Assembly (NCBI RefSeq): GCF_006345805.1
Contig: NC_043002.1
Span: 89,528,001-89,592,000 of the forward strand
Direction of reading: 5' to 3'
Length of the DNA stretch: 64,000 nucleotides
Source of the DNA: Octopus sinensis
Taxonomy: Eukaryota
The first letter of the stretch is position 1; every line of letters begins with the position of its first letter. The notes below the pieces were generated by a model, which did no database searches, was not told where the DNA came from, and saw only the letters and a list, made by a program, of their open reading frames with translations. Below are positions 1 to 64,000 of this stretch, piece after piece. The position numbers and the translations under genes were made by a program.

Positions 1-1069
1 GAAAGAGATGGTTTGGTAAAATAGGGAAGTAAGGATGTTTTGACAGTTAGCTGAGGGATGAGTGGTACATATTCTGTTACTGATGGTCATGGCATTCAGC
101 AATCCACATTGCTTAATGTTGTATACCTCAGACCTTAAACAAACCTATATTCCAGCAATGGCAACCATCTCATCATTTTTACTATGTGTGCATGTGATTA
201 CTCAATGTGTTTTTCCTTTTGCAATACAGTAGGGACTGGATACAGAGAGATTTGGTTACTATTTCTAACTGGTTGGGACCAAGCAAGTAGAGGTTTCCTC
301 AATCGTTCTGTAGCCTTAGATTAACTGTAAGCTAGGTAACATATAGCACATGTATAACATTGTCTTTTGTTAGTAAGCATTATTTCCTATTTGTTTCTAT
401 CTAGAAATCAAAGGAAATGACTACTACTCCCTTCAAACTTTGCTTTTGTGACCTGGATTTCAGTGTTTTGAAACTGACCTATTTTTCATTACATTTAAGA
501 CATTCATTGATGAGTTGCTGAAGCAGAAATATTGTTATAGCAAATATTCAGTTCAATACCACAGATTTGCTTGACCTTAACCAATTGAGCATGTCCCTTA
601 GTGGCTGACAATATGTGCATCTCTGATCATGAGCAGGAGTAGTGGGGGAGCATCATAGCCATGTATTGAGAGGGTATTCTTTGGGGTTTGCATAAATGTA
701 AGAAAAGCAAAGTTTGAAGGAAATATTAGCCATTTTTTAATACTTTCTAGGGGTAAGCAAATAGGAAATAAAAGTTACCACCCAAGGACTAAAATCTGTT
801 ATAAATCTGTTAATTCTGTTGCAGAAGCGCAAACCTTTTCCAGATATACAAGGTCTGTGTCTAGTTGAGGATCTTTACTGCACACTCCAGCATGTAGTGA
901 AGATTCATATCATATGAGGTACCTCCTTAAATAGATATAACAAGAGCAACAGTATTTGGGGGTAGCTATTTAAATAAATGTAATCAACAACAACATTATC
1001 AAATGATATGTAGGTTTATTTGTTGTTGTACTTTATTTATACTTTAGAGCTGTTTAATAACTGAAGACC

Positions 1070-1163
1070 ATGTCATTTTATAAAGAATACAAAGTCTGGA
1101 ACACACAACATAATGTTCAAAAGGAAGTGAAAGCAGAAAGTCTGGAAGATTTGCTCATTAAAG
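1070..1163 (+). CDS. DFFA: DFFA/ICAD-like gene, coding exon 1 (start of CIDE-N domain)
   Basis: Acceptor tttag|1048, ATG at 1070, translation MSFYKEYKVWNTQHNVQKEVKAESLEDLLIK, donor AAG|gtaaat at 1164 (phase 1). Resembles the CIDE-N start (F/Y-K-V-W...K-x-V-x-A-x-SL-x-D/E-L). Confidence 0.85.
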
Positions 1164-2333
1164 GTAAATTATGACTTTTTTTTTGAAGATAGGATTGTTA
1201 TTGAAATTTGTTAAAATCCAACTTAACTTCTAATTTATTTTGCTTCAAGTTAGCTCTGGCTGAACAGACTTGCAATCAAGTTTTCCATTGTTCTGATAAT
1301 TCTATCAATTTTGTAGTTATTTCTAATAGATTGAACAGCCACGGGGGGGGGGGGGGGTCTCTTGTTGATAAGTGACACTGACATCACAAATTGCACTCTT
1401 ATCTTGATATCTCTAAATCATATTTGAAAGTGATATTGCTGTATTGTCATTATAACTTGTACTAAGACCCTTAAATGATATACATATTTCTTAAAGGCTT
1501 GTTGACTATGTAGAAGGATGAGGTTTGATAAGGTAAGAAAGTAAGGATGTTTCCACAATTTGCTGAGGGATTAGTGGTCCATATTTTATCACTGACATTC
1601 AGTATTTGCAAATCAGAACTGCTTTACTGTATTGGACATTCCTTTAAAGTCTATTTAAAAAAGATCACATACAAATCATATATTTTACACGAATGTCATT
1701 AATCTTTTATCAAAACTCAAAGTTAATGAAAGAAAATTCTAGTTTGACATATTAATTGGACATCTTAGATCACATAGAAATTAACATTTAAAATGAATCT
1801 TTATCAGCTCTATACTGTCTGTTCTTGAAGAATATGAAACTTCTTGCACTGGGTTTGATATGTATGAATACCTATAATACTGGCAACAGCAGAAAATATT
1901 GCAGTTTTAAACAGTTACTGATCTTATGCAGTACTGCAACAAATAATTGTGTATGACACATGGCAGATGCAGGTGATGTCCATTTTCAGTCTTCCATGGT
2001 AAAGTATTACCTTACTAGGAAATATGTAAGAATTGGCAACAGGAAGGGCATCTGGCCATAGAAAATCTTTCAATAAATTTTGTCTGACCCATGCAAGCAT
2101 GGAAAAGTGGACATTAAATGGTGAGTGTGATGATGGCATACATATACACACACACATTTAGTTACTAATGCTAACCACTTACCTATAATTTCCTTTCTCT
2201 TACTGCTGTCCCATTATTTGTTTTTCGCTACTAGTTGACTATATATCATATTGATTTAACCTTCCTCTTATTTCTATTGTCTCACCTCCATCACCATCAA
2301 CTTTAGACTTAATCTGTTGGGGCCCACTTTAAA

Positions 2334-2548
2334 CCCTTTAACATTCAGATTATTCTGTCAAATATGTGCTTATTTACATTGTTTTGAATGAATCCCACAT
2401 TATGTTGTAGCTATGAGATTTTCACGATTTGATTGCTTGCTTTTAGAATGACATTGTAGGGTAAGTGTGAGAGGCTAGATCCAGCTGGTTTGAACATAAA
2501 ACAGGTAGAATATTTAGGCTGGATATGGTCAGTTTGAATGCTAAAAGG
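2334..2548. mobile_element. TTAA-flanked MITE (piggyBac-type ends), family with related copies near 4530-4668, 10238-10451, 26650-26849
   Basis: Ends CCCTTTA(A/G)CATTCA...TGAATGCTAAA(A/G)GG with adjacent TTAA; shared internal sequence between copies. Confidence 0.6.
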
Positions 2549-2643
2549 TTAACACAACCAGTCGCTTTAGCAGAGTCCACTCTGTTGTAAGTATTCTCCA
2601 GTGTGAAGATTACCACCACTCACACCTCTTACTAGTCTCAGAG

Positions 2644-3028
2644 GTGGAGTCACAATGGCCCAGTGGTTAGGGCAGCAGACTCGCGGTCGTAGGATCGTGG
2701 TTTCGATTCCCAGACCGGGCGTTGTGAGTGTTTATTGAGCGAAAACACCTAAAAGCTCCATGAGGCTCCGGCAGGGGATGGTGGTGATCCCTGCTGTACT
2801 CTTTCACTACAACTTTCTCTCACTCTTACTTCCTGTTTCTGTTGTACCTGTATTTCAAGGGGCCAGCCTTGTCACTCTCTGTGTCACGCTGAATATCCCC
2901 GAGAACTACATTAAGGGTGCACGTGTCTGTGGAGTGCTCAGCCACTTACACGTTAATTTCACGAGCAGGCTGTTCCGTTGATTCGAGTCAACCGGAACCC
3001 TCATCGTCGTAACCGACGGAGTGCTTCC
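2644..3028 (+). mobile_element. tRNA-derived SINE (family A), full length with 13-bp TSD
   Basis: A-box-like TGGCCCAGTGG, B-box-like GTTTCGATTCC; TSD actagtctcagag at 2631-2643 and 3029-3041; near-identical copy at 7261-7631. Confidence 0.85.
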
Positions 3029-5035
3029 ACTAGTCTCAGAGACCCTAACAAAGGCCATGGCCACTGCCTTTCTTCCTCTGATTAAGCCATAAAAAAAAAC
3101 AAAAATACCCTTGCTTAAATCTTCCTTTCCAGAACAGTATTCCTTTCTCCTGGTATTTGTAACAAAAGCATTAACCATTATTAACTTCACAAAAAGCTGA
3201 GTATTTCCATTAACTCTGACAAACTGCTCAAGAGTAGATCTTATGGAACATTATGCATTTTTTAATATCTTGATTTTCGTGAAAATCTGGCATAATTTTA
3301 ATAGTAGCTGCCACTGTTGTTTTTCCATGCTTGCATAACTCTTTTCTATCTCATCACTTGTTGCAGTCCTTTGTCATCTTTATGAGAGACAAAGCATCAT
3401 TTTTCACCACTTTCTGTCTTCCTTCCACATACTTTTCGTTTGGATCACTTAATATTTCTTTACCCTGTAATCCTCCATACATATCTTTTACTTGTTTCAG
3501 TCATTAGACTGTGGCCATGTCGGGGCACCACCAGTAGTTTTTTTTACTTTACTTGATACTTACTTATTCTATTGGTTTCTTCTGCTGAACCACTCAGTTA
3601 CAAGAATGTAAACACAACACCACTAGTTGTCAAGCAGTGGTGAGGGACATACACTGATACAAGTCACACACATATATATGGGAAGCTTCTTTCAGTTTCC
3701 ATCTTCCAAATCCACCCACAAGGCTATAGTTGAAGGCACTTGACCAAGGTGCGATGCAGTGGGACTGAACCCAGAACCATGTGGTTGGGAAGCAAACTTA
3801 TTATACAGCCACGTTTGCACCTGTATCTTTTTTCTTGTGTATTACATCTAAGTCTTCTTATTTATGGTTTTTCTCCTTATCAATTTTTCATTTTTTTCTT
3901 GTTATTGATAATTCCTTAGTGTCTGTTAAGTTCCTTGTAGCCTATTAATGTATTTTTATAACATTTTCTAAAACATGTATATCTTGCTATTTGTAAATTA
4001 AAAATGTTGATTAAATTCTATTTCTATTTGGAATCTATGTGGGACAATATGCTAAATTTTTAGTATTATCTGTTACTCTAAATTTGATGTGATTTACCAG
4101 TTTACCATTTGAACGAATTAATTAGGTTCTGAGAGCAGGCTTTTCAGACAGGTGAGAATGCTGGGAATGATACACATTCTGAACACCTGTGGGGCAGGGA
4201 AAGAATGGAGAATATAGTTCAAATGTTTGTAGCAAAGTAAATTATACCTAAAGTATCCAAGGACCATGTAGTGGTATTCAAGTTGGCAGTGTGTTGACAA
4301 CCGACCATGAAATAATATGAAAGTGGAGCATGTTAGTGACCATTCATACAGGGTTATTAAAGTGGGCAGTGTGTTAAGTGCTTAACATATTGAATATCAT
4401 TGTGTAAAGGTGCATGTTCCTTCGGCTGCATAGAGGCCCTTTCCATTGGTTATTTTGTTTGCTGTTGTCTCTTTTAAACCGACCATATCAAGCTCAATTA
4501 TTGTACCTGTTTTATGTTCAGACAAGACAAATCTGGCTTCTCACACTTACCCTACAATGTCAATCTAAAAGTACACAGTCACAGCAAGATAATGAATGAT
4601 AAATGTAAAATGATGTGAATAAATAAGCTTTACAACTGACTGGGTGATCTGAATGCTTAAAGGGTAAAGGAAGAAAATATAATTTTCACTTCTGAAAGAG
4701 AAAGAATACATTATGTTTTGGTGCATTTTACCATTTGTTAACAAATAATATTTAACCCAATAGAGGCGGCGATCTGGCAGAGTTGTTAGCATGCTGGGCA
4801 AAACGCTTAGCAGCATTTCATCTGCCTTTTTATTGAGTTCAACTTCCAATGAGGTTCACTTTGCCTTTCATCCATTCAGCGTTGATAAAATAAGTACCAG
4901 TTGAACACAAGGGTCAACATAATCGACTTATACTCACCCCCAAATTACTGGTCTTGTGCTAAAATTTGAAACCAATATTTAACCCAATATTATATAAATT
5001 ATTAATAATATTACTTATTTTTTAAAAAATTCCAG

Positions 5036-5194
5036 CAAAAGCTGAATTTGGTATTGATTCTACAACGGAAGTAAAATTAGTTTTGGATGAAGATGGTACC
5101 GAAGTTGATGATGAAGACTACTTTCAATTTGTTTCTTCAGACACAACACTTCAAATTTTGTTATCATTTCAATCATGGTCACCAATCCATTTAT
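5036..5194 (+). CDS. DFFA: DFFA/ICAD-like gene, coding exon 2 (CIDE-N core)
   Basis: ttccag|5036, phase 1 matches exon 1; encodes AKAEFGIDSTTEVKLVLDEDGTEVDDEDYFQFVSSDTTLQILLSFQSWSPIHL with the CIDE-N signature LVLxEDGTEVDDExYF...W; donor T|gtgagt at 5195. Confidence 0.92.
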
Positions 5195-6051
5195 GTGAGT
5201 ATCCATTAATGACATACCTTATGTTTTCTCTTGAACGTCTTAATTAACAACTGTTATTTCAAATAAGAAAGTATAAAAAAAGTTTCTTCCTGAATACACA
5301 TGAGCAAATTTTGCATATATTTTTCTAATATTTCTGTACAATGTCAGATCAATAATTCTGTAAAGTCGTAGTAGCTATATTATTGGCAAGTCCTTTACAA
5401 GAAGAGTCAAGTATAAAACTACCACATTGCATTCAAGGCTATTGTAAATCCTACAGGTTGGAGATTTTTTTGGTATTGATTCCAATGTTGCAAGATGCTA
5501 CATGTAAAACAATGTCTTAGAGATTTCGTAGTTGGCATCAAGCTGAAGAAACCAAGCCAAAACAGACCATAGAGCCTGGTATGGCCCCTGGGCCTGCCAG
5601 TTCCTGCCAAACAGTCCAACCCATGCTGGCATGGAAAATGAACATTAAATGTTGATAATGAAGATGATGATGATAATTGCCTTTAAAAAGTTGTTCTGGA
5701 CTTATTTTTTTGCATGGTGACATTAATGGAGTAAATGGCTTGTCTCAACACCGTAGCAATTTCTCTGTTGGTGTTAGGAGAACACTGTTATCAAGCTGGT
5801 AGAGAATATTGAAGCAACCAATGTCTACACATATACAGATATTTTCCATATGCAACAACATTGTTTTTAATCTTGTCAGTTTATATCTATCCATGTTTTG
5901 AGGGTTTCAATAACTAGAAAAGAACCTTCATCACAGGGCTCTCAAGTCAATTAGAAATTATATTGTATTTTACATTTAATCTTTCTGGTTTGCATAAATT
6001 TATAAACTTAAGTTTTTCACATGTTGTTATAATAAGTATTTTATACTTAAA

Positions 6052-6449
6052 CTAGCAGTATCACCTGGCGTTGCTCGGGTTTGTAAGGGAAATAACTATA
6101 TAAGCATTTTTAGAGATGTAAAGTATAATAGCCATCTCAATATGGCTAACCACAAAGGGGGGGGGGTGTTACTGTAGCTTTTTACGTTCTGAGATTTAAT
6201 AATACATTTTTAGAGAGTTACTTCCCTTATATAAACGAGCGAAAATGCATTAAAAATACGGAAAAATTATGGTAAATTTTTTTTTAATCGTAGACTCATC
6301 GTAGACACGTGCTAATACCCAGAAGGGCTCGATATGAATCACGACTATAAGATACCCGATTTTGGTTAAACTGCACTGCAAAATGTGGGAGTAGTTAGGA
6401 ATCTAAATCGTAGGAGACAGACACACAACTTCTCTTTTATATATAAAGA
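6052..6449 (-). mobile_element. Non-autonomous Helitron
   Basis: On the minus strand it starts TC, ends with a degenerate version of the family hairpin (cccgagcaacgccagg) then CTAG, and sits between A and T; homologous to 42744-43138. Confidence 0.75.
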
Positions 6450-7260
6450 TTTCTGAGATGAGCTGCTGTTAACATGAGAATTTTTTTAACTGTTAATCTC
6501 ATCTTTAGAGTTGAACATTAAAAAACATATATACATGCACATTTCTCTTTCTAAATGTGTGTAACCATGCAACTCTTCCACAAGAACCTGCTCATCCCCT
6601 CCTTTTGTGCTTTAACTTTTGCCCCATCATAAAGCTGACTCACCCCCCGCTCCCTTGGAGCTTGTAGTCTCGTGAGTTTCATGATGACCTCAATAGTGCT
6701 TGTGGCATGAAAAAAAAGCACCCAGTACACTCTGTAAAGTGGTTGGCGTTAGCAAGGGTATTCAGCTGTAGAAACCATGCCAAAACAGACACTGGAGCAC
6801 AATGCAGTGCTTGGATCCTAACAAACCATCCAACCTATGCCAGCATGGAATGCAGATGATAATAAATGATTATGATGACTATTTTTCAGTTGATTTTTAC
6901 TGCAGATTGACATCAGACACTTTTACTTGATATTCTTTTCAATGCCTATTGTCATGATGACGATGAACAGATGAATTGAGTTGATTGAATTGCATGGAAT
7001 TTGCAGAAGAGGGAGACCCAGGAAAACAGGGGACAAAATAGTGAAGGCTTATCTCAAGATGCTGAATCTTATGGAGTGGATGACTGGTGATTTGCTATGC
7101 TTAAGAAGACCTCTCCATTACAACAGAAATGATATCCTAAAACTACTTAGGTTATGCTTCTGCTTGTAGGACCCTGTCCACCCCCCCCCCCATCTGCCCT
7201 GTTAGGCATTTTCCCACATTTCATCCCCTAACACCTCTCATTTCTCTATCTATAGTAATA

Positions 7261-7631
7261 TGGAAGCACTCCGTCGGTTACGACGACGAGGGTTCCGGTT
7301 GATCCGATCAACGGAACAGCCTGCTCGTGAAATTAACGTGTAAGTGGCTGAGCACTCCACAGACACGTGTACCCTTAACGCAGTTCTCGGGGATATTCAG
7401 CGTGACACAGAGAGTGACAAAGCCGGCCCTTTGAAATACAGGTACAACAGAAACAGGAAGTAAGAGTGAGAGAAAGTTGTGGTGAAAGAGTACAGCAGGG
7501 ATCACCACCATCCCCTGCCGGAGCCTAGTGGAGCTTTTAGGTGTTTTCGCTCAATAAACACTCACAACGCCCGGTCTGGGAAGTGAAACCGTGAGTCCGC
7601 TGCCCTAACCACTGGGCCATTGCGCCTCCAC
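7261..7631 (-). mobile_element. tRNA-derived SINE (family A), second full copy
   Basis: Reverse complement of 2644-3028; near-TSD atct(a/g)tagtaata at 7248-7260 and 7635-7647. Confidence 0.85.
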
Positions 7632-8055
7632 GTCATCTGTAGTAATACTCAGTTGCTGTAATCACTTTCATTTCTCATTATCATCTCTGTCCACACTATT
7701 TTCATCAGTCACCTCCTTTTCTGCCTTCAGCTACAGCTTATCCCTCTTACCTATCATTCTCAATGCCCTCTCACATCTAACATCACACCCCCACTTACCA
7801 TCATAGTCCTCTTGAGACACAACACGGAATGTATTGGACACCATCTGACAATATCTGTTTCCTGTCTGGAAGCTGAATATGAATGAAGGCATTAGTATCT
7901 ACAGTTGATGTATCTAATAGCAACTGTGACCATCCATCACTTGGTTGATAATGGATGACATTTACTACATTGATAATGAGTTAATTACTACCCTTTTAGT
8001 GATTGGAATTATTTAGCCTTCGCTACCATGCCTGTTGTTTGATATCTTCATTAAA

Positions 8056-8276
8056 CCCTTTCGTTACTGTATTTATGTTGAGATGCTCTGTGTTTCTTTC
8101 AATTATTTTAAATATAACAAAGAATTTAGTAAAATAACTTAGCTATCATTAAGCTAGTGTTAGGAATATAAATTGCAACTAATGTTTGGTGGTATATTTT
8201 GATGCAAAACTTATGAAAATAAGACATTTGTACTACAGAGCCAGAGCCGGTTCTGGCCGGGTTAGTAATGAAAGGG
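8056..8276. mobile_element. TTAA-flanked MITE (piggyBac-type ends), second family
   Basis: ttaa(a)-CCCTTTCGTTAC ... GTAATGAAAGGG-ttaa; same right end recurs at about 43455-43470. Confidence 0.6.
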
Positions 8277-8726
8277 TTAAATTCATAGTGAACTGGGTTC
8301 CATTTCTTTGAATACTAAAACTGAATGTTTAAACTAAATAAATTCCTCTTATGACAAAACAATTGCTAGGAATCATTTTATTTAGTTGAAATGTTTGATT
8401 TCAGTTGTCTGTATGTATAAGTGTATGCTTGCTATTTTTGCAAATGGTAGCTGACAACCTTCAGCCGTAGTTCACCATAAAGCACCTGGATCAGGACAAC
8501 GATTTCAAAGCAAAAGTAAAAAATATATATTTTAACTTAAAGCACCATAACTTATGTGTAAGAGTTCAGCTTTACAAATTAAAAACAAATTTGTGAGTAC
8601 ATTGTTTAAAATATACTCCATTTCCAATGTACAGAATGACAAAGATGAGTTGGAGTATACTTCTCATTGCAGATTTCACTCCTGGAAATCACTCCTATGA
8701 TGTAATATGGAAAAATAAATAGGAAG

Positions 8727-9596
8727 TTATAATACTGTTGTAAAGTTCTTGAAAATCAGTTTAGTTGGTACATTGTCTCTTTTAATCTTACCGACTTCAT
8801 CATCTTCATAGGTATTGGCAGGAGTGGGAAAACCATCATCGAAAGGAAGTTGGTCTTCTTCTAAAAAGTCATTAAACTCTTCTTCAGTGTTAAGACAGAA
8901 ATTATGTAAGACACAGCAAGCCATTATCACATTTGGAATGAGTGCAGTGCGGGTCATTCCAACAAATTGTAGTCGACACCATCGACCTCGAAGCAGATTA
9001 AAAGCTTGTTGTGTAACCAGTCGAGTTTCAGTTAATCTTTTATTGTACTCTTGCTGATCTGGAACGAGGCAAGTTTCATCTAAGAAAGGGGTCAACAACC
9101 ATTTTTTCAGTGGATATGCTGCAGCCCCAAGCAAGTGTATGTCTTCTTTAATAAAGAAATTTGTTGGATTATTTTCTATTTCATGGAATATATCTGATTC
9201 ACACAAAACAACAGAATCATGGACAGAACCAGGCCAGCCAGTATAACAATCAGTAAACTTCATGTTGTGATCACAGATTGTCTGTAATACCATTGTATGA
9301 GTCTTTTTACGGTTGATGTATACTTCAGGGTGGTCTTTTGGGCTGAGAATTGATATGTGTGTAGTAGCCATGATACCAAGAACATTTGGAAATGCACTGA
9401 TGTTGTAGAAACCTTGAACAATGTCTTCAACCTCGGTTTGGTTTGGCCATTTGATAACAACTGTTTTCAGTTTGTTTAATCCTTTGATTATGCTGTCAAG
9501 AATAACTGATGCAGAAGATTCACAGACTTGAAATTGTTTTGCAATGTTACGTACTGATTCACCTTTGGCACCAAGAAACCGCAAACACATCAGCAC
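8727..9596 (-). CDS. Harbinger-transposase-derived (HARBI1/ALP1-like) gene, coding exon 2 (DDE_Tnp_4-like domain, catalytic triad substituted)
   Basis: Acceptor ttttaccattcag|GTG exactly at the start of the 289-codon ORF, phase 0; motifs FPNVLG..TH, YINRK, LQTICD, GWPGSVHD, YPLKKWLLTPF, AF.LLRGRW, ACCVLHN. Joined protein 413 aa with no stops or frameshifts. Confidence 0.9.
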   Translation of the reverse strand: MLMCLRFLGAKGESVRNIAKQFQVCESSASVILDSIIKGLNKLKTVVIKWPNQTEVEDIVQGFYNISAFPNVLGIMATTHISILSPKDHPEVYINRKKTHTMVLQTICDHNMKFTDCYTGWPGSVHDSVVLCESDIFHEIENNPTNFFIKEDIHLLGAAAYPLKKWLLTPFLDETCLVPDQQEYNKRLTETRLVTQQAFNLLRGRWCRLQFVGMTRTALIPNVIMACCVLHNFCLNTEEEFNDFLEEDQLPFDDGFPTPANTYEDDEVGKIKRDNVPTKLIFKNFTTVL

Positions 9597-12292
9597 CTGA
9601 ATGGTAAAATGTTTATAGCAAATAATAATCCAGAATGAAAGTAGGAAAATGTAGACTAAACATCAATATACAAAATGTGAAAGCTTGAGAAATCTGTAGT
9701 TTTTTTTTAAAGCATAGGTCAGATAGATTTTAATATTTCAACTATTCCTTAAGACAACAGCATACCTTTATCTCCTTAAATAATTAGTTTCATCTTTCAG
9801 TTCTTCTTAAGGCAAAACAGGTTTGTAAATTAAAGTATTTTAAAGATGTGTATTTGTGAAAATGAAGGTTCACAGTTTGTAAACCATTACCATTGTGCCC
9901 TCAGCAAAGAAAATCAACAATTGCTGGCTCAGAAATTCTAATTACAGCTCAGTGACATAAGTACTGAACAGTGTATTTGTGTTCTGAGTATTTTATTAAT
10001 TAACAGTGTTAAGTTTAAACCTTTCAGCTCTAAGAGCAAAGAAGGAGTGGATGTCATCAGTAGAATAACAGGGAGATGGTCTGTAGTATAAAGTGATACG
10101 GAGACAAGTCAAAAACTGTTTACATGTCCTTTTATAATGATATTGATAAAAAATATTACAAAAAACAAAGAATTAATTTTGCAACTAAAAATTTATGACC
10201 CCCATTTGATTATAGAAACACTGATTAGCTCTGTTAACCCTCTAGCATTTAAAGCAGCTATAATATATTCTCTAGCTACATTATGTTGAAACTGGCCAGA
10301 TCCAGCCTCTTGCATCTATCCTACAATGTTATTATAAAAGTAAACAGTCACATCATTGAAATCTCAAAGCTGTGAGATAATGCATGATGAATTCAAAGCA
10401 ATGTGAATAAATAAGCATTTCATTTGACAGAGTAATCTGAATGCTAAAGGGTTTATCTTCAAAATACCTGTCATCATCATCATCGTTTAACGTCCGCTTT
10501 CCATGCTGGCATGAGTTGGACGGTTTGACTGAGGACCGGTGAGCCAGAGGCTGCACCAGGCTCATGCATTTAATTTCAAAGGAAACAAAATGGGATGATA
10601 ATAATAATAATACAAAAACGATGGAAATTATTCCTTCCAATAGCTGAATGTGTCAACTGCCTTCGATATGCTAGTAAACCAATGTCTCAGTGCTGATTTT
10701 CCATTAGAACTGTGCAATTAATATGAAGAATGTTGTCCTCATCTATATATTCAATCATTATTATTAAGCAAATGTAAACCAAATTACAAAAGAATTTAGG
10801 GATAGCATTTGTTCTCTTGTACCAGTGCTGTAACTAACATTGTGGCATTTTATTTTGAGGCAAAGCAGGCTAGATAAGTTACTGATTAGTCCTTGGACAC
10901 TTTCAATATGCTATCTCCTCTCTATCTTTTCTACTGACACTATAATATCCTCTGATCCTCAGAGCTAGCTGGATTCATACTGTCTCACACAGGCATCCCA
11001 GAGCCATTAATTTCTGCTCCTTTTATCGCCCTTTTTGTGTACCAGCTTCAGACCCCATACTAATCACGTAATCCCAGTCCTTCTTTCTCCAAATGCTGTC
11101 CTCTGGACTGATGTTCAGAGAAGTCTAACTCTTGAATCTTTTCATGCATCATGTATCATTATTCACCTGTTCTTAGCTACTCTACTGTTTAAAATAGTCA
11201 GCGGCGAACACCAATTAGCAATAGTTTCTTGAGAATGTTTGATCACTTGTTTTTGAAAGACTTCAGTATGAGAGAGCAAGCGAGAAGGGATTTCCCCTCA
11301 AAGCGCTCAGTTTGAAGGAATTGGAAGGTCTGTCTTGTCCTGTTTTTCTCGTGTTGGATCAGCAAAGCTACTTTGTCAAAAATAATTTACATTTAAAAAA
11401 TGGCTACATAGACTGTGTGCCACGGGCTAACTTCTTCCTTTCAATAATTAACCTGTAATCCTAACTGAAAACAAACAAGTAAAGCATTAACATTATACTT
11501 CTACAAGTTACACAGAAAGAACAAAACCAAGATAGATAGGTTTGTTTCGCAATCTAACAGAAATAACCCGTAATAAAATATTTTCTTTAAACGTTTTAAA
11601 GATTCGAGATGTATTAAGATCATTTTTCGGACGATGAATCTCCTCAAAATATTTAATTAACCTATGAGTTTGCTGCCTTTAGGTTTTGTTGACGAAAAAT
11701 TAAAGGAGCATCTAATTTTTAATATTAAAAATATTTGTTACATTGGGATGACGAGTTTTGTGGTGTTGTCTTCGTATACACTCAACAGACGACGAATAAC
11801 TTTTATGTTGTTCTCCGTTAAGTCAGCCAGGATTTGAGGGAGACTTAGCTGCTATTTCCTTAGAGACTGTCGTTGTAGAGTTGAACATCAGTTTATTATT
11901 CTACATTTTACTGAATGAAGCAGCAGAGAAATAATTGTCAAAATACCAAAATTATAACTAACACCATGAAATTATGTATGAAGTCTATTTCCTTACGTGA
12001 TTTTTGCCATTTTAATTTTCCATGCTAAAATACGAAAGTACTTAAGACAGTATATAGTGGTATATATTCAAATTAACGAGGTTGGTTCAGTAAATTTTTA
12101 CGCCGTTGGTTCTACGTAGTCACTCGATTTGCTAGAAATAGCAATCAAATCTTCTGTAAATCACACACATTGCAGTTTTAAGAAATATAAAATAAAAGGA
12201 AGCACATGTTAAAATAACGTCCTAGATATACTTATATCACAGATGTTGGTAGTAAATACATTGTTTATTTAATGTTATTATTGTATGTTTAC

Positions 12293-12664
12293 CTTCCTGT
12301 CCAACGGAACTGGTTTCCTGCCTCGGGTTTGATTCTCTCTCAGGATATGCGGCGATAGGTTTGAACATAGTATTTCGAATGTTTCCGGATCCATTCGAAA
12401 ATGTTGACGGAATTGGTTGTCCCTAAAATTAAATAACACATCTCTTTCGCTTGAACCTCGTGCTTGAGCTTTGCTTTGTTTGTTAGATGTTGCCGCCGAT
12501 TCACCTTTCCTCGCTAACGTCGCCAGCAACGAGGTCGCCATATTATTATCCCTGTTGCCAGACAAGCTATTTTTTCTGAGAGGATAACAATCATCCATTA
12601 GAAACAGATCGCATGCTGCATACAAAGTAGCTAGAAAAGCCGTATCTTCCTGAGAAACTTCCAT
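12293..12664 (-). CDS. Harbinger-transposase-derived (HARBI1/ALP1-like) gene, coding exon 1
   Basis: ATG at 12664; 124 codons including the Harbinger N-terminal motif FRQHFRMDPETFEILC; ends RKPVPLDRK with donor AAG|gtaaac (intron starts 12292, phase 0). Confidence 0.85.
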
Positions 12665-12909
12665 AGCTGTTAGAATTTAGTCAACTTGTGATTAGTTGTC
12701 GTTCACAACATACATGAATGGAATTCAATGCCAAACGCGCGTGGATTGCTCATTCATAAAATATTACTCAGAACGAGGCTCCTCCTCCTCCTCCCTTTAC
12801 TCAACAGATTTTTTCATAATTTAATAATTTTTAAATTCAAATCTTGCTATAATTCCAATTTTAACTCATATATTAAATTTTTAGTCCCAAAATAAATATA
12901 TCGTCATCG

Positions 12910-13445
12910 GGATCTTTTCGGTTTGAACGGCAGTTTTTTAAGATAATTTCCACGTAACTAAACACTTTTAAACTTCGTATACTGGTAGAATGTGTTTATA
13001 AAACATCTTTTTCTCTTGACTTTATTGTGAAAATTCTATAGTTTGTAAGATATTTGTTGGTTTTTTTTCTTCAATTTCTGCAATTTCAACCAATCAATGA
13101 CGTCTATTGAGGTGAAAACATTGTGCCGTATGAAAATGTCCCTAAAAAAAGGGCGATGCTTCGGTATAGGTACACACGTGACTTTGTTTACATTTCTGAA
13201 GATAACAGAAACCCTTTTCTCCCACTCCTAACCCTAACCCCCCATATATAAAAAAAACACTTTCTTGAAATGTATCCGGTACTTCCGGTACATATACCGA
13301 AGTTACGCCAAAAAAGATACCCTTTCCCCACCCCTAACCCTAACCCAGATTGAAATGCAATAGATCGATACTAGGGTCATAATTATGGGTGACAATTTCA
13401 TATGACACCGCTAGAGAAAAACTGCCGTTCAAACCGAAAAGATCC
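12910..13445. mobile_element. MITE with 29-bp perfect TIRs, 8-bp near-TSD and internal (TAACCC)n bits
   Basis: TIR ggatcttttcggtttgaacggcagttttt at both ends; flanks cgtcatcg (12902-12909) and tgtcatcg (13446-13453). Confidence 0.8.
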
Positions 13446-13669
13446 TGTCATCGTTGCTGTTGCTGCCGATGTCTTCGTCGGCGCCGCCGTTGTTGTTTTC
13501 ACCTTTTACTCAAAGGATATTGGAATATTGCATATATACCATTATGTCTATAAAACGGATTTACGAATTCAATATCCCTACGTATCTTGCATCTATTTTC
13601 TTTCCTCCACCTCACTCTCTATTTTGTATCACATTGAAACTAACTATGACTTAACTATCCTCTCACACC

Positions 13670-13721
13670 GTCTCTGATGAAGGGATATTATCAATTGATA
13701 TCCTAGAAACAGCTGTAAGAC
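13670..13721 (+). ncRNA. Minimal type-I hammerhead ribozyme motif
   Basis: Stem I GTCT/AGAC; core CTGATGA (13674-13680); stem II GGGATAT/ATATCCT; GAAA (13706-13709); palindromic stem III ACAGCTGT; GTA cleavage triplet, predicted cut after 13717. Confidence 0.7.
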
Positions 13722-13849
13722 CTTCTATCTATAAATGTTCTAATATCTATACAGCCTTGGTTTTTTTTTATCTCATTACACAAAAAATTCGTATACACAC
13801 ACATATATATATATATATAGGTAAACATGTATAAACTTTATTTTTACAG

Positions 13850-13971
13850 TGAGAGCTTCATATGATGTTTCTGATGGACCACCGGCTTTACCTAATGATC
13901 TTCTTTTGCTGTTATCTGGAATAAAATCTGACTTAGCCAAATGTTTGGCTTTATCTGACAATCATTTGGAG
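13850..13971 (+). CDS. DFFA: DFFA/ICAD-like gene, coding exon 3
   Basis: tttttacag|13850, phase 1 matches; encodes LRASYDVSDGPPALPNDLLLLLSGIKSDLAKCLALSDNHLE; donor GAG|gtgagt at 13972. KSDL..CLALS..HL parallels the DFFA C-terminal region (KEDLSSIILLSEEDL, recalled human sequence). Confidence 0.85.
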
Positions 13972-14833
13972 GTGAGTTGTGAATTGACCGTACTGGATAT
14001 CAGGAATATTCACATTCCTGTTGATGTTACAGATTTATTGTTGTGAATATTTGCTGTGGTTTATTGGTTAGGCTATTTGGCTCACTCATCTGTTAACATG
14101 TACTCACTTCCAAAAGCTACAATTGGAATTATTTCATCATTTTGAATACAAGCTTTCAAAAGTTGAGTGTATGAGGCACCTTGTGACCTCCCCAATTTCA
14201 ACAGTGTAGTGAACCAATCAGTAGCCTCTTAGATGAATGGTTCTCAACCATTTTAACCTATGAACTCCTTTGATTCCTATTTTGCTCAGGGAAGAGGGAC
14301 CCTGACGGCCATTCAGCATCTAAAATCTCCTTTTACATTTTTATGATTAAATCCCCCTCTCTCTCTTTCGGAGAGGCACAAGCACCTACGCACACATATA
14401 CACACACGGCAGTTACTTCTGCCTACCAAATTCAATCACAAAGCTTCGGTCGGCCCGGGGCTATAGCAGAAGACACTTGCCCAAAGTGCCACACGGTGGG
14501 ACTGAACCCAAAACCATGTAGCTAGGAAGCTAGCTCCCTAAACACACAGCCATGCCTGCACCTAGAATTGTATTAAAAAATGCTTAAATATTTTGTCGCA
14601 GTATAACCTATTTATTGCAAATAAATTCTTATATGAACCCCAGTTGAAAACTACTGTCTTAGATTCTTCTTTTAACCCAAACATGCCATAAAGATAGCAT
14701 TGTTACTGAATATTTGTAATGGAAATAAGAAAGGGAAACTGAGAAATATCTCAGAAATTAAGTTTCTTACTCATCTACAACAACAGTTGTTAATGATCTT
14801 TATGTTTCATTTCTCTTTTTTTTTTGTCATCAG

Positions 14834-15040
14834 GAAATTACTAAAATACCTGTTTCTGACCTAGCTACTATTTTAGTAGACAGTGAACAGTTTGCAAGAA
14901 ATTTCAAGGAGGCATGTGAAATGGAGCTGATTACACGTGAGGACAATGATGACTTGTTACAACTAATACGAATGGCTGCTGAACATCAAAATGGAAGTGT
15001 GAAGAGACAAAAGATTGATAACACTGAATCTGATGATTAA
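14834..15040 (+). CDS. DFFA: DFFA/ICAD-like gene, terminal coding exon 4 (DFF-C-like)
   Basis: Poly-T tract then catcag|14834, phase 0; EITKIPVSDLATILVDSEQFARNFKEACEMELITREDNDDLLQLIRMAAEHQNGSVKRQKIDNTESDD*; P-x-SDLA..L and RE....LLQL resemble human DFFA PCSDLAQEL...QREEVRQSKQLLQL. Total protein 193 aa. Confidence 0.85.
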   Translation, partial: EITKIPVSDLATILVDSEQFARNFKEACEMELITREDNDDLLQLIRMAAEHQNGSVKRQKIDNTESDD

Positions 15041-15198
15041 ACTAAGATTTTCGAAAAGTTCATATATATTCCCCCCTATTTTTCTAATTAAAGTGTGAAA
15101 AAAAGAAGTAAAGAAAAAAAAAAAAAAAACTAACAAAGCATTTATTATTTTTTTCTAATTTCATATTGATTCAAATTATTTTCTTGGCTTTGAGATTA

Positions 15199-15204
15199 AA
15201 TAAA
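15199..15204 (+). terminator. Candidate polyadenylation signal of the DFFA-like gene
   Basis: AATAAA about 160 nt after the stop codon, followed by GT-rich sequence; in AT-rich DNA this can occur by chance. Confidence 0.4.
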
Positions 15205-17529
15205 ATCACTTGTGTGTGAAGGTGCATGGATGGCCCTAGAGGTTAGGGCATTGTTCCCACAATCGCAAGCTATGCTTTTGATTCCCAGACTTGCTATGTG
15301 CTGTGTACTTGAGCAAAACACTTTATTTTGCATTGCTCTAGTTCACCCAGCTGTAAATGGGTAACTCTATGGCAGATTGGCCTTCGGTTCATGGCAAATG
15401 TTGCCCTGCCTGCCGAGCCATGTGAGGAAGTGCATTGTGACCAATGGTGTATAAAAACATTCTGGTTGATAGAGTAATATAATGGTAATACAATGGTTAT
15501 TTTATTATTCAGTATGAGTGATTTAGATTACAAATAAATTCTAGATCATCATTATACCATTAGGCAAGGAAAATAAACTTTAATTACTTCTATACCATTT
15601 TAAAACCATTAGATGTGGGTGTGGCAGATAAACTCAGTTCTTTATCATTATTTAATCCAAACGTCAGATTAACTGGATCTAGTTTTTTTTCATTTGCAAA
15701 ATATACATTTTTTAAAAGACAGTAAAGAATCTGAAAATTGGCTATAATAATAAAGTTTTCCAGTCTAGTTGCTATGAAGGTATGATGTTGTGGAGAAAAA
15801 AAATTAGAGGTAAAAGTTACAGAGGTTTAAAAATAAAAAAAATTGTGTATTTTTAGCCAATGGCGTGACAAAAATTTTCTGCGTTTAGTGGTGTCAACTT
15901 TAAAGTTGTACCCTGTGAAATTTATAGTTTAGTGTCTGTGAAATGACCTCTTCATTGTAGGTTTCTAAATAAACAGAAATACCTAATCAAATCAACGTGT
16001 ATCATCTTACTGTTTCTTTTGTCTCTTCATTGATTGTACGTTTTTATTATTTTCTAAAAATTTGTTATAGTAATATGTTTGTCTGCATGTGTTTGCTTTA
16101 TGCGTATTTCAGTATTATGTATACCTGTCATGTATTTGTGTACATCATTATTATATAAGTGCATGTGTGTGTGTGCGTGAAAAAGGGGCGTCTATCTCCA
16201 AAACTTCAAAGTTGAGTAACATTTTCATGTTTGGATTTATAAACTATGATAGGAATAACACTGGACAACAAAAAATTTGCACTAAGAAAAAGAATACCTG
16301 TATCTTATAGGTTTTTGCATGCAGAATTCAAAAATAATGTCAAATTATCTGTACTAAGTTCACATATTTCAATCACCTTCATAATGTCAAGAAACTGTAT
16401 AAACATCGCAAACAACTTTTGCTATATATGAAAAATATGTAAAATTTTAAGACAATTGAGGAAAAATATCTATAATAAAATTCTAATTGATAAGTATAAA
16501 TTTTTACTAAAACAAAACACGCTGATGAAGTAAATCTCTTAGTGTGAAGAATCAACACATGCAGGTGAAACACAACGTGCAGTTGTCATAGTTACAAACT
16601 GTTTAATGCCTTGCTGTCTGTTGATTGGTTAAAATTACCCAAATTTCCCAACTTTAATTCCAAATAGCATCAGATTCTTTATTTTATGAGATAAAGTAAT
16701 TGGTTGATCATAGTCAAAATTCAGAGTTGCAATGATATACCAAAACTGAAAGCACTCTGAGTAAAATTAAAGGGGGCTCTAGATTACTCTGTCAAATGTA
16801 ATGCTTATTTATTCACATTGAAATGAATTAGATATGCATTACTTTGTAGTTTTGAGATTTTGATGATGCGATTGTTTATTTTAAAAATAATATTGTAGGG
16901 TAAATATGAGAGACCAGATCTGGCCAGTTTAAAGATAAAAACAAGTAAATACTTTTGGCTGGACATGGCTGGTTTAATCGCTATGTTTTCTTCTGTCAGT
17001 CATTCAGTTTCTCTACACTTGCTTTACAAATAACCAGTCTCTGCAACACTCATTCTACAGTTAATATTCCTTGAAGATGGCAAATAAAAATTTTTTACAG
17101 GGTTCAGCAATCTGCTAGAAATAACAGCTAAGCCTTCCTCACATTACTTTTTTCTGCTTTAAAAAATAAGACACATTGGACAATACAGTTCTTGATATAC
17201 AAAAGGACGACATGGTCATGGCTGTCACACCTTTGATCATAGGTTTGCCCAGTGGTGACTTGAAGTTAAACAACATCAGCAATGACAAATTTAACAGATC
17301 TCATTTGCCATTTGTGACAAGATCCAATAATAAAATACTTGTAGTTTATTACATAGATGGAGGTATGGCTGTGTGGGAAGAAGTTAGCTTCCAACCACAT
17401 GGTTCTGGGTTCAGTCCCATTGTGTGACACCTTGGGCAATGTGTCTTCTATTATAGCTCCAGGTTGAGCAAAGTCTTGTGAGTGGATTTGGTAGATGGAA
17501 ATTAAAAGAAGCTCATCATATATATATAT

Positions 17530-17757
17530 TTCTTTACTACCCACAAGGGGCTAAACACAGAGGGGACAAACAAGGACAGACAAAGGGATTAAGTCGACTA
17601 CATCGACCCCAGTGCGTAACTGGTACTTAATTTATCGACCCCGAAAGGATGAAAGGCAAAGTCGACCTCGGCGGAATTTGAACTCGGAACGTAACGACAG
17701 ACGAAATACGGCTACGAATTTCGCCCGGCGTGCTAACGTTTCTACCAGCTCGCCGCC
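17530..17757 (-). mobile_element. tRNA-derived SINE (family C), young copy with 17-bp TSD, inserted in a family-B SINE
   Basis: Head ggcggcgagctggtagaaacgttagc, B-box-like GAGTTCAAATTCC; TSD tcatcatatatatatat at 17513-17529 and 17758-17774. Decayed copies near 4762, 18010, 18285, 21845, 27100, 46610, 49475, 63110, 63545, 63810. Confidence 0.8.
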
Positions 17758-19015
17758 TCATCATATATATATATATGTATATGTATGTGTGTGTTTGTGT
17801 TTGTCTCCTACTACTGCTTCACCACACGTTTTTGTTTGTTTATGTTGTTGTATTTTAGTGGTTCAGTGTAAGAGATTGATAGAATAAGTACTGGAGTTAA
17901 CCCATTCTACTAAGACCCTTCGAAGTGATGTACCAGCATGGCCACAATCCAGTGACTGAAACAAGTAAACAATAAAAGATTTAATTATCTTTATGAAGAA
18001 GAAATATTGCCCACAGGGGGCGAAACATAGAGGGGACAAACAAGGGGATCAAGTCGATTATATCGACCCCAGTGCATAACTGGTACTTATTTAATCGACT
18101 ACGAAAGGATGAAAGGCAAAGTTGACCTTGGCGGATATGAAGAAGAAATATTGTATGAAGAATGGCTTCAAGAGACAAATTAAGGAAGTAACCTGACGAT
18201 ACAGTTTCACTACTCTTTTACTTCTTTTGACCGACATTGGACACAATGTCTATTAAAGATAATACTGGTTTTAGATTTTAGTACAAGGCCAGCAATTTTA
18301 GAGGAAGGTTAAGTTGATTGCATTGACCCCAGTGCTTAACTGGTACCTATATTATTGACCCTGAAAGGATAAAAGACAAAGTCGACTTTGTTGCGATTTG
18401 AACTGGGAACATAAACAGCTAGATGAAATGCTGCTAAATAGTTTTATCCAATGCTTTAACGATTCTGCCAACTCACTGCCTTAAATAATGGTTTCAGTTT
18501 TGATATAAGGTTAACAAATTTAAGGGCAATTACATTGAATTTAGAGATCAACTACTACTTATTTTATCAACCTTGAAACGATAAAAGGCAATTTAAACTG
18601 AAAACATGAAATCAGAAGAAATGCTGCTAAACATTTCGTCTGGCATGCTAATGATTCTGCTAGCTTGCTGCCTTTTTCAAAGCTAATAATATTGGGGTTG
18701 CTGTTCCTCACAGGAATACTGTAATTCTTGGGGTTTATACCTGTATCTGCCCCAACACTGCAATCGGTTTGAAGAAGATTTCTTTAAGATTCTCAGCTAT
18801 AATCACTTCTTGAAGAAACCAAGGAGACAAAAGTGTCAGTGAATTAAATCAAGCCCTGTACTAGGAAGTGCTAAAAAGTTCCTGGCTTTGGGTAAATGAA
18901 AATACAGGAGGATCAGTTAATTACAATTATTCAACATATTCCTCTTTCAGATTCACATATTTATTGCAGTGGTCCTTCAGTTTTTCTAAGCCCTGTAAAA
19001 GAAGTCGTGATACTC

Positions 19016-21044
19016 GTGAATAGAGTAGCCTCCCTTTATTAAATAATCTCCCTTAGTTGTTGGTTGTGTTGGAAACGACGTTACCTTTTCAGATTCAATA
19101 ATTTAAACTCTCTCTTATGTAGTACAAATCTATTTTATTTACAGCTCTCAAATGTTTTATTTTTGTATTTTTCACTTTTTTCAGAACTTTTAGCTAATTT
19201 TGTTTGAAATTGAAAGTAAATTTGGCAAAAAAAAAAAAAAAGTCATTAACATCATTTTCCCTTCCATATTTTAAAAAGGTCATAGGCCAACAGGTTTTGG
19301 GATCTGAAGATAAACTGTAAAGTTAAACCCTTTATGGACGAGAAACCCAGGGTAACCCCATGAACCCGCCTTCACCAGGAAAAAAATGTATGTATGTATG
19401 TATGTATATATGTATGTGTGTCTGTGTGTGCGTGTGCGTGCGTGCATGCCTGCCTATATCAGACATGCTGGACATCAACACCTCCCCTTTTACCATATTT
19501 GAACTAGCAGCAGCCACCAAGCAACTAAAAGCCTCGAAAGCATTTGGTCCCGACAACATCCCAGCTATAATTTGGAAGGATGATAGATTTCGCACACTTT
19601 TGCTCAACCTCTGCAACCACACACTTTCCACCTTTGTTGCTCCAAAGATTTGGCACTAATCTCAAATCACCCCAATACCCCAAAAAGGCGATTTGTCTCT
19701 CATCACCAACTACAGGGGTATATCTCTAATGTCAATTGCTGCAAAACTGTACAACCAACTGATCCTAAATCGTCTTGTCCTTTTTGTTGAACCTCTGCTC
19801 CGAAAGAACCAAAATGGATTCAGACATCGGCGCTCAACGCTGAGCCAGATACTATGCCTACGCAGACTTATTGAAAAATTAAAAGCATTTAATCGCGATC
19901 TTGCAATGGTATTTGTAGACTTTTCTAAAGCGTTCGATTCTGTAGATAGGTACAAGATGTTTGAAATCCTTAAGCTCTATGGGATACCAGACAAAATCAT
20001 TTCTGCCATCAAGGTCCTTTACACAGACACGTCTTCAACTATCTTAACCCCTGATGGAGAAATATCATCTCCCTCAATCAAAGCCGGAATACTGCAGGGA
20101 GACACACTCGCCCCATTTCTTTTCATCATTGTTGTTGATTATGTGCTACGTATGTCAGTTGATACCATCTCTGGCAAGGGCTTTGAAATAAAACCAAGAA
20201 GAAGTTCCAGACACCCAGCTGAGTACTTGACAGACACTGACTTTGCTGACGACATCGCTCTTATCAGTGATTCTCTCTCCAATGCCCAGTCTCTTTTACA
20301 ATCTCTTGAACAAGCCTCAAATTGTGTAGGTCTTTACCTCAATGAGGCCAAAACTGAATACATAAACAAGTGCCTGTCCAACAGTGATTGCATCATCCAT
20401 ACTCTCAACAATGCACCCTTAAATATGGTTTCTGATTACAAATATCTTGGGTCACACATATCATCATCTGGAAAAGACTTTCTAACTAGAAAGGGTATGG
20501 CCTGGGCAGCCTGTAATGACATGCATAAGATCTGGTCATCAAATCTAAGTAGAGACTTCAAACTTGAAATCTTCAAAGCCACAGTCGAACCAATTCTACT
20601 ATATGGCTCAGAAACCTGGATGTTATCAAAGAAGCTTGAGAGGCGGTAGGATGGAACTTACACTCGCCTCCTTATGAGAGCTCAAAATCTCTCATGGAAG
20701 CGTCATCCAACCAAAGTACAAATATATGGGAAACTACCACATGTGTCATCTCTTGTGAAAGATAGAAGAGTCCAGTTTGCTGGACATTGTTGTAGAGCTG
20801 AAAAAGAAGTAATTTCTACTCTTCTCCTCTAGAAGCCATCTACTTGCGATACCAGAGGGTGCACACTCTCCTACCCTGATGTAATCTCCAGGGATACAGG
20901 CATCCAGCAACGGGACCTCCGTAATGCCATGATGGACCGTGAAGTCTGGCGTAGCATGGTAAATTCCATTGTTTCGACCACGGTCGAACAATGATGATGG
21001 TGATGATGTATGTATGTATGTATGTATGTATGTATGTATGTATG

Positions 21045-21075
<31 letters not shown>

Positions 21076-21681
21076 TCATCAACATCATGTAACATCCTTT
21101 TTTTCCATGGTGAAATGGACTGGACAGTTCGACGGAGGGCTGCAGCAAGTTCCAATGTCTGCTTTAGAATCGTTTGTACAGCTAGATGCCCTCCCTGATG
21201 CCAACCACCTCACAGCATGAATAAGATACTTTTTTTTTCATGGCACCAGCACTGGTGAGATCACCAAGTGCATACAAAACAAGGCCCTTTCAAATGAATG
21301 TGGTATATTATTGAGGGATAAGCAAGTAAGATAGAGGGACAAGAGCAGGTATCTCACTGAAGAGGTGAAGTACGTGGCTTGCCCATTTAGAAAGAGAGAT
21401 ACAAGGTTAATATGCCATACTGGCATTTATAGACAGGGTGTTCCAAAAACATTGACATTATTTGAAATGTGAATATCTGAGTAACTACATGCTCTAGGCA
21501 AACGAAATTAAGTGGGTTTCATTATGACCAATAAAAGATTTATTTATCAACATTTAAACAAGAGATTCGGAGCGATGTTCTATAAAATATATTTACAAAA
21601 TTTATTGTACATTACAGGTGCATTGTCATGGTGCAATTGCCACTCACTGGATGCATGCAATTGTGGTCTTTTCAAATGAAT
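19016..21681 (+). repeat. Local segmental duplication, copy 1 (LINE-interrupted)
   Basis: 19016-19400 plus about 21010-21681 match 23426-24457 almost base for base. Confidence 0.9.
19451..21007 (+). mobile_element. 5'-truncated RTE-clade LINE with disrupted reverse transcriptase
   Basis: ORFs 19360-19659 and 19693-20649 are in frame across a stop; motifs NYRGISL, QNGFR, FVDFSKAFDSV, GILQGDTLAP, DFADD, YKYLGS; further stops downstream; 3' hairpin and (GAT)n tail. Confidence 0.9.
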
Positions 21682-22717
21682 GGAACTTTTCAGCACTCCC
21701 TCGTACTTCATTTTATCAACCACTAGATGGATGTACCAAAAAATTTATTCAGCAGAAATTGGACTCGGAATGTAAAGTATGAAAACAAATACTGCAAAGT
21801 ATTTTGTTTGCTGCTACAATGATTCTGTCAATATTTTACTTTACTTAAGACAGCAAATTGGTAGAATCGTTAGCACACCAGGCAAAATGCTTAGCAACAT
21901 TTCGTGTCTTTATGTTCTGAGTTCAAATTTCTCCGAAGTCGACTTTGCCTTTCATTCTTTCGGGGGTCAGTAAAATAAGTACCAGTTGAACATTGGGGTC
22001 AATGTAATTGACTTAATCCTTTCCTGAAATTGCTGGCCTTGTACCAAAATGTGAAACAAAAGTTTTTTGCGTGTGTAAGCAAAAGCAAAGTATTGTAATC
22101 ATTCGTCTTTGCCTGTGTGTTCGCAAAACTACTGGAAAACGGCTGAACATATTTTCACCAAACATGGCAGAAATACTCATTGACTAAGTGGCTCGAAATG
22201 ATGAAAATTTGGTTTATCTTCAAACGTCTGTAGATACACGACTGTGTGTGTACAGTGATGAATTCGAGGTTGTCGTTTATTTACGAGTTGATTTCTTAAT
22301 TTCACTGGAGTATGAATACCTATAATGAAGATACTTAAAAAAAAAATTTTTTAATCGAACTTACAAATATCCCGATAAGCAAGTTTAGTCAAACACTTAC
22401 AAAGCTTAATTCAGTTCAATTAAAAAGCAACGCATTGTAAGCCACACTATAATTTGCAGAAAAATTTATCTGCTCGCAGGGTATGCACCGTTTCTCCGAT
22501 CCCTTTTCTTCTTACATATTACTCTTGTGAGTGATATGAACAACACATAATTTTATTTCTGCTTTCCATATTAATATCTAATCCTTTATCTACGTACAGT
22601 ATCACTATTTAGTAATGCATATCACAGTATAATAACAAAACTCTAGTAAGCTGCAGATATGTATCTGATACCTAACTGTAACCGTCAAGTTAAGTTTTCA
22701 TTGATAAATCCGCAACA

Positions 22718-22888
22718 GGCGCAGGAGTGGCTGTGTGGTAAGTAGCTTGCTAATCAACCACATGGTTCCAGGTTCAGTCCCACTGCGTGGCATCTTGGGC
22801 AAGTGTCTTCTGCTATAGCACCGGGCCGACCAATGCCTTGTGAGTAGATTTGGTAGACGGAAACTGAAAGAATCCTGTCGTATATATG

Positions 22889-22928
<40 letters not shown>

Positions 22929-23134
22929 TATGTGTGTTTGTCCCCCTAGCATTGCTTGACAACCGATGCTGGTGTGTTTATGTCCCCGTTACTTAGCGGT
23001 TCGGCAAAAGAGACCGATAGAATAAGTACTGGGCTCACAAAGAATAAGTCCCGGGGTCGATTTGCTCGACTAAAGACGGTGCTCCAGCATGGCCGCAGTC
23101 AAAATGACTGAAACAAGTAAAAGAGTAAAAGAGA
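22718..23134 (+). mobile_element. tRNA-derived SINE (family B): head, internal (TA/TG)n microsatellite, conserved tail
   Basis: Head gcaggagtggctgtgtggtaag...ggttcagtccc...cttgggcaagtgtcttct; tail ...gctccagcatggccgcagtcaaa(a)tgactgaaacaagtaaaagag. Other full or partial copies at about 3490-3810, 14415-14555, 17360-17980, 29190-29340, 31960-32410, 35130-36065, 41430-42090, 47955-48120, 49215-49438, 50370-50920, 55805-56246. Confidence 0.85.
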
Positions 23135-23425
23135 GAGTAACAATTCTTATTTGGAAATTAATAAGTAATATTTTTATTTTCTCTGTATTCAAAGGGGATA
23201 ACTTCTGTCTGTTTTTCTGAAAGGCAAATTAATGAACTTTAAAATTGAGCCGTTAACGTTATAACGAGTATCCAACTGTAAAGATACGTCGTTGACTGCC
23301 TCGAGAAATGTCTTATTTTGCTTTTAGTTTTGTCCCACTCGCAACAATATTTTAAATGCCTATACTAAAACAAAAAGAATAGTGTGGATGAAATAACCTC
23401 CCAAAACAGGAATTAAGAAAATCGT

Positions 23426-23808
23426 GTGAATAGAGTAGCCTCCCTTTATTAAATAATCTCCTTTAGTTGTAGGTTGTGTTGGAAACGACATTACCTTTTC
23501 AGATTCAATAATTTAAACTCTCTCACACTTATGTAGTACAAATCTATTTTATTTACAGCTCTCTAATGTTTTATTTTTGTATTTTTCAATTTTTTCAGAA
23601 CTTTTAGCTAATTTTGTTTGAAATTGAAAGTAACTTTGGCAAAAAAAAAGTCATTAACATCATTTTCCCTTCCATATTTTAAAAAGGTCATAGGCCAACA
23701 GGTTTTGGGATCTGAAGATAAACCGTAAAGTTAAACCCTTTATGGACGAGAAACCCAGGGTAACCCCATGAACCCTCCTTCACCAGGAAAAAAATGTATG
23801 TATGTATG

Positions 23809-23839
<31 letters not shown>

Positions 23840-24457
23840 TCATCAACATCATGTAACATCCTTTTTTCCATGGTGAAATGGACTGGACAGTTCGACGGAG
23901 GGCTGCAGCAAGTTCCAATATCTGCTTTAGAATCGTTTGTACAGCTAGATGCCCTCCCTGATGCCAACCACCTCACAGCATGAATAAGATACTTTTTTTT
24001 TCATGGCACCAGCACTGGTGAGATCACCAAGTGCATACAAAACAAGACCCTTTCAAATGAATGTGGTATATTATTGAGGGATAAGCAAGTAAGATAGAGG
24101 GACAAGAGCAGGTATCTCACTGAAGAGGTGAAGTACGTGGCTTGCCCATTTAGAAAGAAAGATACAAGGTCAAGTTACAAGGTAAATATGCCATACTGGC
24201 ATTTATAGACAGGGTGTTCCAAAAACATTGACATTATCTGAAATGTGAATATCTGAGTAATTACATGCTCTAGGCAAACGAAATTAAGTGGGTTTCATTA
24301 TGACCAATAAAAGATTTATTTATCAACATTTGAACAAGAGATTCGGAGCGATGTTCTATAAAATATATTTACAAAATTTATTGTACATTACAGGTGCATT
24401 GTCATGGTGCAATTGCCAGTCACTTGATGCATGCAATTGTGGTCTTTTCCAATGAAT
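23426..24457 (+). repeat. Local segmental duplication, copy 2 (empty site, no LINE)
   Basis: Same flanks as copy 1 joined through an uninterrupted (ATGT)n tract at about 23796-23837. Confidence 0.9.
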
Positions 24458-25080
24458 AGCATCCTGCAAATGCTGCAAAACATTGCACTAGTATTCCTTG
24501 TTTACTGTCTGACCAAGTGGAGCATACTCATGATGAACAATGCCCTTGTAGTCAAAGAAAATGGTCAACAGTGTCTTCACATTGCTTTGACTCATTTGTG
24601 CTTTCTTGGTCTCGGAGATGTTGGGGTCTTCCCCTGGGAAGACTGAGCCTTTGTTTCAAGGTCATAGCCATAGACCCATGATTCATCATCCGTTATAGCC
24701 GTCTTCAAAAAGTTTTCATCATTCTCAACACAATCAAGGAGATCTTGTGCAACTGAAACCTGAGTGTCTCTTTTTGGTCAGCTGAAAACAGTTTTGGCTC
24801 AAACTTGGCAGACATGCGTCTCATACCCAAATCTTCAGGGATAATGAACTGAACTGAACTGTAACTAATCTGCACATCCTCTAATAACTCACAGATGGTG
24901 ATACAATAATTTCCCCTCACAACAGCATGCACATCTGCAATGTTTTTCTCAGTTCTGCTGGTTGCAGGTCTCCCAGAATGTTCGTCACGAATGGCATTTT
25001 TCAGCCATCTTTGAAACATCTGAACCACTCATACATTTGTGTGTGTCACATACACTCCTCTCCATACACTTTCTGCAATT
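24458..25080 (-). mobile_element. Degenerate mariner transposase fragment
   Basis: ORF 24705-25028 (SGRPATSRT...ITICEL...DLGMRRMSAKFEPKL) continues in another frame into ITDDESWVYGYDLETK, the mariner first-D motif region. Confidence 0.8.
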
Positions 25081-27437
25081 TCGTGTAGCCCTCTGAACAA
25101 GTATTGCAAAGCCTATTGCAAAATTTGATGCAGATTCTCTGCTCAACTTTCTCTGTCATGGTCAATGCAATAATCACACGCTACACGTGTTTTTTTTTCT
25201 AGCACTGCTGTAAATAGCAGAAGTGGGCTAGAATGTTAAAACTTAGTGCGCATGTACAAGGTCAATCTGTGCCACGTGGCTTCACTCTGCATGCTTTAGC
25301 TTTGTTATTGTGGCAGCAGTCCAGATACTTATTGATCAGACCACATATTTCATAATCCTTTTCTGTGCTACCACTTTTCTCTCCCCTGCCCAGAACTACT
25401 TCATTTGACATCCACTCTTCACTTTTAACACCGTCACTCACCATTCATATTTTACATTTATCACCCACCCTTCTGTGCTCCAAATTATCTCCCCCTTTCC
25501 TATGAATCACTTGATTTGTTTTTATGACCAGATATCTTCCACTCTCCCCACACAATACAGCTGTCTCTCCATTTATGTTCTTACAACATACCCATCTACA
25601 TGTCATCTCCATTTAATTCATTTCCTGTCTACTGTATTATTATTTATATTCTGCTGCTTTTCATTCCTTTCTGTACAGTCAGTCATCACTTACTCTGTTC
25701 CACCTTCCCTCTAACTCATATGTATCATTGAGTATGCCTTCACCCTGGTTCATCATTCAATTACATCCACCCCTTAAATTTACCAAAGCTTTACAGTCAT
25801 TATCAACTCTTTCTTACTGTCCTATCAACTCATAAATTTTATCAACTGTCCCCTCAATTCTTGTGTCATTCCTCATATTCACTTTTTTATGCATGACCCA
25901 TTTCTAACCATATCTCACTCACCCCGTACACTCTCGTAACCCTTACTCACCCACTCTTCCTATTCTTCCATTTCCACTCATGCTTCTATTCACCTTCTAC
26001 CTTGCATCTCATCACTACCATCTTTGTCTCTTTTTTTAAGTTTTATCCTCTGCCCCACTCTTGTTTAATGCAAGTAGCTAGGTATTTCCTCTACAACAAA
26101 AAACCTGTTCCAGCTCAGTTGTCTGCTTAGCATGGTTTCCAGCCTTTCATAGAAGTACTTCCATACCTTTTTCTTTTCAGAATCATTAAGTACAAGTATT
26201 CCATTATCCATTTGAACACAGTTTTATTCAAAAACATCTTACTTTTTCTCTGATACACTGCCTTGCAATCTAGAACACCTTATGCTTCTGGTCCTCATGT
26301 TGTAGAACATTGGCAAACCTACTTTCTGCTTCTCCTCTTGCTAAATAAACTTGTCAACTACCTACCTTGCAAACTACTTGGTATAATTTTCTGCTGTTCC
26401 CATTTTGCTAATCTTTTTTTAGGCTTATCTCTTCACTTTTATGCCTCTTACCAAGTCACCCTTGCACTGGCTGGAACTTTGCAATCTTAAAGTAGAATTT
26501 CAAGAACTAAAGTGGAATACATACTGGCTAATTATTAATGTTAACTAAATGATAATATATGCACATGCAGCAAAATATATTTCAAAACTATACCAAGACA
26601 TAGTACTTGCCAACAGATATGGATGAGAGTGGTGAACTACAATAGCTAGCCATATCTAGCCCAAATATTCTACCAGTTTAATGTTCAAACTGGTCAAATC
26701 TAGACTCTCACACTTACCTTATGATGTTATTCTAAAAATAAACAATGACATTGAAATCTTGAAACTGAGATAATGCATGATTAATTCAAAACAATGGGAA
26801 TAAATAAGCATTACATTTGACAGAATAATCTGAATGCTAAAGGGTTAAAAGTTAAAATAGGCAATTAGTGAAACTTACCTTCATTGATGTTCATTCCCTG
26901 GTTGACCTTGGTACAATAGGCGAACCTTAATATCCCACCAGTGGAAAATTACAGAATAGAAAGCAGGGAATGCTGCTCTTCCTTGTATAATTATTCATGA
27001 AATTTTCTTAAAATTTAAATATTTAAGTATTTGATATCTGAAAGTAACTCTTCAAGAACTAAAATGAAACATGTACTAATTAGCAATTAATATTAAGGTG
27101 GTCAGAAAAAGTTGGCAGAATCATTAGCACGCTGGGCAAAATGTTTAGCAGTATTTCATCTGTCTATGTTCTGAGTTCAAGCACTACTGAGGTCAGCTTT
27201 GCCTTTCATCCTTTCAGAGACGATAAAACAAGTACCAGTAGATTACCGAGGTCAATGTAATTGACTTACTCCTTCTTCTAAAATTGCAGGCCTTGTGCTA
27301 AAATTTGAAATCAATAATAATGCAATGAAAAAAGTACACACAGAAGGGAATGTCATACTCTCTTATTAGTTATTATTAATTATTATTAATTATAAAATTA
27401 TTAATGAAATGTAGAAATATTCATGCTTCAAGTAATA

Positions 27438-29165
27438 TTGGGTTGAGGTATAATTCATGAGCGTTTTTCAAAAATTTATTTTAAACAAAACAACTACTCC
27501 CCAAAAAACAGAACTCACAAATCTTTGAATAAAACTGTTTGAATAAAGCAATGCAGAGGGATAGATCGAGATGAATAGCGGTTCCAGCAAAATGGGGCTA
27601 CCCATCAAGCATCAAATGACTCCCTAGCCTGGCTGTGAGACTGATTTCGGGAGAGACTGGTCAGCAGGAAGTGTGATGTTGAGTGGGCACTGCTTTCACC
27701 GGACTTGAACCCCCCACCAGATTTTTATCTGTTGGGGTTATCTCAAGGATAATGTTTACCAGAACAACCCCAAAATGATTGGTGAACTGAAGGCAGTAAT
27801 CACAACAGAAATCAGGGAAATTCCCAGAGAGGAATGTGTTCGAGAAATTGACAATTTTGTGTGACATCTGCAAGTGTTTGTGCAATGTATGCCATTTGGA
27901 GTATATTTTGAAAAGAACATGACTTTCATGCAAAGGTAATGATTGCACACAGACTGAAGTTTAAGTCCAGCAAATTTCTTGAAATTTGCTGGACCTTTGT
28001 AGGATTTAATAGAATTTTTATGGGTTCTGGTTTTTTTTGGGGTCACCCTGTACAACAAATTAATTAATAATATACTCTCCATTGTTGTTTGTGACTTCGT
28101 TCGATTATTCAATAAGCTTGTCAATGCCTCGGTGATAGAAATTTCCCAGTCTTGAGTCAAAGAATTTGTCCAACCAAGCCCTCAATTCCATGTCATTATT
28201 GAATGATACACCATGCAAAGCATTTGAAAGTGGTTGAAAGAGATGAAAATCTGATTGTGCCAAGACAGGAGAGTATGGAGGATGAGGCAGCACTTCCCAT
28301 TCGAGTTCTTGATTCGCGGCTTTAACGACGGGCGTTGTCGTGTTGCAGAAAAATGCCATTTCGCTGATTCGATCTTTTTTGCTGAATTGCTTCGTTGAGT
28401 CAGAGCAGTTGTTGAAGGTAGAGCTCCGAGGATGAAGGTCTTGTTTTGCTCGTGGAGTCACTTGTTTGTCGGGGCTGAGCCATTCTTTTAGCTGCTTCAT
28501 TTTGATGTAAAGGTACCATTTTTCATCACCAGTGACAATGCTGTAAAGAAAACGTTTGTGACCATGCGATGTCAAGGAGCAAGCTGGTAGCGATTGTCGA
28601 GCATTGATTTTTGTTGTTTTTGCTCTAAGTGTGTGACACCCAAGTGCCAAGTTTCTGAACCTTGCCTATTGAATGAAGGTGGTTCACTACAGTTTTTTTA
28701 TTACAATCCATCTGCTCCACTAATTCTCTGGTTGTTTGACATGGATTTTCATGAAGTTGATTCAATTGCTCTTCATCAAACTCAATTAGCCAACCGGTGT
28801 GTGATCTGTCATTGAGGTCAAAATACCCATTTTTGAAGTGTAAAAACCAATGATGGGTGGTACTTTAAGGCATTAATCCTTCTCCATACACAGCACAAAC
28901 CTCATAAGCAACTTTGGCAGTCTTAACACCTTGATTAAAGACAAAAAGCAAATGGTGTCGAAAATGCTCAGTTTTATCTACTTGACATTCCAGTTTAGTG
29001 ATCTGAAAATTCACAAAATCCAATAAAATTAAAAAATCAAAGCACACTATGTTGTAGAGCAAAGAATTCTCTTTCAAATAACATAAAACATTTTGCCAAT
29101 GCATTTTATTTCTGCGTGCATTTTTAAATTTGAAATAAATGCTCATTAATTATTCCTCAACCCAA
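27438..29165 (-). mobile_element. Mariner (DD34D-type) element with TIRs and TA flanks, frameshifted
   Basis: TIR ttgggttgagg(t/a)ataatt(c/a)atgagc at both ends with TA outside; ORFs 28865-29146 (HFRHHLLFVFNQG) and 28105-28650 (IVTGDEKW...VLPHPPYSPVLAQSDFHLF). Confidence 0.85.
27580..28052 (+). mobile_element. 3' half of a second Tc1/mariner-superfamily element nested in the mariner
   Basis: Reads RFQQNGATHQ...EWALLSPDLNPP-DFYLLGYLKDNVY; ends ggtcaccctgta (CAGGGTG-type TIR plus TA). Confidence 0.7.
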
Positions 29166-29732
29166 TATACACCAATACTTAATTGGGCAGATGTGGTAAA
29201 AAGTTAACTTCCTAACCTCATGGTTCCAGGTTCAGTCCCACTGCCTAACACCTTGGGCAAGTGTCTTCTACTATCACCCCAGACTGATCAAAGATTTGCG
29301 ATTGGATGCAGTAGATGGAAACTGAAAGAAGCCTGTTGCATGAGTGTGCATGTGTATATATATTGTTCAAGTGACCATTCCTAAAGTGTGAAAACCACTC
29401 ATAAACTTGTGATTTGCTCATCCTTGTAAGTTGTTTGAAGCATGATAACTGGTTTGGCTGTTGTTTTCCTCAGATGGAAACAGAATTTCATGGAAGCAAG
29501 CTGTTCCTTCATTTCAGCCATTGCAAAAATTGATGAATAGGGGAGAAGCATTGCAAATCAAAGATGCGCTACATAGCAGTATGGCTTCACTTGATGACAC
29601 TGGTTGACAAACTGATGCCTGGCAGAAATCTGAACTACAACGGACTTGTCCCATAGAGAAGGTTTCTTGTTACTTTTGGTTTCCTCCTTGTATGTATGAA
29701 TGTATTATTGTGTGTATGTATGCATGTATGTG

Positions 29733-29764
<32 letters not shown>

Positions 29765-29776
29765 TGCATGCATGTC

Positions 29777-29808
<32 letters not shown>

Positions 29809-30313
29809 TGTATGTATGTATGTATGTATGTATGTATGCATGCATGCATGTGTGTATGTGCTGACAGTAGTGTAAGAGATACAGAATGTAATAGAATGTA
29901 ATTGAACAATAGAAGAATAAGGATTTCTCACATAACTGCAAAAGGAGAAAATGGAAAGATGTGTCTTTCATTCCTTTGAAAAGAATATCCATGATTCAAG
30001 TGAATGGAGTTTTCATTCAGGATTGCAAGCAAACAGAAGGGCTCAGCATTGCATCATTACAACTGTCAAAATCAATGGGACTAGAAAACCAAGACTTCTC
30101 TTCCTTTCATCTCCTCTCTCTCTCTTATTCATTCATATTTTCATCTTATATATGGCTCCAGTATCACCCCCCACCCAGTTTCTTTATTTCTCTCAGTCTC
30201 TTTAGACACTCTATCTTTCTTAGACTCTAATTGTCTTATGCTTTTTTTCTCTACCTTAACATCTCTTTCTATCTTTTTTCTCATGTGTTACTACCTTTTC
30301 TACCCCTCCCATT

Positions 30314-30393
<80 letters not shown>

Positions 30394-31881
30394 CTCTCTC
30401 TCTCTCTCTCTTTCTCTCATTATTTGTTCACTATTTTTGGACATCAGTTTAGCCATCCGTGTTCTATTTCCATTATACTCTCATTGAATTCACGCCCTAT
30501 TGATTACAAGGTTTCCTGGAAACTATTTTCACTTCAATTTCATTCCAAATTTTGACTGCAAAGCCTTTTGTCTTTCTTTGTCTCATTGCATTTCAATTTC
30601 CAGTATAAACGAAAATCTGTTATTTTGTTTGGAGTGTATTTCAAATACCTTTTTATACCATTGCTAGAGAAGCAAGGTCAAATAATGTCAACAGAAGAGA
30701 TATTATTATAAATTACATCAGTTTGTTGCTGTTTCTATTATGTGGCTTTCACATATTCTTACTAATGTAAATTTGGACTAAAACCTTCAAAAGGAAATTA
30801 CAAATTTACATTAGTTTTTACAGATATAGTGTTATTATAAATGTGTGTGTGAAAGCAAGAGAGTGACGGAGCATACACCTAGAAAGCTATGTATTACTAT
30901 TTATAATAGGTGTGTGTGTGGGGGGTTTCTCTGTTGCTCAGCAGCTCTCTCTTTCTCTCTCTGTATTAACATACATACATGCATACAGGCATACACACAT
31001 GCACACACACACACACGTATATATATTTATAAGCATACACACACACAAACAATGGAAAAGCTGTATGGAAATGAAAAAAAGAACACACAACACATATTGT
31101 GGAAGTGAAAAATGTGTATATGATTGACTTAATATTGTATAAGATCTATAGATGTAAATCTGTATGTCTAATTTGTCAGATGCATTGGAATCCCAAGTAT
31201 AAGTTGTTTCTGAGCTAGGTGATCAGGTAAATACAGGTAAGGAAATATCTATGTTTCATTTTTCCATGTTAACATGAGTTCAGATAAGGATAAGGAATTA
31301 TGTGAGGCAGAAGTTTAAGACTGGATGTTCTTCCTGTCACCAACCCACACTTGTTTTCAAGTAAGGTTTTCAGAGGTCTTTGAAAGCAAAGAGACTGGTA
31401 ATAAAGTCAACAAGGAATGTCAACGTCACCACTATTCTGCTCAAGCAGTGACAAATGCAGAATGTCAACATTCATACAAATTTTCAAACACATAGATACT
31501 TCATCTCCACTACCTATCTCTCTGGAGCTCCTACAGACCATTGTCTTTCTCTCTTTCTAATTGTGAGTAACCATACAACTCCTCTTCAGTGACCTGTTCT
31601 GCCATCCACCACCTCTCTCATACTTCGTCTCCTAACATAAAGCCAACCCCCACTTGCTTGAGGTTTGTAGTCTTACAAGTTACATAGCAATCTTAATAGT
31701 GCAGGTAGTATGAAAAAAGCACCTCCCCACTACACACAATAAAGTGGTTGGCATCAAGAACTGTTGAAACTATGCCAAAGCAGACATTGAAACACAATGG
31801 AATTCTTGGATCAAGTGGATCCTGTCAAACCACCCAACACATGGTCACATGGAACATGAACACTAAATAATGAAAACAATG

Positions 31882-31941
<60 letters not shown>

Positions 31942-32205
31942 TTAGGACTCTTTTACTCTTTTACTTGTTTCGGTCATGTGACTGTAACCATGCTGGAGCA
32001 CCACCTTTAGTCGAGCAAATCAACCCCAGGACTTATTCTTTGTAAGCCTAGTACTTATTCTATCGCTCTCTTTTGCCAAAATACGAAGTAAGGGAGCATA
32101 AACACACCAGCATCGGTGGTCAATCGATATTGGGGGGACAAACACAGACACACACACATACACACACACACACACATACACACACACACATATATATATA
32201 TATAC

Positions 32206-32248
<43 letters not shown>

Positions 32249-35200
32249 TACGACTGGCTTCTTTCAGTTTCCATCTACCAAATCCACTCACAAGGCTTTG
32301 GTTGGCCTGAGGCTATAGTAGAAGATACTTGCCCAAGGTGCCACACAGTGGGACTGAACCTGGAACCATGTGGTTGGTAAGCAAGTTACTTACCACACAC
32401 CCACTCCTACGCCTATATATTATTTTATTCTGGCTTCTTTTAGGTACCCTCTCGTACATATATGCTTACATACACACATGCATACTTGTGCGAATGTATC
32501 TTTTATCATTTACTTGTTTCAGTTGTTAGACTGCAGTCATGCTGGGGCACCATCTTGAACAAAGTGGAAAAATGAGTAGAAGATGCACACTTTCCAACAA
32601 AGATTGTTTGAAGTGACAAGGTTAAATGGTTCAATTAACCACCACAATTGCACCTACTAAGGAAATAAGAATCCATATATTATGGAGGAACATCATGTTA
32701 ATTTACTAGGAGTTTCAGTAAAGTGCAGCTTCTCATTAAGAAGATTAATTGGACCATTCTTTTTTCACTGTACTATGACTGGTCCCATTTACTTGAACTT
32801 GCCATGATAATCTGTTGTTGTGGGAATGTTCAGCAGTCACATGACTACACCCAATGTCATGATTTGCTAGGATATTTCGCATGTGATCAACAAAATCTGA
32901 CCAATCACGACTTCAAGCGAATAGGTTCCAGCGACAATTTCATTTTTTGGCACATTTCCTTCTGAGCCCATCCATCAGTATAAATTTGGCACAACTTGAC
33001 TTCTAGACAGAGAGCGAGCTTTGGGATGTAGCAGAGAGAACACTGAGAGACAACAGAGATGAGACAGCAAATAGATGACAAACAGATGCAGACAGCAGCT
33101 GACAACAAACTTAATGAACAACTGGTGACAGTAACATGACCAGAAGTTAACTTTTTGACTACTATTTCAATTACACCAAGAATAATAATATTCAAACTCT
33201 CTCTATATTTTGTCATTCATAGTAACCTTCTCCAGTGTTCTTCTTTAACAGTAACATCACACATTCAAGAAGACTTTGAAGATGTGGAGTTTTATTTCCA
33301 GCCATATGGGGCATCCTCACCCTATCATAGTAATGAAAGAGCCTGCCACGATGAGATTTTGCTAAGCAGATATATTGGACAAAGAGGTTCAGTAGAAAGC
33401 CTTCGATGTTCATTGGACCACATACCACAAGACTTTTTTATGGAGATGCTTCAAAGATAAAGTTTATGGTACAAAATTGTTGACAGTTGATATATTGAGG
33501 GTAACCAGTGAATGAGAATGTAAACAAATACTAAATGCTTGTGATTCCATTGCTTTGCATTATCAGCTGTACTTGGACCAGAACTGACATCAGTGTGAAA
33601 ACAGGCATCTATATTATAATGGAGAAAACTGCTTATTTATTAATTGGAATTATGTAACTTTTAAAAAAATGCAATTATTAAATTCTCCATTGCCCAGAAA
33701 AATTTTAAAATTCCAGTTTTAATATATTTTTATCAATGTATGCTTTTCAAGTTTCTTTTCAAATAAACAGTTAATTTTAATTTGGTGTCAGCATTTTTCA
33801 AAATCTTAAAATGCAAGGCAGGAAATACGACTGTCTCTACTACCTTACTGCCTTCTCTCTCTTTCCATCTCTTCTTTGTTTATATATTTGTGATAGTTAA
33901 TTCTTTTGATGAAACATCCACTGAATGGGAATAAAAAATATCATTTCCCATCTCTGTACATCTGAAGCTGTGTGTTTATATAGTTTAGGTTATTAATACA
34001 TTTTAGTATTAATATTTGGTATAAATATAAATGTTGATGCAAAAGAATAAGTTAGAACCAAAAGCAAGTTTTTCAGTGTGATTTTTTTTGCAGTACATCC
34101 CTTAAAACACTTTGAACATCAGAGTATCTGAATCTGAATTTTTTTTGAATAACATGTTTTTTTTTATTACAAACTAGTCATCAAAATATATATATGAAAC
34201 AAACTATATTAATACACATAAGCCTTAAGTGCAAATGAAATATATCTGTATACAAAACAAAATATATATCCATGCATAATTATTATATAAAAAATATATT
34301 TATATACTTTCGATGTTACTTCAATTTTAACCAGCAAAGTGAGTTACACATATGAGCCTAATGCATACACAAACACAGAAAACACTTTATTTGCCTCGAA
34401 TGTAACAACTATTTGGGGGGAAGATTTAATGGGGTAATCTGAATTAATCTTAGCCCATCCTTAATATGAACGTCACTCCAAATTATCAGGGAGGTCAGCT
34501 GAAAATGTGGGAGGGTGGAAGGATCTGAAATTGTTACAGGGGCATAATCTGAAAAAAAAAATGTAAAAACCAGAGGCGGATTTGTTGGTATGGCCATTTG
34601 ATTGGCCTTAGAATATACCCATGTGAGCCTTGCTATTTCTTGCATATCAAATGACCATGTAAAGGATGGATTACTTTTGAACTTCTTTGAAAGAGAGAGA
34701 TTAAGACTGCAAAAAAAAATAATGAAAGAAATATTTACTGAGTTAGTGAGTACTATTAGACAAATAAAAATTAGATGTAATATATCAGAAAAATTACACA
34801 GATTGGGAATCAAATATGTATATATTTAATAATTTAGCCACTAGCAGAAAAATGCCTGGGTGGCAGTTTTTTTCTCCTTGCTCATAAAAATATCAAATTC
34901 TGTCCAAAGAAGATGAAATGTATTTCAATAAATGCTGACTTTATAATCATTCAATGTGTGTATATATTTTAAGGACACTTTGTAAACATACATACATACA
35001 TGCACATGTGTGCACACACACTCATACTTACACACACACATGCACACAGACTTCAGTTAAGAAGTTTGTTTCACAATCACATTCACAATCACATTCAGTT
35101 CCACTGTCTTCTACCATAACCTTGAGTCTTGTGAATTGTCTGTTATTTGTGTCAGTCATTTGACTGCAGCCATGTTGGAGCACCGCCTTGAAGGCTTTTA

Positions 35201-35396
35201 GTTGAAGAAATCAACTCCAAGACTTATTTCTTAAGCCTAGTACTTATTGTATGGTCTTTTTTGCCAAACTGTTAAGTTACAGGGATGTAAACACACCAAC
35301 AAACCTGTTGTTAAATGGTGATGGGGGCACAATCACACATACACACATAAATACATACATACTTACATACATACAAATACATACATACATACATAC

Positions 35397-35431
<35 letters not shown>

Positions 35432-36077
35432 TGTATGTATGTATGTATGTATGTATGTATGTATGTATGTATGTATGTATGTGTATATATATATATATGA
35501 CAGGCTTCTTTCAGTTTCCGTCTACCAAATCCACTCACAAGACTATGGTCATTCTGAGGCTACTGTGGAAGACACGCGACCAAGGTGTCTCGCAACTAGC
35601 CAGCTCTATGTCAAACTGTCCAACTCATGCCAGCATGAAAAGTGGATATTAAACGACGATGATGATGATATATGTAAGTATATATGCATAGTGCATGTAT
35701 ACACACACATATACTTATATCTGTATGCTTACATGCACACATATTTAAACATATATATATATGTGTACAAGCTGGAGCACCACCTTTAGTTGAACAAATT
35801 GGCCCCAGAACTTATTCTTCATAAGCCTAGTACTTATTCTATCGGTCTTTTTTGCTGAACCATTAAGTTTATGGGGATGTAAACACACCAACATCGGTTC
35901 TCAAGCGATGATGGGGGGACAAACACAAACATATGTGTGTGTGTGTATATGTATATGTATATGACAGGCTTCTTTCAGTTTCTGTCTACCAAATCCACTT
36001 ACAAGGCTTTGGTCAGCCCGAGGCTATAGCAGAAGACAGTGGAACTGAACCCAGAACCATGTGGTAGGGAAGCCGTG

Positions 36078-36314
36078 CCTGGAGACATTGATATCGAGTC
36101 CCACTATGTGCTAGAACTCAGAGCACAGATCGAGCAAGCTCTGTAGTCCCCTTTTCATGCTGGAGACCAGTACTATGTCATCCGTGTATGCCAGGCCTGC
36201 CAAGGTAGCCCTGTCAACATGCAAACCACAGCTGCTGGGAAGTGCATCCAGCAATGTGTTGGTCACAATGTTGAAGAGGAGCAGCGAGAGAATCCCCCTG
36301 TTGGACACCCCATT

Positions 36315-36315
<1 letters not shown>
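36078..36315 (-). mobile_element. Short non-LTR reverse transcriptase fragment (R2/NeSL-like appearance)
   Basis: WGVQQGDSL, frameshift, then SLLLFNIVTNTLLDALP...GLAYTDDIVLVSSMKRGLQSLLDLCSEF*HIVGLDIN: RT motifs QGD, YxDD and GLxIN. Confidence 0.65.
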
Positions 36316-36353
<38 letters not shown>

Positions 36354-37974
36354 GTACCTGTGTCGGTGGCACATAAAAAACACCATCCGAGCGTGGCTGT
36401 CTGCCAGCCTCGTCTGGCACCTGTGTCGGTGGCACATAAAATCACCCACTACACTCTCGGAGTGGTTGGCGTTAGGAAGGGCATCCAGCTATAGAAACAC
36501 TGCCAGATCTGACTGGCCTGGTGCAGCCTTCGGGCTTGCCAGACCCCAGTTGAACCGTCCAACCCATGCTAGCATGGAAAGTGGATGTTAAATGATGATG
36601 ATGATGATGATGATATATATATATATGCATATATTATTATTAATAATAATGTGTATGAAGACTTGCTCATCCACAAAATTTATTTTATATATAATTTTAT
36701 ACAACATATTATAATCACTAATACATGTTTCTGCTGCACTGACTATTCACAGTTGCAGACAATTTTTACTGTCCAGCGAAGTGTACATGCAATTACCCAT
36801 TGGAAGAATTCACAGAGTGACTAGCAACAAATAGTGGTTACAGATGTCAAATACTGATCGAAGTGGATAATGGTTAAATGGAACTTTAATGAGAACCAAT
36901 ACAGTATCCACCCAGATAATATATACCTCCTTTATGCATATATAAATCTCTGTTGATTCCACGGAAGTGATGAATTACAGGGCTCAATACAAATGTAAAA
37001 TATTCGTATCATACATTCTTACTGAAAGGCTCTTATTTCTAATACTCCAAGTTACTTGTTTCTGGCCATCAGCTGGTAAATCAACCCTGGTTTTCTTTTT
37101 TAATATCCATTGAGTGAATATTTTTTGAAATATGAAATGTAAGTTTGAAGGAAATGCTTTTCCTTATATCCTTTTGTTTGAAACTTTTGTAAACGACGTG
37201 TGTGATAGCGACTGCTTCAAGCTCACACTTTTGATTTCATTTCTGGTTCTCATAGTATTATTATTATAAACGTCATAAACTCCATGCACTTGAAGTCATG
37301 GAATTGCTTAGGTGTTTAAGCAATGTTCCAAAATGATACTTTTAAGCAATATTTCTTAATTAATTTAATGTATTCAATTTAATGTCTTTAAAAGCAATGA
37401 GTGTGGATGTGGTTATTCATTTTGCATGTACCTGTGCCTGTGCAGATGCATACATATATACATATGTACACAAATAGACATACATATATTTACACAGAAT
37501 TATATATTCATGCAGACAGCCAGTGCCGCCTTGACTGGCTTCCGTGCAGGTGGCACGTAAAATGCACCAATCCGCCCGTGGCCGATGCCAGCCTCGCCTG
37601 GCTCCAGTGCAGGTGGCACGTAAAAAGCACCCACTACACTCACGGAGTGGTTGGCGTTAGGAAGGGCATCCAGCTGTAGAAACATTGCCAGATAAGACCG
37701 GAGCCTGGGGCAGCCTTCTGGCTTCCCAGATCCTCGGTCGAACTGTCCAACCCATGCTAGCATGGAAAACGGACGTTAAACGATGATGATGATGATGATA
37801 TATATATATATATACATGTAAACAAATACACATATGCTTATATAGATATGTTCACACCGAGAGTTGTACATATACATATTAAAACATATATCAATAAAAC
37901 CTATTAATCAAACATTCTGAAAACCAATGTTTTTTCCTGAACCAGAATGAAATTAAAGGAGGCTTGTATTTGAC

Positions 37975-38390
37975 TAAAAGATTTTTATCCATATGCATAC
38001 AAGATGTTAACAGCTCATTTCTTTTTGCTCAAACAAAGGTCATACTATATTTTGATTGGAAACCCCCATTCCCGTAAGGCTGAACATTATCTATAAAAGA
38101 CCAGGTAATTTTGAATCTATGAGGACTTGTCTCATGCAAGAACCATCACATTTTCTGTCTGAGTTGATGAATGTTTATGTTTATAATAACGGTTTTTGAA
38201 TGTGTGTTCCTTTACCCTATCATATGTTTTAAGCTGATCACTGGTGTTTGATTCAATCTTTGCACTGTATACTATTGACTTGCCAGACAGCTACAGTCTA
38301 GTGGACAGTTCTCATGAATTCTAAAGTTACATGATCTTTGATGACTAGCTGTTTGCATCTCTTGTCTATTCAGCTTCTTAGCATTATGAC
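37975..38390 (-). mobile_element. Decayed Penelope-like element, GIY-YIG endonuclease region
   Basis: With frameshifts: HNAKKLN...SCNFR...CPLDCSCL / SIVYSAKI / TFKNRYYKHK / YDLCLSKK / SCMHMDKNLL, in the order expected for the CxCR..CPL..CL..IVY..FK.RY..H..CxLCLxEK..C.H region. Confidence 0.6.
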
Positions 38391-39269
38391 CTGAAGTAAG
38401 ACCCAAAAGTTTTGCAAGCTGAATAGCTCCTATTCAATAGTTCCTATTAAATATTTTTTTATACTTATGCCCTTTATATGTGTGTGAGAGATTTTGGTAC
38501 AAGTTCAGTTTTTTTGTTAAAAAGTGATGAAGTCAGTTGGATCAACCACAGTTAATTACTGATTCTAATTTTACTCGAAATTGTCTTTTGATGATAACAG
38601 TCAGTGAGATTAAGTTTAAGTTAAGGGGATTTTAGCCTTAATCTGGCTGTCATTTTTCTAGAATATTATTACCATTTTATCTTGAATCCCTAAAATGGGA
38701 GACTTGGTGACTGTCCATGACAAGTTTAATAGTGTTTCTGTCTCTGTTTCCATGTGCATGTGTGTTCTCTACACACTTAGCCACATGCACACACCCACAC
38801 ATGCCTACATACACTCACATACACACACATACACACGTACACCATGCACACATGCATACACATGGAGTAATCATTGAGGTTTAGGCTTCATGGTAAAAAG
38901 AGGAAATTTCAGCAATGATGATGATAATGTTCAAGTAATTACCCTCCCCCAGTTCAAAGTATTATGGAAATGTTAAAAAATTTCCAAACTAACAAATGAC
39001 AAAATGATAGAACTTAAGAGCCAGTTTTGGTTTCCATTTATTTTCATGGATTTCAACAATGGAAATGCAATTTATATATTTTAAGTAATGTAAATGGAAG
39101 TAGGCAAAGCTTGTCTAGAATAGAATAATATTGTTATAAATGATGACAGTAAAACATTAAAAAAATGCTTTCAACTGAAATACACGGGGATGAAAAACCT
39201 TAATACTCCCATTTTTTTTATGGCTGTAAATACTGAATTGGCAATAATGAGCTTTTTTTCAGAACATAA

Positions 39270-39600
39270 GCAAGGGTTTTGAATTTAATATTCTTCCAAT
39301 ATTCACTAAGTCCGTTTTTGAATTGGCTGGTTGTCTTTGACTCAACAACTTCCCTTGATAATCAATTCTGTAGTTTCAATGGATCCTGTTTGTGAAGTTT
39401 TTTTTTTTCTTTTGTTGCTTGTTGAAAAACTACTTAAATAGTGTATTTGAATGGCTGCTTATTGATGATTGATGAAATTCTAAGAGTTTGTGTTTGTTGA
39501 GAATAACTTTGCCTATCGTTTTAGTTGAAATATTTCTCTCATATTCTCACCGTTTTCATTTGTGGAGCATAAATCAAGTTTCGCTTTATATAATTCTTTC
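39270..39600 (-). mobile_element. Possible ancient CR1-like LINE 3' remnant
   Basis: EVVESKTTSQFKNGLSEYW resembles the CR1 C-terminal EVV.A....FK..LD..W; the rest is highly decayed. Confidence 0.35.
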
Positions 39601-42321
39601 AAATTTCTCAATCACTTTTCTCTACAAGAGCATGGAAAGGGTGAAAAACACCAAGTTTTCTATTTCAGGCTACGAGGTAGTTACAGTGAACATTTATACA
39701 CAAAAATAGTTATTCATTAAAATATACAGACACACTTGTTATATATCCATAACAAACACACCAGAATCATAATCTCAAATTACTTTCATGCACACATGCA
39801 CACATAAGAACACACACACACACACACACACATATTCACAAACACACACTCATATATGATTTCTTATCCATGCATACATGTATATATACCGGGTGCAGCA
39901 TATACATTTATCCATTATTTAAATATAATAAGTCATGCACTCCAGTTGCAAAAGATTAAGGGCTACAGTGAAAGCAAAGGGTGGCCATTTTGAAATGTAA
40001 ATATATATATATACTAGCAGAGATACCCGGTGTTGCCTGTTTTACATGCAATTGAAGAATTAGACTTTTCTGTTATATTTTCTGTAATGAACTGGAATAT
40101 CTATGTTTCGAATTTCATCAAAATTGCAGATGAGGGTTATTTCCCTCTTTACACACCCTAAAAAAATTCTAATCGGGCCACATGAATCCCATACTACTGA
40201 TTTTTATGCGCATATTCCAAAATTCCAGTCTTATTGAACCTGTTAAAAGGATTTTGCACCTGAAAAATGATGGTCATAGAGCACTAAAATGTGAGAGTTA
40301 AGGCCCCTGTTGTGGGTGGGCATCTTAATGTCAATCAGAGAAGTTGAATTGTTGAGAATCTTTTTTAACTTGGGTCTTATATCTATTGTTTGAATTTCTT
40401 TGAAATAGGAAATATATGTTCACTGGGTTTGTAAAAGAGAGCAAAGCTACAGGAAAACAAAAGACAAATGATCACAATAAGCAGTCAGCTACCCTACCCT
40501 ACTCGTTACCACTCCCAATGTAGGATTCCTCACAATCCAGGTGACAGGCAGAGCCGTAAGATGCATTACAAATCTATAGCAATTGGAAGGGCATGACCCA
40601 ACTGAAATAAGCATTAACAACTGTGTGATGTGAGGGCTAAGGAGAAATGAAAGTGTCACCTCTGGAGTTTGCAAATGACCACTATACTGATACATAACTG
40701 GACAGAATAAATTTACAATCTATAAATGTCTTTGAATAACCAGTTACTTATCTGGGAAGGCCTTGAAATCAATGTTACCATCTGGGTACTATGTGTGACC
40801 CAGTGATAATAAAAAGACTGAAAGGAGGTGTGCAATCAAATAACTTTACTCAATATTTTGCAACTGAATCAGTGGAGGCAAAGATGCCTCTCATTTACTT
40901 GACAATTTATGCACCACATTGCAGAAATCACAATGTAAGTGTATGTTAAAGCAAAGTGTTACACTGTTGTACCGTTGAATTACAAATAATGCTCATCTTT
41001 TATGCTCGGGTAACCCTACAGCTTCCAAGAGTACAACTCTATTTGTCTTTGCTTAGATAAAATGACAAAATTGTGGGTGTTAAGTCCCCATGGAGGGGTC
41101 TTTCTAACTTATGATGAAATTTTATAAATATTATTTCATTTATGTCTAACATCTGTGGTTAAAATTTCATTAACAGCAAAAATATATGAATTGTCATGGG
41201 GGTTATGGCCCTTATGCATAGAATATAATTTCCAAATTTCATAAAGATCCATTCAGTAATTTTGGCCTAGTTTTGAATCATAAAAGAAATTACTAAAATT
41301 TGGGAGTTAAGGCCCCCATTAGGGTGTTATGTATATATATATATAGATGGATATAGATATAGATACATACACACACATACAAAGGTAAATTGATAGATAC
41401 AACTGAGCAGGTAAACAAAGATATGAGACACAGCATAGTGCTTTTTTTATGTTGATAAGCCTGGCACTTATTCTATTAGTTTGTTCTTGTGAAACCGGTA
41501 AGTTATGGGTATGTAAATAAATGAACAGTAGTTTTGAAGCAGTGATGAGGGCAAAACACAGAGACAAAGACACACATACACTTACATATATATATATATA
41601 TACAATTGATTTGTTTCAGTTCTTGTCTACGAAATCCATATATATATATATAAGTCCATATATATATATATATATATATTTATATGTATGTATGTATACA
41701 CACACACAACTATAAATTGATAGATACAACTGAGTGGGTAAACAAAAATATGAGACACTGCCTAGTGTTTTTTTTTTCATAAGCCTGGTACTTATTCTAT
41801 CAGTTTCTTCTTGTGAAACCAATAAGTTATGGGGATGTTAATAAACGAACACCACTTGTGAAGCGGTGATAAGGGAGAAACACAAAGACACACACATAGA
41901 TTTACATATATACATACATATATATACAATTGATTTCTTTCAGTTTCTGTTTACAAAATCCACTGACAAGGCTTTGGTTGGTCTGAGGATGTAGCAGAAG
42001 ACACATGCCAAGTTACCACACAGTGGGACTGAACTCAGGACTATGTGTTTTGAAACCAAGTTTTTTACCACACAGCCACACCTGCACCTGTGTGTGTATG
42101 TATATGTGTGTGTGTGTATGTGTGTGTGTGTGTGTATGTGTGTATGGGTGTACATATGTATGCATGTATATATATGTGTACATGTATATGTATATATATA
42201 TATACATCTACACATACATGCATACATATACATCTATATCTATAGAAATACATGTATGCATATACATGTATACATATACATCTATATTATATATATATAC
42301 ATCCATATATATACATGTATA

Positions 42322-42361
<40 letters not shown>

Positions 42362-42364
<3 letters not shown>

Positions 42365-42729
42365 ATATAAATGGCAGTTTGTCTGTGTGTGTTTCTGTGT
42401 GTCTGTTAGGTTGTACCCTCACTCTGACCACGGCTTTCAACCGATTCTGATGAAACTTGACACACACATAGCCCAATGTCATAATTCAAAAATAACGCAG
42501 CGAAAATTTTGAAAAGTTCCCCCAGTTCTGAAAAAGATCGATAAATTCGACATGGGGTCGACAATCAGAAACACAAACCACAGATGGTCTAGGGGACGCA
42601 ACTCGACCTTTTTAACTATAAAAAAAAATTTACCATAATTTTTTTCCCCATTTTTTTGCTATAACTCTCTAAAAATGCTTTATAGTTATTTCCCTTACAA
42701 ACCCGAGCAACGCCGGGCGATACTGCTAG
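42362..42729 (+). mobile_element. Non-autonomous Helitron
   Basis: A|TC start; CCCG-agcaacgc-CGGG hairpin; ends CTAG|T. Confidence 0.75.
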
Positions 42730-42743
42730 TATATATATATATA

Positions 42744-43138
42744 CTAGCAATATCGCCCGGCGTTGCTCGGGTTGTAAGGGAAATAACTATATAAGCATTT
42801 TTAGAGAGTTATAGCCAAAAAATAGCAAAACAATGCATTAAAAATTGAAACAAAATTAAGGTAAATTTTTTTTTAAATCGTTGACACATCGTAGATATTT
42901 TTAGAGAGTTACTTCCCTTATATAAAAGCGAAAAAAATGCATTAAAATGGAAAAATATGATGGTAATTTTTTTTTAAATCGTAGACTCATCGTAGACGCA
43001 CGCTAATACCCAGAAGGGCTCGATATGAATCACGGCTATAAGATACCCGCTTTTGGTTAAACTGCACCGCAAAATGTGGGAGTAGTTAGGAATCTAAATC
43101 GTAGGAGACAGACACACAACTTCACTCTTATATAAAGA
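42744..43138 (-). mobile_element. Non-autonomous Helitron, tail-to-tail with the previous one
   Basis: Same 3' hairpin and CTAG on the minus strand; body homologous to 6052-6449. Confidence 0.75.
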
Positions 43139-44268
43139 TGCTTTTTTTTTTTCAGTCATAGAGTTAGATTTATGAAGGTCTTCAGTAGAAAATCCTTCGA
43201 ATTCTGACTCGCTGCTTGATATAATGAAATTCGTATCCATTTTTTGTCAGAATTACAAATTTTGAAAACACAATAGGAACAAATTTCGGAAAAAAATCTC
43301 CCATAATTCACGGAATTAAAATTACACTTCGATTTTTGTACAAAACTGTAGTTGAAGTGTTTACGAAGTATAATACGTGTTTTCACGAATGTACTAAAGA
43401 GATTTGCTCTGATATTCTCATTTAAATATGAATAGGTAAATTCGGGCGGCTTGGTAACGAAAGGGTTAAACGGATGCATACATTTATTAATCTCTTATTA
43501 TAATAACTATATATAAGTGTCGTCTGTTTATACATAAACACTGTTTCATACTGCAATTATATATACATATATCTATATATAATATTATATAATAAAATAT
43601 ATACAGAGTAAAATAAAAACCAATTTACCTTTTCTGTCCGTCCGTGTGTCTTTGCAAATGTGTTGGAATGATAAGTGAGTTGTGTTTTGGTATTTTGGCG
43701 CCTTTTTTACTAATAACAAACACACGCGTGTTTGTATGTAGTTGTATATGTATGTGTATGCGTGTGTGTGAGGAATGACACACACACACTCACGCACGCA
43801 CACATGTACATCAATGCTTTCGGAGTGATATGTTAAAATATTGAGTTTTCTCGAATTTTGTCTTAATTGGGGGTGAAATTGAAAGAAATATATTATGGCA
43901 TGAGCGAATGGAGTACTTTGAAAAATCTTAGGTAAATTCTAATTGAAGAAATTGTGTGAGGAGTAAATGGTTATGTATTTATTTGTTTCTGTTTGCTGTG
44001 TTTTTTTATTTTTGAGTAGTGGTTTAAATACTTTCAGTTTAGTCTTCCTCAAATCACTCTGTCGCTATTACTTTCATTTTATTCGTTGCACACTGTGTGT
44101 GTGCGTTTGCATGTGGTGTAAACCAGACTAAGAAAAGCATTTGACACACACACCAGAATGTGAGTTTTCTGTAAATTTTGCTTAATTGGAGTTTAAATTT
44201 TAAAAACTGGACCTGGCATGACGCGATGCATTGTACTCTTAAAAATGCTAGATATATATAAGTATACA

Positions 44269-44305
<37 letters not shown>

Positions 44306-44574
44306 TTAGATTTAAAATAATATGGGTAAAAATTGAATATTAATTTGATTAGTATGAATTTAAAACCAGTGGTGTAGCATATAATACCATAGTGGATCTT
44401 CTTCTAGGAGAATGGATGTCCAGTTACAGCTCATTCCTGTTATATAATAGTTTCATTTTAATAGTTTCAGTATTAATGTGAAAGTATCTGACATTACAAT
44501 AGAGATGTTTTTCTTTCACTTTTGACACGTAATACTGAAATAGTAGAGAAGATATGATATTGCTGTGGGCTCAC

Positions 44575-44662
44575 CCTAGGCAAGAAGTTAAAAATTTTTG
44601 TTCTCATGATTATGTGGTGGTGGTGGTGGCGATAATAATTCTCTCTATGAATGCAGACAGAC

Positions 44663-44705
<43 letters not shown>

Positions 44706-44860
44706 GGGAAAAAGAGTGACAGCACTGGCGAAGTGGCGGGGGAAAGAGAGTGGAAGCTGTCAAACGTCGTTATAGACAGAAAGTGAAGGAAAGGGAGGAA
44801 AGAGAGAGACGGAGGAAGACAGGCAGATAAGAGAAAAAGAGAAACGACAAACACTTGTCA
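44575..44860 (-). promoter_or_regulatory. Candidate first exon / promoter-proximal region of an unidentified minus-strand gene
   Basis: Non-SINE, CpG-containing pyrimidine-rich leader, then ATG (44607) MRTKIFNFLPR and a strong donor AGG|gtgagc (intron starts 44574). No downstream coding exons could be joined. Confidence 0.3.
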
Positions 44861-45541
44861 AAGTGTGGGTTTTTTCCCTAGTAACCACAGCTTTCCCTAG
44901 TAACCACAGCTTTTGAGATAGGGATTTCTAGCCCACTCACATCCTCGCCTCTTTTTACATGTTCCTGTAAATTTTGGAGTGAATCCGACGGGATCTAGTG
45001 CCCTTTAACCCATTCCAATGCCAAAACCAGACAAACAAACAAACTTTTCAAATTTCAGATCTATAGATATTGATAGATATAATATTGTCAATAAATATAA
45101 CAATCAACTTGCAAGCTTTCTTTAACCAACACCTAAAACTTTTTATTTTATGATAATATAAAAAGGCATATTTAAACTGAGAGTTTGATCACTACTTGAG
45201 TTTTACACTTCATGATCTCTCTGCTGAATGTACAAAATATTCAGACTGCTACATTTGTTGGTGAACACATTCTACCTATCATTTTCCTTGCTCATTGACT
45301 GCATGTGTGGGATAAGGAGAGTGTTTATAGCTATTATGTCAATCAAGTATAGTTCTTTATGGTTACTACTATCATACAATCTCTCTACTACACTGCCACT
45401 ATTCTGTCATCTTTGGATATTTATCCTTTCAGCATTTGGGATCAGTTTTTGAACACAAATCTATTTTGATGCTTACATTGAAACACCATCTTAATTTTCC
45501 TTCTGAGTAGTACAGTTGTTGCGTTATAATCCTTTCTACTA

Positions 45542-46589
45542 GCAGGCTGAGTAAAAAGTAAGCAACGTTTTGAACTATGAAGAATTTGTCTTGGATTTTG
45601 CAGAGCATGAAATTTTTTAAACATTCTTTTGTAATTGTCTGGTAATACAGACATAGATTTACCCAAATGAATCAATAAATTAACATTGATATTTTTTCAC
45701 CGTTGTCACAATCATCTCAAATTGACCTGTCATAGTGTGATATTCAAGCAATTTTGCTATTCAACTTCAAAACAGGATGTAAAGCAGCTGAAACTGCTTG
45801 CGATATCAATGAAATATTTGGTGAGGAAATGACCAGTGAGTGGTCAGCTTGAAAATGGCTTAAACGATTTCGCAGTGGAGATTGTGAAGATTGTGAGTGT
45901 AGTGGACGCCCATCTGTCATTGAGGACAGTTAATTAAAGATCATCATTGAGAAAGATCCATGTAAAACCACCCAAGGACTGGCAGAAAAAATAAAACACA
46001 CTTCAAGTTAGCCAGAAAACTGCCAGCAACCATTTGCATGTGCTCAGAAAATCAAAAAAGCTCAACAAATCGGTACCACACGATTTGAATGAAAATAAGA
46101 AAATGTGCAGATATGAAATTTGCTAGTCACATCTTTTCCATAATATAGCCAAAATGAACAAAAAACTGCTATTCTTCCATCCCAGATGGTCAACAGAAGA
46201 GGGCCAATCATTCTTCATGACAATGCTTGACGACACATTTTATTAATGAATCTCTAGAAGTTGAGGGAACTTGGCTATGAGCTCCTTCCCCACCCATCTT
46301 ATTCCCCAGACTTTTCTTCTACCAACTACCACTTTCTCAAGCACCTTGATGGTTTCCATGAGAGAAGGAGTTAAAAAAATCAAACTGATGCTGAAAGTGC
46401 ATTCAAAGAGTTTATAAGCTCCATAACTCCAGATTATTATATTACTGGAATAAACAAACTTGTAACTCGTTGGCAAAAATGTGTTGATAATAATGGCACT
46501 TACTTTGATGAATAAAATTTCTGCATTGGTGAAATATACTGTGATGAATTTCATGTTTCAAAACGTTGCTTACTTTTTACTCAGCCTGA
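45542..46589 (+). mobile_element. Internally deleted mariner with 32-bp TIRs and TA flanks
   Basis: TIR caggctgagtaaaaagtaagcaacgttttgaa at both ends; decayed coding ILLFNFKTGCKAAETACDINEIFG...SGRPS and HPSYSPDFSSTNYHFLKHL. Confidence 0.8.
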
Positions 46590-48140
46590 TATTTGCACAA
46601 GACCTGAAATTTTGGGGAGAGGGTCTTGTTGATTACATCAACTCCAGTGTTTGACTGGTAATTTATTGACCCTGAAAGGATGACAGGTAAAGTTGATCTT
46701 GGTAGAATTTGAACTCAGAACATAAATGCATCTGAAATGCTACTAATCATTTTGCCCAGCATGATAATGATTCTGTCAGTACACCACTTCAGTTATTGCA
46801 TGATAATGTTAAATTTTACCACAACATATAACGAGCACTTTCTAGAACCATCTACATATAGAATATCATCATTATTGCCAACATTATTTTTATGTTTATA
46901 CATACTTTCTTTTAGCTTCAAATATCGTGCCATAAAGTCCCCACATTTCTGTTATATATGTACATTCCAGAAATAATGCATATATTACATGTACCTAGTT
47001 TTGAACAATGTACTCATTGTGTTGATTTAGTGTTATTGGGGTTTCTCTTTTGCAGTAAAATTTTCCTTAGATATTAGTTATTTTGTTTAAACAATTATCA
47101 CTCAGTAGGCATAGTATTGAATTGTTACAGTTACATCTGGAGGACATGTTTTTGGTTGTATGTACCTTTGTTTTATTCTTGTTAAAAAACTTATGGTACC
47201 TGCAACTTGGAAAATGTTTACTGGCCAACAGAAACATTTTCTACTATGGTTGAAGCTATATTTAAGGGAAGGACAGGTTGAAGCAGATTTTTGAAATTCA
47301 TATATTTTCATTGGTTTTTGTCTGGAGAAAGAGGGTGTACACATGGTCCTCATAGGTTCTCCAAGACTGATAAGATACATGTGATTAACAATATCCTGCA
47401 AAATATGCAAGTTGGTAGCTACTAGAAAATATGTACAGAGAATTTATTCGAGAGGACTGGGAACCTGGGAACGAAAGACTGTGAATAATGATAGATGGGG
47501 TGCCTGGAAAAAGGGTGGATACAATATGGGAGTTAAGAAGAATGGTTGATTAGAGATAACATGAGACCATCTAATTTCAAGGAATTGAGATCCCTCTAGA
47601 GAACACAGAGAAGAAATATCATGACCTTTTATAGAGACACAGCAACACTGGACAGGTGGTGGTGGTTATGATGGTTAGGGCTTCTTTTGTTATAAGGAAT
47701 GTTGGAGTGACATATTGTATATAGAGTATTATGTCTAAGAATAATGAATCATAATGTTATGTATGTTCCTTCAAGATATGTATGTCTTTTTGAGAGCTGT
47801 CTTTTTGAATGACAGGCACAGTCTGTCTGGCAGGCTTCCATACAGTTTCTCCTCTACTTACTTTTACTCACAAGGCAATCCAAAACACTTGCCCAAGATG
47901 CCATGCAATGATATCAAACCCCAAACCAATATGGCTACATTTCACATGCATATAGGCGCAGGAGTGGCTGTGTGGTAAGTAGCTTGCTAACCAACCACAT
48001 GGTTCCGGGTTCAGTCCCACTGCATGGCACCTTGGGCAAGTGTCTTCTGCTATAGCCCCGGGCCGACCAATGCCTTGTGAGTGGATTTGGTAGACGGAAA
48101 CTGAAAGAAGCCCGTTGTATATATGTATATATATATATAT

Positions 48141-48708
48141 CGCAGGATGAAAAAACATCAGCTAAGTTCCCGACCTGTTTCCTCTTTTCATTGTTTTTGC
48201 AAGCCTTATTATTATTGTATCCCCATCTAATAGCGTTATCATTGTCTTTCGTCTCAAATGCTAGCTGAAGCATAAAAACTTTCACTCACAAAAACTTATT
48301 CACACCACCGCAAAGCATTTCATCTCAATCCTGTCTTCTTTCTGCCGCCTAAAACCTCATCTCCCAATTCTCTCTCTCGCTATGTGGTGTCGGTTCTCCC
48401 TCTGTTTTCACTGTCTCTCTCTCTCTCTATCTCTATCTCTCTCTCTCTCTCTCGGTATATATCTCACCTTCACTCGCTACCGCAGGATGAAAAAACATCA
48501 GCTAAGTTCCCGACCTGTTTCCTCTTTTCATTGTTTTTGCAAGCCTTATTATTATTGTATCCCCATCTAATAGCGTTATCATTGTCTTTCGTCTCAAATG
48601 CTAGCTGAAGCATAAAAACTTTCACTCACAAAAACTTATTCACACCACCGCAAAGCATTTCATCTCAATCCTGTCTTCTTTCTGCCGCCTAAAACCTCAT
48701 CTCCCAAT
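48141..48708. repeat. 228-bp direct duplication of unique sequence
   Basis: 48141-48368 equals 48481-48708 (period 340). Confidence 0.9.
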
Positions 48709-50945
48709 GCGCGGTGCGGCCGCCCTCCCACCCCCACCACCAATACCGGATATCTCTATATTTTGCTCCATCTATACCGGATGTCGCTTCTCCCACCACC
48801 ATTATAGGTGTCTACTCTTCGAACCCCTCTCTTCAATACGCTATTTCACCATGCATTACCCCTCTCTCGATATCCTACGTTCTACTTGCCTAGAACCTGT
48901 CATCATTTCTCTGAACCACCCCTCCCCACTGGTGCTCCCCTATATTTCTGCACCCCCCCCACATAAAAAGCACCATCCGAACGTGGCCGATGCCAGACCC
49001 CTCTGGCACCTGTGCAGGTGGCACGTAAAAAGCACCCACTACACTCGCGGAGTGGTTGGCATTAGGAAGGGCATCCAGCTGTAGAAACACTGCCAGACTA
49101 GACTGGAGCCTGGGGCAGTCCCGAGCTCCCCAGACCCCGGTCGAAACCGTCCAACCCGTGCTAGCGCGGAAAACGGACGTTAAACGATGATGATGATGAT
49201 GATGATATGTGTGTGTGCGTGTATGTTTGTGTGTCTGTCTTTGTCCCCCTAGCATTGCTTGACAACCGATGCTGGTGTGTTTACGTCCCCGTTACTTAGC
49301 GGTTTGGCAAAAGAGACCGATAGAATAAGTACTGGGCTTACAAACGAATAAGTCCCGGGGTTGAGTTGCTCGATTAAAGGCGGTGCTCCAGCATGGCTAC
49401 AGTCAAATGACTGAAACAAGTAAAAGAGTAAAAGAGTATATATATCATCATCATCATCATCATCATTGTTTAACATCCACCATAAGATAAAATAAGTACC
49501 AGTTGAGTACCAGGGTCGATGTAATCAATTTACCCGCTTCTTCCAACTTGCTGGCCTTGTGCCAGAATATAAAAAGAGGCAGTGAGCTGGTAGAATTGTT
49601 AGCACTCCGGATAAAACGCTTAGCATTTCATCTGTCTTTATGTTCGGAGTTCAAATTTTGTTGAGGTTGTCTTTCATCCTTTCGAGGTTGATAAAATAAA
49701 TACCAATTGAGCACTAGGGTCAATGTAACCGACTTACCCTCTCCTCCAAAATTGCTGGCCTTGTGCCAAAATTTGAAATCAATATTTTGTTTAGACAACT
49801 GTAAGCTAATGAAGATCTTTGCATAATTTCTTGCTCCTTTGTCATTTATATAATTTTATATTATGCTCTGTATTTGACTAACTCTTTATTCCGAAGCATA
49901 TAAATATATACATACACACACATGTATGCACACACAAACACACACACACACACACATGCATACACACACACTATCAAACACACACATGATTACATGCATG
50001 TGCATGTACACACACATGCACACATGCACACATGCCTGCATACACGCACACACCTCACACACATACATGAAAAAAGCAGTCAGTAATGAGAACAAAGTGT
50101 GATATTTAAAAATGTTGAATTAGTGATGTTTTGTGAATAACATCAATACGTGAAGTGATGTGGTGGAAGGGTAGCTGCTAAATCAATAACTTGATGTTAT
50201 CCATTGTCCACTGGGGAAAGAATTACTCAGCTAGACGCCATTATACATTTGGGTGGAGTGGGGGGTAATTGCATGTTGTTATATAATAGAATGGGAAAGT
50301 CTTTAGTTCAAATAAAGAATGTTCAATGGGTACTGGAAATTCTCTTTTCCCTGAAGTATTCATATATATTATAGGTGCAGGCATGGCTGCCTGGAAAGAA
50401 GCTTTCTTCCAAACCACATGGTTCCAGGTTCAGTTCCACTTCGTAGCATCTTGGGCGAGTATATTCTACTATAACCTCAGGCTGACCAAAGCCTTGTGAG
50501 AGGATTTGGTAGATGGAAACTGAAAGAAGCCCGTTGTGTGTAGGAGTGGCTGTGTGGTAAGTAGCTTGCTAACCAACCACATGGTTCCGGGTTCAGTCCC
50601 ACTGCGTGGCATCTTGGGCAAGTGTCTTCTGCTAAAGCCCCGGGCCAACCAATGCCTTGTGAGTGGATTTGGTAGACGGAAACTGAAAGAAGCCTGTCGT
50701 ATATATGTATATATATATATATATATATGTGTGTGTTTGTCCCCCTAGCATTGCTTGACAACCGATGCTGGTGTGTTTACATCCCCGTTACTTAGCAGTT
50801 CGGCAAAAGAGACCGATAGAATAAGTACTGGGCTTACAAAGAATAAGTCCCGGGGTCGATTTGCTCGACTAAAGGCGGTGCTCCAGCATGGCCACAGTCA
50901 AATGACTGAAACAAGTAAAAAAAAAAAATAAAAAAAAATACATAC

Positions 50946-51330
50946 ATACAGGGTGTGCCAAAAAATTTGACATCTTTTGAGATGTCCATACTGAAGTGAC
51001 TGCATGGTCAAATGAAATGAAACTTCATAGGCTTAATTTTGAACATAAGTTTTATTCTATAGATTTCCAATGAAAAATTCTGTGAGATGATAATTTTGTA
51101 ATGTTCCAAAGTTAACACAGTTCTTTGAGATGGTCTAGAACACATTCACTTTTGGTGAGTCACTTTCATGTTCAACTGTGTCATGTAGGTTTTCTTTGCT
51201 CCAAATGTGAACATTTTGCATGTTCACTTTGCCATTTGTATGGAATGTGGCCTTGTCGCTGAAAACAAGATGGTTTTTCAAAGTTGCCATCTTCAAGTTT
51301 CTCTTGCATATCTTCACAGTACGTTTTAGA
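50946..51330 (-). mobile_element. Tc1/mariner-superfamily remnant
   Basis: End tacagggtgtgccaaaa; ORF 51135-51317 FSDKATFHTNGKVNMQNVHIW...DSPKVNVF. A related end occurs at about 21433 and 24208. Confidence 0.7.
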
Positions 51331-51354
51331 CTTTTGCTTTTTAACTAGATTTAA

Positions 51355-51525
51355 GGTCTGCACAAGCTGAAGGTTGTAGGGGTCAGCGGCAATGGGACCC
51401 TGGAAGACATGGGATGAGGTGGTCAAGCATGACCTTCGAACATTGGGCCTCACAGAGGCAATGACAAAAGACCAAGACCTCTGGAGATATGCTGTGACTG
51501 CGAAGACTCGACAAATAATGTGAAT
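51355..51525 (+). mobile_element. LINE (RTE-like) C-terminal fragment; related piece at about 6980-7110
   Basis: KTWDEVVKHDLRTLGLTEAMTKDQDLWRYAV; the 7.0-kb copy reads RRGRPRKT...VKAYLKML. Confidence 0.55.
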
Positions 51526-51587
51526 TCATGGCTGTTTCCTGCATCAGCTTCACATAGAAGCTTGGATCGCAGGACAGCCTGGATCAT

Positions 51588-52103
51588 AGACATAAGCGGT
51601 GGTGGTCGTATACTGTCAACTCAATGTGACAGTCCCGTAAGGGAATTACACCTACGCCATTTAGCCCTAGGAAACATCGACATCTCCTGTCGGCTTTGAC
51701 ACATTTTCTGTATGTCTCTCTGAGACATTTAGAAATTCAATATTTCTAATTTCGGTGATCAGTAAATAAATTTTACTGATAATAGGATATATTTGCAGAG
51801 AGGTTGCGGTCATCTCAGCGAGCGAGGCAGGCTACCCAGAACTGACGATGAGCAATACACTCAGAAACATATGTTTTCAGGTGCTTAGTCCCGGCTTGCG
51901 GGGGTGATTGCCTCCCCTTTGCAAATATAAGGACACAGAAAATGTGTCAAAGCCGACAGGAAACGTTGATGTTTCCTCGGGCTAAATCGCGGTAGTGTAA
52001 TTCCCTTACGGGACTATCACACTGAGTCGACAGTATACGACCACTATATCGCTTCACCACGCTTATGTCTCTCTGAGACATTTAGAAATTCAATATTTCT
52101 AAT
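51588..52103 (+). mobile_element. Retrozyme/Penelope-pLTR-like element: 353-bp terminally redundant unit plus inverted arm
   Basis: Identical 40-bp direct repeats at 51711-51750 and 52064-52103; 51588-51711 is an imperfect inverted copy of 51935-52070; hammerhead motif in the middle. Confidence 0.6.
51836..51881 (+). ncRNA. Minimal type-I hammerhead ribozyme motif (possibly weakened)
   Basis: Stem I CCaGAA/TTCaGG (one mismatch); CTGACGA (51842-51848); stem II TGAG-caataca-CTCA; GAAA; palindromic stem III ACATATGT; GTT triplet. Confidence 0.6.
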
Positions 52104-52104
52104 A

Positions 52105-52330
52105 TCATCATCATCATCATCATCATCGTTTAACGTCCGTTTTCTGCGCTAGCACGGGTTGGACGGTTCGACCGGGGTCTGGGGAGCCAGGGGCTGCCCC
52201 AGGCTCCAGTCTGATCTGGCAGTGTTTCTACAGCTGGATGCCCTTCCTAACGCCAACCACTTCGCGAATGTAGTGGGTGCTTTTTACGTGCCACCTGCAC
52301 AGGTGCCAGAGGGGTCTGGCATCGGCCACG
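52105..52330 (-). mobile_element. (GAT)n-tailed retroposon (family D; SINE or LINE 3' end)
   Basis: Shared core cacccactacactc..ggagtggttggcgttaggaagggcatccagctgtagaaac...ggacgttaaacgatgatg. Copies at about 5540-5670, 6700-6880, 10470-10560, 36355-36610, 37520-37798, 48960-49205, 53588-53760, 57170-57385, 61085-61260, 62218-62390, 63337-63545. Confidence 0.8.
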
Positions 52331-52333
52331 ATC

Positions 52334-53570
52334 GGTTGGTGCCTTTTTATGTACCACCGGCACAGAAGCCAGTCAAGGCGGCGCTGGCATCGGCCACGTT
52401 CGGATGGTGCTTTTTATGTGCCACCGGCACAGAAGCCAGTCGGGGCGGTGCTGATATCGGCCACATTCGGATGGTGCTTTATATGTGCCACCGGCACAGA
52501 AGCCATTCAAGGCGGGGTTGGCATCGGTCACGTTCGGATGGTGCTTTTTATGTGCCACCGGCACAGAAGCCATGGAGGCTGCACTGGCAACGGTCACGTT
52601 CAGATGGTGCTTTTTATGTGTCACCGGCACAGGTATCACAGCTACTGTTTCCATTGATATTTGGTTCGATGTTCATGTACATGCACTTGACTCAACAGGT
52701 CTCCTCAAGCACAGCGAGATGTTCCGGGATCCCACGATCGGTTGGTGCTTTTTATGTGCCGCCGACACAGAAACCAGTCGAGGTGGTGCTGGCGTCGGCC
52801 ACGTTCGGATGGTGCTTTTTATGTGTCACCGGCACAGAAGCCAGTCGGGGCGGTGCTGGCATCGGCCACGTTTGGATGGTGCTTTTTATGTGCCACTGGC
52901 ACAGAAGCCGTTCGGATGGTGCTTTCTATGTGCCACCGGTACAGAAGCCAGTGGAGGCTGCACTGGCAACGGCCACGTTCGGATGGTGCTTTTTATGTGT
53001 CACCGGCACAGGTATCACAACTACTGTTTCCATTGATATTTGGTTCGATGTTCATGTACATGCACTTGACTCAACAGGTCTCCTCAAGCACAGCGAAATG
53101 TTCCGGGATCCCACGATCGGTTGGTGCTTTTTATGTGTCACCGGCCCAGAAGCCAGTCGAGGCGGTGCTGGCGTTGGCCACGCTCGGATGGTGCTTTTTA
53201 TGTGCCACCGGCACAGAAGCCAGTGGAGGCTGCACTGGCAACGGCTGTTCGGATGGTGCTTTTTATGTGTCACCGGCATAGGTATCACAACTACTGTTTC
53301 CATTGATATTTGGTTCGATGTTCATGTGCCACCGGCACAGAAGCCATTCGAGGCGGGGTTGGCATCGGTCACGTTCGGATGGTGCTTTTTATGTGCCACC
53401 GGCACAGAAGCCAGTGGAGGCTGCACTGGCAACGGCCACGTTCGGATGGTGCTTTTTATGTGTCACCGGCACAGGTATCACAACTACTGTTTCCATTGAT
53501 ATTTGGTTCGATCAGTCGGGGCGGCGCTGGCAACGGCCACGTTCGGATGGTGCTTTTTATGTGTCATATA
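52334..53570. repeat. Array of about 16 units (~67-bp period, some ~140-bp variants) continuous with a family-D element
   Basis: Recurrent core ggatggtgctttttatgtgccaccggcacag(aagcc) followed by variable but mutually related segments. Confidence 0.9.
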
Positions 53571-54915
53571 TATATATATATATATAGTGGTTGGCGTTAG
53601 GAAGGAGTGGTTGGCGTTAGGAAGGGCATCCAGCTGTAGAAACATTGCCAGATAAGACTGGAGCCTGGTGCAGCCTTCTGGCTTCCCAGATCCCCGGTCG
53701 AACCGTCCAACCCATGCTAGCATGGAGAACGGACGTTAAACGATGATGATGATGATGATGATATATATATGTAAGAACTTACTGTGGATAAGGCTACATG
53801 GTGTTCAATTATAATTAAATAAAAAATACACATTAACTACAGGGCATCACCAATGAGTGAAAAATACATAAACACACAACAAGAGAGACAAGTACAGGAC
53901 AAAATACCAAAAGAAGTCTAACTCCTCCTCAGTTGTCAACTGTTTATTATTACCCGTTTCGTGCTTTTGACATCAGGATAGGAAAACTTCATAAGACAGC
54001 AGCATCCAGAAATTTAAAAAGTATAAAATTTGTGGAGAGTTAGGGCTTTGAATGAACAAAAAATAACAGAGTGGACATATAGAGTAAACAATCGATGAAA
54101 ACAAACATTAATGGCCATTAGGCCAAGACTAATTGTAATGGGTAAAGCCTGGGAGAAATTTTGAAAGGATTTAGAATAAATAGAAGAGAAGAAAATAGTA
54201 GAAGAGAAAAAAAGTGTTGAGAGGTGAGAGAAAAGGGGAAATAATATCCAGCTGGATGGATGCTGCAACCAAAAAAGACAGAGGTGAGAAAAAAGGCCTA
54301 TAATCATGTGATCAACCGGTAGAGTGGAAGGAGGACAAGAGAGAGGATGAGGAAAAGAAAGGGGGATGAGGGAAAGGAACAAAGGAAGTGAGGAGAAGGG
54401 AGAAGGGAGTGAAAGAAAGACAAAGTGGGTGGGGGAGAAAAGAGGTTTATAGAGTGATAGAGAGACTCTGGTCAAACAAATGGATCTTATTACCCTTTTT
54501 TCTATTTAAAGCCTGTTACTTATTCTAGTGGTCTCTTTTGCCAACTCACGAATTACAGGGACATAAACAAACCAACATCAGTCGTCACGTGGAGGGGTAA
54601 CAAACACAAACACATACACATACGTATGCACACACACATACAAACAGGATGGGCTTCCACACAGTTGCCATCTACCTAATTCACTCACAAGGTGCCATGC
54701 AGTAGGACTGAACCTGAGAATACATGATTGCAAGGCAAGCTCCCTAGCCCCACACCCATGCCTTTACCTACCTACCTACCTACCTACGTGTATGTATGTA
54801 TGTAGGTATGTATGTATACATATATGCATGTATGTATGAATGTACATATGTATGCATGAATGTATGTATGAACGTATGCATGTATTTATGAATGTATGCA
54901 TGAATGTATGTATAT

Positions 54916-55209
54916 ATCACCGTCATCACCGTCACCGACCAGACTATCAGATGTTGCTACACATCGCTGGTCACAATGCGCTTCACATTGTTTTAGCCTT
55001 CAATTGACGCCACCTCAACAGAAGAAAGAGTGAGAGAAAGTTGTGGTGAAAGAGTACAGCAGGGATCGCCACCTACCCCCTGCTGGAGCCTCGTGGAGCT
55101 TTAAGTGTTTTCACTCAATAAACACTCACTACGCCTGGTCTGGGAATCGAAACCGCAATCCTACGACTGCAAGTCCACTGCCCTAACCATTGGGCCATTG
55201 CGCCTCCAC
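54916..55209 (-). mobile_element. SINE with family-A head and a different 3' tail
   Basis: 55209-55020 matches the family-A head/body; it then continues ...gaggtggcgtcaattgaaggctaaaacaatgtgaagcgcattgtgaccagcg...ggtgat instead of the family-A tail. Confidence 0.7.
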
Positions 55210-55226
55210 ATGTATATATGCATGTA

Positions 55227-55339
<113 letters not shown>

Positions 55340-55977
55340 CATTATTCATTTGATTGTTTATTTTGCATTAGTTTTTCTATGCTAGCATAAGTTAGACAGT
55401 GACTTATTTGAGGTAGCGTTTTATGGTTGGATGCACTTCCTACTCCCAATCATTACCTGTTTTTCAAGTATAGGGCTCTTGTTCTTATTCCATTCTACTT
55501 CCAAAGCACAAAGTTTAGGATATATTGTCTACATCAGTGCTACTCAAAGTAGTGGTCTGCAGACTGTTGCTGGTCCATGAGCCCTGAGCTGCCAGTACAT
55601 GGCATGTTTCCAGAAAAGAAAAAAACATTATAAAATGCTTATGAAATGCTTATGTAATATTGTATTATTTGTTTACAAAATAAATATAAGATAAAATAAA
55701 TTGTCAACTTTTATTATGTTATTATTATTATTATTATTATAATTTATTATTTTATTTTATTTATTTTATATTTATTTTATTATATTTTATTATAATAGGC
55801 ATAGTAGTGGCTTACAAACCACATGGTTCTGGGTTCAGTTCCACTGTGTGGCACCTCGGGCAAGTGTCTTCTACTATAGCCTCTGGCTGACCAAAGCCTT
55901 GTAAGTGGATTTGGTAGACGGAAACTGAAAGAAGCTCGTCGTATATATGTATGTATGTATGTATGCATGTATGTAAG

Positions 55978-56018
<41 letters not shown>

Positions 56019-56464
56019 TGTATATGTGTGTGTATATGTTTGTGTCTGTGTTTTTCCCCCCAACATCACTTAACAACCGATGCTGGTGTGTTTACGTTCC
56101 CGTAACTTAGCGGTTCGGCAAAAGAAACCAATAGAATAAGTACTAGGCTTACAAAGAATAAGTCCTGGGGTCGATTTGCTTGACTAAAGGTGGTGCTCCA
56201 GCATGGCCGCAGTCAAATGACTGAAACAAGTAAAAGAGTAAAAGAGTATATTCATTATATATATTGTTTCTGGTATAAATTAATATTACTAAGAAATATT
56301 ATTGGTCCCTGGCACACTGGAGAAAAAAATCTGCTGGTACACCACGTCAGATAGTTTGGTCTACATCAAATTACTGATTTGCTCTGGCTGTCATAAGAAA
56401 AGATGTGAAATAACAAAATTCTTCCACCTATTCACAAGCATGCATACACACTCACATGCAAATT

Positions 56465-56540
<76 letters not shown>

Positions 56541-56754
56541 GACACACACATACACACATACACATAAACAACAGGTGAGGACTGGATATACTTAGTATAG
56601 AAAACATGCAGTATTGCTCAAAAGGATTTAAACTTAAACTCCGAATTCTTTGTCCCGGGCATGGCCTACACCATCAAGAAATCCAAATCAAGCTGATATA
56701 GAAGTAGTGATGGAGATAAATACAGTTAGACTTGATATTAATATATTTACATAT

Positions 56755-56800
<46 letters not shown>

Positions 56801-56943
56801 AAATGGATAAATGAATTATCTTGTTAAGGATTATTCAAAATTTAACCGATCCCGGGTAGCAAAAATCACAACAGAAAAGACACGGTTGAAGTTACGACCT
56901 TGGGGTGTCTCAACCGTGCCCTAGCGCGGATAATTGAAGTTCA

Positions 56944-57101
56944 ATATATTTAGTGAAGGGAAGAAATGGAGCTGAACGAAGATTCTACATAATTCCTTTT
57001 ATTATCTTCTAGATAATAAAAGGAATTATTATCTTCTAGATAATAAAAGGAATTATGTAGAATCTTCGTTCAGCTCCATTTCTTCCCTTCACTAAATATA
57101 T
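56944..57101. repeat. Perfect inverted repeat, 64-bp arms, 30-bp centre
   Basis: 56944-57007 is the exact reverse complement of 57038-57101; the centre repeats attatcttctagataataaaaggaatt in tandem. Confidence 0.9.
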
Positions 57102-58014
57102 ATATATATATATATATATGATTGATTTGTTTCAGTTCTTGTCTACGAAATCCATATATATATAGTACTGTTGGACTGGCCCCTGTGCCGGTGGCACATA
57201 AAAAGCATCCACTACACTCTTGGAGTGGTTGGCTTTAGGAAGGGCATCCAGCTGTAGAAACTCTGGCAGATCAAGATTGGAGCCTGGTGCAGCCATCTGG
57301 TTTGCTAGCTCTCAGTCAAAATCGTCCAACCCATGCTAGCATGGAAAGCGGACGTTAAACGATGATGATGATGATGATGATGATATATATATATATATAT
57401 ATATAATATGTATATGTGTATACAGGTATATTGATGTACATGTGTAGGTAGCTGTACAGGTATATATGTATATGTGTCTGCTTTATATAAATATATATAC
57501 ACATACCCATATGTGTGTATACATTTATGTATATAGATGTACAGGTATTTACATATAATTAATATAGTACACATATACTTACTACTCACAAATAATGACT
57601 ATAATAACAAACTTCTGTGTATATATACACACAAACAGTCAGACACATATGCACACAAGCACACACACACACATACACACACACACATGCATGCGTGCAC
57701 ATACATACAGACAGACAGACACACACACACACTCTCTCAATAGAAGCACATACGTGCAATCAGATACCAACCATTATTGAGATGTAAAATATCTAAACAG
57801 GTTTACAAAATACCAAACATTACAAAGTGCAAAAAATGCATCTTTTTTTTTTTTTTAAGCCATTTACATCCTGGGTCTTTGATCTTTGCCTATTCCATCT
57901 TTAATAGACTTTGATCATTTGATAAATCATAATTTTTTTTTCTGCAAGCTAATTGGTTCCGTGGTTAATGATTCTTCAGTTATGCAAACTCATTCTAATA
58001 TACATGCATGCATA

Positions 58015-58100
<86 letters not shown>

Positions 58101-58116
58101 GTGTGTGTGTGTGTGT

Positions 58117-58150
<34 letters not shown>

Positions 58151-58620
58151 TGCATGTGTGTAACTGTGTGTATGCATGTGTGTTTGAGTTTGCATGTGCG
58201 AATGTGCGTACCTGTGCATATGCGTGTTTGTGTGTGTGTGTGTGTTGTGTGTGTGTGTGTGCTTGCATGTGTGTAACTGTGTGTATGCATGTGTGTTTGA
58301 GTTTGCATGTGCGAATGTGCGTACCTGTGCATATGCGTGTTTGTGTGTGTGTGTGTGTGTTGTGTGTGTGTGTGTGCTTGCATGTGTGTAACTGTGTGTA
58401 TGCATGTGTGTTTGAGTTTGCATGTGTGAATGTGTGTACCTGTGCATATGCGTGTTTGTGTGTGTGTGTGTGTGTGTGTGTTGTGTGTGTGTGTGTGTGT
58501 GTTGTGTGTGTGTGTGCTTGCATGTGTATAACTGTGTGTATGCATGTGTGTTTGAGTTTGCATGTGCGAATGTGTGTACCTGTGAATATGCGTGTTTGTG
58601 TGTGTGTGTGTGTGTGTGCA
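58015..58620. repeat. (GT)n tract grading into a 4-unit minisatellite (about 115-140 bp per unit)
   Basis: Unit gcttgcatgtgtgtaactgtgtgtatgcatgtgtgtttgagtttgcatgtgcgaatgtgcgtacctgtgcatatgcgtgttt+(GT)n starts near 58147, 58261, 58375, 58516. Confidence 0.85.
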
Positions 58621-59169
58621 TGTACGTGTGTGAGTCTGTCTGTATTAATACACACACACATGCATGTACATATACATGTATCAATCTCCAAGTCATCAGT
58701 TTGTACTGATACATACATTCACACACACACACAAACACACATACACATACACACACACATACACTTGCACATACATTCATATGTATGCTCTCACTCTCTC
58801 TCTCTCACACACACACACATATATATATATACACATACATTCATGCATATATATCTGTGTATGTGTGTGTGTGTGTGCATTTGTATTTGTGTATGTGAGT
58901 TTGTGTAATTGAGTATGTGTGTGTGTACATAGCTGCCAATATTTCATTTTGGTTTTCCCTTCTTTTTGTCCAAACAATTCTTTAACTTACACACTGTTTG
59001 ACCCATTAAGAAGAATATGTTGGCTTATTAACACATTTACTTTGTGTTAGGTTTTTTTCTACGTGTATGTATCTCTCTCTCTCCCACCATCTTTCGATCA
59101 ATCTATCTGGTTATGTATTTACTAATCTGTCAGTCTATTTATCTGTATCTGTCCATCCATCGTCTGCCT

Positions 59170-59174
59170 GCCTT

Positions 59175-59210
<36 letters not shown>

Positions 59211-59215
59211 GCAAT

Positions 59216-59275
<60 letters not shown>

Positions 59276-59486
59276 ATCTATCTATCTATCTATGTATCTA
59301 GCAATCTATCTCTCTATCTAGCAATCTATCTATCTAGCAATCTATCTATCTATCTAGCAATCTATCTATCTATCTATCTAGTAATCTATCTATCTATCTA
59401 TCTATCTTTCTGTCAATCTGTCTCTCTGCCTGTCTCTCTGCCTATATGTCTGTTTGTTATCCATCCATCCATCCATCCATCCATCC

Positions 59487-59569
<83 letters not shown>

Positions 59570-59570
59570 C
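59170..59570. repeat. Compound (TATC)n/(CATC)n microsatellite
   Basis: Directly visible, with periodic tagcaatc interruptions. Confidence 0.9.
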
Positions 59571-60194
59571 TTCTCTCCCCCCCCTTTCTCTCTCAGTTTA
59601 TAATTAGCAGTCATATAGCTATTTATTCCTGTGCTTTTCAGTACATTGGCTAAACAAAATGTTTTTCTTTTCTCCATATTTCCAACCTGTACAGAATTAC
59701 GGCTAGGATGAAGGGGGTAGGAGCAGATTTAGCAGTTTATTATCATAAATCATTTTTCATCATTGGTACTTTAATGGCTGTGTTCCCCTCCCTCTTTACT
59801 TTCTGCTATATTGTCTGTAATATGAGTCAGTTTCTTGTTTAGCTGTATTTCATGTTTTAGTATTGTATGGTTTTACTAAGCTGCCTGAAGGAAGGTTCTG
59901 CTTTCTGTCCCATCTGAGGTTTGTATATTTTTATTTCCTTTGAAGGTTGTGATAATACTGATTTCTAAATTAGGCAAAAAGCCACGAATTTATGGGGAGG
60001 GGGGATACAGTAAATGAAATTGCTCCATATGATTGACTGGTATTTTATTTTATCAACTTTCAGATGAAAGGTAAGTTTGACCTTGGTGAGAGTTAAATGA
60101 TTTCTACCATTTCATTGTCTTAGAGATAGTAGTGGTAACAACAGCAGCAGCAACAACAACAACAACAACAACAACAAACAATAACAATAAATGC

Positions 60195-60740
60195 CCAGAT
60201 GCAGTACCAGACAGTGGCTCCCAAGGCTTCTGATCTTAACTGATTGGAAGTGTTATCATGTACATTGTTTTGTCTTGGTATAAAAGGTGGGCTACAGCAA
60301 ATATTCTGCCCAATACCACAGATTTGCTTGTCAGTTGTTTGACCTTAACCAGTTGAGCATGTCCCTTAGTGGCTGACGATATGTGAATCTCTGATCACAG
60401 CAGAAGTAGTGGGGGAGCATCATAGCCGTATGTTGAGAGGAATTCTTAGAGGTTTGGATAATTCACCTTTGGAAACATGGGTGGTTTGTTCAACATCCTT
60501 AAACAACCCTTATTCAGGGACCTTTTGAGCGGGATGGGCTACTCGACCAGAAGAAAATTCTAACTGGGCCCCACCTGCAAGGTCATGCACTGTTTATCTT
60601 GATATGAGAGTGCCATGTCACGCATATATGGTTGTGATACATGTGCCTGGTGTACCCTTATCAGACGGGTAGTCATGATGGGTATACTGGGCTTCGCATA
60701 TTTTACCCCAGTGTCACTTTGATGGCATGCACTGCTCTCT
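60195..60740 (+). repeat. Interspersed repeat of unknown class; partial copy at about 495-690
   Basis: Shared caataccacagatttgcttg...gagcatgtcccttagtggctgac...gtagtgggggagcatcatagcc. Confidence 0.65.
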
Positions 60741-60743
60741 CAC

Positions 60744-60779
<36 letters not shown>

Positions 60780-60798
<19 letters not shown>

Positions 60799-63070
60799 TA
60801 TAAATAATACCAGGCTTACCATCCCTACAAGAAGTGCAAAAAATTGTGGTAACTGGAGCGGCTCATGTACTGAGAAGAGCATTATCACAGTGAAAACAAC
60901 ATCCAATCATGAATTTATTTACCTGTGAATTTGCATGTGTAATCTGGGAATGCATACAATGAGCTTCTCTGCCCTAAGGTGTATGGAAAGCACTTGGCGA
61001 GAAATGGAAGAAAACTTGAAGAAAGAAGGAAATAATAATAATAATGATAATAATGATATAAATAATAATAATAATAATAATAATCATCATCATCATCATC
61101 ATCCTCATTTAACGTCCGCTTTCCATGCTAGCATGGGTTGGACGGTTCAACTGGAGTCTGGGGAGCCCGAAGGCTGCACCAGGCCAGTCAGATCTGGCAG
61201 TGTTTCTACAGCTGGATGCCCTTCCTAACGCCAACCACTCCGAGAGTGTAGTGGGTGATTTTATGTGCCACCGACACAGGTGCCAGACGAGGCTGGCGAA
61301 CGGCCACGCTCGGATGGTGTTTTTATGTGCCACCGACACAGGTGCCAGACGAGGCTGGCAGACGGCCACGCTCGGATGGTGTTTTTATGTGCCACCGACA
61401 CAAGTGCCAGATGAGGCTGGCGAACGGCCACGATCGGATGGTTTTGTTACGTGCCCACAGCATGGAGGCCAGTCGATGTGATACTGGCTACGGCCACGTT
61501 CGGATGGTTTTCTTGTGTGCCACCGGCACTGGTACCACAAAGATACAAATTCCATTGATGTTCATCTATTTTGATTTGGTTTGATTTTCACTTGCCTCAG
61601 CAGGTCTTCACAACTGTCACACACTTGCCTCAACAGGTCTTCACAAGTGTCACATACTTGCCTCAACAGGTCTTCACAAGTGTCATAAGAAGGAAGGTAT
61701 GCACAGGTGGACTGACTACGTCCCAGGTAGGGGCCACGGTTATGGCCTGACTAGTCTTGCCGGGTCTTTGGATGGTGTTTTTATGTGCCACCAACACAGG
61801 TGCCAGATGAGGCTGGCGAACGGCCACGATTGGATGGTGTTTGTTACGTGCCCACAGCACGGAGGCCAGTCGATGTGGTACTGGCTACCGCCACGTTCGG
61901 AAATAATAATAATAATAATATAATAATGATATAAATAATACCAGGCTTACCATCCCTACAAGAAGTGCAAAAAATTGTGGTAACTGGAGCGGCTCATGTA
62001 CTGAGAAGAGCATTATCACAGTGAAAACAACATCCAATCATGAATTTATTTACCTGTGAATTTGCATGTGTAATCTGGGAATGCATACAATGAGCTTCTC
62101 TGCCCTAAGGTGTATGGAAAGCACTTGGCGAGAAATGGAAGAAAACTTGAAGAAAGAAGGAAATAATAATAATAATGATAATAATGATATAAATAATAAT
62201 AATAATAATAATAATCATCATCATCATCATCATCCTCATTTAACGTCCGCTTTCCATGCTAGCATGGGTTGGACGGTTCAACTGGAGTCTGGGGAGCCCG
62301 AAGGCTGCACCAGGCCAGTCAGATCTGGCAGTGTTTCTACAGCTGGATGCCCTTCCTAACGCCAACCACTCCGAGAGTGTAGTGGGTGATTTTATGTGCC
62401 ACCGACACAGGTGCCAGACGAGGCTGGCGAACGGCCACGCTCGGATGGTGTTTTTTATGTGCCACCGACACAGGTGCCAGACGAGGCTGGCAGACGGCCA
62501 CGCTCGGATGGTGTTTTTATGTGCCACCGACACAAGTGCCAGATGAGGCTGGCGAACGGCCACGATCGGATGGTGTTTGTTACGTGCCCACAGCATGGAG
62601 GCCAGTCGATGTGATACTGGCTACGGCCACGTTCGGATGGTTTTCTTGTGTGCCACCGGCACTGGTACCACAAAGATACAAATTCCATTGATGTTCATCT
62701 ATTTTGATTTGGTTTGATTTTCACTTGCCTCAGCAGGTCTTCACAACTGTCACACACTTGCCTCAACAGGTCTTCACAAGTGTCACATACTTGCCTCAAC
62801 AGGTCTTCACAAGTGTCACATACTTGCCTCAACAGGTCTTCACAAGTGTCATAAGAAGGAAGGTATGCACAGGTGGACTGACTACGTCCCAGGTAGGGGC
62901 CACGGGTTATGGCCTGACTAGTCTTGCCGGGTCTTTGGATGGTGTTTTTATGTGCCACCAACACAGGTGCCAGATGAGGCTGGCGAACGGCCACGATTGG
63001 ATGGTGTTTGTTACGTGCCCACAGCACGGAGGCCAGTCGATGTGGTACTGGCTACCGCCACGTTCGGAAA
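60780..63070. repeat. Near-identical head-to-tail duplication of about 1.13-1.17 kb
   Basis: caggcttacc at 60811 and 61942 (offset 1131); end cgttcggaaa at 61894 and 63061 (offset 1167); copy 2 has one extra 33-bp unit and a few 1-bp indels. Confidence 0.9.
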
Positions 63071-64000
63071 TAATAATAATAAGAAGAAGAAGAATAGTAA
63101 TTTCTACTAAAAGCACAAGGCCTGAAATTTGTGGGGAGGGGACTAATCAATTACATTGACCCCAGAGTTCACTGGTACTTAATTTATTGACCCTGAAAGG
63201 ATGAAAGGCAAATTTGACCTCGGCAGAATTTGAAATCAGAATGTAGTGATGGGCAAATATACTGCTAAGCATTTTGCTCGGAGTGCTAATGATTCTGTCA
63301 GCTCACCGCCTTAACAGCATCATCAACAACAACAATCATCATCATCATCATCATCGTTTAACGTCCGTTCTCCATGCTAGCATGGGTTGGACGGTTCGAC
63401 CGGGGATCTGGGAAGCCAGAAGGCTGCACCAGGCTCCAGTCTTATCTGGCAATGTTTCTACAGCTGGATGCCCTTCCTAAAGCCAACCACTCCGTGAGTG
63501 TAGTGGGTGCTTTTTACGTGCCACCCGCACAGGTGCCAGGCGAGGCATAATGGTTTCAAATTTTGGCACTAGACCAGTAAATTTGGGCGAGGGAATAAGT
63601 TGATTACACTGACCCTAGTGTCCAACTGGTACTTATTGATGAAAGCAAAATTGATCTTGGCAGAGTTTGAACCCAGAATGTAAAGATGGATGAAATGTTG
63701 CTTAGTATTTTGCTGAGTGTGTTAACAATTCTGCTGGCTCATCACTTTACATGCCAACTCACAGCCTTATTAGTAGTGGTAATAATAATGATAGTAATAA
63801 TTATAATTCTTTCTACTAAAAGTGCAGGGCCTGAAGTTTTTTGGGAGGGGACTAGTTGATTACATTGAACCCAGTGTTTCACTGGCACTTAATTTAGTGA
63901 CCCCCCTAAAGGATGAAAAGCAAAGTTGATCTCAGCAGAATTTGAACTTAGAACATAAAAAAGGATGAGATGCCACTAAGCTTTTTGCCTGACATGCTAA

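What the first reader, a model, noticed from the sequence alone, without database searches (positions are those of the whole stretch)
8727..12664. Intact, intron-containing Harbinger-derived gene with all three DDE catalytic residues replaced
Seen: the spliced 413-aa ORF is unbroken and keeps the Harbinger scaffold motifs, but G-A-I-D-G-T-H reads G-I-M-A-T-T-H (codon 9366-9368), L-G-D-x-x-Y reads L-G-A-A-A-Y (9123-9125), and R-x-x-I-E-x-x-F reads R-L-V-T-Q-Q-A-F (9009-9011). It has a 2.7-kb intron and no TIRs are visible. Known: Arabidopsis ALP1 (PRC2 antagonist) and HDP1 (IDM histone acetyltransferase complex) are domesticated Harbinger transposases working as chromatin cofactors; vertebrate HARBI1 is a separate domestication. 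Inference: a catalytically dead domesticated transposase under purifying selection, possibly an uncharacterised cephalopod/mollusc chromatin regulator.
Basis: partly seen in the sequence, partly recalled or inferred. Interest (0 to 1): 0.82.

Follow-up and report, generated by a model that had tools for sequence, protein, structure and literature searches.

The report
Dead Harbinger transposase gene kept by cephalopods
This octopus gene began as a jumping-gene enzyme (Harbinger transposase), lost all three catalytic residues, and has been conserved in octopuses, argonauts and cuttlefish; this is a solid but unsurprising new case of a host taking over a transposon protein, and its function is untested.

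Summary
On the minus strand, exon 1 (12664-12293), a GT-AG intron of 2,696 nt and exon 2 (9596-8727) give a 413-aa protein. It is identical to RefSeq XP_029637761.1, "protein ALP1-like", of Octopus sinensis. Pfam DDE_Tnp_4 matches at E = 1.6e-29.

The triad positions read A201, A282 and Q320. The same A-A/V-Q pattern is in all seven coleoid sequences examined: O. bimaculoides, Argonauta hians, Acanthosepion pharaonis and other decapodiforms. Of 226 relatives, 174 keep D-D-E.

- **Selection:** ML dN/dS is 0.088, and neutrality is rejected (lnL -5233 vs -5739).
- **Orthology:** the intron position is conserved. In both Octopus species and Argonauta the gene lies antisense in an intron of a CIDE-N gene.
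- **Expression:** spliced transcripts exist in cuttlefish.
- **Transposon hallmarks:** no TIRs, no second copy and no Myb-like ORF in the window.

So this is a coleoid-wide domesticated PIF/Harbinger transposase, duplicated in decapodiforms.

Caveats:
- The window copy has a 16-nt deletion that frameshifts the last 7 conserved residues.
- Independence from vertebrate HARBI1 is favoured but not formally shown (AU p = 0.44).
- A chromatin role is only an analogy.

It is a new member of a known kind, of moderate interest.

The parts
12293..12664 (-). Exon 1 (codons 1-124). It holds a variable N-terminus with the conserved motif L..ACD.FLMDD, and the start of the helical (HTH-like) region.
   Evidence: ATG at 12664 and donor AAG|GT at 12293/12292. 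95.2% identical to O. bimaculoides. Conservation pattern.
9597..12292 (-). Intron, 2,696 nt, GT-AG, phase 0, between K124 and V125.
   Evidence: The same position is used in O. bimaculoides, Argonauta, A. pharaonis (L016) and a decapodiform genomic contig (L008, GC-AG, about 8.2 kb). It has 29 indel events against O. bimaculoides, versus 0 in the exons apart from the 3' deletion. It contains a SINE-like repeat at 10470-10527.
8727..9596 (-). Exon 2 (codons 125-413 plus stop): the rest of the HTH-like region and the whole DDE_Tnp_4 (RNase H-like) domain.
   Evidence: ORF. 98.4% identical to O. bimaculoides, against 94.0% for the intron.
8901..9365 (-). DDE_Tnp_4 domain match (residues 202-356).
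   Evidence: Pfam PF13359, E = 1.6e-29, 103 bits, profile positions 3-158 of 158. AlphaFold2 pLDDT is above 90 across this core.
9366..9368 (-). Codon GCT = A201, at the position of the first catalytic Asp.
   Evidence: It is A in all 7 coleoid sequences.
9123..9125 (-). Codon GCT = A282, at the position of the second catalytic Asp.
   Evidence: It is A in six coleoid sequences and V in P0004.
9009..9011 (-). Codon CAA = Q320, at the position of the catalytic Glu.
   Evidence: It is Q in all 7 coleoid sequences.
8727..8772 (-). Site of a 16-nt deletion relative to O. bimaculoides (junction 8772/8771), followed by the frameshifted tail PTKLIFKNFTTVL and the stop codon.
   Evidence: The lost peptide belongs to a C-terminal helix (residues 391-406) modelled at pLDDT about 97.
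1070..1168 (+). First coding exon of the host gene, which encodes a CIDE-N domain protein. The Harbinger-derived gene lies antisense in one of this gene's introns.
   Evidence: Translation MSFYKEYKVWNT.... It is conserved in O. bimaculoides and Argonauta. The overlapping gene is annotated with PF02017 CIDE-N in L001, L002 and L009.
5035..5178 (+). Second CIDE-N-coding exon of the host gene. The splice sites were not determined exactly.
   Evidence: Translation ...VKLVLDEDGTEVDDEDYFQF...; tblastn matches in L001 and L002.

Best explanation
This is the Octopus sinensis ortholog of a coleoid-cephalopod host gene that arose by domestication of a PIF/Harbinger transposase.

Shown:
- The protein keeps the transposase's helical N-terminal region and its RNase H-like DDE_Tnp_4 core.
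- All three metal-binding acidic residues are replaced by A, A/V and Q in every coleoid ortholog examined.
- The gene sits at a fixed locus with a conserved intron position and evolves under strong purifying selection.
- It is transcribed and spliced in cuttlefish, and it was duplicated within decapodiforms.

Inferred:
- With no carboxylates left to hold Mg2+, it cannot cut or join DNA.
- What selection preserves is therefore the fold's binding surfaces.
- The protein most likely works as a non-catalytic nuclear adaptor. It would bind DNA or chromatin proteins through the conserved HTH-like region and the dead core, probably with a Myb/SANT-type DNA-binding partner encoded elsewhere. This is how HARBI1-NAIF1, ALP1-ALP2 and HDP1-HDP2 work.

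My confidence is about 0.9 for 'domesticated, catalytically dead, functional host gene' and about 0.4-0.5 for the adaptor-with-partner mechanism. The O. sinensis allele in the window also carries a small C-terminal frameshift whose reality and effect are unknown.
For: - **Family:** DDE_Tnp_4 at E = 1.6e-29.
- **Triad:** A/A(V)/Q in 7 of 7 coleoid sequences, against D-D-E in 174 of 226 relatives. No other sequence shares the A-A/V-Q pattern.
- **Selection:** NG86 dN/dS is 0.06-0.15 in all unsaturated pairs. ML omega is 0.088, with lnL -5233.1 against -5739.3 when omega is fixed at 1. Exon 2 is 98.4% identical to O. bimaculoides and the intron 94.0%. The intron has 29 indels and the exons one.
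- **Orthology:** the coleoid clade has 100/100 support. It has a long stem (0.99) and very short internal branches. The phase-0 intron position is the same in Octopus, Argonauta, Acanthosepion and L008. The gene is nested antisense in a CIDE-N gene in three octopodiform genomes.
- **Isolation:** an exhaustive scan of 1.84 billion representatives drops from 85% and 68% identity to 40% or less.
- **Expression:** Logan contigs L017 and L018 match the A. pharaonis locus at 99.8-99.9% in two blocks that skip exactly the intron.
- **No transposon hallmarks:** no TIRs, one copy in the window and no Myb/MADF-like ORF in the window. The Mytilus relative, in contrast, is multi-copy with a Myb_DNA-bind_4 gene 3-4 kb away.
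- **Fold kept:** the AlphaFold2 model has pLDDT 85.5 and pTM 0.80, with the core above 90.
- **Constraint pattern:** 63-65% of residues are invariant across coleoids in the HTH-like region and the core, against 16-19% in the N-terminal and linker regions.
- **Literature:** mutating a single DDE residue of the rice Harbinger element PING drastically reduces transposition, and ALP1 (DGA in place of DDE) works non-catalytically in PRC2 (PMC4671723). Co-domestication with Myb/MADF partners is frequent (PMC9710019).
Against: - No function, localisation or partner is shown.
- A search seeded with the Mytilus Harbinger Myb-like protein found no cephalopod relative. No Myb-like ORF lies in the window or within 10 kb of the gene in the other genomes.
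- No Octopus transcript was recovered; expression is shown only in Acanthosepion and close relatives.
- The window's copy has a frameshifted C-terminus that disrupts a confidently modelled terminal helix. This particular allele could be impaired, or the assembly could be wrong.
- The CIDE-N nesting was not seen within 10 kb in Acanthosepion or L008, so synteny across the octopodiform-decapodiform split rests on the intron position and the phylogeny only.
Confidence: 0.6

Rival explanations
1. It is a transposon-taming factor. In this view a dead transposase is kept because it represses related active Harbinger elements. It could form inactive heteromers with their transposases, sequester their Myb-like protein, or occupy their ends, much as truncated or inactive transposase derivatives do in other systems.
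For: The conserved core and HTH-like region are the parts needed for oligomerisation and for partner or DNA contact. D-D-E-intact Harbinger transposases are abundant in molluscs. Retention of two paralogs in decapodiforms would fit tracking of different element families.
Against: The protein is 40% identical or less to any intact Harbinger transposase found, which makes heteromerisation with current elements doubtful. The very slow, uniform evolution across the whole coleoid clade (omega 0.088) is unlike the arms-race pattern expected of a repressor. No intact Harbinger element was seen in the window.
Confidence: 0.15
2. The O. sinensis copy in this window is on its way to becoming a pseudogene. 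Its 16-nt 3' deletion and a new MITE in its upstream region would be the first lesions, even though the gene is functional in other cephalopods.
For: The frameshift removes the last 7 residues, which are conserved in the six other coleoid sequences and belong to a high-confidence terminal helix. A 536-bp MITE lies 246 bp upstream of the ATG and is absent from O. bimaculoides. No Octopus transcript was found in the collections.
Against: Polarised by outgroups, the O. sinensis lineage has 8 synonymous and only 3 non-synonymous changes, all at variable sites. There is no other indel or stop. R397, nearly invariant among Harbinger relatives, and the first half of the helix are kept. The deletion sits in an AT-rich stretch flanked by a GTA microhomology and could be an assembly error.
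Confidence: 0.12
3. It is still an enzyme. In this view the scaffold has been re-tooled for a different activity or uses other residues for catalysis. An example would be the conserved E314, six residues before Q320.
For: The former active-site region is extremely conserved (GIMATTH, HLLGA, ETRxxxQ). This shows selection on that surface. E314 is invariant in coleoids.
Against: Both aspartate positions are Ala or Val, so there are no carboxylates for two-metal chemistry. No acidic residue lies within the three motifs. Mutating even one triad residue drastically reduces PING transposition (PMC4671723).
Confidence: 0.04
4. It is an ordinary decaying transposon copy, or an annotation artefact, with no host function.
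For: NCBI names it only by similarity ('ALP1-like'). It lies inside another gene's intron, as transposon insertions often do.
Against: - omega is 0.088, with 2*delta-lnL of about 1,000 against neutrality.
- Complete ORFs (the window's only with the 3' frameshift) are found in seven sequences from both coleoid superorders.
- The intron position is conserved, and spliced mRNA exists.
- There are no TIRs.
Confidence: 0.01

Closest known systems
Arabidopsis ALP1 (with ALP2), a PRC2 accessory subunit derived from a PIF/Harbinger transposase
   Same: It is a Harbinger transposase-derived host gene with a DDE_Tnp_4 core and a degraded triad. It has a single conserved intron near the 5' end and is conserved over a large clade (PMC4671723). 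NCBI's automatic name for the octopus protein is 'ALP1-like'.
   Different: - ALP1 has D-G-A (two of three residues lost); the cephalopod protein has lost all three (A-A-Q).
- Identity to plant ALP1-like proteins is only about 24%.
- The plant clade sits on its own 2.3-unit stem far from the coleoid clade in the ML tree.
- No PRC2 link or ALP2-like partner is known here. It is an analogue, not an ortholog.
Vertebrate HARBI1 (with NAIF1)
   Same: It is an animal host gene derived from a Harbinger transposase. It is single-copy and conserved across a large clade. Like HARBI1, whose cellular role is still uncharacterised (PMC9710019), this gene has no known function.
   Different: - The three vertebrate HARBI1 sequences examined keep D-D-E.
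- Identity is 24-29%, against 34-40% to intact invertebrate Harbinger transposases.
- The ML tree places HARBI1 (100/100) outside the group that holds the coleoid clade (86/92).
- Intron positions differ.
- The AU test does not reject a joint clade (p = 0.44), so independence is probable, not proven.
Insect PIF-like domesticated genes (Drosophila DPLG1-7; APLG, LPLG and the two cockroach domestications)
   Same: These are recurrent, lineage-restricted domestications of PIF/Harbinger transposases. They are recognised by the same criteria: synteny, dN/dS far below 1 (for example 0.037-0.038 for LPLG1 and LPLG2) and no TIRs or TSDs. Some have an adjacent MADF partner and some do not (PMC9710019).
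   Different: This one is in a different phylum and is an independent event. No adjacent MADF/Myb gene was found here. The cephalopod case is duplicated in decapodiforms.
Active PIF/Harbinger elements of molluscs (for example the Mytilus edulis 'HARBI1-like' P0010 element)
   Same: The domain architecture is the same, and these are the highest-scoring non-cephalopod relatives (34-40% identity).
   Different: The Mytilus element keeps D-D-E. It occurs at two loci on one Mytilus chromosome and has a Myb_DNA-bind_4 gene 3-4 kb away. Its intron is at a different position.

Membership tests
PIF/Harbinger transposase superfamily (origin) | DDE_Tnp_4 / Plant_tran catalytic-core domain | tested here: met
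   PF13359 at E = 1.6e-29 (103 bits, cut-off 24.8) and PF04827 at E = 7e-8. 14,247 homologs at E <= 0.001.
PIF/Harbinger transposase superfamily (origin) | N-terminal helix-turn-helix region upstream of the core | tested here: inconclusive
   The model predicts helices 82-191 at pLDDT above 90. The region aligns with that of relatives. Only a faint precomputed DUF8040 hit exists, and HTH_Tnp_4 is not detected.
Active (autonomous) Harbinger element | Intact D-D-E catalytic triad | tested here: not met
   A201, A282 and Q320 occupy the triad positions.
Active (autonomous) Harbinger element | Terminal inverted repeats with 3-bp target-site duplication flanking the gene | tested here: not met
   No inverted-repeat pair brackets 8727-12664. 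The only long pairs are a SINE-like repeat and an unrelated MITE.
Active (autonomous) Harbinger element | Second ORF encoding a Myb/SANT/MADF-like DNA-binding protein in the same element | tested here: not met
   None among the ORFs of 95 aa or more in the window, and none called within 10 kb in L001, L002 or L016. The Mytilus element has one. Short or spliced ORFs could have been missed.
Active (autonomous) Harbinger element | Multiple dispersed copies per genome | tested here: inconclusive
   One copy in the 64-kb window. Exact-product look-ups found one genomic place each for O. sinensis, O. bimaculoides, Argonauta and A. pharaonis. Those look-ups cannot see diverged copies, and whole genomes could not be scanned with these tools.
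Domesticated transposase (host gene) | Orthologs at a conserved locus or with conserved gene structure across species | tested here: met
   The gene has the same antisense position in a CIDE-N gene intron in three octopodiform genomes. The phase-0 intron position is the same in five genomic loci (window, L001, L002, L016 and L008). The CIDE-N nesting was not seen in decapodiform loci within 10 kb.
Domesticated transposase (host gene) | Purifying selection (dN/dS far below 1) | tested here: met
   omega = 0.088 by ML, with lnL -5233 against -5739 for omega = 1. Pairwise values are 0.06-0.15.
Domesticated transposase (host gene) | Transcribed and correctly spliced | tested here: met
   Met for A. 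pharaonis: L017 and L018 are spliced copies of L016. Intron-less contigs from several other runs carry P0003, P0004 and P0005. Not tested for Octopus, because no transcript is in the collections.
Domesticated transposase (host gene) | Demonstrated cellular function | not testable with these tools
   This needs genetics or biochemistry.
Vertebrate HARBI1 orthology group | Forms one clade with vertebrate HARBI1 | tested here: inconclusive
   The ML tree puts HARBI1 outside a group (86/92) that holds the coleoid clade. The AU test does not reject a joint clade (delta-lnL 4.1, p = 0.44).
Vertebrate HARBI1 orthology group | Retains D-D-E and shares gene structure | tested here: not met
   The HARBI1 sequences P0060, P0070 and P0080 have D-D-E and the coleoid gene has A-A-Q. 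Catfish HARBI1 has no intron at the coleoid position; its first intron follows residue 287.
Plant ALP1 / HDP1 groups | Clade membership with plant ALP1-like proteins; association with PRC2 or the IDM complex | tested here: inconclusive
   The plant ALP1-like pair sits on a separate 2.3-unit stem, and identity is about 24%. An AU test on the poorly optimised quick tree was uninformative (p = 0.65). Complex association is not testable here.

The most novel reading that the evidence does not exclude
A Harbinger transposase was captured once in the coleoid stem lineage, which by general knowledge is more than about 250 My old. It was stripped of all catalytic residues, kept almost unchanged since, and duplicated in squid and cuttlefish. 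In this reading it is a coleoid-specific subunit of a chromatin or transcription complex, acting with an as yet unidentified DNA-binding partner. That would make it one of the few lineage-defining, transposon-derived regulators behind cephalopod innovations.

A more speculative variant concerns its conserved nesting inside a CIDE-N gene, a domain family linked to the DNA fragmentation factor. Together with the apoptosis-related partner of HARBI1 (NAIF1), this could point to a role in apoptotic chromatin handling.
Probability: 0.2. Interest if true: 0.7.

Novelty: new member of a known kind. Interest (0 to 1): 0.45.

Why it matters
Domestication of PIF/Harbinger transposases is known from plants (ALP1, HDP1), vertebrates (HARBI1) and insects. 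I found no description of a molluscan or cephalopod case in the searchable literature. The gene exists only as an automatically named RefSeq model.

This case is unusually clean:
- All three catalytic residues are gone.
- omega is about 0.09.
- The gene is conserved across both coleoid superorders and duplicated in one of them.

It therefore offers a well-defined candidate for a lineage-specific regulatory protein, in animals where gene editing is becoming possible. It is also a further data point on whether dead Harbinger cores are repeatedly reused as protein-interaction modules. It does not change any general principle.

Tried and rejected
- **Third exon.** I looked for a short third exon encoding the conserved C-terminus MIYISTN. 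There is none. The difference is a 16-nt deletion in the window.
- **Solved structures.** The PDB sequence search gave only noise, with E above 0.6. The Foldseek search of the AlphaFold2 model gave nothing at E <= 0.001; the best hits were Metnase, Mos1 and Tn5 transposases at E = 6e-3 to 0.5. This is consistent with an RNase H-like transposase fold, but no close solved structure exists, so the triad could not be checked by superposition.
- **Myb-like partner.** A search seeded with the Mytilus Harbinger Myb_DNA-bind_4 protein returned only Mytilus-like proteins.
- **Independent evidence for the 16-nt deletion and Octopus expression.** An exact look-up of the exon-2 ORF found nothing. A homolog search with the last 156 residues also found nothing.
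- **Species of the sequencing runs.** Run accessions were not found in any paper. Taxon assignment of P0004, P0005 and L008 to Decapodiformes therefore rests on the tree and on cluster mates of A. pharaonis.
- **Older, mollusc-wide origin.** Haliotis 'ALP1-like' (D-D-Q) is intronless, in a different host gene and about 29% identical. Two Logan proteins with dead triads (P0144, P0101) are weak sisters (87/81), with long branches and unknown source. There is no evidence of orthology, and the question is left open.
- **Tree quality.** The 'quick' tree was poorly optimised; constrained trees scored higher. I redid it with the careful search.
- **CIDE-N nesting in decapodiforms.** It was not found within 10 kb.

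Full report
**1. What is in the sequence**

On the minus strand an ATG at 12664 opens a 372-nt exon that ends at 12293 (AAG|GTAAAC). After 2,696 nt, an acceptor (TTCAG|GTG) at 9597/9596 opens an 870-nt exon that ends with TAA at 8727. The spliced product is 413 aa.

The product is identical to XP_029637761.1, 'protein ALP1-like', of Octopus sinensis. The window maps to chromosome CM016864.1 of GCA_006345805.1, where NCBI's gene model spans exactly these 3,938 nt.

**2. Is it a Harbinger transposase, and are the triad positions right?**

Pfam DDE_Tnp_4 matches residues 202-356 at E = 1.6e-29, and Plant_tran matches at 7e-8.

The register is clear. In the D-D-E-bearing Mytilus relative P0010, profile position 2 is the first catalytic Asp (D179). 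In the octopus protein the local match starts at profile position 3 = T202, so A201 occupies the Asp position.

Two alignments place A201, A282 and Q320 on the D, D and E of G-A-I-D-G-T-H, L-L-G-D-x-x-Y and R-x-V-I-E-x-x-F. One has 19 relatives. The other has 226 sequences, drawn from an exhaustive HMMER scan of 1.84 billion representatives. Of the 226, 174 carry D-D-E. Only the seven coleoid sequences carry A-A/V-Q. No acidic residue lies within the three motifs. The nearest conserved one, E314, is six residues upstream of Q320.

An AlphaFold2 model of the O. bimaculoides ortholog is confident: mean pLDDT 85.5, pTM 0.80, core above 90. The PDB holds no close structure. The best Foldseek hits are Metnase, Mos1 and Tn5 at E >= 6e-3. 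The triad could therefore not be cross-checked by superposition.

**3. Orthologs and age**

Homolog searches return a tight group followed by a sharp gap.

| Sequence | Source | Identity to the window protein |
|---|---|---|
| P0001 | O. bimaculoides LOC106873678 | 98% |
| P0002 | Argonauta hians | 85% |
| P0003, P0004, P0005, P0006 | decapodiform proteins | 59-68% |
| all others | various | 40% or less |

P0003's 90% cluster contains CAE1322978.1 of the cuttlefish Acanthosepion pharaonis.

A careful ML tree gives the seven coleoid sequences 100/100 support. The clade has a long stem (0.99 substitutions per site) and very short internal branches. It splits into an octopodiform and a decapodiform subclade.

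The phase-0 intron between ...LDRK and VLMCL... is at the same place in five genomic loci:
- O. sinensis
- O. bimaculoides
- Argonauta
- A. pharaonis (L016)
- an unnamed decapodiform contig (L008; GC-AG donor, about 8.2 kb)

In both Octopus species and in Argonauta the gene lies antisense inside an intron of a small CIDE-N-domain gene. That gene's first two coding exons are at about 1070-1168 and about 5035-5178 (+) in the window. This nesting was not seen within 10 kb in the two decapodiform loci.

The gene therefore predates the octopodiform-decapodiform split. By general knowledge that split is on the order of 250 My old or more; I did not date it here.

**4. Selection**

- Pairwise Nei-Gojobori dN/dS is 0.148 (O. 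sinensis vs O. bimaculoides; dS 0.077), 0.059 (vs Argonauta; dS 1.37), 0.064 (P0003 vs P0004) and 0.105 (P0005 vs L008). Deeper pairs are saturated at synonymous sites.
- A Goldman-Yang codon model on 7 sequences by 384 codons gives omega = 0.088. The lnL is -5233.1, against -5739.3 with omega fixed at 1.
- Between the two Octopus species, exon 2 is 98.4% identical and the intron 94.0%. The intron has 29 indel events and the coding exons have one.
- Across coleoids, 63-65% of residues are invariant in the HTH-like region (126-190) and in the core (191-365). Only 16-19% are invariant in the N-terminal 75 residues and in the acidic linker.

**5. Expression**

Logan contigs L017 (SRR6517992) and L018 (ERR4031017) match the A. 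pharaonis genomic locus at 99.8-99.9%. They match in two blocks that skip exactly L016 10397-12853, so they are spliced mRNAs. Further intron-less contigs from other runs carry P0003, P0004 and P0005. No Octopus transcript was found in the collections.

**6. Transposon hallmarks are absent**

- No inverted repeat brackets the gene.
- There is one copy in the window.
- No Myb/MADF-like ORF occurs among the window's ORFs, or within 10 kb in the other genomes.

The Mytilus relative P0010 is the contrast. It occurs at two loci on one Mytilus chromosome and has a Myb_DNA-bind_4 gene 3-4 kb away.

**7. The C-terminal frameshift**

Compared with O. bimaculoides, the window lacks 16 nt (ATGATATATATTAGTA, flanked by a GTA microhomology) just before the stop codon. 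The frame shifts, and the last seven residues (MIYISTN in O. bimaculoides; equivalent in the other five coleoid sequences) are replaced by PTKLIFKNFTTVL.

These residues form the second half of a C-terminal helix (391-406) modelled at pLDDT about 97. Otherwise the O. sinensis lineage shows no relaxation. It has 8 synonymous and 3 non-synonymous changes, the latter all at variable sites.

I could not tell whether the deletion is real or an assembly error.

**8. Relation to known domestications**

The ML tree places vertebrate HARBI1 (100/100; D-D-E intact) outside a group (86/92) that contains the coleoid clade and many D-D-E-intact invertebrate transposases. It places plant ALP1-like proteins on a separate long stem.

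Identity to HARBI1 is 24-29%, against 34-40% to invertebrate transposases. Intron positions differ from catfish HARBI1 and from the Mytilus element.

The backbone is poorly resolved. An AU test does not reject a coleoid+HARBI1 clade (delta-lnL 4.1, p = 0.44). An earlier quick tree was simply under-optimised. Independent domestication is thus the better-supported reading. The taxonomic distribution also fits it: a shared origin would need losses in the many intervening animal lineages. It is still not formally proven.

From the literature:
- ALP1 has D-G-A and acts non-catalytically with PRC2.
- A single triad mutation drastically reduces PING transposition (PMC4671723).
- Harbinger domestications recur in insects, often with a MADF partner.
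- HARBI1 needs NAIF1 for nuclear localisation (PMC9710019).

I found no paper describing a cephalopod Harbinger domestication.

**9. Duplication in decapodiforms**

The decapodiform sequences fall into two types:
- Type A: P0003, P0252, P0004 and P0254.
- Type B: P0005, P0006 and L008.

The two types are 72% identical over the full-length proteins (78-82% over exon 2). Run ERR4031017 yields transcripts of both (L006 and L018). P0254 and P0006 are both recorded on an ENA contig of 195,241 nt. That is probably the same contig, but I could not verify it.

Both types keep the dead triad and evolve at omega of about 0.1. The two types together form the decapodiform clade (99/98), so the duplication followed the split from octopodiforms.

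**10. Mechanism**

Shown: the fold and the HTH-like region are conserved, the catalytic carboxylates are gone, and selection is strong.

Inferred: the protein has no nuclease or transposase activity, and selection acts on binding surfaces. The most likely role is a nuclear adaptor acting with a DNA-binding partner, by analogy with HARBI1-NAIF1, ALP1-ALP2 and HDP1-HDP2. A search seeded with a Mytilus Harbinger Myb protein found no cephalopod partner, so this step remains an inference.

Rivals, each detailed in its own section of this report:
- a transposon-repressing decoy;
- incipient pseudogenisation of the O. sinensis allele;
- residual or new enzymatic activity;
- a plain decaying transposon copy, which the tests above refute.

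**11. Verdict**

This is a new, clean, coleoid-wide member of the known class of domesticated PIF/Harbinger transposases. It is already present in RefSeq as an uncharacterised 'ALP1-like' model. Interest is moderate.

Noticed in passing
window 12910-13445: A 536-bp MITE with perfect 29-nt terminal inverted repeats and an 8-bp target-site duplication (CGTCATCG/TGTCATCG). The 8-bp duplication would fit a hAT-type element (from memory, not tested). It lies 246 bp upstream of the gene's ATG. O. bimaculoides has the empty site, so it inserted in the O. sinensis lineage, possibly into the gene's promoter region.
   Followed up: yes
window 1070-1168, about 5035-5178 and further exons up to about 19300 (+): The host gene encodes a small (193 aa) CIDE-N-domain protein, and the Harbinger-derived gene lies antisense in one of its introns. 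The arrangement is conserved in O. bimaculoides and Argonauta hians. It was not seen within 10 kb in cuttlefish.
   Followed up: partly
L006, L018 (run ERR4031017); L008 and L016; proteins P0254 and P0006: Decapodiform cephalopods have two paralogs of the gene. They are 72% identical over the full-length proteins (78-82% over exon 2), and both have the dead triad. Both are transcribed in one sequencing run, and both are apparently on one 195-kb contig.
   Followed up: partly
L010 10001-11203 (Haliotis asinina); P0110 and P0251: Abalone has an intronless 'ALP1-like' Harbinger-derived gene with a D-D-Q triad. It is conserved between two Haliotis species and nested antisense in an unrelated 906-aa gene. 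It may be a separate domestication. It is about 29% identical to the cephalopod gene.
   Followed up: partly
P0144 and P0101 (Logan contigs, source organism unknown): These two Harbinger-like proteins have all three triad residues replaced (S-S-R and S-Y-D). They are weak sisters (87/81) of the coleoid clade. They may be further domestications or pseudogenes.
   Followed up: no
P0058, P0035 (fish 'ALP1-like' proteins): Teleost Harbinger-derived proteins have degraded triads (G-D-G and G-D-D). They form a clade distinct from HARBI1 in the tree, which suggests further vertebrate domestications.
   Followed up: no
window 19693-20649 (+): A 318-aa ORF with a reverse-transcriptase domain (RVT_1, E = 4.7e-29). 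It is a fragment of a non-LTR retrotransposon just beyond the CIDE-N gene.
   Followed up: partly
window 6822-6879, 10470-10527 and many sites between 36 kb and 63.5 kb: A highly repeated SINE-like element (core ...CATGCCAGCATGGAAAGCGGACGTTAAACGATGATGATGA...) occurs in both orientations, including inside the gene's intron. Repeat-derived ORFs span 52.1-53.6 kb. Long TG/CA-type microsatellite runs lie at about 57.9-58.9 kb.
   Followed up: no
window 28105-28650 and 24705-25028 (-): These ORFs look by eye like remnants of a mariner-type transposase (...PYSPVLAQSDFHLF...). Pfam gave no hit at E <= 0.01.
   Followed up: partly
L008 about 1784: The decapodiform ortholog uses a GC-AG intron (AAG|GCAAGT) at the conserved intron position. 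The octopus and cuttlefish genes use GT-AG there.
   Followed up: no
L011-L014 (Mytilus): The closest named mollusc relative ('putative nuclease HARBI1' of Mytilus edulis) is a typical two-gene Harbinger element. It has an identical 378-aa product at two loci on one chromosome and a Myb_DNA-bind_4 gene 3-4 kb downstream on the other strand. The RefSeq name 'HARBI1' therefore labels a transposon here.
   Followed up: partly
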